Assembly: GCA_950097015.1 (NCBI GenBank)
Contig: CATNEN010000038.1
Span: forward strand, 9,610,001 to 9,674,000
Source of the DNA: Macrostomum hystrix
Lineage: Eukaryota; Animalia; Platyhelminthes
Length of the DNA stretch: 64,000 bases
Direction: 5' to 3'
In this document: piece after piece, positions 1 through 64,000 of the stretch
How positions within the stretch are numbered: position 1 is the first letter of the stretch
How the letters are laid out: each line of letters begins with the position of its first letter
The notes under the pieces: model-generated
Databases searched by the model: none
What the model was told of the DNA's origin: nothing
What the model saw: the letters and a program-made list of their open reading frames with translations, nothing else
Translations under genes and position numbers: made by a program

Positions 1-1293
1 CTTGTCGAGTGTTTTTTCCGCTCTCTTTTCTTCCTCGTCAAATTTCTGCCCGTCGGAACTCTTGCGGTCTGTGAGCTGAAAGCTGTGAGCTGATCCCCGC
101 TAAGCCGAGCGTGAGGACGCGTGAGCCGGGGGGGACGCGAGTGGAGAGGAAGAGGCCTAAAATTTATCCCCACTCATCATCGAACTCGATGGAGCTTGCC
201 TTCCCCCTGATGCGTGGGAAACCCAAGGCCAGGAGCGCAGCAGATTTACTGGGAGTGAGACCCTGGCTGGGAAGATCGAGCAGACGATGAAGTAGTCGGA
301 AGTTCTGCTCTGTGCTCTGGGTAGATTCGGGAGTGAGGAGTTGGGGTCAGCTACCCTTCGCCAGCCGAACCGACTAAGATTCCATCAATAAGTTTATCCA
401 TTTATCTGTTCCATCAGTTTCCCGTCAGTCCGTGCTCATCCATTTCCCAGCTGCTATCACTGAGCTTCACAATCTGAGCTGTTCAGAAAATGTAACGACA
501 AAAGCTAATTATTTACGAGCTGCAATCAGTTTGAGTGCTAGATAACATGATAACATAGATAACGTACTTTTCAAAATTCGAGATCTGAGATTCGAGATTG
601 GAATAATTGAATATTTGCATTCGGAACAATGGCGCATGAAAGTCAGCAGCACTTTCCAAGCTCGATCTAGACACACTCATCGGTCATCAGTCACGTGCCA
701 TTTGTGTAATCAGCGCAGTCACCGCTGGCCATGCAGCAGTTTCCCCCCAAATAGCCTACAGGGAATAAGGATAGAAACATGACTAGCTGGGCGAAATGCC
801 CTTTTCCTGTTCCGATCCCAAATCCCAGTCAGACACAGAAGCCCCTGGGCTCGCTCAATACATTGCTTAGTTCCGCGGGGGAATTCGCTAAGGGCCAGAG
901 AATACCGCCGCTGCTGTTGCTGCTGTCCGTGCCGCAGGCATGTCTGATGCGCGCACTAGGAGAGGCGAAAAAATCCCCTCGCCTGTTTTCCCATCTGTCT
1001 GGAGCGGAGGGGAGAGGGGAGTGGAGAGATAGTGATGTTTGGGCAGAGGGAATCGTCACCCCTCACTCCCAACTGCCCTCGTCCTATTTGTAGCCATGCC
1101 ATCTGCTTTTTCAGGCAGGCAAGCAAAGCAAAACTCTAAATTATTCGGGACAGCTTAAAACGGACGTCTACTTCCCTCACCCGACATGTGGTGAAAGATA
1201 CAAAATATCCTTGTCTAAACGAGAGAAGCTTTTTGTGAAGGCAATTTACACTCATATAAACAGAATTTTTCTCAGCATCAGAGCAAAGGCACA

Positions 1294-2892
1294 ATGCAGA
1301 ACAGCAATCAAATTGACGCCCTTGTCGCATCGGAAACCAATCGTCTCATTCTACGCTCCGGTGCGTCCAGGAGCGTCGACGCGCAGTCTAGGTCGAAACA
1401 GTTCCTGAACACCATGCCAGCTTCGCATTCGGCATCTCTGAAATCACCGTCCTCGAATATGTCGACTGCCGAAGCTCTGGCTCCGGGCATCGTCGGCGCT
1501 GTGGCCTTCTTTCTGGTGATGTTCGCCCTGGTGGCAGCCTACTGGCGCTGCGGAAGATTCCGTGATAACTCGCCGCACTTCCGAAAGCGACGGCGGACCA
1601 GGCCGTGGGAAGCGGCCGCAGCCGAGTCTGATGACGGCGGCTGTCGGATAACCGTCAATCCGTTGGAGGAGGAGATCGAGGTAATAAAAATAAAAATAAT
1701 AATTGCAGGGCTGCGGGCAATGGCACATCGTTTAGTGACACTAGACCCGCAGCCAGCGAGGAGGCAATTCTGCCCATTTCGCTGACTCCTGAGCACACAC
1801 GCACACAGATACTGTACGCAGGCACACACTCACACAGGTGTGTACATCTGCCCTGACTTTCTCATCGTCAGGCAGTGTACACTCTCACTGTGCCTTGGAA
1901 GTTGGCCCACACACAAGGGCGTAAATTTCACGACAAGCCCGCAAGCCTTCTCTCCCCGGCTGCGCCCCAAATAAATGTGGCCTCGCCGTGGAATCGAACT
2001 TAGGGACCGTGGTGCGAGAGGCAAACGCGTTAACCGCTCTGCCACCGACCCCCTAGAGATCGAGGTAAATAGTTCCTGATAACTATCTGCTCTGCAGTCA
2101 AACACTGAGTCGTTTCTTGATGTTGATCTTATTGGGATTCGATTCCCAACCAAGGACTACTAAACAACACTAAACAATAGTAGTCCTTGTTGTCTAGTGG
2201 TCCTTCTTCCCAACTCCATTGCAAAAATCTGTGTCCTTTAGCAGGAGACCTAACTCTGCATTGCTTCAATTCACCCGGCTGTTAAATGGGTAAAAACATT
2301 TAAGAGCCGTACGCAGCCTTCAGATGCGACTCGCAATAGCATCTGACCCAATTGGGACAGGTGTAATCTGTTTGTTTAGTTAGTTGTAATTTCATTGAAG
2401 TGTATGACTGTTTATCTAAAGAGTTGAATATCTTGTCTCGAATATGCCACAGCTCCATCGGTTTCTTAGGTGACTACGAAAATAAAATCCTTTGCCTTTA
2501 AGATGAAGCCCAGCTTGCCAAAGCGAGTTTCACTACAGAAGCCGATTGCAAGCGACCGTTGCAGTTCCATAGCTGAGGACAACAACGACTTTGACGATCT
2601 GGCCTCTCTACTTTCCTCGTCGGATGGCAGCGGGAGCTGCAGCGACAACTCGGAAAGCAGCGAAGATGACGAAGTCGATGAGAACTGCGAGCAGTGTCGT
2701 CGGGAAGCTCGCCTTGCCAGTCCGGAGGAAGCCGAGGAGGAGAGCGACGTTGATGACGCTGCTGACTCTGAGCTGGACGATGACGGGATTGAGTTCGCTG
2801 ATGAGGATTCAGCTGACGATGCAGCAAACGATGACGCGCCTGCGAAGGTCGAGACGGAATCAGCTCGACTGATTCGGGGCAGAGGATACTGA
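1294..2892 (+). CDS. Two-exon single-pass membrane protein with acidic cytoplasmic tail (about 269 aa, uncharacterised); exons 1294-1680, 2470-2892
   Basis: Hydrophobic segment GIVGAVAFFLVMFALVAAYW followed by basic RKRRR; donor GAG|gtaata at 1680 and acceptor ttcttag|GTG at 2470 are both phase 0; exon 2 is D/E/S-rich. No family recognised. Confidence 0.6.
1685..2055 (-). mobile_element. Full-length tRNA-derived SINE (family A) with 13-bp TSD
   Basis: Minus strand has A box TGGCAGAGCGG, B box GTTCGATTCC, a body shared with other copies and an (ATT)n tail; flanked by gagatcgaggtaa at 1672-1684 and 2056-2068. Confidence 0.85.
2228..2370 (+). mobile_element. Truncated CORE-type SINE (family B)
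   Basis: tgtgtcctttagcaggagacctaactctgcattgcttcaattcacccggctgttaaatggg resembles the CORE-SINE domain; it shares the 3' ccaattgggacaggtgtaatc with the copies at 3745 and 48325. Confidence 0.65.
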
Positions 2893-3174
2893 TTTGTGTC
2901 TTCTGTGGCCTCTGAAAGTGTCAGACACCCGAGTTTGATTCGCGAATTTTAGCATGCCATGGCGACTGACGCAAACTATTTTTAAAAGTTAAGTTTCTCA
3001 GCTCTGTAGACGCTTAATAAACTAGATAGGCACCTTAATCTATTCTTACACCTGAACGACCAAGGACCAACGGCCTATGTGCTTCGCTTTTGTTAGCCAA
3101 AGTCGAGCAGTTTCAGAAATAGAGAAACTTTATTTGAGAAGGGACAAGAAAATAGATGCTTACAATCGTAGAAA

Positions 3175-3318
3175 TCTGTACATCTGCCCTGACTTTCTCA
3201 TTGTCCGGCAATGTACGTTCTTCCTGTGGAGTTTTAATTGTAAAGCCTCCAAGCCTTCTCTCCTCATCGATTGCGCCCTTAAGGCCTCACCGCGGAATCG
3301 AGCTCAGGCCCTTTGGTG
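3175..3318 (-). mobile_element. Degenerate SINE family A fragment
   Basis: tgtacatctgccctgactttctca...aagccttctctcc...ggaatcgagct matches the copy at 1685-2055. Confidence 0.7.
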
Positions 3319-3744
3319 AAAGAAGCAAACAGAAAAGTTTTAGGTGGGATTTTAACCTTTCTTTAGCTATTGCCCAGGCTTTGGGACTGTTAATATTACA
3401 CGCCGAATGAATGCGGCCCCGTTTGTGGATCCTGTGGAAAAACTATATCGATTTATCAATAAGCTTTGTTTGCTTGGCTTTTACGCTGATAAACCGCTAG
3501 AAAGAGAGAAAAGCTATCTAGCTTCTTATACTCTTATACAAGCTGGCACCAAATGATTACACCATGTACTCCTTATCGGTTGGAATTAATTACACAACTG
3601 CAGTGTTGCAGTCTATTATTCAATATATTAATAGTAATATAATAGTAGTAAATAATAGAGGCATATAATCAACTTTGAAGACTTTGAAGCGAGAAAAAAA
3701 TTGCAAGTAAACTGACCACCTAGTGTACAGAGAGGCTTATTAAG

Positions 3745-4035
3745 ATTGGTTGTAGCCCTGGGGACTCACGACTTGAAGGTCGGGGGTTCGATTCCCGAAT
3801 CCACTGGATCAACTTTTGTACTTTAGCAAGACAACTAACTATGCATTGCTGCAGTTCACCCTGTTATTAAATGAGTAGTAGCATTAGGTGTGATAATTGA
3901 AGGTGGGTGTGGCGTCACCCCAGTCCATGGACTGAACAGCCGTACGCAGCCGTCAGTTGCGCCACGCAATAGCTGCGGCTGTGCTGGCGACTGCACATCT
4001 AGTCCGATTGGGGCAGGTGTAATCGAAATTATTAT
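3745..4035 (+). mobile_element. Near full-length CORE-type SINE (family B)
   Basis: tRNA-like head with B box GGTTCGATTCCC, CORE-like gcagttcaccctgttattaaatgag, shared 3' body ataattgaaggtgggtgtggcgtcaccccagtcc, (att) tail. Confidence 0.75.
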
Positions 4036-5372
4036 CCATGATTGGATTGGACAATATACTGTAAGCAACTTACCCAACGTGACCAAAACTGATGGTCACT
4101 ATTCTGAAGACCAGCGATGCTAAGTATCTGTAAGGGAATGCTATTCCTTTTGTACTACTTGCAGTCCTACGAAACGCAAATTTCTAGCAAAATTTCTACC
4201 CTGGGTAATGAAGTTCTTTGTTTATATAGACATGTATTGTTTCCTCGAGAGTTCAAATTTTAACCCACGACCGCACAATGACAACTGCGGTCTACATAGG
4301 GATAAGATTCGAACTCTTGACCTCACTGGACTAAACAGCTCCGGAAGGACTTAACAGATGTAAAAATGTTGCTGGGACTGTTTCACTTGCTTTTCACTTA
4401 CATGCCTGGTGTTTTCGATTTATTTATCTTCCGTAAAATGTTGACGACGTATTCAAAGCCAACAAGCGCCGCGGATTTAGCAGGCAAATGAGTTTGGATT
4501 GCTCTAATCCAAATCTGACAGAAGCAGAGATTAGCTAAGAGTGATACAAAGTATCGATTTGCTCATTGTGAATTATTGTGAGTCGCACACTCACAATGCT
4601 CGACTGGAACTAGATTTTTATCAGGGAACGGAATCAACTAGCTCATAAGTCACAAGTCAGAGATCAGTGTAAATCACGCTGTGTACTTGCGAGGCGCAAT
4701 TGGGAGACGGAAATCAAATTCGATAGTTTCGACATCAAAATTCAAAAGTGCGATGACGTAAAATAGAAAAATACAAAGTGCAGATAAATTGCGTGATTTT
4801 AGCAGAATGAATTTTTACAAGTAAAGAAGGGTTCTAATCACCGTCGGATCCAGGATTTTTTATACAGTTTCATTTAACAACGAAGCGTTATGTAAAATGA
4901 ATATGTACAGCCGTTGAAGGTATCGCAAAGTTGAAACTATGAACGATTTAGCCATTGTCTGCAGGAATTGTATGATTGCATGATTTAGTCATAAGCAATC
5001 ATTCTCAAATGTCTATGGCCCAAGGTTATGGGCAGTTTCGCAAGACAAATATAGCAAGTCGTGGCCATAGACTATTAAGGCGTGCAAAAACCGGTATGGA
5101 TTGGTGGACCCCAAAATATCCCTATGATACGCTTAAAGAAGGAAATAACAATATGGAATATGAAACAAAGCTGTTTTCGTTTTTGTTGAATTGAAGAGCG
5201 TGACTCGTGAGTCTTTGATAAGCACAAAGTACGTTCGTACATTAAATTTTCTATCGTCCAGAGAAATAATAAATCAGCAATAAGTGAAATTGCAATAAAA
5301 TCATCCATGAATTCCAACAACCAATGCAACATCCAATTTTCTCATCAATCAAAGTCACAGGTCTAGGGCAAC

Positions 5373-7469
5373 TCAATGATTTCTATGCCCGCTGCGCCTA
5401 CGGAAGATAATCCTGTTGAAGGCGCATCGAAAGTCGGGCGAGAAGACCGTGTAGATGACGGGGTTGAGCATGCTGTTTGTGTAGCCCAACCACTGGATCA
5501 CAGCGTGGCCGGTGTCAGACAAAACGGACGCGCAGAAGCTCCTGTTGAACGGACAGAGGGACGCATGAACAAAGAACGGTAGCCAGCAGATCATGAAGCA
5601 GCCTGTCACAACAGCCAGAGTCCTTGCAGCGCGTCTCTCGCGCGCCTGTACAAGTCGATCGCGTTGGATGCAAGAGCCGCAGGTGTTTCTCGGCGAGTTG
5701 GGCGCCGGTGAAGTCTGCACCGAAGTCACAGAAGCTTCCGTAGTGTTGCTCACGTTTGATGCTTTTCCACGAGACGATTTCAGTCGAGGCATTGACCTGG
5801 CAAAATTGATACGTCGAGTAGATCTACTGGAGCTCCTCTCGTTGATGCCAGCGCCGTCGGCGACTGCGGAGCTGCCACCGGCTCCCGAAGCCAGTAAGCT
5901 GCCACCAGCTGCGGAACTCGATGCAAATCGATTGAAGCACTTCCTGCGAATCCGACGCTTAACGGCCCGGTAAATGGCCAGGTAGATAACAAGCATGAAC
6001 AGCATTGGTAGGTAGAAAGCGCCGATTGTTGAAAACACCGTGTAGCCGGGCTCGTCGTTGATCTGGCAGTGCTCGAAACCATTCGCTTGGCCTTTCTTAC
6101 TGGGATAAAACCTCGCAGGTACGCTTATGGCGACGCTGATAAGCCAGGTGAGGCCGATCACGAAGCCAATTCGACTGGCAGACTGGGAGCGGACATACTT
6201 TACATTGGTGACAGCCCAATAACGGTCGAGAGCTATACCCACGAGGTGCAGAATAGACGCTGTGCAGCACAGAACATCCAGACAGACCCACAGATCACAC
6301 ATATGACTCCCTGTAGCAATGTGAATCGGGAGAAAAAATTTTCTGAAAGCAACTGTCGTCAAGTTGAGGCGGAGCTTCTAATCAACCAACCATTCTCAAC
6401 CATTCTCAAGCTTCAGCCTTATTGTTCCAATATTCATCAATATAATTTTAAAGTCCTATGTACATTAAGTTCAGGTGCTAAATCGATGGTTTTTTAAGAA
6501 GTCCTTTGTACGGACTCATTTTTATTCGCGCCTTTGAGCTCTTTCGCTTTGATTTCAGATATTTTGATTGATTCCGGCAGGAATCGCTCCTTATCACGCG
6601 TCCTTGAGAATTCTTCTCTCCAGCTGCTCAGAAATTCTCTTTCCTTGCCTTACTCAATGCAAGGTTGCTTGCTTGCTTGCTTGCTTGCTTGGTGAGGTAG
6701 ACTTCTCCAGACTAATAATCTCACCTTTTGAAGGGAAAGCAAGGGCGCTCCCGATTCTTCCGGTTGGAGGAAGGCGGCCTCAAGCCACCTGCGGAGCTCA
6801 GTAAAATACTAATTTTCCCCCAGGCACATCAAATTTTAACTTATGGCGATGAACTTTCAAGTGATGAGTACTTGGCTCAGCTGGCCTCAAGGTCATCCTG
6901 CTCTGCATGCTCCTCGTGTCTCTTCCTCTCGGGCTGCGTGCAGGTGCCGATAGGCGCGGCTGCAATTACTCACCATTTTTTGCCTTGAAAGCTAATTTAT
7001 TTTCTTGCACTTTTTGCTCCTTGGTGCGATCAACAGTCTCTCTGTAAAGTGCTTCGTCGTTTAGTTTTTTCCATTTTTTTATTAGTGGTCAAACACTTAC
7101 CCAGCCACCAGACTTTAGAAATTTGATTCAATGCGCTGACAGGCATAACCAAGGTGGCAACCATTAGATCCGCAATGGCTAGACTAATTAGCAGGTAGTT
7201 TGAAACACTCTAAAATTAAATTTGGCGAAAACATTTCATTAATAATAATACACATACGAGTACAAATTCTCAATATTCTGAAGCTCTTGACAATACGAAA
7301 TTGCATTTTGTACCTGCAGATTTCGTTCAATAACAATAGCAGCGATCACAAAGATATTTCCTAAGACAGTTGCCAGTATGATGACGCTCAGAGCTGTGCC
7401 GATTGCGACCGCCTCCCAGAGCTTATAGCGAAGAGCGAAGCCAGAGCTGCTGTTAGCTGGGCCCTCCAT
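5373..7469 (-). CDS. Serotonin 5-HT1-like GPCR (about 400 aa); exons 7469-7314, 7209-7101, 6310-5373
   Basis: TM1 GNIFVIAAI; exon 2 (not in the ORF track) SVSNYLLISLAIADLMVATLVMP; amine-binding Asp in DVLCCTASILHL; ALDRYWAV; TM5 YTVFSTIGAFYLP; CWLPFF; NSMLNPVIY. GT-AG introns in phases 0 and 1; total 1203 nt. Confidence 0.92.
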
Positions 7470-7974
7470 GACTTGGCGAATAAGACAGTTTTGCGAGTGC
7501 CCCGTCCTCCAGGAACTTTACTGTCTGACTCTGAAGGACATTGGACACTCCCATTTATATTTATTCAGTCTCTAGTAGGCGCAAATCAATGCCGACAGTC
7601 TCTGATTGGCTCACATGAAACTCGGTGCCTGGATGCTGTGACTGGACTTGCAGATGCTACGATAGCGAGATTGTGGACTTTAGCAAGCTAGAACATGATC
7701 AGTATAATTCCACACCAGAGCGGTCCGAAATGAGGCTGATTGCCCGCGGCCGATGTCTATGGCCTAAACGATTGCTGCATAGCGTAACATAGCTTGTACA
7801 ATTTAAAAGCAAGAAAGCGGAAGTAAAGAAGAAATATAGGCACCCAAACTTATACTCGTATATTAAAAATAAGATTCTCTCTTCTTTTACCCGAGAAATT
7901 TCTTAATAAAAATTTGTCTATGATTAAAATGTGGGGGTTTAATATAGAAAACAAAAACTCTTGAAACTCTAATA

Positions 7975-9451
7975 TACCTTTTCAAGCTCGACTTTGGCAA
8001 AAGTGACTTCAATTTTGGCAGCACATAGAAAAAGCATGCCTGCCGGCAACATGTCTATGGTCAACTGTGGTAGAATCGGTTAAAGCGTGCATTCAACTTT
8101 GGCAAAAGTGAGCGAATTTCGGCAACACAATAAACTGAACGGAAAACGGTAACAAACGGACTAGGAAACAAGATTTAAACACAAAGCACGATACTGTCGT
8201 TGTTACTTTTGAAGTCATTGAATACCATCAGTGATCAATGTCATTGTAGGTGAGGCAGCGGGGTCCGTAGCTCAGCACGTGTTCGTGCCACTGCCGACAT
8301 TTTTCGGCGGTGATGGAACTGGACGCTGCCTCAACTTGAGCCGTCAGAATGCGCAGTCGACGATGCTGCAGCGTCTCACCAGCCTGCGCTGCAGCATGCC
8401 TGTCGTGAAGCCCCTGCACGATGCGGGGTTCAGTCAGGCGCCTCTTGAGATCTGCCTTCAAACAGGAGATCGCCATCTCCGCAGCGTTCAGAAAAGGCGA
8501 ATACGGCGGCATATAGTGAATGGACTGATCTTGTCGGCCAAGGTTGAGTTGGTTACCGTGCGGCCTAGCATTGTCTGCCAGTACAACAAATGAGTCGTCC
8601 ACTAATGCACTAACCTCACTCATGAACTCATGGAACTTGACTTCGGTAAAGCCTCCAGTATGGTGTCGAAGGTGTACCAATCCAAGCTGCGGACTGATTG
8701 CCAGGACGACAGTCAGATTCTGTCCGCGCTGGCTGTCGGACATCATGACGGCACGTTCACCGGCACCTGCCCATCCCTTTGTCCTTGCCGTCCACAAATT
8801 ACAGCCAAACTCGTCCACGTAGATGAGATTGTGTGCGAAGATGCCGGCTTCCATAAACCACTGCATGTGGTCGAAGCGCGCCGCCTTCGTGATATCCGAA
8901 TTCCAGTGCTCATGCACTCGCCGAACGTCCTTCAGCGTGATGTACAGAGTACAGTCCAGGCGACGGCTGATTGCCTGCACCGACACGCCTGGTGCGCTTG
9001 GAAGTTCGGCTTCCATCTTCTCCTTCATCTCCCTCAACGTTATGGTGGGCTTTTCTTCAACAAACCGAGTCACAGCATTTAACATTGGTGGTGTAAATTT
9101 TGGCCTCACGGCTCCTCCTCGTTGCTTCAGCGCAACGCGATCTTCAGCGACAAACCTGTGGATAATTGTGTCGGCAGTGGTTCTCTTTATGTCGAGGTCC
9201 TTCGCCAGTCGTCTCCAGTCTCTTCCTTCTTGGTAGCTGCGCACTAGCCGTTCTCGATCCTGCAGCGATATACGCGCGTTCGGCATGTTGTTCGGTTGAG
9301 TTGTCAAAATTCGCTCACTTTTGCCAAAGTTGAATGCACGCTTTAACCGATTCTACCACAGTTGACCATAGACATGTTGCCGGCAGGCATGCTTTTTCTA
9401 TGTGCTGCCAAAATTGAAGTCACTTTTGCCAAAGTCGAGCTTGAAAAGGTA
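7975..9451 (-). mobile_element. Intact IS630/Tc1/mariner-superfamily DNA transposon, 145-bp TIRs, TA TSD
   Basis: 7975-8119 is the reverse complement of 9307-9451; TA at 7973-74 and 9452-53; single uninterrupted transposase ORF inside. Confidence 0.95.
8228..9286 (-). CDS. DDE transposase (352 aa from ATG 9286) with N-terminal helix-turn-helix region
   Basis: HTH-like RLAKDLDIKRTTADTII, RGG linker, catalytic IYVDE, LADNARPH and PPYSPFLNAAE motifs. Confidence 0.93.
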   Translation of the reverse strand: MPNARISLQDRERLVRSYQEGRDWRRLAKDLDIKRTTADTIIHRFVAEDRVALKQRGGAVRPKFTPPMLNAVTRFVEEKPTITLREMKEKMEAELPSAPGVSVQAISRRLDCTLYITLKDVRRVHEHWNSDITKAARFDHMQWFMEAGIFAHNLIYVDEFGCNLWTARTKGWAGAGERAVMMSDSQRGQNLTVVLAISPQLGLVHLRHHTGGFTEVKFHEFMSEVSALVDDSFVVLADNARPHGNQLNLGRQDQSIHYMPPYSPFLNAAEMAISCLKADLKRRLTEPRIVQGLHDRHAAAQAGETLQHRRLRILTAQVEAASSSITAEKCRQWHEHVLSYGPRCLTYNDIDH

Positions 9452-9921
9452 TAGTTAGATATCTTCGATTAATTTTTGCCATAGACATTGACAACGGGCG
9501 CAAAATGAAGTCATGTGTAAAAAAATGAGGCAATTTAGCCATAGACGGGTGCACAATTTCATTTCGTGCCCGCTGCTTGGGCTGGCTCCTAAGATTATAT
9601 ATTCCTTGATTCAGCTTGATTCCAAGGGATAGAATCTTTGGGCTGGCTTGGCTCTGGTGTGGCCTGAAAGCAATTGTATTGACTGTGGTCGGTTTGGGAT
9701 CCCCGGCCTACAGTATGAGTATTATTAATTATAATACGAAATATCACTGAACCAGGTGTAAGGACGCTCTGCTTCAGCCTGGCATTGGTGGCGTTAAGAC
9801 GCTTACACAGCACTTCACAGTACTCCGTACAGGCCTGGCACTCCGAAAGGAAAGACACGAATGCAGCGCTTACCGGTCGGAACGCAGGATGACAGGATGA
9901 CACAGTTTCTATGTATTTTTT

Positions 9922-9967
9922 TGCAATAACTTGAGACTTGAGACGCAGTAAAAGACCGTCTTTACAG
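9922..9967 (-). other. Spliced-leader (SL) exon-like sequence
   Basis: Minus strand reads CTGTAAAGACGGTCTTTTACTGCGTCTCAAGTCTCAAGTTATTGCA. It resembles flatworm SL exons (5' CCGT..ACGG hairpin, 3' TTGCATG) and the Macrostomum SL as I recall it, but lacks the terminal TG and the adjacent GT donor. Confidence 0.65.
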
Positions 9968-10800
9968 ATCGAACCTTAAAGTTCGCCAGTTGCCCCGGCA
10001 CGGGCAGATAATGACAAACCAATAGGGTAGCAGGCGGGGGCAGACAGGGGAGGCGGTGCACAAACAAAGTCAAGCCACCAGCGCGCAGGGAGTGATAGGG
10101 TTGTACGCGCTGGCCGGGTGGACGGGCAAAGCTACACAGAGCTGATTGGCTGGAGGTCAAAGCCACGCAGGGCTGGGGTAAGGGTTGACAGACAATCCCC
10201 GCGCCCAGCCAATCAGATGGCGGCACCGCGCCAAACAAACCCGCTTCAAACACAATGGCCTTGGCGAGCACTCGACCTGAGAAACACAGACACTCAATAT
10301 ACTCAATATAATAACTATAATATGCAAAATATACTCGTAACGTATCTGATTGAGTTCAATTATTTGCATCGGATCATAAAGGATTTCATCTTCGTGCATC
10401 ACTCCATTCGTGAAAACACTCAGCACGTCCACTCGTAGCCATTTACTGGTCAAGGCCAACGTCATTAAAAATACTATACTACTGTAGATTGTTTTTATTC
10501 TATAGACAATGCCTTCGTGGTCAGAGAGGTTAGAATGGTAAGAGAAAGAAGGGCCAGAATTGTTAAAAATAGTGTCGAGACAAAAACATTGCTGACTGGG
10601 TGAGCGTTCGTGCCTCTATAGCCGCCCTGTTTACGCTCTGTGCGGCTTCACCGCTGAGCCGGTGGCACTGTGCTCACGGGCTCGGAGTCCTGTCTTTCCA
10701 TTGCGCATTGCGCCCTGTCTCAAGTCACCCGGTCTCCCTACTCGGCAGGCTTATAAAATGAGACGCGGAGACTCAGTTGTGCATCTCCATGTTTTGAGAA
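9968..10800. promoter_or_regulatory. Putative divergent promoter region
   Basis: GC-rich; CCAAT motifs at about 10019, 10144 (reverse) and 10209; GC-box-like ggcggggg at about 10032; TATAAAA at about 10752, roughly 110 nt before the iGluR-like ATG. Confidence 0.4.
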
Positions 10801-10861
10801 GATTTGCAGAATTAAGTTGAAAAGAAGCAGGGCTTCTCTAGTTACTGTCTTTGCCAGCATC

Positions 10862-13800
10862 ATGAACGCCAGGTCGCATCGCTGTCTAGCCGCTCTACTT
10901 CTTTTGCTTTCAGTGCCAGCTGCTCTGGCAGCCAACGCAACGACTTCGAATGTCACTACCATCAGCCTTGGTAAGTCAGATGATTCTATTGGCAACTGAG
11001 AACATACACACTTTGCCGTGGCGGGGGCTAGCCCTCGCAGGCGACATTGTACCCAAAGCTCCCAAACGATTGCTCCTCAAATGAATGAGGAAAAATGATC
11101 TCGCCGCGGATTAGAGCTCAGGGACATTTGGTGCTAGAGTCAGACGCCCCATGGCCCGGTGACAAAGTCGAGGCGGATTTACAAGGTAATTACTCTGTAG
11201 TAATTAACCTCTTCGAGGGCAGCTAGTCGATGTTGGCTGTCAAATCAGATCGGTCGAGTAGGAGATTAAACTAAATCAAAAGCTGTGTTTTACCGACAGG
11301 TCTCATCTGGGACTCGTCAGACGCGGTGGCAGAGTTTGTCGAGCGGGCTGGCCAGCTAATGCCAGACATCAGCAGCTACTGTCCGCTGGCTCCCAGGCTT
11401 AACGAGACAGTGTTGGACTTCTCCGGTGCATTCAAAATCGACACGCTGCCAACAACCAGCGAGCTGAAGTCAGGTGAGTCACGTGGGTTGAGCACACTTG
11501 TACTAGGCACTCATTCCTTTTGACGTCATTTTGTTAAACTCGTGTATCACGTGAATGCTTCGCCTGAACAGGTGCTTTCTCTGGATTCAATCTGAGCAAA
11601 CAATCCAAATCTTCTGCTGCAGGATCTGTGGCAATCCACCTATTTCAGCTCTCTGTCTCATTCTCAAGTTTCAAAGCATTGCCTGATGCCTGGAAACTAA
11701 GAAGGACATATTAGAAAACGAATGCCGCTCATTTACTTTGATGCCTTTCTGATGACGAACATGTCGGCTTCAATTCTTATTTTAGAGTTTGCGATTAGCC
11801 AACAAGGACCCTTCAAAAGGAGATTAGTTCTTTAAATAGCACACTAGCCTCCAGATGACACCAAACGAACCCTCGTCAAGACAAATAATATGAATAAAAA
11901 TAATAATTGCAGGAGGGCTGCTGGAAACGGCACATCATTCGGTGACACTAGACACGCAGCCAGCGAGGAAGCAATTCTGCCCATTTCGCTGACTCCTGAG
12001 CACACACGCACACAGATACCCAACGCAGGCACACACTCACTTAAGTGTGTACATCTGCACTGACATTCTCATCGTCAGGCAGTGTACACTCTCACTGTGC
12101 CTTTGGGGTTGGCCCTCAAGGGCGTAAATTGCACGACAAGCTCCCAACCCTTCTCTCCAAGGCTGCGCCCCAAATAAATGTGGCCTCGCCGTGGAATCGA
12201 ACTTAAGGACCGTGGAGCGAGAGGCAAACGCGTTAACCGTTCTGCCACTCACCCCTTCATCGAGCAAAAACTCGGTTTCCTACTCTGTTTCCAAAATTCG
12301 CAGCCTCTCGTTCCTCGCTACTATAAGTAGTAAGCTTGACAGTAAAGAGATCACGGAGGTATTTCAAATATCCAAATTTTTCTTTCCCCCCAAAATATTC
12401 GCCATAAAAAAGAAAACGGAATGTTTTGATCTTTATCGTGAGTTTCACGAAAATCGGTGAATCGGTTTGGGAGCTATCGTGAAGTATTTGAAATACTTCA
12501 GTGGGTATTTGAAATACCCCTTGGTCTTTCCCATTTATTAAAATAGCGCGTTCTTTCTACCGCTAATAAAATACTCAAATTCCCTCCTAACTCTCAAAAT
12601 TTGTGCAGTGGTGTCAACGCTGAGCGAAATGAACTTTCTATTCTTCGGCGTGAAGCGGAACTCTATCACCCAGGTGCTCGAATCGCTAGCTGTGCCCACC
12701 AGCTTGGCTGAGTATCCATGGATGCAGAGACACTTTGTGGCGCCGCTTCCGCAGCAGCTCTTATTGGAGGCGCTGCTTAAAGTGATTGCTCAACGAATAA
12801 CCGAGAGCCAGCTGCCTGATGACCCATCGAACTTCAAGGCGGCGCTGTTTCTGGACGGCAGTGTCAACACCGCGGAAATGTACCCGCTATTCACCTTCTT
12901 CTCAGAGGGCGTCTCATACTACTCACTGTGCAACACTTGCAAGCGAGACAACGCGACACTAGAAAGATATCTGCTGTCTGTGCGGGATGCTCAGATCACC
13001 AACATCGTTGTCATTGTACTGGATCCTGACCTAGGCCGACACCTGCGCGATAGAGCTCTCTCCATGGGCATGTTCGCATCCAGGTACCGCTGGTTTGTGC
13101 ACGGGCCGGTGAGTAGCCACACTCGATTATGTATTCAGGAACACCTGGGCTTGTGGACTGTGAGGACGCCGCACCCGCCCTCAATTACCCCAGCTAATGC
13201 TGGCACCCATTAAACAGCTGGTTAAACTGAATCAGATAATTAGTGTTTTGCTAAAGGACACAAATGGTGTTCCAGTGGAGTTAGGAATCGAACCCCCGAC
13301 CTTCAAGACGTGAGTCAGACGTTCTAACCACAAGGAAATTGGTCCTACCCCTACTTGTCAGGGGGGTCGGTGGCAGAGAGGTTTATGTGTTTGCCTCTCG
13401 CACCACGGTCCCTAAGTTCGATTCCTCGGCGAGGCCACATTCATTTGGGACACAGCCGCGGAGAGAAGGCTTGCGAGCTTGGCGTGCAATTTACGCCCTT
13501 GAGGGACAACCTCCACGGCAAAGTGAAAGTGCACACTGCCTGACGATGAGAAAGTCAGGGCAGATATACACAACCTGTGTGAGTGTGTGCCTGCGTACGG
13601 TATCTGTGTGAGTGAGTGCTCAGGAGTCAGCAAAATGGGCAGAATTGCCTCCTCGCTGGCTGCGGGTCTAGTGTCACTAAATGATGTGTCATTGCACGCA
13701 GCCTCCTGCAATTATTATATTATATTATTACACTCCTACTTGTCAAATTAAAACTGTAGAAAAAGTAGTTCAAGTTGCTATGCAAACCGAATAACCAAAG

Positions 13801-16800
13801 TAGTCACTTGGTAGAACATGTATAAAAACAGAAAGACCAACAACAAGGACCACGGTAGCTACTGAATAAAACTCATGTTTCCTGGAAAACTTATGTCTAG
13901 GCCTGTTTTCGTCACAAAATGCAATAGCGACATAGGCAAATGTACGAGGTATATGTTCTTATAGAATGAAAATGTTTCTTTGAGATCTTGTGTCCTTAGA
14001 TCAGGATGATATTTTAATTTATGGTTACAATTATCCAGATTTAGCCGTTTCAATGTGTTTTAGACATATTTTGCAGCTTTTGAAGCGACAAACAAAATCT
14101 TTCAAATTACCCACAGCTTAACATCACGATAGCTCCAAAACAATTTTCGTGAAAGTCCACCTTATGGATCTAAATTTTTCCGCCCTGTACGATGAACTAA
14201 CTTTCAAAGCCGTTCTACCGCAGCATCGTCTAGATATTCAGTGATTCTTGTCGAATACTGTGGCGAGAACATTACCTGTGTGTAAACATCTATGGCGTAC
14301 ATTGGTAGCTTATGACACCAGGCACCCCGACAAGAATCTTTGAATTAATCTCTCGCCGATGTTTTGTGATTCTGAAAGTTGGTTCATCGGATAGAGTGGA
14401 ATATTTTAGCCCGTGTTCTTGGTTTTCATGGAAATTGATTGAATAGTTTGGGAGAGATACAAAAATAATGTTGGGATTTGAAATCCCCATGGTCTCTGTA
14501 CCAATAACTAATTGTGTTGTAAAAAAACAAGACTTTTTTGACATGCAACAAATATAAATTTAGCAACAGTTTTTCATATTAAAAGTTATATTTTCCTATT
14601 TCGTTAGCATATTTATAAAAGAAAACATTATTTTTAAGTGTCCCATCCTTTTATTTAATTAGTCCATGACCAACCAGTACATGCAGAGTCGCGACCATGC
14701 AGTAGCTCAAACTGCAATTTACGTGTAACTTTACGAGCTCACTTTAAGCACGGCACTCAACTTAAAACTCGTAATTTCCAGCGCTTGATAAACGACGGCT
14801 GGGACATTCTGTCGATGAATGTCACCTCGCTGGAGTTCGGACGAATCAACGATGCCTTAGCTGAGGGCGTCTGGTCCACCACTGGTGCGCTCATCCGCGA
14901 CCTGATGGCCATTTGGAAGCCTTACCTGAGGCAGTACATCTGCGAGGAGGTTAGTTAGCAGCTTTTTTATTGTGCCTCACATTGAGCTGGAGCTTCCAGA
15001 CTCATGGTTAGAGCTTCTGAATTCTGAACAAGGGAATTTCACTAAGGTGTACTTTTAGCAGTGCATAGCTCCTGCTGTGCCAATTACTGTACATCTGTCC
15101 CCACAAGTCCAAGCTGTAATTTCTATGTACGCGCACACAAAAGTTTGTGCTCAGGGGTCAGAGCAATGGGTAAAAGGAGTAGTATATGTAATGACTTAAG
15201 ACTGAAGGCTGGCCAAGAATTGATTCACAACTGTGAGTGTGAGCCAGTTGGGAGTTGCGGCTCCTTATATTATCGCTCTGTTCTATTTGACCCTAGGGCT
15301 TAGGGCACGGCTGGGCCCCGCGGGCCAGCCACCTCAACCAGTACGCAAGCCACGCGTGACACTGGTAAACAACTCAGCTTGTACTAAGAACCGACAGACG
15401 TAAACAATCGATGGTAGCAAGGCCATGATACAAAGTGGTGCAGCGTGAACGCATTGAATAACATTTAATAACATGCAAGAGTCCATTGAATAACATCACA
15501 GTATATATAGTATGTTTCACTCGTCGGCATCGAAAATTTTCAGAAGGTGCCCATAAATCGCGCAATCAACGGCTTGTCAGGGAAGTTCCAGCTGAATCCG
15601 AATGGCTCGGCCAGTCGCCTCACCTGGCAGATGGAGATCTACGCTGGTGTCGGATATAAAAGGCAGCAGGTAGGACAACTGGGATAACGAAAAAGACAGG
15701 AACGGAGAAGGCTAGCTTAAGCTTAAGCTTAACTAGCTTAAGAGTAGAATGACCAATGTGGTATTTCAAATGCCCTCATTTGTTTTCATGTATCGCCCAA
15801 AATATTTAACCAATCACCGATGGTTAACTTTCAGAATCACAAAACATCGTCATCGTCGAGATATTCAGCGATTCTCGCCGGGGTGTTTGGTAGTAAAAAA
15901 CCACCTATATATAAACATATTTTCTACTCACACAATTTCATCATTGAGCCATTCGTTGATTATCATTTTTTGAACCGATATACTTGTAGATACGCCATAG
16001 AGGTTTATACAGAGCAATATTACTTCAAGTAGTTGTCCTTGTCACCAGAGAATTCGGCAAGAATCGCTGAATATCTCGACGATGCTGACTCGGACGGCTT
16101 TGAAAGCTAGTTTATCGAAAATGGCGGGGAATTTTTTATCCACATGGTGGGGCTTCACGAAAATCGGTCCATCTGTTTGGGAGCTAACGTGGAACTGCCA
16201 GTGGTATTTCTACAGTTAACAGAGTAAAGAAGATCATCCTCGCGTGTGGAACTAAAATTTTTAGTACTCGAATGAACTTGAGCATTTCACTGAGCTTGAC
16301 CGTCGATGAACTGTGCAGATTGGCGAATGGAGTTCGGCTGGCCGTTTTGAGATGCTGACGCGCAAGGACACGGCTCGGAGCACAGCGGACATTCTGGCGG
16401 AGCTCCGGGCCTCAAAGTTTCTGGTTGCCACCCTGCTGTCACCGCCGTACATCCAGTACGCTAACGGCGTCACTGGGTGTTCCCGATGCCGCAGCAGCGA
16501 ACTGACAGGAATGTACATCGAGATCTGCAAATCCGTCCTGCAGAACTTGGGTGTGCGTGTCTAAGTTTTGACTTGTCTTTGAAATGCTCTTGTTGAACAG
16601 CCATGAAACTATTCAAGCGACTCACGTTACAGATCACCGACTACGAGTTTGTGATGAATCAGGAAGAAGCCTTTGGAGTGAACAACGGCAAAGTCTGGAA
16701 TGGAGTGATCGGAACCATCAAGGATGGCAAAGCGATGCTCGGCTGTGCCCCTATCACCATCAGCACTGATAGGTTCAGCGTGGTGGACTTCACTCAGGTG

Positions 16801-19535
16801 ATTCATTCGTCGCGCGAATCGTTGCTATTTCGCAAGCGAACAACGGAACCGCTGGCTCAGGTGTTCCAGTTTATCCTGCCGCTGCACTACTCAATCTGGC
16901 TAGGGGTCCTCGGAGTTCTCATCCTGGTCTCCTTAGTCCTGTTTGTTATGAACAAGATAGCGCCGAACAGTGACGCCAACTATGGTCTTTATAACAGCAT
17001 CTTCTTCGCATTTGCCGAGGTTGTTCAAGGAACCGGTGGCTCTACGCCATCGCAGATCTCCAGTCGCATCGTGGTGTCCTTCTTCTGGTTCTTCACGCTG
17101 TTTCTGTTTCTCTCTTACGTGGCCAACTACGCCGTGTTTCGTACTCTTGACGGCGTCCGTCAGCAGGTGACGTCCATCGATACACTGATCGAGAACCGTG
17201 AGTACGACTGCGGCAGTATCAACAACACCGTGACAGACAGCCTGCTGAAGTCTTCCGCCTACCTGCACATGCAGCAGGTGTACCTGCTCATGAGCGAGAA
17301 GTTTTCTAATGGCAGCGTTAGCAACATCGGCGCTGCTTTGAGCCTAATTAATGACGAGTCGCGCAACTTCGTGCTGATCAACGATAATCTTCAGAATCAG
17401 TACTACCGCGATGTTGGCTGTGATTTAGTCAGCACCGGTGACTTCTATGATCTGAAGAATGCTATGATACTGCCGAGGGGCAATGAGTACGGCCACCTGA
17501 TAGATGCTCAGCTCGCTAGAATGGCTCAAAACATATCGGCATTGCAGACCAAGTAAGCCTGTTAGCATACTCGCGAATAATTACTCGTAGCAAAGCCTGT
17601 CAAGCGTCTTCATCTAGGGACGTTTGACATCTTCATCAAAGCGAGTAGCCAAAAGACATCATTGATTGTGGAGAGATGAGATACTGGAGAGATGAGGCAG
17701 TGGAGAGTTGAGACAGACGATTGATGAGACAAATAAAGAGACGAGATAAAGGTATAGATAAGACAGAGGAGAGATGACACACGGGAGAGAGATGAGACAG
17801 GAGTGTAGAGATCCGGCGAGGCGATGAGGCACGGGAGAAATGAGACAGGCGATCTGAAACACTGGAGAAATGAGACAGGCGATCTGGAACACTGGAGAAA
17901 TGAGACAGGCGATCTGAAACACGAAAGAAATACCACAGATGGAGAGGTCATATAGATTCTTAGGGGTGAGATTAGGGGTGAGATGAGATAGGGTAGATTG
18001 GGTTTTGAAAGCAGCCAAAGCCTGATTTAAGAGCTTCTAGTGCAGCTTGTAATTACGAGCCTTCGCCTCGTAGTTTATTGAAACTCACGTCACTGATAAA
18101 TAAACATTCAGCAGTTCTAACGCTTTTTTAATACTCGTAAAGAAAATGTCAATTCATGAAAAATTTATGGCTAAAATTAGAACAAGGGGTAAGGGGTAGA
18201 GTTACACCAAGTCAAGGCCAGCGGAATCGGTCACGCAGCATCGCCATCGCCGTCGACTGACGACTTTTCGACGAAGTCCCCCCATAGCTCGCAGCACATA
18301 GTCCATCGCGTGAGAAGCGCATTGATGGCATCTGCATAAGCTCGACGCGGAATTTCGTACAGCAGAACCCGCCTGACTTCTCCTTCCAAGTTGACGCGAT
18401 GGTCAAAGAGCGCGCCCCCGCAGGTGCTTCTTTAACTGAGGGAAAATTGCGTAGTCGCAAGGAGCCAAGTCTGGTGAGTAGGGCGGGTGCGCAAGCAGAT
18501 CAAAATTGAGTTCGTTGATACGATCAAGCGTTTTCTTGGCCGTGTGAGTTCGAGCGTTGTCGTGCAACAGGACGTGAGGCTTCATCGCAGTCCTGCGCTT
18601 GTTGCGGATGTCTGATTTCAGCTTAGTCAGCGTCTCCGTGTACCGGTCCGAGTTAACCGTGCTGTTAGGCTCAAGGAAATCGATGGTCAGGGGACCCTCT
18701 TGATCGACGAAAAGGGTCAACATGATCTTCTTGCAGTGCTGGTCTCGCTTCGCGTTCACAGGTGGATCTGAACCCTTCAATTTCCATTGTGAGTACTCGA
18801 ACTGGCGCTGACCTTCTTTCGACGAAACGCTAGACATTGAACGATTGAACAAGGGAAAATGAAACAATCCAAACTCAACAGCGGCGTCTCGTCGAGGCGC
18901 ACAAAATGTCGATATTCGCGATGTCTCGTGCTTGCTGTCGTTGGTGCCACGGGTATTTCCTGTTCTTCTGATTGCTTCTTTTGATTCTGGTGCTCACGCT
19001 TCTCTGCTCGTCTGTTGCCTTTTTCTGCTTCTGTTCACTGATGCTTCGGCTCATTTTCTTCTGTCGCAAAATTTTGTTTAAGGACAAACTTGGGTTGGGG
19101 CCATGACTTGGTGTAACTCTACCCCTTCCCCTTGTTCTAATTTTAGCCATAACTTTTAACCCCTCGTACGTATGTTTCACCAGTTTGCCTGTGCATCGAT
19201 TTTTCCCGCTATTTCTGCGACACCCTAGCGTATAAGCCTACTTACTCGTATATTATCTTGTGAAATCGCAATCTTATAGGTTTTTCACAGTGCCAAGTTC
19301 AGCTAAAAACAGCTGCTACGATGGCAGCTTCGCGTCGGCGGTGCGCTACTACACACCCCAGGACGCTTGGCTAATCAAGCCCGGCGCCCTCACCCTGGCG
19401 GACACGCTGGGCATCGCCATCATTAACTTAGTCGGCTGCTGCATCGCTGTCGCGTTGGCCGGCATCGAGAGGGTCATCGGCAGAGTGCAACGGGTTCGTA
19501 AACGACTATTTAGAAAAATAGTAAACGATACATAA
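10862..19535 (+). CDS. Divergent ionotropic glutamate receptor / IR-like channel 1 (about 828 aa); exons 10862-10970, 11300-11473, 12609-13108, 14782-14949, 15544-15669, 16319-16552, 16633-17552, 19280-19535
   Basis: Signal peptide and ATD-like region; S1 WNGVIGTI..ITISTDRFSVVDFT; M1 FILPLHYSIWL; pore loop SIFFAFAEVVQG; M3 FFWFFTLFLFLSYVANYAVF; S2; M4 LTLADTLGI. All seven GT-AG junctions keep frame (2487 nt). Confidence 0.9.
11885..12255 (-). mobile_element. SINE family A, near full length, in intron 2 of iGluR-like 1
   Basis: Colinear with 1685-2055; a further degenerate head lies at about 11020-11150 (-). Confidence 0.85.
12260..12590. repeat. Dispersed DNA-transposon-like repeat relic (related pieces at about 13990-14560, 15750-16220, 28940-29160)
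   Basis: Shared words such as cacgaaaatcggt..gtttgggagcta.cgtg, aactttcagaatcacaaaacatcg and gaatatctcgacg occur in both orientations; no ORF. Confidence 0.5.
13140..13335 (-). mobile_element. CORE-type SINE family B, head-to-head with a family A copy
   Basis: ggaatcgaacccc (reverse B box), cacccattaaacagctgg, gacgccgcacccgccctcaatta match family B. Confidence 0.7.
13361..13734 (+). mobile_element. Full-length SINE family A with 11-bp TSD, in intron 3 of iGluR-like 1
   Basis: A and B boxes, body and attattat tail; cctacttgtca at 13350-13360 and 13735-13745. Confidence 0.88.
17670..17950 (-). repeat. Degenerate 16-bp minisatellite (CCGTGTCTCATCTCTC family, reverse orientation)
   Basis: gagagatgagacacggg-type units; same family as 24885 and 59392. 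Confidence 0.75.
18165..19166 (-). mobile_element. Internally deleted, frameshifted DD34D mariner in the last intron of iGluR-like 1
   Basis: LLHDNARTH-PPYSPDLAPCDY with 34 residues between the Asps; inverted repeats ttatggctaaaattagaacaagggg..gagttacaccaagtca at 18165-18218 and 19099-19152; intact TA-CGAGGG terminus at 19166-19168; other terminus truncated; N-terminal half missing. Confidence 0.9.
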
Positions 19536-20396
19536 AGAAAATGCTTTATTTTGCCTACAAACCCGTTTGCAGAAGCGCAGCGGTCTCCGAAGGAAGCGAC
19601 AGGTTGTGAAGGCAAACGAAGTGAAGTTTAAACGCCCAAGTGCTTGATGGTGATAATCTGCTCAGACGTAGACTAGCTTTCATTGCATGTGTATTAAATC
19701 TGAACGTCCATCGCTTGTCATAACGCAAAATGTGTTTTTCTCATCCTGTAGTGCTGCAGTAGCTCCGAATACTCGTAAATAGGCACATCATGCATCCTTT
19801 GTTAATTTTTTTGACTTTTTAAACATTATTCAGCCTGTTAAGTTTTTAAAAGGAGTGCAACCGGCTTTTTAGAAATACAGCCACTCAAGCCACTCAAGCT
19901 ATCATGCGCGATTTACTTTTCTTCAATGAAAATCACGCTTTGCATAGAGGACACTACTGCATGCATGGTCGTAAAAATTGCAACACTCTCGACAGCCCAG
20001 TATTTTACTATGTAAATCTAATATCATTCGTGTAAATATATATCTGCTAATTTCAACTGAAAAATTGACACAATTAAAAAATGCTAATTAATCCTCATCA
20101 ATCGATCAGTATTCATCGCAATCGGAAAACTTCTGCTTCAAACTATATAGTGTTTTTATCTATATTTCAAATATCATGGATGCAAGTGTCCAGATATGTT
20201 TTTCAATATAATTAGTAAACACGAATATGGATACTAATTTAGAATCAAGTAAGACCGTTTTTTTCGTTTTTTGCGATTAAATTATCGCTACAAGCTTACA
20301 ACTAGCTGCAGGTTCCTGAGCAAGGAAGCAGTTGGACCAGTACTATAACGATCTATCTGGTCTAACTTAAAAAATAGCAAACATGTGATGAGTGGG

Positions 20397-20912
20397 TCTT
20401 TCACCGCATTGTTTTCCGCATGGTTTTCCGAATGGTTTTCCGCACGGTTTTTTTCCGTGTAAAAATAAAAAAATTTTTGTATGGTGTAAAAATTCTGTGA
20501 AACTGTAATTTAATTTAATGGATGGTATGATATGACCTGGTATAGTATTAATCTTGTATGATGAAGTATAGTCTATATGTTAGCATATGACATGATCTGG
20601 TATGATATGGTATGATATGGCATAATCTGGTATGATATGGCATGATTTTGTATTATATGGCATGATATGGTATAATATGGCATGTTATGATATGATATGG
20701 CATGATCTGGTAAGATATGACCTAGTGCTAGTATCATATAATATTGTATGATATAGTTGTTAGAATCTCTTTCATATGTTTGCTAAAAATGTTACCAAGG
20801 ATTATTGCAGCACATGAGTGCTTTATTCAAGTCAGCGTGATGCAAAAATACAGGAAAAAAAACATGCGGAAAACCATGCGGAAAACCATGCGGAAAACAA
20901 TGCGGTGAAAGA
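20397..20912. mobile_element. MITE/foldback-like element enclosing a (TATGATATGG)n microsatellite
   Basis: tctttcaccgcattgttttccgcatggttttccg at 20397 is inverted at about 20879-20912; internal 10-bp repeats at about 20540-20755. Confidence 0.65.
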
Positions 20913-23585
20913 TTTATACGTAACATATGCCGCTTAGTTAGCAGAAGTTTACACTTGGGTTGCACAGCAAATTAAAAAGGCGCCCTTTAGGTATATTTGA
21001 TACTAAGGACTAAGGTCTCAGTGATTGAAACAATGAGCCCAAGAGGTAAACTTACACTTTTGTTAGTTTGTAAGGTAGTTTCTAAGACAGGCGTGAATTT
21101 AAGAAAGCATCATATTTATTTTTCAGTATACTGACAGCAGATGCATGCCGCTGCCGCCGCGTAACTCTTTGTACTTGTTAGTGCCTCGTGGTGGATTTCA
21201 GCGTTAGAAAAATATGAACAGTGTCCCCCCAGCAGCAGCTATTTAATCACAACCCTTTAGCAGCTTGCCCGAAAGAGCTTGATTCGAAATCAACTTCAAA
21301 GTCTGGATCTGGATCAGCACATGCGGCAGCGGATCTGACAATAATAGTTCTTTAGGCCTACTTTTACTTTACTTACCTTCAGTAAGGATGGTGTTCACTT
21401 AGAGGATGAAAATCACGTTTTGCATACAGGACACTGCTGCATGGTCGTAAAAATTGCAACACTCTCGACAGCCCAGTTAAACATTAATCATGTTAAAATA
21501 GAGCCTAGACCCTAGATAAACAGTTTTTGCTCGGTTTAGAAGCTTTACGAGTAATATACTTTGGTAAATTAATATATTAAAAACATTAGATAGGGGCTAA
21601 TGAAACACACAGTGCAAGCCAACTGTATGTGTTGCTCATATGTTGCATTGACCAACCAAAAATAGGCCTAGCATGAACAAAAAGTAATTATTTTACACTA
21701 GGCCTACTTACAGCTGTTATTTGGCTAGGCATAGGGCCTAATTTATAGGCCTATATATTTTGCTATCTAAAACATACACCTATCTAGAGTCTAAAATATT
21801 GTGTAAGACCTGATCCTAACTACATCCTTAGTAGGCCTAATTTTAAGCCTAAACTAGACATCATGAACAATAATCTATAATAGCAACAGGAATGCAAAGT
21901 ATTGAATTGGGCATGAATAATGGGCTTAGGCCTTTAAGGCTTATTGTCTTCTAAAAAGTTTTAGGAGTAATTTCTCCCTTAATAGCAAATCTAGCAAGAG
22001 GCCTATTATTAGGCCCCCCTATAGGGTATAGGGCCTAGGTCTTTATAGTGACTAGTCTTTTTGTCAACTGGCTTTTTATCAACTACCTTTTCATTTTAAT
22101 TGGGTTGATTGTACTCAGCTAGAGTTTCCTTTCAGATGACTTCATGGCACAATGTAGTTTGCAATTGTTTAGAGTGTTGTAAAAGGCATAGTATGTTATA
22201 TAACAAGGCCTTAGTGGCACCCACCCGGCCACCCCAAGGGCTAGTAGGCCAATTCTGCAACACTACACACTAACTTGTACATGTGTACACTGCATACAGC
22301 TATCTCATTATTATCTACAGTTAGGCCCTATTCATGATAATTTTCGTGTTTTTAATAATTTTCTTATTTATATGATGAACATGTGATGAAGATTATGAGC
22401 ATGGGACAGACATGCACAGACAAGATATAAGAGCAGCTTAAGTTTTAACATAAGTTTTACTTCCAAGCTATTTTTCATCTTAACAAGTTTTACCTTGGTG
22501 CTATTTTTAGGGATAAGGTAGAAATTTTCCCACTTTTAGGGAGAGACGTGTTTTATTCCTCATTATTTTGTATTTTTTTTCTTTGTAATTTTTAGCCACT
22601 AATTTGGCATTAACTTATTGATTATGCAGCTCACTCAAAACCCCCCATCACTGGCAAAATACTGAATAATGCCCCCCTCAAAAGTTTACTAATTCCCCCA
22701 AAATTAATTAACCATTCTTTAGATAGAAATTAGAGCAATGCTTTTCAGTAGGCTTCAACTAAAGCTCATGATTTATCTAAAGGCAAAGGAAATTTTCAAA
22801 TACGTATAATTCTATAATTACATAATCCCATAGGAACTATCAGATTCCATAGGTGCTACTTTAATGTCATTGTATTATAATATTCTTGCAGTTTTCTTCA
22901 GTTGCATATCAGCTCTATAATAATCTCATATTTGATTGCCAATATTAGTTTTACAGATTTATTGTAAACAGTTTCAAATTTTCTATTATTTCATAAAGCT
23001 GCTTTGCAAAAATGCTATTATGTGTAATACTCCTAAACAGTTTCTGGAGTAGGTAAAAACCTTAAGCCTGTTTAAATATGATCATGTTGCTGTTGGGTGC
23101 ACGATAATCTAATTGCATTTTATGCATGCAAAAGTCGCATACCATAGGAAACCCTATTAGAAAAAATGTTCTAATGATCCAATTTAAATCAGAATGATTT
23201 GCAAAAAAGTTTTTTATGTTTCATTCCTTTAGCATTAAACAGTTATCTATATTTAGTTCTATAGATAAAAGCTAGTCGTATTTGAAAAGGTAGTATGTGA
23301 TACGTAGCTAGATTGCTTCACAATCTCCTTTTCACAACTACTTTAAGTACTTTTGTGTTAGATATGATTTGACCGACTAAAATAGTCCAGCTAGCAGATG
23401 CATTATGTAGCTTTTCATTTATAAAGGTCCCATTATTCTTAAGTTGGAAAACTTCAGATTCAGCATTGTTACTGTCAGTTACAGTTAGCCTGTCAATAAT
23501 GCAGGAAGGGGACGGGTTGAGAGGCAGGAGGAGGCCATAGTGAGAGGCAGGAAGATGAATCTAAAATCGCCTTTCTCCTTCAGCA

Positions 23586-24323
23586 ATGGGATTTCGAGGT
23601 GGAGGTGGTGGCCGTGGCGGCGGTGGCGGCTTTCGCGGCGGTCGAGGAGGCGGTGGCGGCTTTCGCGGCGGTGGTCGAGGCGGCTTCCGTGGCGGCCGAG
23701 GTGGAGGCGGCGGCGGCGGCGGTCGCTACGAGGACCAGGGCCCACCGGAGAGTGTCGATGAAGTTGGCGTCTACATGCAGCCGTGCGTGGAAGACATGGT
23801 CTGCAAGCTGACACACGAGAAGATTCCCTACTTCAATGCGCCCATCTTTCTAGAGAATAAGGAGCAGATTGGCAAAGTGGACGAGATCTTCGGCCCCATC
23901 AAGGACGCGTACTTCTCTGTGAAAATGGCACCCGGCGTCAAGTGCCAGTCTCTAGCTAAGGACACCAAAGTGTTTATTGATTCGATGAAGCTGCTACCAT
24001 TGTCCAGGTTCCTGCCGCAGCCGCGCGGCGCCCCCAGAGGCGGTCGCGGTGGACGTGGCGGCGGCGACAGAGGCCGCGGTGGAGGCTTCGATCGCGGTCG
24101 AGGCCGCGGAGGCTTTGATCGTGGCCGCGGCGGCCGGGGCGGCTTTGACCGCGGCGGACGCGGCGGTGGCGGCTTCGATCGCGGACGCGGCGGCCGGGGC
24201 GGCTTTGACCGTGGCGGACGCGGCGGTGGTGGCTTCGATCGCGGACGTGGCGGCCGCGGCGGCGGCTTTAGTGACCGTCGGCACAGCGAGGGCCCGCAGG
24301 CGAAACGGCCTAAGTTCGAATGA
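23586..24323 (+). CDS. GAR1: H/ACA ribonucleoprotein complex subunit 1 (GAR1), 245 aa, intronless CDS
   Basis: RGG-rich N- and C-termini flank the conserved core [27 protein letters not shown]...[10 protein letters not shown]. Confidence 0.97.
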
Positions 24324-24884
24324 AGGCCTGTTGGTCATTGACCATGCCAACAGTTGCTCGGAGACTGTGTACAGATGGCTGACTTCATTTTTGGGCATTT
24401 CTTATCATAATTTGTTGTTAATTGCTGATAATGATTTAGTCTGTGGAGTCCTGAATTCCCGGTTTGTTAAATTCCGTTTAAATAAACTTACCGGGTGCTG
24501 CACAAGCTCAAATAGCTTCGCGTAACTGATTGTCAGCTGTTCCAATCGTCCATCTCCTTTGAACTTGCTAGTGCAATTTTAGCTTTTAATAAAATATGAA
24601 TTTGCAAACGGACGACTAATCATTGATCTGCGAGTCATTGACATCTTGGTCTTCTGAGTCTTTATTTGACATTTTTAATGAAATTATCTAGTCACAATTA
24701 AGCAGTTAAGTAGCAGAACGGTAGCGCGTTGAACTCTCGCACCAAGGTGCCTAAACTCGAATCCGCGTTGAGGCTACATTAATTGTGGGGCGCCGTTGCT
24801 AGAGAAGCCTTAGATGGATTTTTATCCATCTAGGCCAGGTATCGGCAAACTCCGGCCCGTTGCCCCTTCCAACACCTATAGTAT

Positions 24885-25100
24885 CCTGTCTCATCTCTCC
24901 CGTGTCTCATCTTTCCCGTGTGTTATCTCTCCCGTGTCTCATCTTTCCCGTGTGTTATCTCTCCCGTGTCTCATGTCTCCTCTGTCTAATCTCTCCCGTG
25001 TCTCATCTCTCGCGTGTCTCATCTCTCGCGTGTCTCATCTCTCGCGTGTCTCATCTCTCCCGTGTCTCATCTATTCCGTATCTCATCTCTCACCTACCTC
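24885..25100 (+). repeat. 16-bp minisatellite CCGTGTCTCATCTCTC, preceded by a SINE A head relic (about 24710-24815)
   Basis: About 12 direct tandem units. Confidence 0.85.
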
Positions 25101-25435
25101 ATATTTCTGTATGATTGTTGGCAACATGTTTGCACGCGCTATGTACGTTTGCATGCTGTGCAATGATGTACATTAATCGTTAAAATATAAGCGAGTGAGT
25201 TGACGCCTTAAGTGGCGAGAATTTGGTCTACGCTACAATCTCGTTTTCGGCGGCTTACACTTCTATAGTCAAAGCGGCCCGCTGTCGTCTTTTAGATTCT
25301 GTCTTCTGTCAAACGTGTCAACCGCTCTGCAACCTGCCACTCAGCCCCCAGACCCAAGCAAATATTGTATTCTTGGTTATATATGCGCTATATTCACGCT
25401 AATCGATAATCAACACTTCTGGTGACTTCCAGCGC

Positions 25436-27211
25436 ATGAGCTCCGCGCTGAGCAGTGCCGGCGGTAGCGTTGGCGGCCTTTCTAGGCAGTCGCCGCAGCT
25501 GCCAATGGATTGCGAGGCCGAGCCGGAGCCCGGCAACTCGCGGCCCGTCCTGCCGGCGCCGTCGCTGAGCCATCGCCTCCTGACGGATTTGGGCATCAGC
25601 CCGGCCTCCTTGCAGCCAATGAAGACGGAGCTGTTCTACTGCTGCGATGCCTCTGACTCCGGCTGCCGGCTGCAATTGTCGCCTCCGCTGGCGCCGAACT
25701 TCAGCAGTCGGTTTGGAGGCAGTAAATTCGCTCTGGTGACTCCCCAGTACCTCAAAAGTTCAGCGTCTCTAACAGGTGAAGGCGTTCAGTTACGCGTGAC
25801 AAGACCGGCTGTGTGTATCAGGATGAGGCAGTCCAGACCAACTGGCCAGATGGGCTGATTCAGTTTAGCTCGTTACTTATAGTTAGACATATACTACACC
25901 CAGCCTATTCGGGCCAAATAAACCGATAAATGTTTAGTCCCACTGAAGCATGATTCCCATTTTACAGCTGAGTGAGGAAAACAGTCGGGAATTAAGTGCC
26001 TTACTGGAGGATTTTAGTTGTCTTCATTGCTCTGCGATTCGAACTCTCGACCTCTAGCCAGCTAGGCTGCTAGCTCCAAGCATGCTGAAAATTCTTGAAA
26101 GACGATGTCTTCTGTAGCAGGACCGCTGCCTGTTGGTTGTTGTAGCAGTACTATTAACTATTGAGTAGGTCGAAATCCTCCTTCGGTAAAGTTTTTTTCA
26201 ATAAACATTGTATTGTGTCCTTTAAACCCAATGCTTCGTTTTAGTAACTTTGCTTAATCGCTAAGAAAAATTCATTATTTTTTTTAATTTACGATTAAAA
26301 TGCTATTAACCCTACTGGCAAAGTAGCTGACCCAATCTGGTACACTAAAATTCTTATTTAATAGCTTGTACACAATCATGAATGCACCTAGATTTTCTTT
26401 TTTATATATATGCTTGTTTTCTGTGATTTGCCTTTTTTATTTTCTTTTTATGCGTGAAAAAAAGTTACAAATTTAAGGTTACCAGTAACTGGTGAGATTA
26501 ACTCATTACTGTGATTAGTTTTAAACAAATAAAATTGGAACTTCTTTTCAAATATCCAATCTAAGATAGTATATTGATTGTCTATAAAGCTTTTTAATAA
26601 AATGTCTACATTTTTTCTAAAGTATATTATTTCTTTTTTATTAAAGCAAATCGAAATTGAAGCAGAGTGAGAGGCAGCATGCCGGAAGGGTTCAGGGTGA
26701 GAGGCAGGGATGGTACAGGGTGAGAGGCAGGGATGGTACAGGGTGAGAGGCAGGGATGGTACAGGGTGAGAGGCAGGGATGGTACAGGGTGAGAGGCAGG
26801 GTGGCTACAGGGTGAGAGGCAGGGAGGATGCAGGGTGAGAGGCAGGAAGAAAGCTGCCCCTCATCGACCTGCTTCGCTGTTAATCGGCTGAGTTGAGCAG
26901 CGCACTTAGCCATGATAATTCTGCTATTGAATTGTTCGCTGATTGAGGCATCTGAGTGCCAGCCAGCTGAGGCGGCGGTTTTCATTGACGCGGCTCGCCC
27001 ATGCAGTGCTGATTGCTCCACTGAGCTGGGATTAGGCGTGCCGAATTTCAATGCATTGCTTGAAATTTCCTTATGCTCATCTGAACACATCCCCATAACC
27101 ATAAAGCCTAGTTATAGCATGCCTTATCAGGCCAGTGTTGCTAAGCTGAATCGTAGATGTACTGTGCTCCGCATCCTCCATTGTGTTAGGGACTTAGATT
27201 ATAGCTCGTAA
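25436..27211 (+). CDS. Putative two-exon protein (about 213 aa), C-terminus reminiscent of a PIH1/CS domain; exons 25436-25775 and 26910 (or 26901)-27211
   Basis: GC-rich ORFs in AT-rich surroundings; donor ACAG|gtgaag and both candidate acceptors are phase 1; C-terminal AKLNRRCTVLRI resembles the AKFxKxxxxLxI end of PIH1-family CS domains. Weak. Confidence 0.4.
26692..26850 (+). repeat. 23-bp minisatellite CAGGGTGAGAGGCAGGGATGGTA
   Basis: About 7 tandem units. Confidence 0.9.
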
Positions 27212-27639
27212 ATATTCACATTGGGAGAACCCGCTACAAAATCATGATAAATTCAATATCTAGTTGTGTACAAACCAATGGAAGCAAATGCTAATTTTTT
27301 AGCAGAATTGCTACGACAAGAGACAGAGATTAATGTTCAGTTCATGGTCAGGGATTTTTATCAGAGTTGATGAATTAGTAAACAAAACGGTTTACTATGG
27401 TTTGAGCATTGCACTCTTAGCTCAGTGATCAGGCTAAGATATGAAAATATTCATTCCGTGGAATTGTTTGAGCACCCGAGCTTGTGCGATAAGCTGGGGC
27501 TCAACCGGATGGAAATCAAAGGCGGGCTTGTAAATTTGTGCACACTGCTAGCTCAAATTGGCATACCCTGTTTGCTGGTCCCTGACTCACTGCTACTGGA
27601 TCTCGTATAGTCTATAAAGTCTCACTGGCCAAAGTAAGC

Positions 27640-27976
27640 CTGAATCTCTCATCGAGATCATCCTGAATCTCACACCAAGATCTTCCTGAATCTCACACCA
27701 AGATCTTCCTGAATCTCACGCAAAGATCATCCTGAATCTCACACCAAGATCATCCTGAATATCACACCAAGATCATCCTGAATCTCACACCAAGATCTTC
27801 CTGAATCTCACGCAAAGATCATCCTGAATCTCACACCAAGATCATCCTGAATCTCACACCAAAATCATCCTGAATCTCACACCAAGATCTTCCTGAATCT
27901 CACACCAAGATCATCCTGAATCTCACACCAAGATCTTCCTGAATCTCACACCTAGATCATCCTGAATCTCACACCA
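27640..27976 (+). repeat. 23-bp minisatellite CCTGAATCTCACACCAAGATCWT
   Basis: About 14 tandem units. Confidence 0.92.
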
Positions 27977-28464
27977 ATAGCTTTTAGGGTGGGTGGATGA
28001 ACGCAGTTTATGAACGCTTCAATGTCAGAGCTCCAAAAATAGACCTTAAGGGGTGGATGCCAAATTTAGCCCTTTCGCTGCTGGCTCTGTGCTGCTTAGT
28101 TCGGATTCAAAGAAACCCCCAACGTGCGACTCGCTGTTTTATAGAAATCCGATTTTACACCCTCAGATTTTAAGGGGCCTAATGTTTGTGTAGCGAAGCC
28201 AGACAGCAGAAGGCGTCACATTCCAATGCTAAATAACAGAGAGGCAGACAATTTTGGATTAGTCTGACGGCATGCGGCAAACCTGACCTGATCAATATTT
28301 CATCGCTTTTTTCTCGAATTTTTTTCTTAGCGCGTGTTCGGTTAAACATCTAGTTGCCATGTTCCGTAAATGATATCAGTAAATAATTATTTTATTGGCG
28401 GAGTCAAAATACAGCAATCCACAGGACTGCGAATTTATGGAAAACTAGATGATGGCGGCTTATC

Positions 28465-28925
28465 AAAGGAACTGAGGTAGATGGTGCGGCACGTCAAAGG
28501 AATTGTGACGTAGATAGTGCGGCACATCAAAGGAATTGGGAGGTGGATAGTGCGGCACGTCAAAGGAATTGTTAGGTAGATAGTGCGGCACATCAAATGA
28601 ATTGTGAGGTAGATAGTGCGGCACATCAAAGGAATTGGGAGGTGGATAGTGCGGCACGTCAAAGGAATTGTTAGGTAGATAGTGCGGCACATCAAAGGAA
28701 TTGGGAGGTGGATAGTGCGGCACGTCAAAGGAATTGTTAGGTAGATAGTGCGGCACATCAAATGAATTGTGAGGTAGATAGTGCGGCACATCAAAGGAAT
28801 TGGGAGGTGGATAGTGCGGCACGTCAAAGGAATTGTTAGGTAGATAGTACGCCAAATCAAAGGAATTGTGAGGTAGATAGTGCGGCACATCAAAGGAATT
28901 GGGAGGTGGATAGTGCGGCACGTCA
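28465..28925 (+). repeat. 33-bp minisatellite CAAAGGAATTG..AGGT.GATAGTGCGGCAC.T
   Basis: About 14 tandem units; explains the 11-aa periodic ORFs. Confidence 0.92.
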
Positions 28926-29644
28926 GCGCCTTAATTCCTTAGCGCTTATGGGAAAAATAAGACCTTCGGCCAGAATCATTGAATATCTCGACGGTCTGGA
29001 GAGTTGGCGGATCATTTCACCTGAAATGATTGTTCCAGAATATGCGCAAAAAAGTTGGCCCGTGGCCCGTGTACTGCTTCCAATCAAAAGCTGTCACCAT
29101 TTAAATCTGAAAAAATCCTATCTCTTTAGCGCATTTTTCGCAGAAACCAGCTATAGCTTTACACTTTTTCTAAGAAACGTTGTTTCCCCTCCTCTAGTGG
29201 TCCTCATGGCTTGGTATCGTAGCCCCTCACAACTGACATTGTGGCATTGGTGGCATGACGGCCAAAACGATTGCAATATTAATTGCGGATGCGAAGTGGT
29301 TGCCTCTCACCTGCTTGAAGCGAATTTAATAACTAAGGCATCAGTGCGTGTGGCGTTAATTTCCTCATTCCACCTCGCATCCTCATGCAGGTGCGAAATC
29401 TACCTGTGCTCACTGTATTGCAGCAGAAACTTATAAAGAAATTCAGGTGCATGCTGTCTAGCTGTCTTTGGCAGTCTATTTAATATGATGCAAAATGGAT
29501 TTAAAGTATATTAGCGGGACATTAGAGACCAATAAAAATAAATGGCTAGGAGATGCTGTGCGACGGCTCGTCAAAAGGATGACGCTCTAGTGATGGCCTG
29601 TCAAAATAATTCAGAAGGTTTTTCGATTGGCCAATCAGGCGGCG

Positions 29645-30050
29645 TAGCGGCTCATCAAAGGGTTTGTGGGATATTGGCGGCTAATTAAAGGGTGCGACTG
29701 ATAGTGGCGGCTCATCAAAGGGCTAGTGAGGCGGTGCTGCGGCTCATCAAAGGGATAGTGAGGCGGTGCTGCGGCTCATCAAAGGGCTAGTGAGGCGGTG
29801 TGGCGGCTCATCAAAGGGCTAGTGAGGCGGTGTGGCGGCTCATCAAAGGGCTAGTGAGGCGGTGTGGCGGCTCATCAAAGGGCTAGTGAGGCGGTGCTGC
29901 GGCTCATCAAAGGGCTAGTGAGGCGGTGTGGCGGCTCATCAAACAATTTGAAGGGATAACGGCGGCTAATCAAAAGGTTTGACTGATAGTGGCGGCTCAT
30001 CAAAATGGTTTTCAGGATAGTGGCGGCCAATTAAAGGGCTAGTGGGGTAG
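29645..30050 (+). repeat. 32/33-bp minisatellite GCGGCTCATCAAAGGGCTAGTGAGGCGGTGTG
   Basis: Homogeneous centre with degenerate flanking units. Confidence 0.9.
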
Positions 30051-30536
30051 TGTTGGAAAATCAAAGTTATTGTTTAAAAATCGTACGTACTCGCATTATC
30101 TCATCTCAGTTAAGCTGACGAATTCAGCTATCTATAGATCTCACTTTCACCAGCTCTTAAAAGTGCATTGAAATGAATAAAAGATTTACAACTCAGAAAA
30201 GTTGCTAAGAATTTCGCGCAGCCATCTGGTTAGCAACTGAAAGTTTTATTTTGTTCCGTCGGGGCTGCCAAGCATGTTGGATAGGTGAAATAAATCTGGG
30301 TTTGTTTCTGCGCACCTGTCACTCAGCGCTGGCCCAGTGGGAATTCCAGCACCTGAGCCGGTGCTAAATATTAAGGTTTCTTTACAATGTCTCTCAGCGT
30401 GCGGAGAATTTCACTGGAGAATTTCTAACTTGGGAAAATTTTAGAGCTGAACTAGGCTAATTAAGATAGAATTAGAGTCTTGGAGAATATAAGGGCCAAC
30501 AATGCCACCCGCCGTGAGCTGGCGAGCCGTGAAACT

Positions 30537-32785
30537 TCAGCGCCTGTCATAAAAGCGCATCGATCTCTTGCCGAATCTGAAAGAAGAAGGATAAAAGCAG
30601 AAAGTTTGAGTAACTTTAAAGCAATCAATTTATATACAGATGCTTCATTAACTTCAGGAAGGGATTCACAAATTAAAGTAAGTGATTCACCAATTCAAGT
30701 AAGTGGTTCACCAATTCAAGCAAGTGATTCACCAGTTCAAGCAAGTGATTCACCGATTGAAGGAGAAGATTCACCTATCCAATGAGAAGATTGCCAATGT
30801 GAAGATTCACCAATTCAAGAAGAAGATTCACCAATCCAATGAGAAGATTCACCAATTCAAGAAGAAGATTCACCAATTCAATGTGAAGATTCACCAATCC
30901 AATGTGAAGATTCACCAATGCAATGTGGAAGATTCACCAATCCAATGAGAAGATTCACCAATTCAAGAAGAAGATTCACCAATCCAATGTGAAGATTCAC
31001 CAATCCAATGTGAAGATTCACCAATGCAATGTGGAAGATTCACCAATCCAATGAGAAGATTCACCAATTCAAGAAGAAGATTCACCAATCCAATGTGAAG
31101 ATTCACCAATTCAATGTGAAGATTCACCAATCCAATGTGAAGATTCACCAATTCAATGTGAAGATTCACCAATCCAATGTGAAGATTCACCAATCCAAGA
31201 AGAAGACTTTCTTAAAGGAGGATTAAAGCTAATATCGGTAGCGCATTGTTAGATGAATAAGAAGAGATTACCCGACTGGGGAAGTAAATTTCGATAAGCT
31301 TTCTGCGTCTTCCCCTTAATGGGATCAAATCCCTAGTGGGTTGGGTGGAGCGCCTGCGCTTATTAAAAGTTTCACAGAGCGGCTCTGATGATTATTATCG
31401 AAAAAGTTGCTCCACTGTTGATGAACGAGAGGCGCAGTCCCCCGGTTAGGCATGGACGCTGGCATCGTCAATTTATTTTTTAATGAAAAATGCGACGCGC
31501 TGCCTATTGACTTTGATTTCGTCGCGAGGTCAGGTTTTTTTCGTAATGGGATTGACTTGAAGTCACGACCTGTGCGTGCTTTGTTTGCTGATTCATGAAT
31601 AGTTTCGCTTATAGTTTTGAACATTTTTATAGAGTCTAGAGATCGAGATGTGAAGTTTGATGTTTAAGACTGGTGTAAGCGGAGAGACGGTGAGAAGAAG
31701 ATAGAAGAAGCTTGAGAGAGGGCAGAAAGGGCAGAGGAACTAGAACCAAAGGCAGAAGATTAAGTGTACATCGGAAAAGAGAGCAGAGAGGAGAGAGGAA
31801 AGAGAGACTGGATAGGAAGGAGAGGAGAGGGGAGAGGATGGAGAGGAGAGGGGAGAGAAAGGAGAGGAGAGGGGAGAGAAAGGAGAGGATGGAGAGGAAG
31901 GAGAGGATGGAGAGGAAGGAGAGGAGAGAGGAGAGGGGAGAGAAAGGAGAAGATGGAGAGAAAGGAGAGGATGGAGAGGAAGGAGAGGAGAGAGGAGAGG
32001 GGAGAGAAAGGAGAGGATGGAGAGAAAGGAGAGGATGGAGAGGAAGGAGAGGAGAGAGGAGAGGAAGGAGAGGAGATGATGGAGAGGAGAGGGAAGAGGA
32101 AGGAGAGGATAGGGAAGAGGAAGGAGAGAGAGGGAAGGGGAGAGGATGGAGAGGAAGGAGAGGAGAGAGGAGAGGAAGGAGGGGAGAGGGGAGAGGATGG
32201 AGAGGAGAGGGGAGAGGAAGGAGAGGAGAGGATGAAGAGGAGAGGGAAGAGGAAGAAGAAGATAGGGAAGAGGAAGGAGGGGAGAGGATGGAGAGGAGAT
32301 GGAATAGGAAGGAGAGAGAGGAAATAGGAAGGAGAGAGGAAATAGGAAGGAGAGAGGGAATATGATTAGAGGCTTGTTATGCAATTAACGCCAAAGAGGA
32401 CCACCCCAAGGCACAATGAGAGTGTACACTGCCTGACGATGCCAAAGTCAGTCGCAGGTGTACACACCTGCAGTGTGAGTGTGTGCCTGCGTACAGTATC
32501 AGTGACCTCAACGGGTCATCAAAACATGCGCCAGTTTGCTCACCTGGGCCGGCTAACCATGGCGTAGTACACCTGCAGCCTGTCCAGGTAGTCTTTCAGA
32601 GCCGCCTCGGTGGCAAAGTCACCGCCGACGTCCGCTTTGGTGTCAGCCGAAGCCGAAGCCTCTGCCGCAGCCGCCGCCTGCACAAGGTCGGCCACTGATG
32701 GCCGCGGCACGCCCGATGCAGGCGGTGTCGCCAGCAGGTAGGCGGCCGCAATGACCACCGCGACAATGAGAGATACCGACTGCAT
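30537..32785 (-). CDS. NPF: Neuropeptide F/Y-family precursor; exons 32785-32544 and 30576-30537
   Basis: Signal peptide; ...LKDYLDRLQVYYAMVSRP-AG|gtgag joins tctttcag|A TTC GGC AAG AGA to give RPRF-GKR (amidation and cleavage signal), then SMRFYDRR*. A phase-2 intron inside the Arg codon of RxRF is the conserved NPY/NPF gene structure. Confidence 0.93.
30660..31205 (+). repeat. 21-bp minisatellite GAAGATTCACCAATCCAATGT in the NPF intron
   Basis: About 25 tandem units. Confidence 0.92.
31680..32360 (+). repeat. GA-rich polypurine low-complexity tract in the NPF intron
   Basis: Almost exclusively G/A over about 650 bp. Confidence 0.92.
32400..32505 (+). mobile_element. SINE family A internal fragment
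   Basis: ccccaaggcacaatgagagtgtacactgcctgacgatg...gtgtgcctgcgtacagtatc. Confidence 0.75.
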
Positions 32786-33239
32786 GATGCTCCAACTGTT
32801 GATTGCTGCTGCTGCTGCTGCTGCTGCTGATGCTGATGCTGCGAGTGGATTTCTCTCGCCTGTGCGTGAACTGAAGTGAAGTAAATTGTGCGGCGCGTTT
32901 TGCGGCTCGGGTTAAATCGATCTGATGGGCGATTCTGGTTGGCTGATGGCCAAATTTAGGCTTCAGTTTCATCCAGTCTGCCTGATTGGCTGCAGTTGCT
33001 GCATTTGAGTTGGGAATCTACAGTGCAAATAAAATTGACTAACAGTTGCTAATGAAGCGATTGGCAGTTAGTGTCATATTTGTATTTTTTCAGGTGATAA
33101 TTCACAACACGCTTTTAGTTTTTTTGAGTGATAAATAAATGTAACAAAATGTGTTTATTTTAGAACTGGTTTTAAACTGTTACAGCTAGGTAGGGTAGGT
33201 AGCGAGGCAAAGCTCATTGCCATCAAGTGAGACAATGAC

Positions 33240-33965
33240 GTTTCAGGTGAGGCTGTAAGGTTTCAGGTGACGCCCTGAGGCTTCAGGGGAGGCACTGAGG
33301 CTTCAGGTAAGGCAGTGAGGCTTCAGTTTAGGCAGCGAGACTTCAGGTGAGGCACTGAGGCTTCAGGTGAGGCACTGAGGCTTCAGGTGAGGCACTGAGG
33401 TTTCAGGTGAGGCAGTGAGGTTTCAGGTGAGGCAGTGAGGCTTCAGGTGAGGCAGTGAGGTTTAAGGTGAGGCAGTGAGGCTTCAGGTGAGGCAATGAGG
33501 CAGTGAGGCTTCAGGTAAGGCACTGAGGCTTAAGGTAAGGCAGTGAGGTTTCAGTTGAGGCAGTGAGGCTTTAGTTGGGGTAATGAGGCTTCAGGTGAGG
33601 CAGTGAGGCTTCAGGTGAGGCCGTGAGGTTTCAGGTGAGGCAGTGAGGCTTCAGGTGAGGCAGTGAGGTTTAAGGTGAGGCAGTGAGGCTTCAGGTGAGG
33701 CAATGAGGCAGTGAGGCTTCAGGTAAGGCACTGAGGCTTAAGGTAAGGCAGTGAGGTTTCAGTTGAGGCAGTGAGGCTTTAGTTGGGGTAATGAGGCTTC
33801 AGGTGAGGCAGTGAGGCTTCAGGTGAGGCCGTGAGGTTTCAGGTGAGGCAGTGAGGTTTCAGGTGAGGCAGTGAGGTTTCAGGTGAGGCAGTGAGGTTTC
33901 AGGTGAGGCAGTGAGGTTTCAGGTGAGGCAGTGAGGTTTCAGTTGAGGCCGTGAGGCTTCAGTTG
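33240..33965 (+). repeat. 20-bp minisatellite CAGGTGAGGCAGTGAGGYTT
   Basis: About 35 units with an internal duplicated block of about 208 bp. Confidence 0.92.
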
Positions 33966-34749
33966 AGCTCGCAAACGAAGCATTGCTACAGTTGTTGGTT
34001 GAGATAATTTTTTCAATAACTTGACGTCTATCACTGAAAAAAGAAGTTAAGAATCGTTAAGAATATAAAGAGGCAGAGAGCAAACACGCCTAGGCCTAAT
34101 TGATTTCGCAGTTTGTTTTTTGAGCAAAGGAAAGAAAAACTTTTTTAATAGAAAAGTTTTTGCGTGTGTTTGAGCGTCAGGAGGGCATTGGGAAAATTGT
34201 CAAATAACTTTTTTTGACGAAATTCGACTTCTCTCCCAAGCGGCTGTTTGCTAATTGCTGCTTGGGGTGCAAACACGCTAGATCGCTAGATCCGGTAGAT
34301 TATGGGGATAAATTAATGCGTGTTTATCCACAGCAGGTGAAAATTAGGTGCGTGTGAATTTTTTTCATTGTCGCTGGTCAGACAATTGCCATAGGAGGCG
34401 TTTTCAACTTGCAGAGTCAACTCAGCCACTGGGAGAGACAGGAAATCCATCAGTGGAGGTCGGGGCTGCTGGTTGCAGCGGAATAAATTGCTTTAGCAAT
34501 CAATTAACTGAGTAGACACTGAAACTTGAGGTGTCCACCCAGATAGTCTTACTGGACTCTCATCCTAGTTTTGAGGTGTCCACTAGAAAGACTTTATAGA
34601 CAGTCGCTTTTATCTCGAGGTGTCAAATAGAAAGACTGATTAGACACACCTTGATTTTGAGGTGTGTGCTCAGAAGTATCATTGCCAAGTACCGGTACCA
34701 TTACCAGTGCCATTGCCCGCAGCCCTCCGGCAATTTTTGTTATTGCTAA

Positions 34750-35245
34750 TCAGCAGAAATGTAAGAAAATTTGAACAAACATTTTATCAGAAATGTCAGC
34801 AAAGATGTCAGCAGAAATGTCATCAGAAATGTCAACAGAAATGTCAGCAGAAATGTCATCAGAAATGTCATCAGAAATGTCATCAGAAATGTCAGCAGAA
34901 ATATCAGCAGAAATGTCAGCAGAAATGTTATCAGAAATGTCAGCAAAGATGTCAGCCGAAATGTCAGCAGAAATGTCAGCAGAAATGTCAGCAGAAATGT
35001 CAGCAAAGATGTCAGCAGAAATGTCAGCAGAAATGTTATCAGAAATGTCAGCAAAGATGTCAGCAGAAATGTCAGCAGAAATGTCAGCAAAGATGTCAGC
35101 AGAAATGTCAGCAGAAATGTTATCAGAAATGTCAGCAAAGATGTCAGCAGAAATGTCAGCAGAAAAGTCAGCAGAAATGTCAGCAGAAATGTCAGCAGAA
35201 ATGTCAGCAGAAATGTCAGCAGAAATGTCAGCAGAAATGTCAGCA
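34750..35245 (+). repeat. 12-bp minisatellite CAGCAGAAATGT
   Basis: About 40 units; source of the spurious periodic ORFs. Confidence 0.93.
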
Positions 35246-35570
35246 GGTAGGACAAAAACATGTTTACTTGGCTCGCAGCTGCTAGCTGAGTCATACTGAA
35301 TTCTATTTTCGAGCTGTTTTCGAGTTGATCTCAACTGTTCATTGAAAAAGATCACAGACTCTGTCTTGTAAATAGCGAGCAGCTTACACAATAGGCTGTG
35401 CTATTGTGCATTGTGTCTGCTGTTTACTGGGCCAATTGCGCGAACAAAAGCAGTCTTTAGACAGACGCACGTGAGGTTAAATATTAATAAGACAATCAAA
35501 TTTTGCCACGCGTCAGAGAGTTCAAAATAAATTTAATTTGTGCATCGTTTGTAAAACTTGCAGCAGCTCA

Positions 35571-38500
35571 ATGAGGTCTTCAGGCTTCGTGATATCATTG
35601 ATTATCTTCGCTGCCTTCTGCGGCGTCTGGGTATTCAACAGTCCGGTTACTGCTGAAGGCACAAATAACAGTGTCACCTTTGGTATGCGTTAATAACGAG
35701 ACATCCAATCAACAATATTCCTCTCAGCAACACTCAGCCACTCTCACAATCCCCCATTCACTCTCACAATCCCACATTAACTCTCACAATCCCCCATTCA
35801 CTCTCACAATACCCCATTCACTCTCACAATACCCAATCCACTCTCACAATCCCCCATTCACTCTCACAATCCCACATTCACTCTCACAATCCCCCATTCA
35901 CTCTCACAATACCCAATCCACTCTCACAATCCCCCATTCACTCTCACAATCCCACATTCACTCTCACAATCCCCCATCCACTCTCACAATCCCCCATCCA
36001 CTCTCACAACCCCCATTCACTCTCACAATCCCACATTCACTCTCACAACCCCCATTCACTCTCACGATCCCCCATCCACCCTCACAATCCCCCATCCACT
36101 CTCGCAATCCCACATTCACTCTCACAATACCCAATCCACTCTCACAATCCCCCATTCACTCTCACAATCCCACATTCACTCTCACAATCCCCCATTCACT
36201 CTCACAATTCCACATTCACTCTCATAATCCCACATTCACTCTCACAATACCCAATCCACTCTCACAATCCCCCATCCACTCTCACAATTCCACATTCACT
36301 CTCACAATCCCACATTCACTCTCACAATACCCAATCCACTCTCACAATCCCCCATTCACTCTCACAATCCCCCATTCACTCTCACAATCCCCCATTCACT
36401 CTCACAATCCCCCATCCACTCTCACAATCCCCCATTCACTCTCACAATCCCCCATTCACTCTCACAATCCCCCATTCACTCTCACAATCCCCCATCCACT
36501 CTCGCAATCCCACATTCACTCTCACAATACCCAATCCACTCTCACAATCCCCCATTCACTCTCACAATCCCACATTCACTCTCACAATCCCCCATCCACT
36601 CTCACAATTCCACATTCACTCTCACAATCCCACATTCACTCTCACAATACCCAATCCACTCTCACAATCCCCCATCCACTCTCACAATTCCACATTCACT
36701 CTCACAATCCCCCATCCACTCTCACAATCCCGATCCAATTTTACGTATAAAATCCCCAATTGTGCTTCTAGTTATTGACACGTTAATATTTGCTACGGAA
36801 TAATCCCACAGCCCTGTTTTGGCCCGAGAGGTCGTCAGCTGCGGAGGCTAGCGACATGTTCGCGCAGATCTTTCAGCCCTGGCTATCGAAGGTGTGTCCG
36901 GAAGCTGGAAACCTGGCGGTGAAGTTCCAGCACTTCGCACTGCCACAGAGGATTGACATCGCCAGCTTGGATAAGGGTAGGAAGAGAGTTTTCACCAACC
37001 CTTCAAACAGATTGGTAAAAGGACAGATCCTTTAGCTGGGAACATCAGAACCTGTTAGACAGATCACAACCTGTTAGACAGATCCCAACCTGTTAGACAG
37101 ATCCCAACCTGTTAGACAGATCCCAACCTGTTAGACAGATTCCAGCCTGCTGGACAGATTCCAGCCTGCTGGACAGATCCCAGCCTGCTGGACAGATCCC
37201 AGCCTATTAGATAGATTCCAGCCTGCTGGACAGATTCCAGCCTATTAGATAGATTCCAGCCTGCTGGACAGATTCCAGCCTATTAGATAGATTCCAGCCT
37301 GCTGGACAGATCCCAACCTGTTAGACAGATTCCAGCCTGCTGGACAGATTCCAGCCTATTAGATAGATTCCAGCCTGCTGGACAGATTCCAGCCTATTAG
37401 ACAGATTCCAGCCTGCTGGACAGATCCCAGCCTATTAGATAGATTCCAGCCTGCTGGACAGATCCCAGCCTGCTAGACAGATCCCAGCCTATTACATATA
37501 TCCTAAAACCTGTTAGACAGATCCCAACCTGTTAGATAGATTCCAGCCTGCTAGACAGATCCCAGCCTATTAGATATATCCTAAAACCTGTTAGATAGAT
37601 CCCGACCAGTTAGACAGATCACAACCTGTTAGAAAAAGTCCCTCACCTTTGCTGGATCGATCTAACGAGGCCTCAAAATCCTCTGAACCCGCAGTGGCAT
37701 CCCAGCTGTCAGCCAGGCCGGTTCTGTTCGCATCGCTCCGGGAGGACCGGTCGCTGGCCAGCGCCTCGCCGGGAGCTGCCGAGCTGCTGCAGATCGCGGC
37801 TGCGACCTTGGCCTCGTCGAGCGCCGTCCTGTCTCCGCTGGAAATTCACGCCTTCGCGACGCCCAGCGGCCAAACTCTGGCCGAGCTGCTGCTGAAGGTT
37901 CTTCGCGTTGCCATGCGGTTGCCAAGCGGACCGGACAGCGCGACTGGCCGGCGGCTGGGCCTACTCATCGGGAAGCCCTTCAGCCTGGCAGATCTTCAGC
38001 CGGTCCTGGACGCCTTCGCCGGCCAGGTGTTCGTCCAGAGCATCGACATCGAGACCGAAACTTCGACCGCGGGCTCTTCAAGCGACGCCGCAGATGCCGG
38101 GACGACCGTGGGGGCGCTGGAGGCTTTGGCCGAGCGAGGCGTCACCGACCTTCTGGTGACTGCAAACCGGAGGGTGGCCCAGCGCCTGCTGCAGCTGTCC
38201 GTCATCACGCCGAGCTCCAGACCGCAAAATCGCTGGCTGATTTTCAACGGGGTAAGGAACAGGTAGCTCTCACAGCTTCCAGACGCTATTGTAATCTCTT
38301 ATCTTACCCTCCCATTTCCCACTTTACTCTCTCAGCCGTTCCTCTCTCCTGATTTACTCTGTTGTCGTTTCCTTTCTCACCCTTCCGCTCTACCACCCTG
38401 CCTCCCTGCAGGGCCTAATAGACTCATTGGGCGGCTCTCTATGGCCTAACCCATCGATGAACGTCACTTCGGTGGAGCTGCAGCAGCCGACTGGCGAAGC

Positions 38501-41500
38501 AGAGAGGCGCGTCCTTAGCAACAGAACGGACAGCTTCCTGTTGCACGACCAGCTCAAAATCTGGGCGCAGTACCTGGCCAGCCTGTATTGCAACTATGTG
38601 AGTAGCACAAGTCTCACAACACAAGCCTCACAACACAAAGCTCACAACACAAGCCTCACAGCACAAAGCTCACAACACAAGCCTCACAACACGAACCTCA
38701 CAACACAAACCTCACAACACAAGCCTCACAACACAAGCCTCACAGCACAAGCCTCACAACACAAGCCTCACAACACAAGCCTCACAACACAAGCCTCACA
38801 ACACAAGCCTCACAACACAACACAGACCTTACAGTAAAAACAGTAAAGTGGTTTCGTTCAGCAAATCACAGCTATGAATTCCCCACCCAGAGCTCGGTGG
38901 ACGAGGCCATTGTGCCGGGCCTCACGGGCGACTTTCTGCTGCACTCTAATGGCAGCGTGGAGCGGCTCAACTGGAAGTTCGATATCTACAGAGGACTGCT
39001 GGCTGAGGCGACTTTGGTTAGTGTCACATCGATTGAATGACTACCCACTGTAACCTCTGACATCCATCTGTAACCTCTGACACCCAACTGTAACCTCTGA
39101 CACCCAACTGTAACCTCTGACATCCATCTGTAACCTCTGACACCCAACTGTAATCTCTGATACCCCAGTGTAACCTCTGACACCCAACTGTAACCTCTGA
39201 TACCCCAGTGTAACCTCTGACACCCAACTGTAACCTTTGATACCCCAATGTAAGCTGATACCCAACTGTAACCTCTGACACCCCACTGCAACCTCTGACA
39301 CCCCACTGCAACCTCTGACACCCCACTGTAATATGTGATACCCAACTGTAATCTCTGACAGTACTAGTACAACCTCTGACACCCCACTGTAAAACTGCGA
39401 AGCCCCAATTTAACATTCTCTCGATCTAGTTTAGATTTAAGCCCAGTTCACTCACTCATCACTCCAACAGTGAGATTAATCAATGTTGAGCATATGCTGC
39501 TTATTTTCAGTTACATTTTCCTCTATATTCCTCTACAACAAACTGCCAACCATCGCCTTCACCAGTTCCGCCTGCTAAACTTTTGGCAAACAGAAAATTT
39601 CCAATTCTAAATTGGTCGCGTTCCTCCTGTCAATCAAGCTGCGCTTTAATGATCAATTTTTAACGGTGATTCTCAATTTGCCTCGGGTGCTCGCTTGGGA
39701 AGGTGCAGATGGCTTCAACTTGAACTGCTTTCTCGCATTTTCTACCACTGCTGCTAACACTTCCTTCACTCTTACCATTTATTCGAATCGAATATCTGTC
39801 ACTCCATCCGTCACTCCATCTGTCACTCCACCTGTCACTCCATCTGTCACTCCATCAGTCACTCCATCTGTCACTCCATCAGTCACTACATCTGTAACTC
39901 CATCTGTCACTATATCTGTCACTCCATCTGCCACTCTATCTGCCACTCCATCTGCGACTCCATCTGTCACTCCATCTGTCACTCCATCTGTCACTATATC
40001 TGCCACTTCATCTGCGACTCCATCTGTCACTCCATCTGCCACTCTATCTGTCACTCCATCTGTCACTCCATCTGTCACTCCATCTGTAAATTTTCTGTCA
40101 CTCAATCTTTCACTCCATCTTTCACCCAATCTGTCACTCAATCTTTCACTCCATCTGTCACTCCATCTGTCACTCCATCTTTCATTCAATCTGTCACTCC
40201 ATCTGTCACTATATCTTTCACTCCATCTTTGACTCTATCTGTCACTCCATCTGTCACTATATCTGTCACTCCATCAGTCACTACATCTGTCACTCAATCT
40301 TTCACTCCATCTGTCACTCCATCTGTCACTCCATCAGTCACTACATCTGTCACTCAATCTTTCACTCCATCTGTCACTCCATCTGTTACTCCATCTTTCA
40401 TTCCATTTGTCACTCCATCTGTCACTATATCTTTCACTCCATCTTTGACTCCATCAGTCACTCCATCTGTCACTCCATCTTTCACTCCATCTTTCACTCC
40501 ATCTGTCACTCCATCTGTCACTCCATCTTTCACTCCATCTTTCACTCCATCTTTCACTCCATCTGTCACTCCATCTGTCTTTCCATCTTTCACTCCATCT
40601 TTCACTCCATCTTTCACTCCATCTGTCACTCCATCTTTCACTCCATCTTTCACTCCATCTTTCACTCCATCAGTCACTACATCTGTCACTCAATCTTTCA
40701 CTCCATCTGTCACTATATCTGCCACTTCATCTGCGACTCCATCTGTCACTCCATCTGCCACTCTATCTGTCACTCCATCTGTCACTCCATCTGTCACTCC
40801 ATCTGTAAATTTTCTGTCACTCAATCTTTCACTCCATCTTTCACCCAATCTGTCACTCAATCTTTCACTCCATCTGTCACTCCATCTGTCACTCCATCTT
40901 TCATTCAATCTGTCACTCCATCTGTCACTATATCTTTCACTCCATCTTTGACTCTATCTGTCACTCCATCTGTCACTATATCTGTCACTCCATCAGTCAC
41001 TACATCTGTCACTCAATCTTTCACTCCATCTGTCACTCCATCTGTCACTCCATCAGTCACTACATCTGTCACTCAATCTTTCACTCCATCTGTCACTCCA
41101 TCTGTTACTCCATCTTTCATTCCATTTGTCACTCCATCTGTCACTATATCTTTCACTCCATCTTTGACTCCATCTGTCACTCCATCTGTCACTCCATCTT
41201 TCACTCCATCTTTCACTCCATCTTTCACTCCATCTGTCACTCCATCTTTCACTCCATCTTTCACTCCATCTTTCACTCCATCTGTCACTCCATCTGTCTT
41301 TCCATCTTTCACTCCATCTTTCACTCCATCTTTCACTCCATCTGTCACTCCATCTTTCACTCCATCTTTCACTCCATCTTTCACTCCATCAGTCACTACA
41401 TCTGTCACTCAATCTTTCACTCCATCTGTCACTATATCTGCCACTTCATCTGCGACTCCATCTGTCACTCCATCTGGCACTCTATCTGTCACTCCATCTG

Positions 41501-44500
41501 TCACTCCATCTGTCACTCCATCTGTAAATTTTCTGTCACTCAATCTTTCACTCCATCTTTCACCCAATCTGTCACTCAATCTTTCACTCCATCTGTCACT
41601 CCATCTGTCACTCCATCTTTCATTCAATCTGTCACTCCATCTGTCACTATATCTTTCACTCCATCTTTGACTCTATCTGTCACTCCATCTGTCACTATAT
41701 CTGTCACTCCATCTTTCACTCCATCTTTCACTCCATCTTTCACTCCATCAGTCACTACATCTGTCACTCAATCTTTCACTCCATCTGTCACTATATCTGC
41801 CACTTCATCTGCGACTCCATCTGTCACTCCATCTGCCACTCTATCTGTCACTCCATCTGTCACTCCATCTGTCACTCCATCTGTAAATTTTCTGTCACTC
41901 AATCTTTCACTCCATCTTTCACCCAATCTGTCACTCAATCTTTCACTCCATCTGTCACTCCATCTGTCACTCCATCTTTCATTCAATCTGTCACTCCATC
42001 TGTCACTATATCTTTCACTCCATCTTTGACTCTATCTGTCACTCCATCTGTCACTATATCTGTCACTCAATCTTTCACTCCATCTGTCACTCCATCAGTC
42101 ACTCCATCAGTCACTCCATCTGTCACTCCATCTGTCACTCCATCTGTCACTCCATCAGTCACTACATCTGTCACTCAATCTTTCACTCCATCTGTCACTC
42201 CATCAGTCACTCCATCTTTCACTCCATCTTTCACTCCATCTGTCACTCCATCTTTCACTCCATCTTTCACTCCATCTTTGACTCCATCTGTCACTCCATC
42301 TGTCACTCCATCTGTCACTCCATCTTTCACTCCATCTTTCACTCCATCTTTCACTCCATCTTTCACTCCATCTTTCACTCCATCTTTCACTCCATCTGTC
42401 ACTATATCTGTCACTCCATCTTTCACTCCATCTTTCACTCCATCTTTCACTCCATCTGTCACTATATCTGTCACCCCATGCTTCGCTGATATTTTAATCC
42501 CTCACCCTTAAATTTGCTGTCAGGTGGGCAGAATATCCTCTGACGGCGAGTTCAACATGACACAGCCTAATCAGCGTACAGGCTCCAGAGAGGAGGTTCT
42601 GAACGACTTTAAGCGAAGGACCTTGCGAGTGTTCACCATTCTGGTGAGGCTGCTCATGCACACGGTTGAATGATCCGAATATTTTTGCCATCATATTTTC
42701 CTCAGTGTGTCTTCCTAATATATTTTCCTAATGTCTCTTCCTAATATGTCTTCCTAATGTGTCTTCCTAATGTGTCTTCCTAATGTGTCTTCCTAATGTG
42801 TCTTCCTAATGTGTCTTCCTAATGTGTCTTCCTAATGTGTCTTCCTAATGTGTCTTCCTAATGTGTCTTCCAAATGTGTCTTCCTAATGTGTCTTCCTAA
42901 TGTCTCTTCCTAATGTGTCTTCCTAATGTGTCTTCCTAATGTGTCTTCCTAATGTCTCTTCCTAATGTCTCTTCCCAATGTGTCTTCCTAATGTGTCTCC
43001 GAATGTGTCTTCATAATGTGTCTTCCTAATGTGTCTTCCTAATGTGTCTTACTTATGTGTCTTCCTAACTTCCTAATGTGTCTTCCTTATGTGTCTTCCT
43101 AATGTGTCTTCCTAATGTGTCTTCCTTATTTGTCTTCCTAATGTGTCTTCCTAATGTGTCTTCCTAATGTGTCTCCGAATGTGTCTCCGAATGTGTCTTC
43201 CTAATGTGTCTTCCTAATGTGTCTCCGAATGTGTCTCCGAATGTGTCTTCCTAATGTGTCTTCCTAATGTCTCTTCCCAATGTGTCTTCCGAATGTGTCT
43301 TCCCAATGTGTCTTCCTAATGTGTCTTCCTAATGTGTCTTCCTAATGTGTCTCCGAATGTGTCTTCCTAATGTGTCTTCCTTATGTGTCTTCCTAATGTT
43401 TCTTCCTAATGTGTCTTCCTAATGTGTCTTCCTAATGTGTCTTCCTAATGTGTCTTCCTAATGTGTCTCCGAATGTGTCTTCCTAATGTGTCTCCGAATG
43501 TGTCTTCCTAATGTGTCTTCCTTATGTGTCTTCCTAATGTTTCTTCCTAATGTGTCTTCCTAATGTGTCTTCCTAATGTGTCTTCCTAATGTGTCTTCCT
43601 AATGTGTCTTCCTAATGTCTCTTCCCAATGTGTCTTCCTAATGTGTCTTCCTAATGTGTCTTCCTTATGTGTCTTCCTAATGTCTCTTCCCAATGTGTCT
43701 TACTTATGTGTCTTCCTAATGTGTCTTCCTAATGTGTCTTCCTTATGTGTCTTCCTAATGTTTCTTCATAATGTGTCTTCCTAATGTGTCTTCCTTATGT
43801 GTCTTCCTAATGTCTCTTCCCAATGTGTCTTACTTATGTGTCTTCCTAATGTGTCTTCCTAATGTGTCTTCCTAATGTGTCTTCCTAATGTGTCTTCCTA
43901 ATGTCTCTTCCCAATGTGTCTTCCTAATGTGTCTTCCTAATGTGTCTTCCTAATGTCTCTTCCCAATGTGTCTTCCTAATGTGTCTCCGAATGTGTCTTC
44001 ATAATGTGTCTTCCTAATGTGTCTTCCTAATGTGTCTTACTTATGTGTCTTCCTAATGTGTCTTCCTAATGTGTCTTCCTTATGTGTCTTCCTAATGTGT
44101 CTTCATAATGTGTCTTCCTAATGTGTCTTCATAATGTGTCTTCCTAATGTGTCTTCCTAATGTGTCTTCCTAATGTGTCTTCCTAATGTGTCTTCCTAAT
44201 GTGTCTTCCTAATGTATCTTCGAATGTGTCTCCGAATGTGTCTCCGAATGTGTCTTCCTAATGTGTCTTCCTAATGTGTCTTCCTAATGTGTCTTCCTAA
44301 TGTGTCTTCCTAATGTGTCTCCGAATGTGTCTTCCTAATGTGTCTTCCTAATGTGTCTTCCTAATGTGTCTTCCTAATGTGTCTTCCTAATGTGTCTTCC
44401 TTATTTGTCTTCCTTATTTGTGGTCCTAATGTGTCTCCGAATGTGTCTCCGAATGTGTCTTCCTAATGTGTCTTCCTAATGTGTCTCCGAATGTGTCTCC

Positions 44501-47500
44501 GAATGTGTCTTCCTAATGTGTCTTCCTAATGTGTCTTCCTAATGTGTCTTCCTAATGTGTCTTCCTAATGTGCCTTCCTAATGTATCTTCGAATGTGTCT
44601 CCGAATGTGTCTCCGAATGTGTCTTCCTAATGTGTCTTCCTAATGTGTCTTCCTAATGTGTCTTCCTAATGTGTCTTCCTAATGTGTCTCCGAATGTGTC
44701 TTCCTAATGTGTCTCCGAATGTGTCTTCCTATTGTGTCTTACCGATGTCTCTTCTTTATATCTCTTACCAATGTCTCTTCCTATAATGTGTCTTCCCAAT
44801 CTATCATCTCACTGTCTCTTTCTCCTTATTTGTGCTCAATAATTCGAGTTAAAGCCCCAAAACAAACGGCAACGTCCTTTCCTATAAGTTCTATATTTAG
44901 ACCAAAACTTCGCAGACAAGGCATTGCATGCTCAGTAAGTTGTTTACAACTAAGTGGAGCCCATCCAGTTTTATAAAATTGCTTAACTCAAAACACTGTG
45001 AAAAATACCCGTAAAAGTTAAAAAGCGATGTCCAGAACAGACAGACTGATAGTATTTGTGTTACTCACAACTGATGACTTTTCAAGTCATTCTCCCTGTT
45101 TTCACAGCCATTCATGTCAACCTTGATGTATACAAATTGTACAGGAGGGCCCGTATGTTCGCTTCAAACCTGGGCTGGAGAACCGAACCGACCTGCCGTT
45201 GAAGAACCGACTCGAGGGCTTCAGCTACGACCTGTGCCTTCGAGTGCTGGACAGACTGGGCGTGAGTTCAGGATGAACTGCTCATTGTTAGTAGGGCCAC
45301 TGCCGAGTTCCAAAGTTCGACAAAAATTGCGAAGCCAGTTTCCTGAGATAGCGAGTTCCCATTAGGAAGCCAGTTCCCCCCTGGTAGCCAGTTCCCATTA
45401 GGAAGCCAGTTCCCCCCTGGTAGCCAGTTCCCATTAGGAAGCCAGTTCCCCCCTGGTAGCCAGTTCCCCTCAGGATGCCAGTTCCCCTCAGGATGCCAGT
45501 TCCCCTTAGGAAGCCAGTTCCCCTCAGGAGCCAGTTCCCCTTAGGAAGCCAGTTCCCCTCAGGATGCCAGTTCCCCTCTGGAGCCAGTTCCCCTTAGGAA
45601 GCCAGTTCCCTTTAGGAAGCCAGTTCCCCTCAGGATGCCAGTTCCCCTCAGGAGCCAGTTCCCCTTAGGAAGCCAGTTCCCCTCAGGAAGCCAGTTCCCC
45701 TCAGGAGCCAGTTCCCCTTAGGAAGCCAGTTCCCCTCAGGATGCCAGTTCCCCTCAAGAAGCCAGTTCCCCTATGGTTGCCAGTTCCCCTCAGGTAGCCA
45801 TGCAGTTCCCCTCAGGAAGCCAGTTCCCCTCAGGAAGCCAGTTCCCCTCAGGATGCCAGTTCCCCTCTGGAGCCAGTTCCCCTTAGGAAGCCAGTTCCCT
45901 TTAGGAAGCCAGTTCCCCTCAGGATGCCAGTTCCCCTCAGGAGCCAGTTCCCCTTAGGAAGCCAGTTCCCCTCAGGAAGCCAGTTCCCCTCAGGAGCCAG
46001 TTCCCCTTAGGAAGCCAGTTCCCCTCAGGATGCCAGTTCCCCTCAGGAGTCAGTTCCCCTCAGGAGCCAGTTCCCCTCAGGAGCCAGTTCCCCTCAGGAG
46101 CCAGTTCCCCTCAGGAGCTAGTTCCCCTCAGGAGCCAGTTCCCCTCAGGATGCCAGTTCCCCTCAAGAAGCCAGTTCCCCTATGGTTGCCAGTTCCCCTC
46201 AGGTAGCCATGCAGTTCCCCTCAGGAAGCCAGTTCCCCTCAGGAAGCCAGTTCCCCTCAGGATGCCAGTTCCCCTCAGGAGTCAGTTCCCCTCAGGAGCC
46301 AGTTCCCCTCAGGAGCCAGTTCCCCTCAGGAGCCAGTTCCCCTCAGGAGCTAGTTCCCCTCAGGAGCCAGTTCCCCTCAGGAGTCAGTTCCCCTCAGGAG
46401 CCAGTTCCCCTCGGGAGCCAGTTCCCCTCAGGATGCCAGTTCCCCTCAGGAGCCAGTTACCCTCAGGAAGCCAGTTACCCTCAGGAAGCCAGTTACCCTC
46501 AGGAAGCCAGTTCCCCTCAGGAAGCCAGTTCCCTTTAGGAAGCCAGTTCCCCTCAGGAAGCCAGTTACCCTCAGGAAGCCAGTTCCCCTCAGGACGCCAG
46601 TTCCTATCAGGAAGCCAGTTCCCCTCAGGAAGCCAATTCCCTTTAGGAAGCCAGTTCCCCTCAGGAAGCCAGTTCCCCTCAGGAAGCCAGTTCCCCTCAG
46701 GAAGCCAGTTCCCCTCAGGAAGCCAGTTCCCCTCAGGAAGCCAGTTCCCCTCAGGAAGCCAATTCCCCTCACGATGCCAGTTCCCTATCAGGAAGCCAGT
46801 TCCCCTCAGAAGGCCAGTTCCCTATCAGGAAGCCAGTTCCCCTCTGGTAGCCAGTTCCCCTCAGGAAGCCAGTTCCCCTCAGGAAGCCAGTTCCCATCAG
46901 GAAGCCAGTTCCCATCAGGAAGCCAGTTCCCCTTAGGAAGCCAGTTCCCCTCAGGAGCCAGTTCCCCTCAGGAAGCCAGTTCCCCTCAGGAAGCCAGTTC
47001 CCCTCTGGAGCCAGTTCCCCTTAGGAAGCCAGTTCCCCTCAGGAAGCCAGTTCCCCTCAGGAAGCCAGTTCCCCTCAGGAAGCCAGTTCCCTTTAGGAAG
47101 CCAGTTCCCCTCAGGAAGCCAGTTCCCCTCAGGAAGCCAGTTCCCCTCAGAAAGCCAGTTCCCCTCAGGAAGCCAGTTCCCCTCAGGAAGCCAGTTCCCT
47201 TTAGGAAGCCAGTTCCCCTCAGGAAGCCAGTTCCCCTCAGGAAGCCAGTTCCCCTCAGGAAGCCAGTTCCCCTCAGGAAGCCAGTTCCCCTCAGGATGCC
47301 AGTTCCCCTCAGGAAGCCAGTTCCCCTCAGGATGCCAGTTCTCCTCAGGAGCCAGTTTCTGAGACAAGTTGATTTACTTGTCAATCAAATGCAAGGAAAA
47401 CAGCTTCAATATTCTTTAGATCACTGACTTCAAGGTGGAATTTCAAAACGACTCGGTGTACGGCGACATTGTGAAAGGCCACTGGAATGGCCTAGTCCAG

Positions 47501-50500
47501 TCCATCATTCAAGGACGCGTCGATCTCGGCTGCGTGGCGATGAACCCGCTGAGCTCACGGGCGGAGGTCATCGACTTCACGGCCAGCTACCTGAGTTACA
47601 ACCTGTCGCTGCTCTATACAGAGTCGCAGTTAGACACCTGGCAGGAGATCTTCCTGTTCATCAGGCCCTACGATAAGTACGCATGGCTTGGCATCTTCGG
47701 AGCCGCATTTGTAGTGGCCCTCCTGCTGACGGCGCTTCATTGCGCCAGCCCGAATCGAGCGAAATTCGACCTGCTCCACAGCCTCCACTTCGCCTTCGCT
47801 TCGCTGTGGCGCGGGCCCCGTGAGGCTCGGCTGCCGAACAAGCCGGCGACGCAAGTCCTGGTGGCAGCCTTCTGGTTGTTCTCCCTGGCGGTTCTGGTGT
47901 TCTACGCGGCTGGCCTGGCTGCGCTGCTCACTTTGAAGCGCATACAGGTGAGCAGCTGATCGAATCAGATGTACTTTTACGAGACTACTTATGAATCGAT
48001 ATATCTAATAGCTAAAAGTATTATTTATCACCCTAAGCCAATTCTAGCGTGATAGAAAGTGAAATTTAGATCGAGAGAGGTCGTGAGTTCGAATTTCCCG
48101 GATCTAGAACTTTTTTCTAGTCTCAAAGTGACTAAATTTATACCATATGTGGAGCCATTAATGCACTAATGCATTAATTGGTATTTAGAAACGCAAAATT
48201 AGGATAATGATTCTAATAAGACATCACGCCATGTATCTGCTCATTAAATAAGCATCAAAATGAGCATGAACAATAGGAATCGTTATTACTCGTACAAACG
48301 AATTAATTAATAATATTGGTTTTAGCCTTGTGGCTAAAGCGTCGGGGGTTCGATTCCCGACTCCACTGGAGCAATTTGTGCCCTATTAAACATGAAACTT
48401 AACTCTGCGTTGCTTCAGTTCACTCAGCTGGAAAATGGGTGCCAGCATTATCTGGGATAATTGAAGGTGGGTGTGGCGTCCCCCCAGTCCAGGGACTGAA
48501 CAGCCCTTCGGCTGCACGTCCGACCCAATTGTGGCAGGTGTAATCTGTAATTATAATACGACTTTAAAAAGGCAATTAATATTATGAATAGCTGAAAGGG
48601 GCAGAAATACTGTTAGCTTTTTAATTTCGAGATAAAAAAAATTTATCAAGGTCCCTGAGCTCGATTCCACGTCAAGGCCACATTCATTTGGGGCGCAGTC
48701 GCAGAGAGAAGACTTGGGTGCTTGTCGTGCAATTTCCGCCCTTGAAGGCCAACCTTCAAAACACAGTGATAAAGTCAGGGCAGATGTACACACCTGTGTG
48801 AGCGTGTGCCTGCGTACGGTATCTGTGTGGGTGTTTGCCCAGGAGTCAGCGAAATGGGCAGAATTGCCTCCACGCTGGCTGCGTTTAGTGTCAACCAAAA
48901 TGATGTACCTTGGAAACAATAAATTAAAAAATTAAGGATATTTGCTGTTTGCACCTGTTGTTTATGATTTTTGTCGGCTGAGTCGGCTGTGTAGTGGCCG
49001 AGAAATCGCGAATGAAATGAAAAAGCAATGACAGTTCAATATGTCTTATTATTATTCGGCCCCGTTGTGCAGTAGAGTTGTATTTTTTAATCCCTATATT
49101 TAACTATCAATAAATATTTCGCATTTCGTCTCGTCACGCTTGTACGTAGTTGACATCACCTTAATAATCCCCTACCCAGGTGGATCTGAGCACTCTGCAG
49201 AACCTGCCCCAGCAGACCAACTATCGCTACGGCACCCTCGGAGACTCGTCATTTTCAATCGTGTTCCGCAACTCGTCATTCCTGTACATGCGCAGCATCT
49301 ACTCCACCATGGCTACTCAGCGCTGGCTAGTGAGGTCAGCAGCTCAGGGCATCGACCAGGTGAAGGCCGGGGGCTTCGCCCTCGTCTACGACACGCCCAT
49401 GAATGAGTACTTCCAGCAGCAGATTTGCAACGCGCAAATATCAGCCTACTTTCAGTACTACGAAGTGGCTTTCGCCGCGCCAAGGCTGTCCGAGCTGACA
49501 AATCTGGTGTCGGACGAGATAATGGGCCTGAAGGCGTCTGGCGAGGAGAACAAGATCTATACAAAGTAAGCCCAGAATTGCCTGAAACGTGCGTGAAAAT
49601 AATCTAAATGACCCCTAATCCAGTTGGGACAGTTGCACAGCTAATGATGTACAGCAAAACGTTTCACAATTAACTAGGATAGAAATTCGAAGCGTCCTAC
49701 AATAGCTTCGGTAGTGCCACTGGCTGTACACCTGGTCCAACTGGGTTATGTGTCTACGTAATGAATATTAAGGATATTAAGAACTTCCTTTTTAACCTGT
49801 TTAAACCATATTTTTATCGATTTTTAGGTTAGCGAAATAAAAAAAGCAGTTTTAGAATAATTATTAGTATTTTAACGTGTTTTTAAACATATTATTTATT
49901 GTTATAATTGCCGAATTTTCCGGCTGTTTATATTACTTAAACAGTTTAAAACGTTTAACTAAAATTCGATAATCATCGCATCTTATAATGAATAACGTAA
50001 TGATATCTAACGAGGTTATTTTAGTTAAGCAAGTGGCTAATGAATTTTTCATACTTTAATAAAAAGAAATTCAGTTCTAGTTTACACATTTTTCTTAATC
50101 TTTTCTTTGGAGAAATATATACTTTTGATCACTTTACTAGCTCCGAACCCGAATGGAAGAGAATCAAAAAAAAATTATTCTCTTAAAAAATGTCTCACAA
50201 AAAAAATAAATTACTGCGCAAATTTTAAAATGCTGTTAATTAATTAACCACCGCAGATACTTCACCGTGAATCCGGCTGACAGACCTGACTGCCGCACAG
50301 GCAGCTCATGGATCGCCAGTCTGATACCGAATGAGCCGGCATTTCTAGCGCCAATGAAGGGCGCCCTGACTCTGCTGAACACTCTCGGCATCTTCCTGGT
50401 CAATCTGGCTGGCTGCGCCCTGGCGGTGCTTGCCGCCGTGCTGGAGCGCCTCTGGGCCAACCTGCTCTATCGCTACCGCCGCCTGAGGGCTGCCGAGGAG

Positions 50501-50584
50501 GTCCTGTACGGAGCTCGTCGGAGGCGTCGGCGCAGCACCTTGGCAACAGTGCTGACCAGCATCTACAGCACTTCTGAGGCCTAA
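35571..50584 (+). CDS. Divergent ionotropic glutamate receptor / IR-like channel 2, paralog of 10862-19535; exons 35571-35682, 36812-36976, 37695-38251, 38412-38597, about 38849-39016, 42524-42643, 45145-45261, 47420-47947, 49180-49565, 50257-50584
   Basis: Signal peptide [18 protein letters not shown]; LEGFSYDLC; [18 protein letters not shown]; M1 [11 protein letters not shown]; pore [12 protein letters not shown]; M3 [21 protein letters not shown]; M4 LTLLNTLGI. Intron positions and phases match gene 1, plus two extra introns. The exon 5 acceptor is uncertain. Confidence 0.88.
35740..36730 (+). repeat. 20-bp minisatellite CTCTCACAATCCCCCATTCA (intron 1)
   Basis: About 50 tandem units. Confidence 0.95.
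37050..37632 (+). repeat. 19-bp minisatellite CCTGCTGGACAGATTCCAG (intron 2)
   Basis: About 30 units. Confidence 0.93.
38605..38825 (+). repeat. 14-bp minisatellite CACAACACAAGCCT (intron 4)
   Basis: About 15 units filling nearly the whole intron. Confidence 0.92.
39045..39390 (+). repeat. 20-bp minisatellite ACTGTAACCTCTGACACCCA (intron 5)
   Basis: About 17 units. Confidence 0.92.
39795..42475 (+). repeat. 12-bp satellite TCACTCCATCTK with higher-order blocks (intron 5)
   Basis: More than 200 units; a variant marker recurs at 719, 719 and 359 bp spacing. Confidence 0.95.
42705..44800 (+). repeat. 13-bp satellite AATGTGTCTTCCT (intron 6)
   Basis: About 155 units. Confidence 0.95.
45330..47358 (+). 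repeat. 17/18-bp satellite GCCAGTTCCCCTCAGGA(A) (intron 7)
   Basis: About 110 units. Confidence 0.95.
48325..48912 (+). mobile_element. Tandem SINE family B (48325-48552) and family A (48648-48912) copies in intron 8
   Basis: B box ggttcgattcccg with CORE-like gcttcagttcactcagctggaaaatggg; then the family A body aggagtcagcgaaatgggcagaattgcc. Confidence 0.8.
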
Positions 50585-51637
50585 AGCATTGCCTGCGTAC
50601 AGTATGTTAGCAGCTGTAAACACTCCTGTTTCCTGGAAAACTTTTCATTGCCTGTTTTAATCGCCAAATTGATAGGCAACAACTTTTATTAAGAAAATGT
50701 TTCTCTATTTACTTGCTTCCCTAGAACTTCTCGTCATCTTTTCCTAGAAAAATTGGGCTGATTAATTGGGCCGATGAAAGAGACTTTTCCTACCGAACCC
50801 CATACCTACCTACTCGCTATCCACTCTGCCACTCACACTTAGGCAATCACTGTACAAAACTAACAGATAAAATGCCGTTGCACAATATATCTAGCCTTGT
50901 CGGTATCTATAAGTCAATGCTGTCTAGAACAGAGCTTAAGTGAACTCCTTGCAAGCATTGAAAGTAAGGACTAGTAGCCAAGATACAGAGAGATAAAAAT
51001 CACAGTTCAGTTGGTCCACATGTACAGCCAGTGTTGGTACTTCAGCAGGTGTTAATGGTATATGGAATGATAGGCCGACACACCTACCTAAATTTCTATC
51101 CTAGCTTGAAGACTTTTTTCCAGTTTAAAAACTGGATGAATTTACTGCTTAACTTAGAACCAAAAGGCTAAATAATAAATTGAATACATGCTCTTCATGT
51201 TGGCAATTCATCAATCAGTACATATCATATCAGTACATATGGTTCCTCTCTCGTTTCTGTTTTAAAGTTACGAATTACGAAATAACTGTAATTTTTCATT
51301 GAAAGTGTAAATAATATATTATTCGTTTTTCTGTGTGTAATTATATGGAATAAAAATTTGTTATACGCTCGTACAAAAACATCAAACTGAATTTCTTAGA
51401 AAAGCCAATTATAACAAACGATTCGAAAAAACATGTACTATTTCATTGAATAGTTCAGAAGCAGTGAAAATTAGGTGCTGAATCAGATGAAAGCTCAGTA
51501 CTAGATTTATATCATTACGAATATGGTATATTCGAAATATCTATTAGCAATGAAATCGAGGGTTACCAGATCGTTCCACGATGCACGGAGCAATGAACCC
51601 GGACTGTCATAGTCAAGCCTGCTTCACCAGCAGAGAA

Positions 51638-53065
51638 TCAATGCTTCATCCTGCGGTCCCACACCAGCCTCGCTGCGGCTGCGTCCTCGATGCCGAGTCC
51701 GAGCGACTTGAAGACGCTGAGACCGCCGCAGCCGCTTCTGACGTCGCGGAATCGATCTGGGTCAGCGATCAGCTCGCCAAGCTCGGCGTGCACCGTCGCC
51801 TTGTTAAGGATGACGTCGCCTGACTCGCTGGCCGCTGACTCTCGGCTGTCGACAACAAGAAATGCCGATGACGTCACTGACTCGTGCAGCTCTCGCTCGG
51901 TTGGACGACAGGCGCCAACGGCGTTCACGTGACACCGTGGCGGCAGCCAATCAGCTTGGAGCACGGGATCACGTGACGACGTCACGGTGCACACGATATC
52001 CGCATTGGCCACCGCAGTTTTGGCAGATTCGCAGTCTTCAAGCTGTCAAAAAGTCATGCTTTGACTAAAAATACCAAACTTTTCTGTCAGATATTGATCT
52101 AAGCTAAATTATTATTAAAACTGATACTAAACTAATAATATACTAAACTAATACTATACTAAACTAATACTAAACTAATTATTAAAATTATTATACTCGT
52201 AATCGATTTCACCTGCCCTAATCGGCCTAGATTTGCAGCCAACAGCAAAGACGGTGCATCAGTACAGAAGACTGCGTACGACTGTTAAGTGCCTAAAACC
52301 TACCTGACTGGCACTTAAAAACATGCACTGATCAATGCTTGAATTAATAATAATAATAATTGTGGTCAATCGACAATGTTAGCGTTGACAAATTAAAGCT
52401 GACGCCGACAAACCTTCATGACGTCGTGCTTGAAGCGAGCCGACTGCAGGATTCGATCTAGCAGAGCTGCCCGCTTGTCGGCACTTCGGCTGTGCACTCG
52501 AACGCACTCGATGGGGAAGATCGCAGCCAAGGCCTCGAAGTGGCTGAAGGCCTGCGCACCTGAGCCAAGCAGGGCGAGGGTTCGACTCTGCGGACTGGCC
52601 AGGTGTCTGGAAGGGGGCAGGGTATCATAATGAACATCTCAGTCCATTAGTGCGGCCAAGTCTACTGAAAATGCGTCACCTGGAAGCTACAGCGCTAGCA
52701 GCCGCCGTGCGCATGCAGGTCATCTCCTCGGCGTCCATCAGCGCCTGCAGACTGCCGGTCTCCGGGTCGAACAGCGTCACAACTCCCTGGTGGCTGGGCA
52801 GGTCGCGGTTGCCGGGGAACACGGTGACCAGCTTGCAGGTGAGGGCCGAGTCGGGCCCGCTGTAGCAGGGCATTGTGAACAGGGTGCCGCTATCGCCTGA
52901 GGCCACCTTGGTGCGCAGCGGCTGGCAGAACTCGGACTTCTTGGTCGAGTAGGTGACCAGGGACCGCTCCACAACGGGTATCAGATCCTCGTACGTGAGC
53001 AGCGAAAGAATTTCGTTGCCCGATATGAACGGCGGCCCGCTGTGTCCGTGCTTTGATGCTTCCAT
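51638..53065 (-). CDS. CRYM: Mu-crystallin / ketimine reductase (ornithine cyclodeaminase family); exons 53065-52680, 52606-52414, 52042-51638
   Basis: CKLVTVFPGN..LPSHQG, TCMRTAAASAVA, Rossmann motif LLGSGAQA, ADIVCTVT, HVNAVGA, VFKSLGLGIED; GT-AG introns in phases 2 and 0. Confidence 0.93.
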
Positions 53066-55246
53066 TTCAGCTGAAGTTTTTAAACTTCAAAATAAAACTT
53101 TTTATTAAAATAATTTTGTCCCTGAAGGCGCATCTGAAGGCTTTGAACTGCTGTTTGGTCCATGGACTGGGGAGACGACCCACCCACCCTAAATTACACA
53201 AGCTAATGTTTGTTATAGTGCCATAGAATCTGATTATTTCTTCTGTTATTATTTACACCTTCGGTTAAATAACTGAAGATTTAAAGAACTGAAATCGAAT
53301 ACAATTAATTATAAACATAAGAAAAACAAGTATATTAATATTAATAAGATAAAGAATCAGAAAAATGTGATTATTAAAAAAGTAAACAATATTATAATTA
53401 AAGCTAGCAATTTAATAAAAATTGAGATGCAGCTAATAGTCACTAAAATAATTACATTGAAGAGCATCCTAAAAAAACAATAGCTATATGTACAATAAGC
53501 TACGATATGCAGTAAAAAAGTTATATATAAGTTCGACATTTTATGTGATTATTTCTCCTCTCTGAAGCTTTATTCTCCTAACAATTTCAATTGTTTAAAT
53601 TTATAATAAATATTCGATTCAGTATAGATTAGTTTGACTACGCTGTGGTAGAATATATGGAATAATATAGATATATAAATGGCTTTAATAAATGCTTAAT
53701 AATTATTAAATGAATATAAACGTCACAACAGTTGATTGAATAGGCGATCTATCACATGTTTAAAAAGCTGTGATGAAGGTTTTCGTGAGCGATATAACTA
53801 CCTGTAGATTTAAATATCGTCGAAGTTTAATTAAAGAAATTCTAAAAATGGTTTACATTTGTGAAACTGTAAATGATAATAATTATGAGTTAAGAATCAG
53901 AGTTTGAAAAACGCAACTTTTTATACTAGGCTCACGTGGTGAGATTCTCCACCGATTCTCAGGCAATTGAGTACGTTGTTTGTAATCGAATCGGCCAAAA
54001 ATTGATAAGGTAAAATAGTTCAACCGCGTCGTGAGTTTACGAGTAATGGAGAACGCGAAAGCCAGTTGTAACCAGTACAAACTAGTAATTTAACCCACAT
54101 GCGGTCGTTTATCTGCGTTTTTTAAATAGTGCATTAATAGAGGTGTGTGGTACATTGCTGCACTCATTGACTGCCAATTGTGACGCGCAAATGAAGTATA
54201 TCATGTACCGATGTACATAACATTTACAAGGACTACCCTAGGAGTAGAAGTGTCATATACTCCTATAAAGGCGTCATTGAACATGCTTAATAATTGCAGT
54301 GCAGTATATTGCTGAACTGCAGTCATATCTGATCAGCAGTAATCGCTGATCGTTGCTATAATATATTGTAATTATAAGCGGCCCTCGATCGATCAGCAGA
54401 GGTCAGTGCAGCGCTTGAGTCACAGCTTGAGTTCGCTATACAGTCGAGTTAAATTATTTGCAGTGTCACAAAGAGCACTGGGGCTTTTGGCTAATTTCAT
54501 TTCTTACGTTCTAAACAATACGATCAGCATATATCCGACTCATTAAATTGTCAATCTCACGAAAATCCGCTTTATATATGGCATCAGATTTCATCAATGC
54601 CTATTGGCCGGGGGTGCAAAAAACTATAGCTATTAGCTACCTATATCGCGATAATGCATCGCGTTTGACCGTCTAAATGGGAATCATGGACTATAGACAT
54701 GTCAATCCCAGGTAGCAGACTCAGGCTGGTTAGAAATGCGCACAATGCACATTGAAGGCGGTGATTTAAATAAAAAAGTTCCAAACCGCAATTTAAGATA
54801 TTTATAGGATCTTCATACATCTCAGTGCTACTGGAATATTTAAAATATAAAAATAAACGTAGCTGCGCAGAACTTATAAAGAAGCCGCCGTAGTAAGAGA
54901 TTGGAGCAAGTGTCTGCGCGCTAGTGCTATGCAAAACAAACGTAAGGTCTAAAATTCGTTGAAGCAACACGTTTCGCAAGATATATGAAAATAACAGCAT
55001 TGGATCTGCTTCCAAAAAAAGTATAAACATTTTTATAATAAAAAAAAATTTAAATTTCTTATCTCGCAAGTGCAAGTGATAATCTGCCTCAAATAATTTT
55101 TCAACGAAAGGAAGTTTCCCATCCTTCTGTTCTAAGTGGACATTACAATTATTCAAGCAATAAATTCATGATAAACAATTTGGACTACTTATGTATTTAT
55201 GAATTTAAAGGCGGAAGGGTTATATCTTTAATAAACAGAGGAAAAG

Positions 55247-55448
55247 ATGCCTCTGTGGACCCACAGCTTGTCTGCACGATCAGGTGCTTCGGCAAGCGGA
55301 CGACGAGGCTGATTCGTCATCAGCACGAATATGACACTCATATCAAACTAAATCTGCGACGTACCGATCGATGCTTGCCCCGAATCAGCCTCGTCGTCCG
55401 TTTGCCGAAGCACCTGAGTGCAGACAAGCTGCGGTTCCACAGAGGCAT
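55247..55448. mobile_element. 202-bp MITE-like inverted repeat with about 70-bp arms
   Basis: atgcctctgtgga..cagcttgtctgcac..tcaggtgcttcggcaagcggacgacgaggctgattcg is mirrored at 55381-55448 with few mismatches. Confidence 0.8.
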
Positions 55449-56582
55449 GATAAGAGATGAAATGACACAAAACGTATGTATGCGAGGCAGAGAAATATTG
55501 AATATGAATAATTAATTAGGAAAAAGTATTACTAATATTTACTGTTCAGTTGTTATTTGAGAAGAGAAATTTTTAAAACATAGGTACGTATATTTTGTTT
55601 TAATTTACTGACTGAATCTTGTCTGAATTTAAGTTGTACCTTTAATGTATTTTTAGATTTGTTGATGCTTGATTGGAAAGTACACGCGCCATCCTGTGTA
55701 CCAATACGATATATGACGCTAATTTCCTGACGCTAAGAAGCATGTACAAGATATTTCTCGTGCAGAATAAATGCCTTAATCATATATATATCAATTTTGA
55801 AAAGTGCAGATATAGATATATAGCATATTTCTTTTTCTTGCTGTAAATTACCCAATTTATAAAAAAATAGCTTGCCTTTCCACTTTAACTTTGTGCAGAT
55901 GTAAACTTAAAGTCAAAAGAGCTTCTTGCCTACTTTGGGTGTTATAATTAAGTATTTACTTATACGAACCTTATCCTAACATTAGAAAAGCCACTAGGTT
56001 TCTTAAACAAAGCATACAACTTAATTAGGGTACATCTTCAGCGTTTTTTGTCATTAGACTTTAGAAAACGTGTTTTTTGTGTACTCTACATTATAAACGA
56101 TCATCGTATTTTACCTATCCTACTGCTTTTAATATTATTTTGATAAAAATATGTGATTTTTTATTATTTTAACTTAACTTTTTACCTATGATTAGAATAT
56201 GTGTTTCATAATAATGTAATGTAGTACAACAGAAATTTTCACAGTTCGCTATACAGATCGCTATATTACGCTATATTAAGCATTTTTGCATCATTATATT
56301 TTTGTTTTTATTTGTAGCTTATTTTCTTAATAAGTTCACTTAAAATTTTTTTGCTAGATTTTCAGAGAACACAACGAAAAACACATGAAATGATTTTAAT
56401 TTATTTTATTTTTACCACATCTCAATCTCAAAGGTTTTAAGTAATTAAAAATGAAACTTTCTTATGCAGCTAAGAGGCAAAGAGTCTTTACATTTTTCTG
56501 CCAAGCCCTGATGGTGTAAGCTGTTTTAAGTTGGCTACACATAGCTTGGCTGGAGTTGCAATCTGTTAAAAGTGCATAAAAC

Positions 56583-59500
56583 ATGTCGGAGCTGACCAAA
56601 TTTGATGATGAGGAGCTGCGCCTGCTGCCACTGCCCGCCTCCTGCCGCCTGCTGGCTGCGGAATCCCTGCTGCATGTTGGCCGCCTGGCCGATGGTCGAA
56701 TCATCGCCTGCACCGACTACCGCTTGCTGCTGCTGCTGCTGACATCCGAGGTCAGGCTTGAGCCGGTGTTTGTCCAGCCTCTGGGCTGCATCACTCGCCT
56801 GACCATTGGGCCGGAAGTCGCCCAGCTGCGGTTGAGCTTCACCCTGCTGGCTGCTCCATTAAGCCTGCAGTTCCGCGGCGCGGCCGAGGCGGCCATCTGG
56901 GCGGAGCAGCTGGACCCGGCCAGGCCCGCATCCCGGCTGCTGCGTCGCAGGCGACAGTCCGCAGCCTCTAGCCTGCTGACGGCGCTAATCGGCGTAGGCG
57001 ACGACGACACCCTGACTCTCCTAGCTGGCGACGATGATGCCGAACTCGAGTCTGGGGAAATGAAACGACTGGGAATGACGGAGCTGACTGGTTGGCGGCT
57101 CAGCGAAGCCAATCAGGGCTACTCGTTGTGCGCCAGCTACGCCAGGTGGGTGGGCTGTGCAAGCTCAGGGGTGAGATTTCCATGCCCCAGACTGTCAAGG
57201 GTGAGATTTCCATGCCCCAGACTGTCAAGGGTGAGATTTCCATGCCCCAGACTGTCATGGGTGAGATTTCCATGCCCCAGACTGTCATGGGTGAGATTTC
57301 CATGCCCCAGACTGTCAAGGGTGAGATTTCCATGCCCCAGACTGTCATGGGTGAGATTTCCATGCCCCAGACTGTCAAGGGTGAGATTTCCATGCCCCAG
57401 ACTGTCAAGGGTGAGATTTCCATGCCCCAGACTGTCATTGGTGAGAATGTGAGATTTCCGTATCTGAGACTGTTGGAGGTGAGATTTCCGTATCTGATTA
57501 ATTGCTTCTCATGTACACACAGGTTTCACGTGGTGCCTCGCGACCTGACAGACGATGAACTTTTGGCCTCCAGCAAATTTCGTTCTCGCGGACGCTTCCC
57601 CAGCGTTGTTTGGCGTTGCCATGCCAACGGAGCGGCCCTGGCGCGCTCGGGCCAGCCGCTAGTTGGCCTGTTTGGCTGGCGATGTGAGGCTGATGAAAAA
57701 CTTCTGGCACTGCTTGGCGGCTGCGGTAAATTGCTGATTGCCGATGCCAGGACCTACAGGTGAGTGGCTTGGATTCAAGTATGACCACTAACTTGTATGA
57801 CCACTGACCTGTATAAGGTACACTGACCTGTATAACCACTGACATGTATTACTACTGAACTGTATGATCACTGACCTGTATGTCCACTGACCTGTATGAC
57901 CACTTACCTGTATGACCACTTACCTGTATGACCACTGACCTGTATGACCACTGACCTGTATGACCACTTACCTGTATGACCACTGACCTGTATGACCACT
58001 GACCTGTATGACCACTGACCTGTATGACCACTTACCTGTATGACCACTGACCTGGATGACCACTGACCTGTATGACCACTGACCTGTATGACCACTGACC
58101 TGGATGACCACTGACCTGTATGACCACTTACCTGTATGACCACTGACCTGTATGACTACTGAAATGTATGACCACTGACCTGTATGACCACTGACCTGGA
58201 TGACCACTGACCTGTATGACCACTTACCTGTATGACCACTGACCTGTATGACCACTTACCTGTATGACCACTGACCTGGATGACCACTGACCTGTATGAC
58301 CACTGACCTGTATGACCACTTACCTGTATGACCACTGACCTGGATGACCACTGACCTGTATGACCACTGACCTGTATGACCACTGACCTGTATGACCACT
58401 TACCTGTATGACCACTGACCTGGATGACCACTGACCTGTATGACCACTGACCTGTATGACCACTGACCTGGATGACCACTGACCTGTATGACCACTTACC
58501 TGTATGACCACTGACCTGTATGACTACTGAAATGTATGACCACTGACCTGTATGACCACTGACCTGGATGACCACTGACCTGTATGACCACTTACCTGTA
58601 TGACCACTGACCTGTATGACCACTTACCTGTATGACCACTGACCTGGATGACCACTGACCTGTATGACCACTGACCTGTATGACCACTTACCTGTATGAC
58701 CACTGACCTGGATGACCACTGACCTGTATGACCACTGACCTGGATGACCACTGACCTGTATGACCACTTACCTGTATGACCACTGACCTGTATGACTACT
58801 GAAATGTATGACCACTGACCTGTATGACCACTGACCTGGATGACCACTGACCTGTATGACCACTGACCTGTATGACCACTGACCTGTATGACCACTGACC
58901 TGTATGACTACTGAAATGTATGACCACTGAAATTTATCATTCTGATCTTAATGACCATTTTACTAAATGACTTCTAGCAGTAGCATAAATTACCAAAAAT
59001 CTTCTTTGTCTCAGAACCTGTATGATATTGAAGACGTGATTTCTCAAAGACGTGTTTTATCACCGCTATTACACAAATTCGTTTTAGCGCTAACTGAATC
59101 ATTTTCGTCTGCTAATTTTTTTCAGTTAGAAAATGTCAGCAAGAAAACACAAGTGCAATCTGAAGAGTGTGTGTGTAGGACCGTTTTATCAGCGCAGACT
59201 TTCTGCCTGTTGCCTATGAGTCACGTGATAGCCAACAGGGTTTCTTAGGCTCGCGTGTTTTCTAGCAAAGCCAAGTTAATTTATTTTTAGAATGTAGATT
59301 ATGAAGTTCGTTGTAAACACTTTTAAGTCAAATCTGCTACCTTTGTGTTGACGCAAATGCTTTTACACTTTTAATATTATATATATTATACCTCTCCCGT
59401 GCCTTATCTCTCCCGTGTCTCATCTCTCCCGTGTCTCATATCTCCCCTGTCTCATCTCTCCCGTGTCTCATCTCTCCCGTGTCTCATCTCTCCCGTGTCT

Positions 59501-62500
59501 CATCTCTCCCGTGTCTCATCTCTCCCCTGTCTCATCCCTCCCGTGTCTCATCTCTCCCGTGTCTCATCTCTCCCGTGTCTTATCTCTCCCGTGTCTCATC
59601 TCTCCCGTGTCTCATATCTCCCCTGTCTCATCTCTCCCGTGTCTCATCTCTCCCGTGTCTCATCTCTCCCGTGTCTCATCTCTCCCGTGTCTCATCTCTC
59701 CCGTGTCTCATATCTCCCGTGTCTCATCTCACCCGTGTCTCATATCACCCGTGTCTCATATCACCCGTGTCTCATATCTCCCGTGTCTCATCTCTCCCGT
59801 GTCTCATCTCTCCCGTGTCTCATATCTCCCGTGTCTCATCTCACCCGTGTCTCATATCACCCGTGTCTCATATCTCCCGTGTCTCATATCTCCCGTGTCT
59901 CATCTCTCCCGTGTCTCATTTCTCCCCTGTCTCATCCCTCCCGTGTCTCATATCTCCCGTGTCTCATCTCACCCGTGTCTCATATCTCCCGTGTCTCATA
60001 TCTCCCGTGTCTCATCTCTTCTCTGTCAAATTCCCAACTTCTCCCCTTCCTTAACTCCAGGAGCGCCCTGGCCAATCGCACAGTCGGTGGGGGTTTTGAG
60101 TATGGCAGCTACTACTCAAACTCTGAGATTGTTTTCCTGGACCTGCCAAATATGCACGCCATTCGGCAGAGCTTCGCAGCCATGCAGCAGCGCGCGCTGG
60201 CCCCGGATGCTGTTGGCCTGGGGGTCAGCGAAGCTGAGGGCGACCTCAACGGCGGTGGCGGCGCCTGCCTGCTTGGCGAGCTGGAGCGATCCAGATGGCT
60301 GCAGCATGTCTCCACGCTGATTGGCCACGCTCGGAGGCTGGCGGCTGCGCTAACCGTTGATGGTGGGCACATTTTGTGCGGTTTTTCACCAGCAATTTAG
60401 ATACATTCAGCTTCAAATCCCTTCCTTGATTGATTGCCCATTTTAAAACCTATTTTAATCCCAATTTACGAATCCACTTTTTTAAATGCCAATTTTTGAA
60501 TATACTTTTTTAAATCCCAATTTTCGAATCCACTTTTTAAATCCCAATTTTAGAATCCACCTTATAATCCCAATTTTAGAATCCACTTTTTAATCCCAAT
60601 TTTAGAATCCACCTTATAATCCCAATTTTAGAATCCACTTTTTAATCCCAATTTTAAAATCCACTTTTTGAATCCCAATTTCAAAAGCTTTTTTTTCATC
60701 CTAATTTTACAATCCACTTTTTAATCTCAATTCTAGAATCCATATTTAGTCCCAATTTTGGAATCCACTTTTTAATCCCAATTTTAGAATCAAATTTTTA
60801 ATCCCAACTTTAGAATCCACTTTTTAACGTAATTAAAAATCACACATTTTTCGAATCCTTACCTCTAAATTCAGGATCTCCCTACATTATTCCCCAAATT
60901 CCCAGAATTCCCCAATACAATCGAGTCGCCCACAAACCCACGCAGGCCGGTCGGTGCTGGTGCATTGCACAGACGGCTGGGACAGAACTCCGCAGCTCGC
61001 CAGCCTGACTCTGCTCCTGGCCGACCCGCACTACCGGAGCCTCGCCGGCCTGCGCACCCTGCTGCAGCGAGAGTGGCTGCACTTTGGCCACAGATTCGCC
61101 AGCCGCTGCGGCTCCGGCGAGGCGCCAGACGATCCGAACGAATGGTCGCCGATTTTCGTCCAATTCCTTGACTGCCTGCACCAGCTGATTGGCCAGTGCC
61201 CCGCTGAGTTCGAGTTTACGGATGTCCTGCTGCGCCGATTGGCCATCCACTGCTACAGCGGCCTATTCGCCGAGCTCACCTGCAATTCGCAGGCCGAGCG
61301 ACAGAAACTGTTCGAACAGCAGCAGCAGCAGTCGTCACTGTTTCAATTGTTCAGCCTCCAGGGCGCCAAGAACCTGTTTTATCAACCGACTGGCTGCCTG
61401 AATCAGCTGGACATCAGCCTGGCGAGTCTCAAAATCTGGTCTGAACTGTACGCGCCGGCTAGTCAGCTGCGATCTGCTTCTTCTGGTAGCGGTAGCAGCT
61501 GCTTCGGCAGCTTCCGCTGCGACTTTGACGGGCTTCCGATTGAGATTGAGCCAGGCCAGGTAAGTTGGGCGATTTCTAGTTTTTTCATGTTCACAGGGTG
61601 AGATGATCAAATCTCAAGGTGAGATGATCGATTTTCAAGGTGAGATGATCGATTCTCAAGGTAAGATGATCAAATCTCAGGGTGAGATGATCAATCAAAG
61701 GTTAAAAACTCAGTTTAAGATATCAATTACTCAGAATAATTGTTTGACATTTTAGTATAGTCAGAGTTTCAGAATACAGTAAATAAATTGAAATCTCAGT
61801 GTGAGATAGTTTAAAATTTGAGCAGACTTAAATAAGAAAACCGAGGTGCAGTTCCTCGATTGAGTTTATCTGTTGCTACGACAACTGCAAAACCGTTCTG
61901 CCTGACCTCATTCGCATCAGTCGCAGCTGCGGTCGCTCATGCGTCAGCTGGAAGAATGTCAACTGAAGTCGCGCCAGCTGCGTGACCAGCTCAACCAGTT
62001 CGCTGCTAGCTATCCCGCTGAAGCTGCGGCAGTGGAGGCGCTGTCCCAGTCGCCGCATGACCAGCAGTCGCTTCTGCCCAGCCTGGAGATTATCGAAAAA
62101 ACGGTTGCCCGCCGCTGCTTCACCCACTGGGTGCCCGATCATCAGCGCGGCCGGTGCGCCGGCTGCGGCGCCGAGTTCTGGCTGCCATTGCGCCGCCGGC
62201 ATCACTGCCGAGCCTGCGGCGATGTGTTTTGCCACTCCTGCTGCTCCGAATATGTCCGCCTGCCCGGCCAGATGCTGCGCGACCTCTGCCGAGTTTGCAA
62301 GCCCTGCGCTGCAGCAGCAGCAGCATCTGCTACCGTCTCCGCCGCCGGCGCTGACCCGGATTCAGCTGCTGTTAAGGAAACCAACGCCAGCGTCGAAGTC
62401 GAAGACAAAAGTGCATCAGCCAGTGCCGCAGCTGCCGCAGCCGCTGTTTTAGCCGCGCCTTTGGCTATGCCATCGTCTGAGGCTATTAGAATTTCTGTGA

Positions 62501-62508
62501 AGTCTTGA
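56583..62508 (+). CDS. Myotubularin-related phosphoinositide 3-phosphatase, MTMR3/4-like, with C-terminal FYVE (about 767 aa); exons 56583-57145, 57523-57759, 60061-60362, 60946-61559, 61921 (or 61927)-62508
   Basis: PH-GRAM-like N-terminus, FRSRGRFPSVVW, IADAR, SALANR..GGGFE, catalytic VHCTDGWDRT, REWLHFGHRF, SPIFVQFLDC, coiled coil, FYVE WVPD..RRRHHCRACG..RVC; junctions keep frame (2304 nt). Confidence 0.93.
57170..57495 (+). repeat. 30-bp minisatellite GTGAGATTTCCATGCCCCAGACTGTCAWGG (MTMR intron 1)
   Basis: 9 near-perfect units plus degenerate ones. Confidence 0.93.
57780..58930 (+). repeat. 16-bp minisatellite TGACCTGTATGACCAC (MTMR intron 2)
   Basis: About 70 units with a 368-bp higher-order duplication. 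Confidence 0.95.
59392..60022 (+). repeat. 16-bp minisatellite CCGTGTCTCATCTCTC (MTMR intron 2)
   Basis: About 39 units. Confidence 0.95.
60445..60830 (+). repeat. About 25-bp minisatellite TTTTAATCCCAATTTTAGAATCCAC (MTMR intron 3)
   Basis: About 15 degenerate units. Confidence 0.88.
61596..61693 (+). repeat. 21-bp repeat GGTGAGATGATC.A.TCTCAA (MTMR intron 4)
   Basis: About 5 units. Confidence 0.8.
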
Positions 62509-63690
62509 CCGATAAAAACTGTTGTCTTTAGAGTTTTGTGATATATTTTCAAACCTGTGCTTCATACTGTCATAGACCTTGCCTTTTTCATGTTTCATTC
62601 AAAGCATAATTCTTCTTATTTTTGAAGATTCGTAAAAACAAACAAAATAATAATGCTCGTATTTAAACTCGCGCCAATAAAACTCGCATCGAGAAATAAC
62701 GACGTCGGTAAAATTGGCACGAAATTTAAATTTATCGAGACTATAGTGCAAACTGGATCTGAAACCGAGTAAAACCCAGCCATGCGGATAGAGATTTTCA
62801 GTATTAAAGCAGTCTTAAATTAGTTTTTACGAGCTTAATTTTTACGTCTTACGTTATCTTTTTGCGTTAATTTTCTACAGGTCGTTCTATTTTTTTCATG
62901 CAAAGTCAGTTATAATCCAGGATTAGGCAACTGTCACAAGCATTGAAGAGCATAGATTTGTCTTTTGGAACTTCCATTTTTGCATCGATCTGTTTTGCTC
63001 ATGTTTTTTCTTGACTTCTGATGCAGTGCGTTGTCGATCGTTAAATATGTTTATCTCCCTGTTTCATCGCCAGTTTTTTATGTAATCAATTGTTTTCCTC
63101 AAGTGCCTTCCTTCCTTCTTGATTCACACGCGGCTTGACTTCTGTGTCAAGCAGATTAATGAATGACATAATTTAACCTAGTTTTATATTCAAGTACAAT
63201 TAGCTATGCTTAGCTTTTCATTGCGCGCTCACTTTCTTTCCTAACAAAAATGCATCACTACGCTCGTATATTTCATATCCTAGTTAATTAACTTCTGATT
63301 GCAACTTTCAAGTGTGAAATGTGAAGCGCTTTACGAAACTGGGTGTTGGGTGGGTGTTTAGGAGTTTTAACCCAAAGCCGCATTATCAACCGACTATTAT
63401 GTTGTCATGTCTATCCGGTGCCCATCTAAATCGTACAATATTCTCACCTCAGAACTGGTGTTGTTTAAGCCCATATTGGCTTATTTTTATCTGTGTACAG
63501 TCTTAGTTGATTTAAGAGGTTCATTAATTTTGTTTGATGTCTTTTAAAGACTTATAAAAGTTTTTATAGTTTATTTAAGTAACAAAGGCATGCGTACAAG
63601 AGTACAGATAATCTATTTTCATTCATCTGTAATTTTATATTTAGGACGTTATTTTATAGTTCTAGAGTTCATTGTTCCAGTCCAGCTTTG

Positions 63691-64000
63691 TGTGACATAA
63701 TCTATAAATTTATTATATTTACTAGATTCAAAACTTGGCACTGGCCCAACAAACACGCACTATTTGATTTGTGCGTTCGCGACCGACCATGCCCCCTCTA
63801 GAGGTCGTTTGGAGGCTCTCGACCGACCACTCCCATATAGTTAGGAGGCTCTCGACCGGCCACTCCCATATAGTTAGGAGGCTCTCGACCGGCCACTCCC
63901 GGTCGAGTATAGTTCTATCTATCTATCTGCAGGGGGCCCGGGGCACTTGTCGCACAAGCGACAGAGCGGCACGCCCCCAGACCGGCGAACTAGGCGCTTT
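63691..64000. mobile_element. Possible LTR-retrotransposon terminus with internal 33-bp tandem repeat
   Basis: Abrupt TGTGACA start, minus-strand AATAAA close to the end, rise in GC, 33-bp units at 63811, 63844 and 63877; runs off the window. Confidence 0.35.

What the first reader, a model, noticed from the sequence alone, without database searches (positions are those of the whole stretch)
9874..9967. Genome-encoded spliced-leader-like sequence apparently used as a cis first exon
Seen: the minus strand reads CTGTAAAGACGGTCTTTTACTGCG-TCTCAAG-TCTCAAG-TTATTGCA (9967-9922), then A7, then about 40 nt and a strong donor CCG|GTAAGC (9874/9873). Directly upstream is a GC/CCAAT-rich promoter-like block shared back-to-back with iGluR-like 1. 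Knowledge: flatworm SL exons begin with a CCGT..ACGG hairpin and end in ATG followed by GT. From memory (unverified), the Macrostomum SL is close to CCGTAAAGACGGTCTCTTACTGCGAAGACTCAATTTATTGCATG. The hairpin here is retained through a U-G pair, but the terminal ATG, the adjacent donor and an obvious Sm site are lost, so this is not a canonical SL RNA gene. Inference: a captured SL (retro-copy of a trans-spliced mRNA or an SL gene relic) may serve as a hard-wired 5' leader, cis-spliced across the transposon to the 5-HT1-like receptor 2.4 kb downstream. The mRNA would then mimic trans-spliced transcripts.
Basis: partly seen in the sequence, partly recalled or inferred. Interest (0 to 1): 0.8.

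Follow-up and report, generated by a model that had tools for sequence, protein, structure and literature searches.

The report
Flatworm repeat carrying spliced-leader relic
A decayed copy of the flatworm spliced-leader sequence sits inside a roughly 550-base repeat with several diverged relatives, so it was likely picked up once by a mobile element and spread with it, while the neighbouring serotonin-receptor-like gene likely starts from its own local leader instead.

Summary
The match is real. Minus strand 9967-9922 matches 38 of 42 bases, plus a 4-base insertion, of the leader exon of two canonical macrostomid SL RNA genes found here (score 54; 60 shuffles reach at most 30). The terminal ATG, adjacent donor, Sm site and fold are lost, so it is not an SL RNA gene. 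It lies inside a repeat of about 550 bp (about 9745-10295): 15 of 20 contigs of a same-species spliced run fall on it, as diverged variants. One variant also carries the leader relic, so the capture predates this insertion. A short promoter motif and intron-start letters shared with SL genes suggest capture from the SL RNA gene or RNA, not from a trans-spliced mRNA. The GC/CCAAT block belongs to the repeat; the iGluR gene has its own TATA. Receptor contigs run colinear from 7745 through the best acceptor (7531), so a hard-wired first exon is unsupported, though a minor isoform is not excluded. SL relics in repeats are known in flatworms. The scan had no look-alike of this element; it noted an SL-headed LINE in another genome. 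Element class unresolved.

The parts
9745..10295 (-). Dispersed non-coding repeat of about 550 bp (ends approximate; strand by the leader and donor)
   Evidence: 15 of 20 contigs of run X5 laid on 6200-11480 fall in bins 9740-10447; 7 of 7 contigs at 10136 differ from the window; loose ends with different flanks at 10290 and 10294; matches reach 9742 on the left
9922..9967 (-). Decayed SL exon (positions +2 to +43), with a 4-nt insertion at 9943-9940 that makes the 7-nt tandem duplication
   Evidence: 38 of 42 identical to the L001/L002 exon; score 54 against a shuffle maximum of 30 in 60
9909..9921 (-). A-rich replacement of the terminal TG and donor, then a likely remnant of the SL intron start
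   Evidence: Window 6 of 13, sibling contig 8 of 13 (8 of 9 over 9917-9909) identical to L001 in register (from differences)
9978..9990 (-). Short upstream motif shared with SL gene promoters (GCGAWCT core at -18; -25 in L001, -20 in L002)
   Evidence: 12 of 13 with L001; 2 of 3000 random 35-mers score as well; three-way test 13 of 1000 and 2 of 1000; against L002 alone 387 of 3000
9868..9874 (-). Splice-donor-like site CCG|GTAAGC (9874/9873)
   Evidence: Sequence; the sibling contig that carries the relic stops at about 9872 (my reading of from_end values); a second sibling (depth 38.8) reads through it
9969..10295 (-). GC/CCAAT-rich upstream block, part of the repeat, predicted promoter
   Evidence: 60% GC over 9969-10280, CCAAT at 10019, 10145, 10209; hit by up to 7 diverged contigs
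9740..9744 (.). Candidate 5-bp target-site duplication, left copy (AATAT)
   Evidence: One of many 4-7 bp pairs in AT-rich flanks, but the one nearest the ends seen in contigs
10296..10300 (.). Candidate 5-bp target-site duplication, right copy
   Evidence: a longer loose flank repeat is reached by 57 of 2000 shuffles
7973..9453 (-). Tc1/IS630-like DNA transposon between the repeat and the receptor
   Evidence: 158-nt terminal inverted repeats, 98%; open frame 8228-9352 with DDE_3, E 3e-16
7314..7745 (-). Receptor first exon with colinear 5' leader (ATG 7469; candidate acceptor 7531)
   Evidence: Contigs 7745-7518 and 7546-7314, 0 differences, overlapping by 29 nt
5373..7209 (-). Receptor exons 2 and 3 (7209-7100; 6309-5373), 5-HT-receptor-like GPCR
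   Evidence: Spliced contig; 7tm_1 E 2e-45; best hit M. lignano 61%, named hits are 5-HT receptors
10752..10969 (+). iGluR-like gene: TATA box at 10752 and first exon seen from 10798
   Evidence: Lig_chan domains in a later exon of the same contig

Best explanation
The sequence is a decayed spliced-leader exon lying inside a dispersed repeat of about 550 bp, likely a non-autonomous mobile element or terminal repeat that captured a piece of the SL RNA gene (or of the SL RNA itself) once and then spread it, and this copy is likely a passive insertion that does not supply the receptor's main first exon. Shown: the SL homology, the loss of SL-gene features, the diverged family members, the relic in a second member, and a receptor leader colinear to 7745. 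Inferred: mobility and element class; that the upstream block is a promoter starting near 9968; that the captured piece ran from the -20 motif through the exon into the first ten or so intron bases, with the ATG-donor junction overwritten by A-rich letters before the two members diverged. Without an adjacent donor or Sm site it would not be trans-spliced or trimethyl-capped by the snRNP route. At most it would be an ordinary capped 5' leader that could splice from the donor at 9874.
For: SL match 38 of 42, score 54 against a maximum of 30 in 60 shuffles. No ATG, donor or Sm site; fold z 0.64 and -0.72 against -3.57 and -4.00 for the true genes; a model of the two genes lists 15 matches to E 5, none at this locus. 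15 of 20 contigs of X5 fall on the element, at most 2 of them 99% alike or better, while host exons show 0 differences, so these are paralogs and not alleles. A sibling contig (depth 11.2, about 9872-9988) has the relic without the 4-nt and 7-nt duplications. Of its 7 listed substitutions 3 move toward the SL gene, 3 away and 1 is neutral, which is independent decay from one ancestor. Gene-level origin: upstream motif (2 of 3000; three-way 13 of 1000) and intron-start letters in the sibling (8 of 9, P 0.0002; 8 of 13, P 0.009). Receptor contigs are colinear 7745-7314. SL pieces tied to mobile elements are common in flatworms (597 of 1,179 candidate loci, PMC12582326 section 6).
Against: No genome is held, so copy number, termini and flanks of siblings are seen only through one run's contigs. 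The inferred ends are not TG..CA and show no inverted repeat, and the 5-bp duplication lies in AT-rich flanks with many chance pairs. The motif and intron-start tests are post hoc: the window alone gives 6 of 13 (P 0.11), the next 18 positions 3 of 18, the motif offsets differ (-18, -25, -20), and window against L002 alone is not significant (387 of 3000). The sibling's letters come from a difference table that omits contig ends and hides 10 rows. Two siblings skip or replace the middle (joints 9901-10036 and 9816-10096, content not known), so it is open whether the relic is ancestral to the whole family.
Confidence: 0.55

Rival explanations
1. Same repeat, but the leader came from trans-splicing: an element transcript received the SL, was reverse transcribed, and the SL was fixed next to the element's own promoter, as proposed for parasitic flatworms.
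For: This is the published reading of 597 SL-bearing loci near LTR and LINE elements (PMC12582326 section 6) and of 6 of 32 genomic SL copies in S. mansoni (PMC5832876 passages). Homology is clear only for the exon; 330 nt upstream and 180-200 nt downstream are not similar to L001 or L002 (43, 220, 218 and 267 of 300 shuffles reach the score).
Against: Trans-splicing would keep the terminal ATG, which both members lack. It does not explain the intron-start letters in register or the -20 motif. The upstream test has no power, since L001 and L002 are not similar to each other there either (120 of 300).
Confidence: 0.2
2. The whole unit is a dispersed, decayed SL RNA gene family (pseudogenes with their promoter), not a mobile element.
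For: Promoter motif at about -20 and intron-start remnant; no clear transposon termini; SL pseudogenes with lost AUG or donor are described (PMC12582326 section 7; PMC2770079 passages).
Against: Most sibling contigs match the upstream block and the part beyond the donor, not the SL part. The 180 nt downstream is unlike the SL intron and has no Sm site. The upstream block itself is carried in contigs of a spliced run, which an snRNA promoter would not usually be.
Confidence: 0.15
3. One reading: the relic is a hard-wired first exon, transcribed from the CCAAT block and cis-spliced from 9874 across the Tc1-like element to the receptor's acceptor, so the mRNA mimics a trans-spliced one.
For: Consensus donor; the leader has no ATG; the 7531 acceptor fits the M. 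lignano trans-splice motif, and 7469 is the first ATG after it. The sibling with the relic stops within 2 nt of the donor (my reading). Solo LTRs splicing to an ancestral trans-splice acceptor are described in Echinococcus (PMC4558846 passages). SL-mimicking 5' hairpins are described in C. elegans (PMC9984361 abstract).
Against: Receptor contigs run colinear through 7531 up to 7745 with 0 differences. The window copy has private changes against its siblings (7 of 7 contigs at 10136, 3 of 3 at 10256) and has lost further SL letters, which looks like neutral decay. The hairpin is weak.
Confidence: 0.08

Closest known systems
SL-bearing loci tied to LTR and LINE elements in parasitic flatworms (PMC12582326, abstract, sections 6-7 and passages read; PMC5832876, passages)
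   Same: Genomic SL exon sequence inside or beside a repeat, without a working SL RNA gene
   Different: Those show only partial leaders and are read as retro-copied trans-spliced RNA. Here almost the whole exon lies mid-element behind a shared promoter-like block, lacks the ATG, and has hints of SL gene promoter and intron letters
Macrostomum lignano SL RNA gene (PMC8629364, parts 1-2 of 4 read) and the two canonical genes L001, L002
   Same: Leader exon 38 of 42; -20 motif; likely intron start
   Different: No ATG, adjacent donor, Sm site or fold; 4-nt insertion
ta-TRIM solo LTRs of Echinococcus (PMC4558846, section 17 and passages read)
   Same: Short dispersed flatworm repeat in transcripts, promoter-like half, donor able in principle to reach a host acceptor, 4-5 bp duplication
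   Different: ta-TRIM LTRs are about 198 bp with TG..CA ends, PBS and PPT, and no SL is reported in the parts read; here the ends are not TG..CA and no fusion is shown
Relict SLs of dinoflagellate retrogenes (PMC5585692, PMC6050394; search listing only)
   Same: Decayed SL encoded in the genome upstream of a gene
   Different: There the SL heads the retrocopied mRNA itself; here it is 2.4 kb from an intron-containing gene and inside a repeat

Membership tests
Flatworm SL RNA gene | Leader exon homologous to the genus SL | tested here: met
   38 of 42 plus a 4-nt insertion
Flatworm SL RNA gene | Exon ends in ATG followed at once by GTAAG | tested here: not met
   A-run in place of TG and donor
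Flatworm SL RNA gene | Sm-like site downstream | tested here: not met
   ATTTTTAG at +78 in both true genes, no such match in 9967-9700
Flatworm SL RNA gene | Stem-loop fold with the donor in the first stem | tested here: not met
   z 0.64 and -0.72 against -3.57 and -4.00; no match of the two-sequence model to E 5
Flatworm SL RNA gene | Leader found trans-spliced on mRNAs; trimethyl cap | not testable with these tools
   Only contigs available; no cap data
Retro-copy of a trans-spliced mRNA | SL with its ATG fused directly to the copied mRNA | tested here: not met
   ATG absent; no Pfam family for the only long frame across it; siblings differ by 1-nt indels
Retro-copy of a trans-spliced mRNA | Unrelated flank right upstream of the SL in each copy | tested here: not met
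   The sibling contig stays aligned about 20 nt upstream of the SL start, and the upstream block is shared by others
Solo LTR / TRIM | Multiple dispersed diverged copies | tested here: met
   15 of 20 contigs, 7 at one site, different flanks
Solo LTR / TRIM | TG..CA termini | tested here: not met
   Inferred ends on neither strand read TG..CA
Solo LTR / TRIM | 4-5 bp target-site duplication | tested here: inconclusive
   AATAT at both inferred ends, but many chance pairs in AT-rich flanks
Solo LTR / TRIM | Full elements with two repeats, PBS and PPT | not testable with these tools
   No genome held; no second copy in the window
TIR transposon / MITE | Terminal inverted repeats | tested here: not met
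   Only 6-7 nt AT-rich pairs outside the inferred ends
Repeat exapted as first exon of a host gene | Splice junction from the repeat to the host gene | tested here: inconclusive
   Receptor contigs are colinear to 7745; contigs cannot exclude a rare junction

The most novel reading that the evidence does not exclude
A flatworm mobile element has taken over the SL RNA gene's promoter and leader and put a new donor 48 nt further on. Each insertion then delivers a portable promoter, an SL-like capped leader and a donor that out-competes trans-splicing at host acceptors, converting trans-spliced genes, possibly this serotonin-receptor-like gene in some cells, into cis-spliced SL mimics.
Probability: 0.15. 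Interest if true: 0.75.

Novelty: new member of a known kind. Interest (0 to 1): 0.33.

Why it matters
As it stands it is a caution and a modest lead. Genomic SL look-alikes in free-living flatworms can be repeat cargo, can mislead SL-gene and trans-splice annotation, and need not belong to the nearest gene. If the family proves to carry the SL gene's promoter and to splice from its new donor, it would show a route by which trans-spliced genes return to cis-splicing while keeping an SL-like 5' end, and it would give natural alleles for testing whether the SL sequence or the trimethyl cap is what matters for translation.

Tried and rejected
No whole genome is held, so copies could not be counted. 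The run search listed 5 runs, no RNA holder on record; 4 of the 5 were laid. X1-X3 cover shared repeats but hardly the unique exons and were set aside. X5 is of unknown kind on record; I read it as RNA of the same species because it has GT..AG joints and 0 differences in exons. In X5 no joint from 9874 to the receptor is listed (6 joints shown), and no contig with the window's own letters covers 9910-9952; contigs drop rare forms, so neither blank is counted as evidence. The break between the two receptor contigs (29-nt overlap) is one short of a graph link, so I read it as a coverage dip and not a splice branch. Rfam: 2 chance-level matches in 9000-11000, none in the window at gathering score; no ribozyme match. 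No second copy in the window. The SL pattern found 1 locus in metagenomes, 1 in genomes, 0 in viral contigs. Six short motifs gave 0 hits in the 5 supplement files of the M. lignano LTR paper (line breaks or species distance may hide matches). The supplement of PMC10468722, which lists SL sequences of two more Macrostomum species, could not be read; the paper's text calls them highly conserved. Helitron, tRNA-SINE and PBS readings of the ends were considered by eye and none fit. A likeness of the sequence after the donor to ta-TRIM U5 primers was noted by eye and not tested. The bacterial promoter scan and plasmid search were uninformative. Searches found no report of an SL fragment inside a Macrostomum repeat; the library lacks most subscription papers.

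Full report
Organism and neighbours. The receptor's large exon has a 7tm_1 domain. Its best hit is a Macrostomum lignano protein at 61% identity, and the named hits are 5-HT receptors. The window is therefore likely from a macrostomid flatworm other than M. lignano. The plus-strand neighbour has ligand-gated channel domains. A Tc1/IS630-like element with 158-nt inverted repeats fills 7973-9453. No whole genome is held.

The observation. The letters at 9967-9922 and the donor at 9874/9873 are as written. A pattern scan fetched two canonical SL RNA genes, L001 and L002. Their 45-nt exons are identical, end in ATG, are followed by GTAAG, and have an ATTTTTAG site; they fold at z -3.57 and -4.00. 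By eye their last 35 nt equal the published M. lignano SL (PMC8629364, parts 1-2 of 4 read). The window matches 38 of 42 exon positions with one 4-nt insertion. The score is 54, against mean 24.0 and maximum 30 in 60 shuffled windows, and 28 for the next best real site. The homology is real.

Not an SL RNA gene. ATG, adjacent donor and Sm-like site are missing. The region folds no better than shuffles (z 0.64, -0.72), the 5' hairpin is worth -1.3 kcal/mol, and a model built from the two genes lists 15 matches to E 5 in the three sources, none at this locus.

It lies in a repeat. Run X5 has spliced contigs with 0 differences in the exons of both neighbouring genes, so I read it as RNA of the same species. 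Of 20 contigs laid on 6200-11480, five account for all depth outside 9740-10447; the other 15 fall on that stretch. At most 2 of the 15 are 99% alike or better, and 5 are under 90%. At 10136 all 7 contigs differ from the window, at 10256 all 3. Loose ends with different flanks appear at 10290 and 10294, further loose ends at 9817, 9818 and 10228, and matches reach 9742. So 9745-10295 is one member of a diverged family, and the GC/CCAAT block is part of it. A 5-bp duplication flanks these ends, but the flanks are AT-rich and give many such pairs; there are no TG..CA ends and no inverted termini. The class stays open. The iGluR contig begins at 10798, 46 nt after a TATA box at 10752, so that gene does not need the block.

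A sibling carries the relic. One contig (depth 11.2) spans about 9872-9988 by my reading of the from_end column. It lacks the 4-nt and 7-nt duplications of the window copy. Of its 7 listed substitutions, 3 move toward the SL gene, 3 away and 1 is neutral. Both copies lack the ATG and donor. The capture and the loss of the junction thus predate this insertion. Two other siblings skip or replace the middle (joints 9901-10036 and 9816-10096, content not known), so the relic may mark a subfamily.

Origin. Two hints point to the SL gene or SL RNA rather than a trans-spliced mRNA. First, just after the exon the sibling matches the SL intron start in register at 8 of 9 positions (8 of 13 counting the overwritten junction, P 0.009); the window has 6 of 9 and 6 of 13 (P 0.11), and the next 18 positions give only 3. 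Second, a GCGAWCT motif lies at -18 in the window, -25 in L001 and -20 in L002. The window-L001 match is reached by 2 of 3000 random 35-mers and the three-way match by 13 of 1000, but window against L002 alone by 387 of 3000. Both tests are post hoc, and the sibling's letters come from a table that omits contig ends and hides 10 rows. Wider flanks show no similarity, though L001 and L002 show none to each other either. I put gene- or SL-RNA-level capture at a little better than even.

The receptor. One contig runs 7546-7314, then exons 2 and 3; another runs 7745-7518; both have 0 differences. The leader is thus colinear across 7531, the only acceptor in 7800-7470 that fits the M. lignano trans-splice motif, and beyond the motifs at 7555-7610. 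This is direct evidence for a local leader of at least 276 nt. It could also be unspliced precursor, and it does not test an acceptor upstream of 7745.

Mechanism. Most likely a non-autonomous element took up a piece of the SL gene at its promoter region, by recombination with the gene or by template switching onto SL RNA during reverse transcription; the data do not separate these. The junction was overwritten, the element spread, and this copy decayed. It could still act as a weak promoter and donor, but without an Sm site it would not be expected to gain a trimethyl cap (established snRNP biology, recalled).

Known kinds. SL pieces near mobile elements made up 597 of 1,179 candidate loci in 24 parasitic flatworms (PMC12582326, section 6), and S. 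mansoni has 32 extra SL loci, 6 joined to transposons (PMC5832876, passages). Solo LTRs that splice to an ancestral trans-splice acceptor are described in Echinococcus (PMC4558846, passages and section 17), and SL-mimicking hairpins in C. elegans (PMC9984361, abstract). Seven literature searches found no report of such an element in Macrostomum. The scan's own notes had no look-alike and one SL-headed LINE in another genome (unchecked); two notes on this genome also call it a flatworm.

Verdict. Observation confirmed; interpretation partly supported. A new member of a known kind, interest 0.33. The bold reading, a portable SL-promoter, leader and donor cassette, is not excluded (about 0.15) and is testable with the assembly and raw reads.

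Noticed in passing
L002 1030-1192 and 1498-1605: A contig filed in a Flavobacteriaceae genome bin holds a U1 snRNA gene (Rfam RF00003, 151.7 bits) about 305 nt upstream of a canonical macrostomid-type SL RNA gene, with TTAGGG-like repeats near 180-250. Likely a misbinned flatworm contig, showing U1-SL gene linkage.
   Followed up: partly
L001 615-722 and L002 1498-1605: Two SL RNA genes with identical 45-nt exons, 10 nt longer at the 5' end than the published 35-nt M. lignano SL, a conserved ATTTTTAG Sm-like site and a shared GCGAWCT motif at -20 to -25; Rfam has no family for them.
   Followed up: partly
window 7973-9453: Tc1/IS630-like element with 158-nt inverted repeats (98%) and an open transposase frame; contigs of the other organism's runs match it at about 98% over 361 nt, suggesting recent activity or transfer between species.
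   Followed up: no
window 7473-7790: The colinear receptor leader holds four upstream ATGs below 7745 (7696, 7616, 7554, 7541); splicing at the 7531 acceptor would remove all of them.
   Followed up: partly
window 7710-7768 and 9473-9662: Short inverted matches on both sides of the Tc1-like element (I2 and I21) hint at an older element into which it inserted.
   Followed up: no
window 24887-63900: A long run of unrelated minisatellite arrays (periods 12-33, some over 2 kb) with strong strand skews.
   Followed up: no
window 23565-24323 +: Intronless-looking Gly/Arg-rich frame resembling GAR1 (name recalled, not tested).
   Followed up: no
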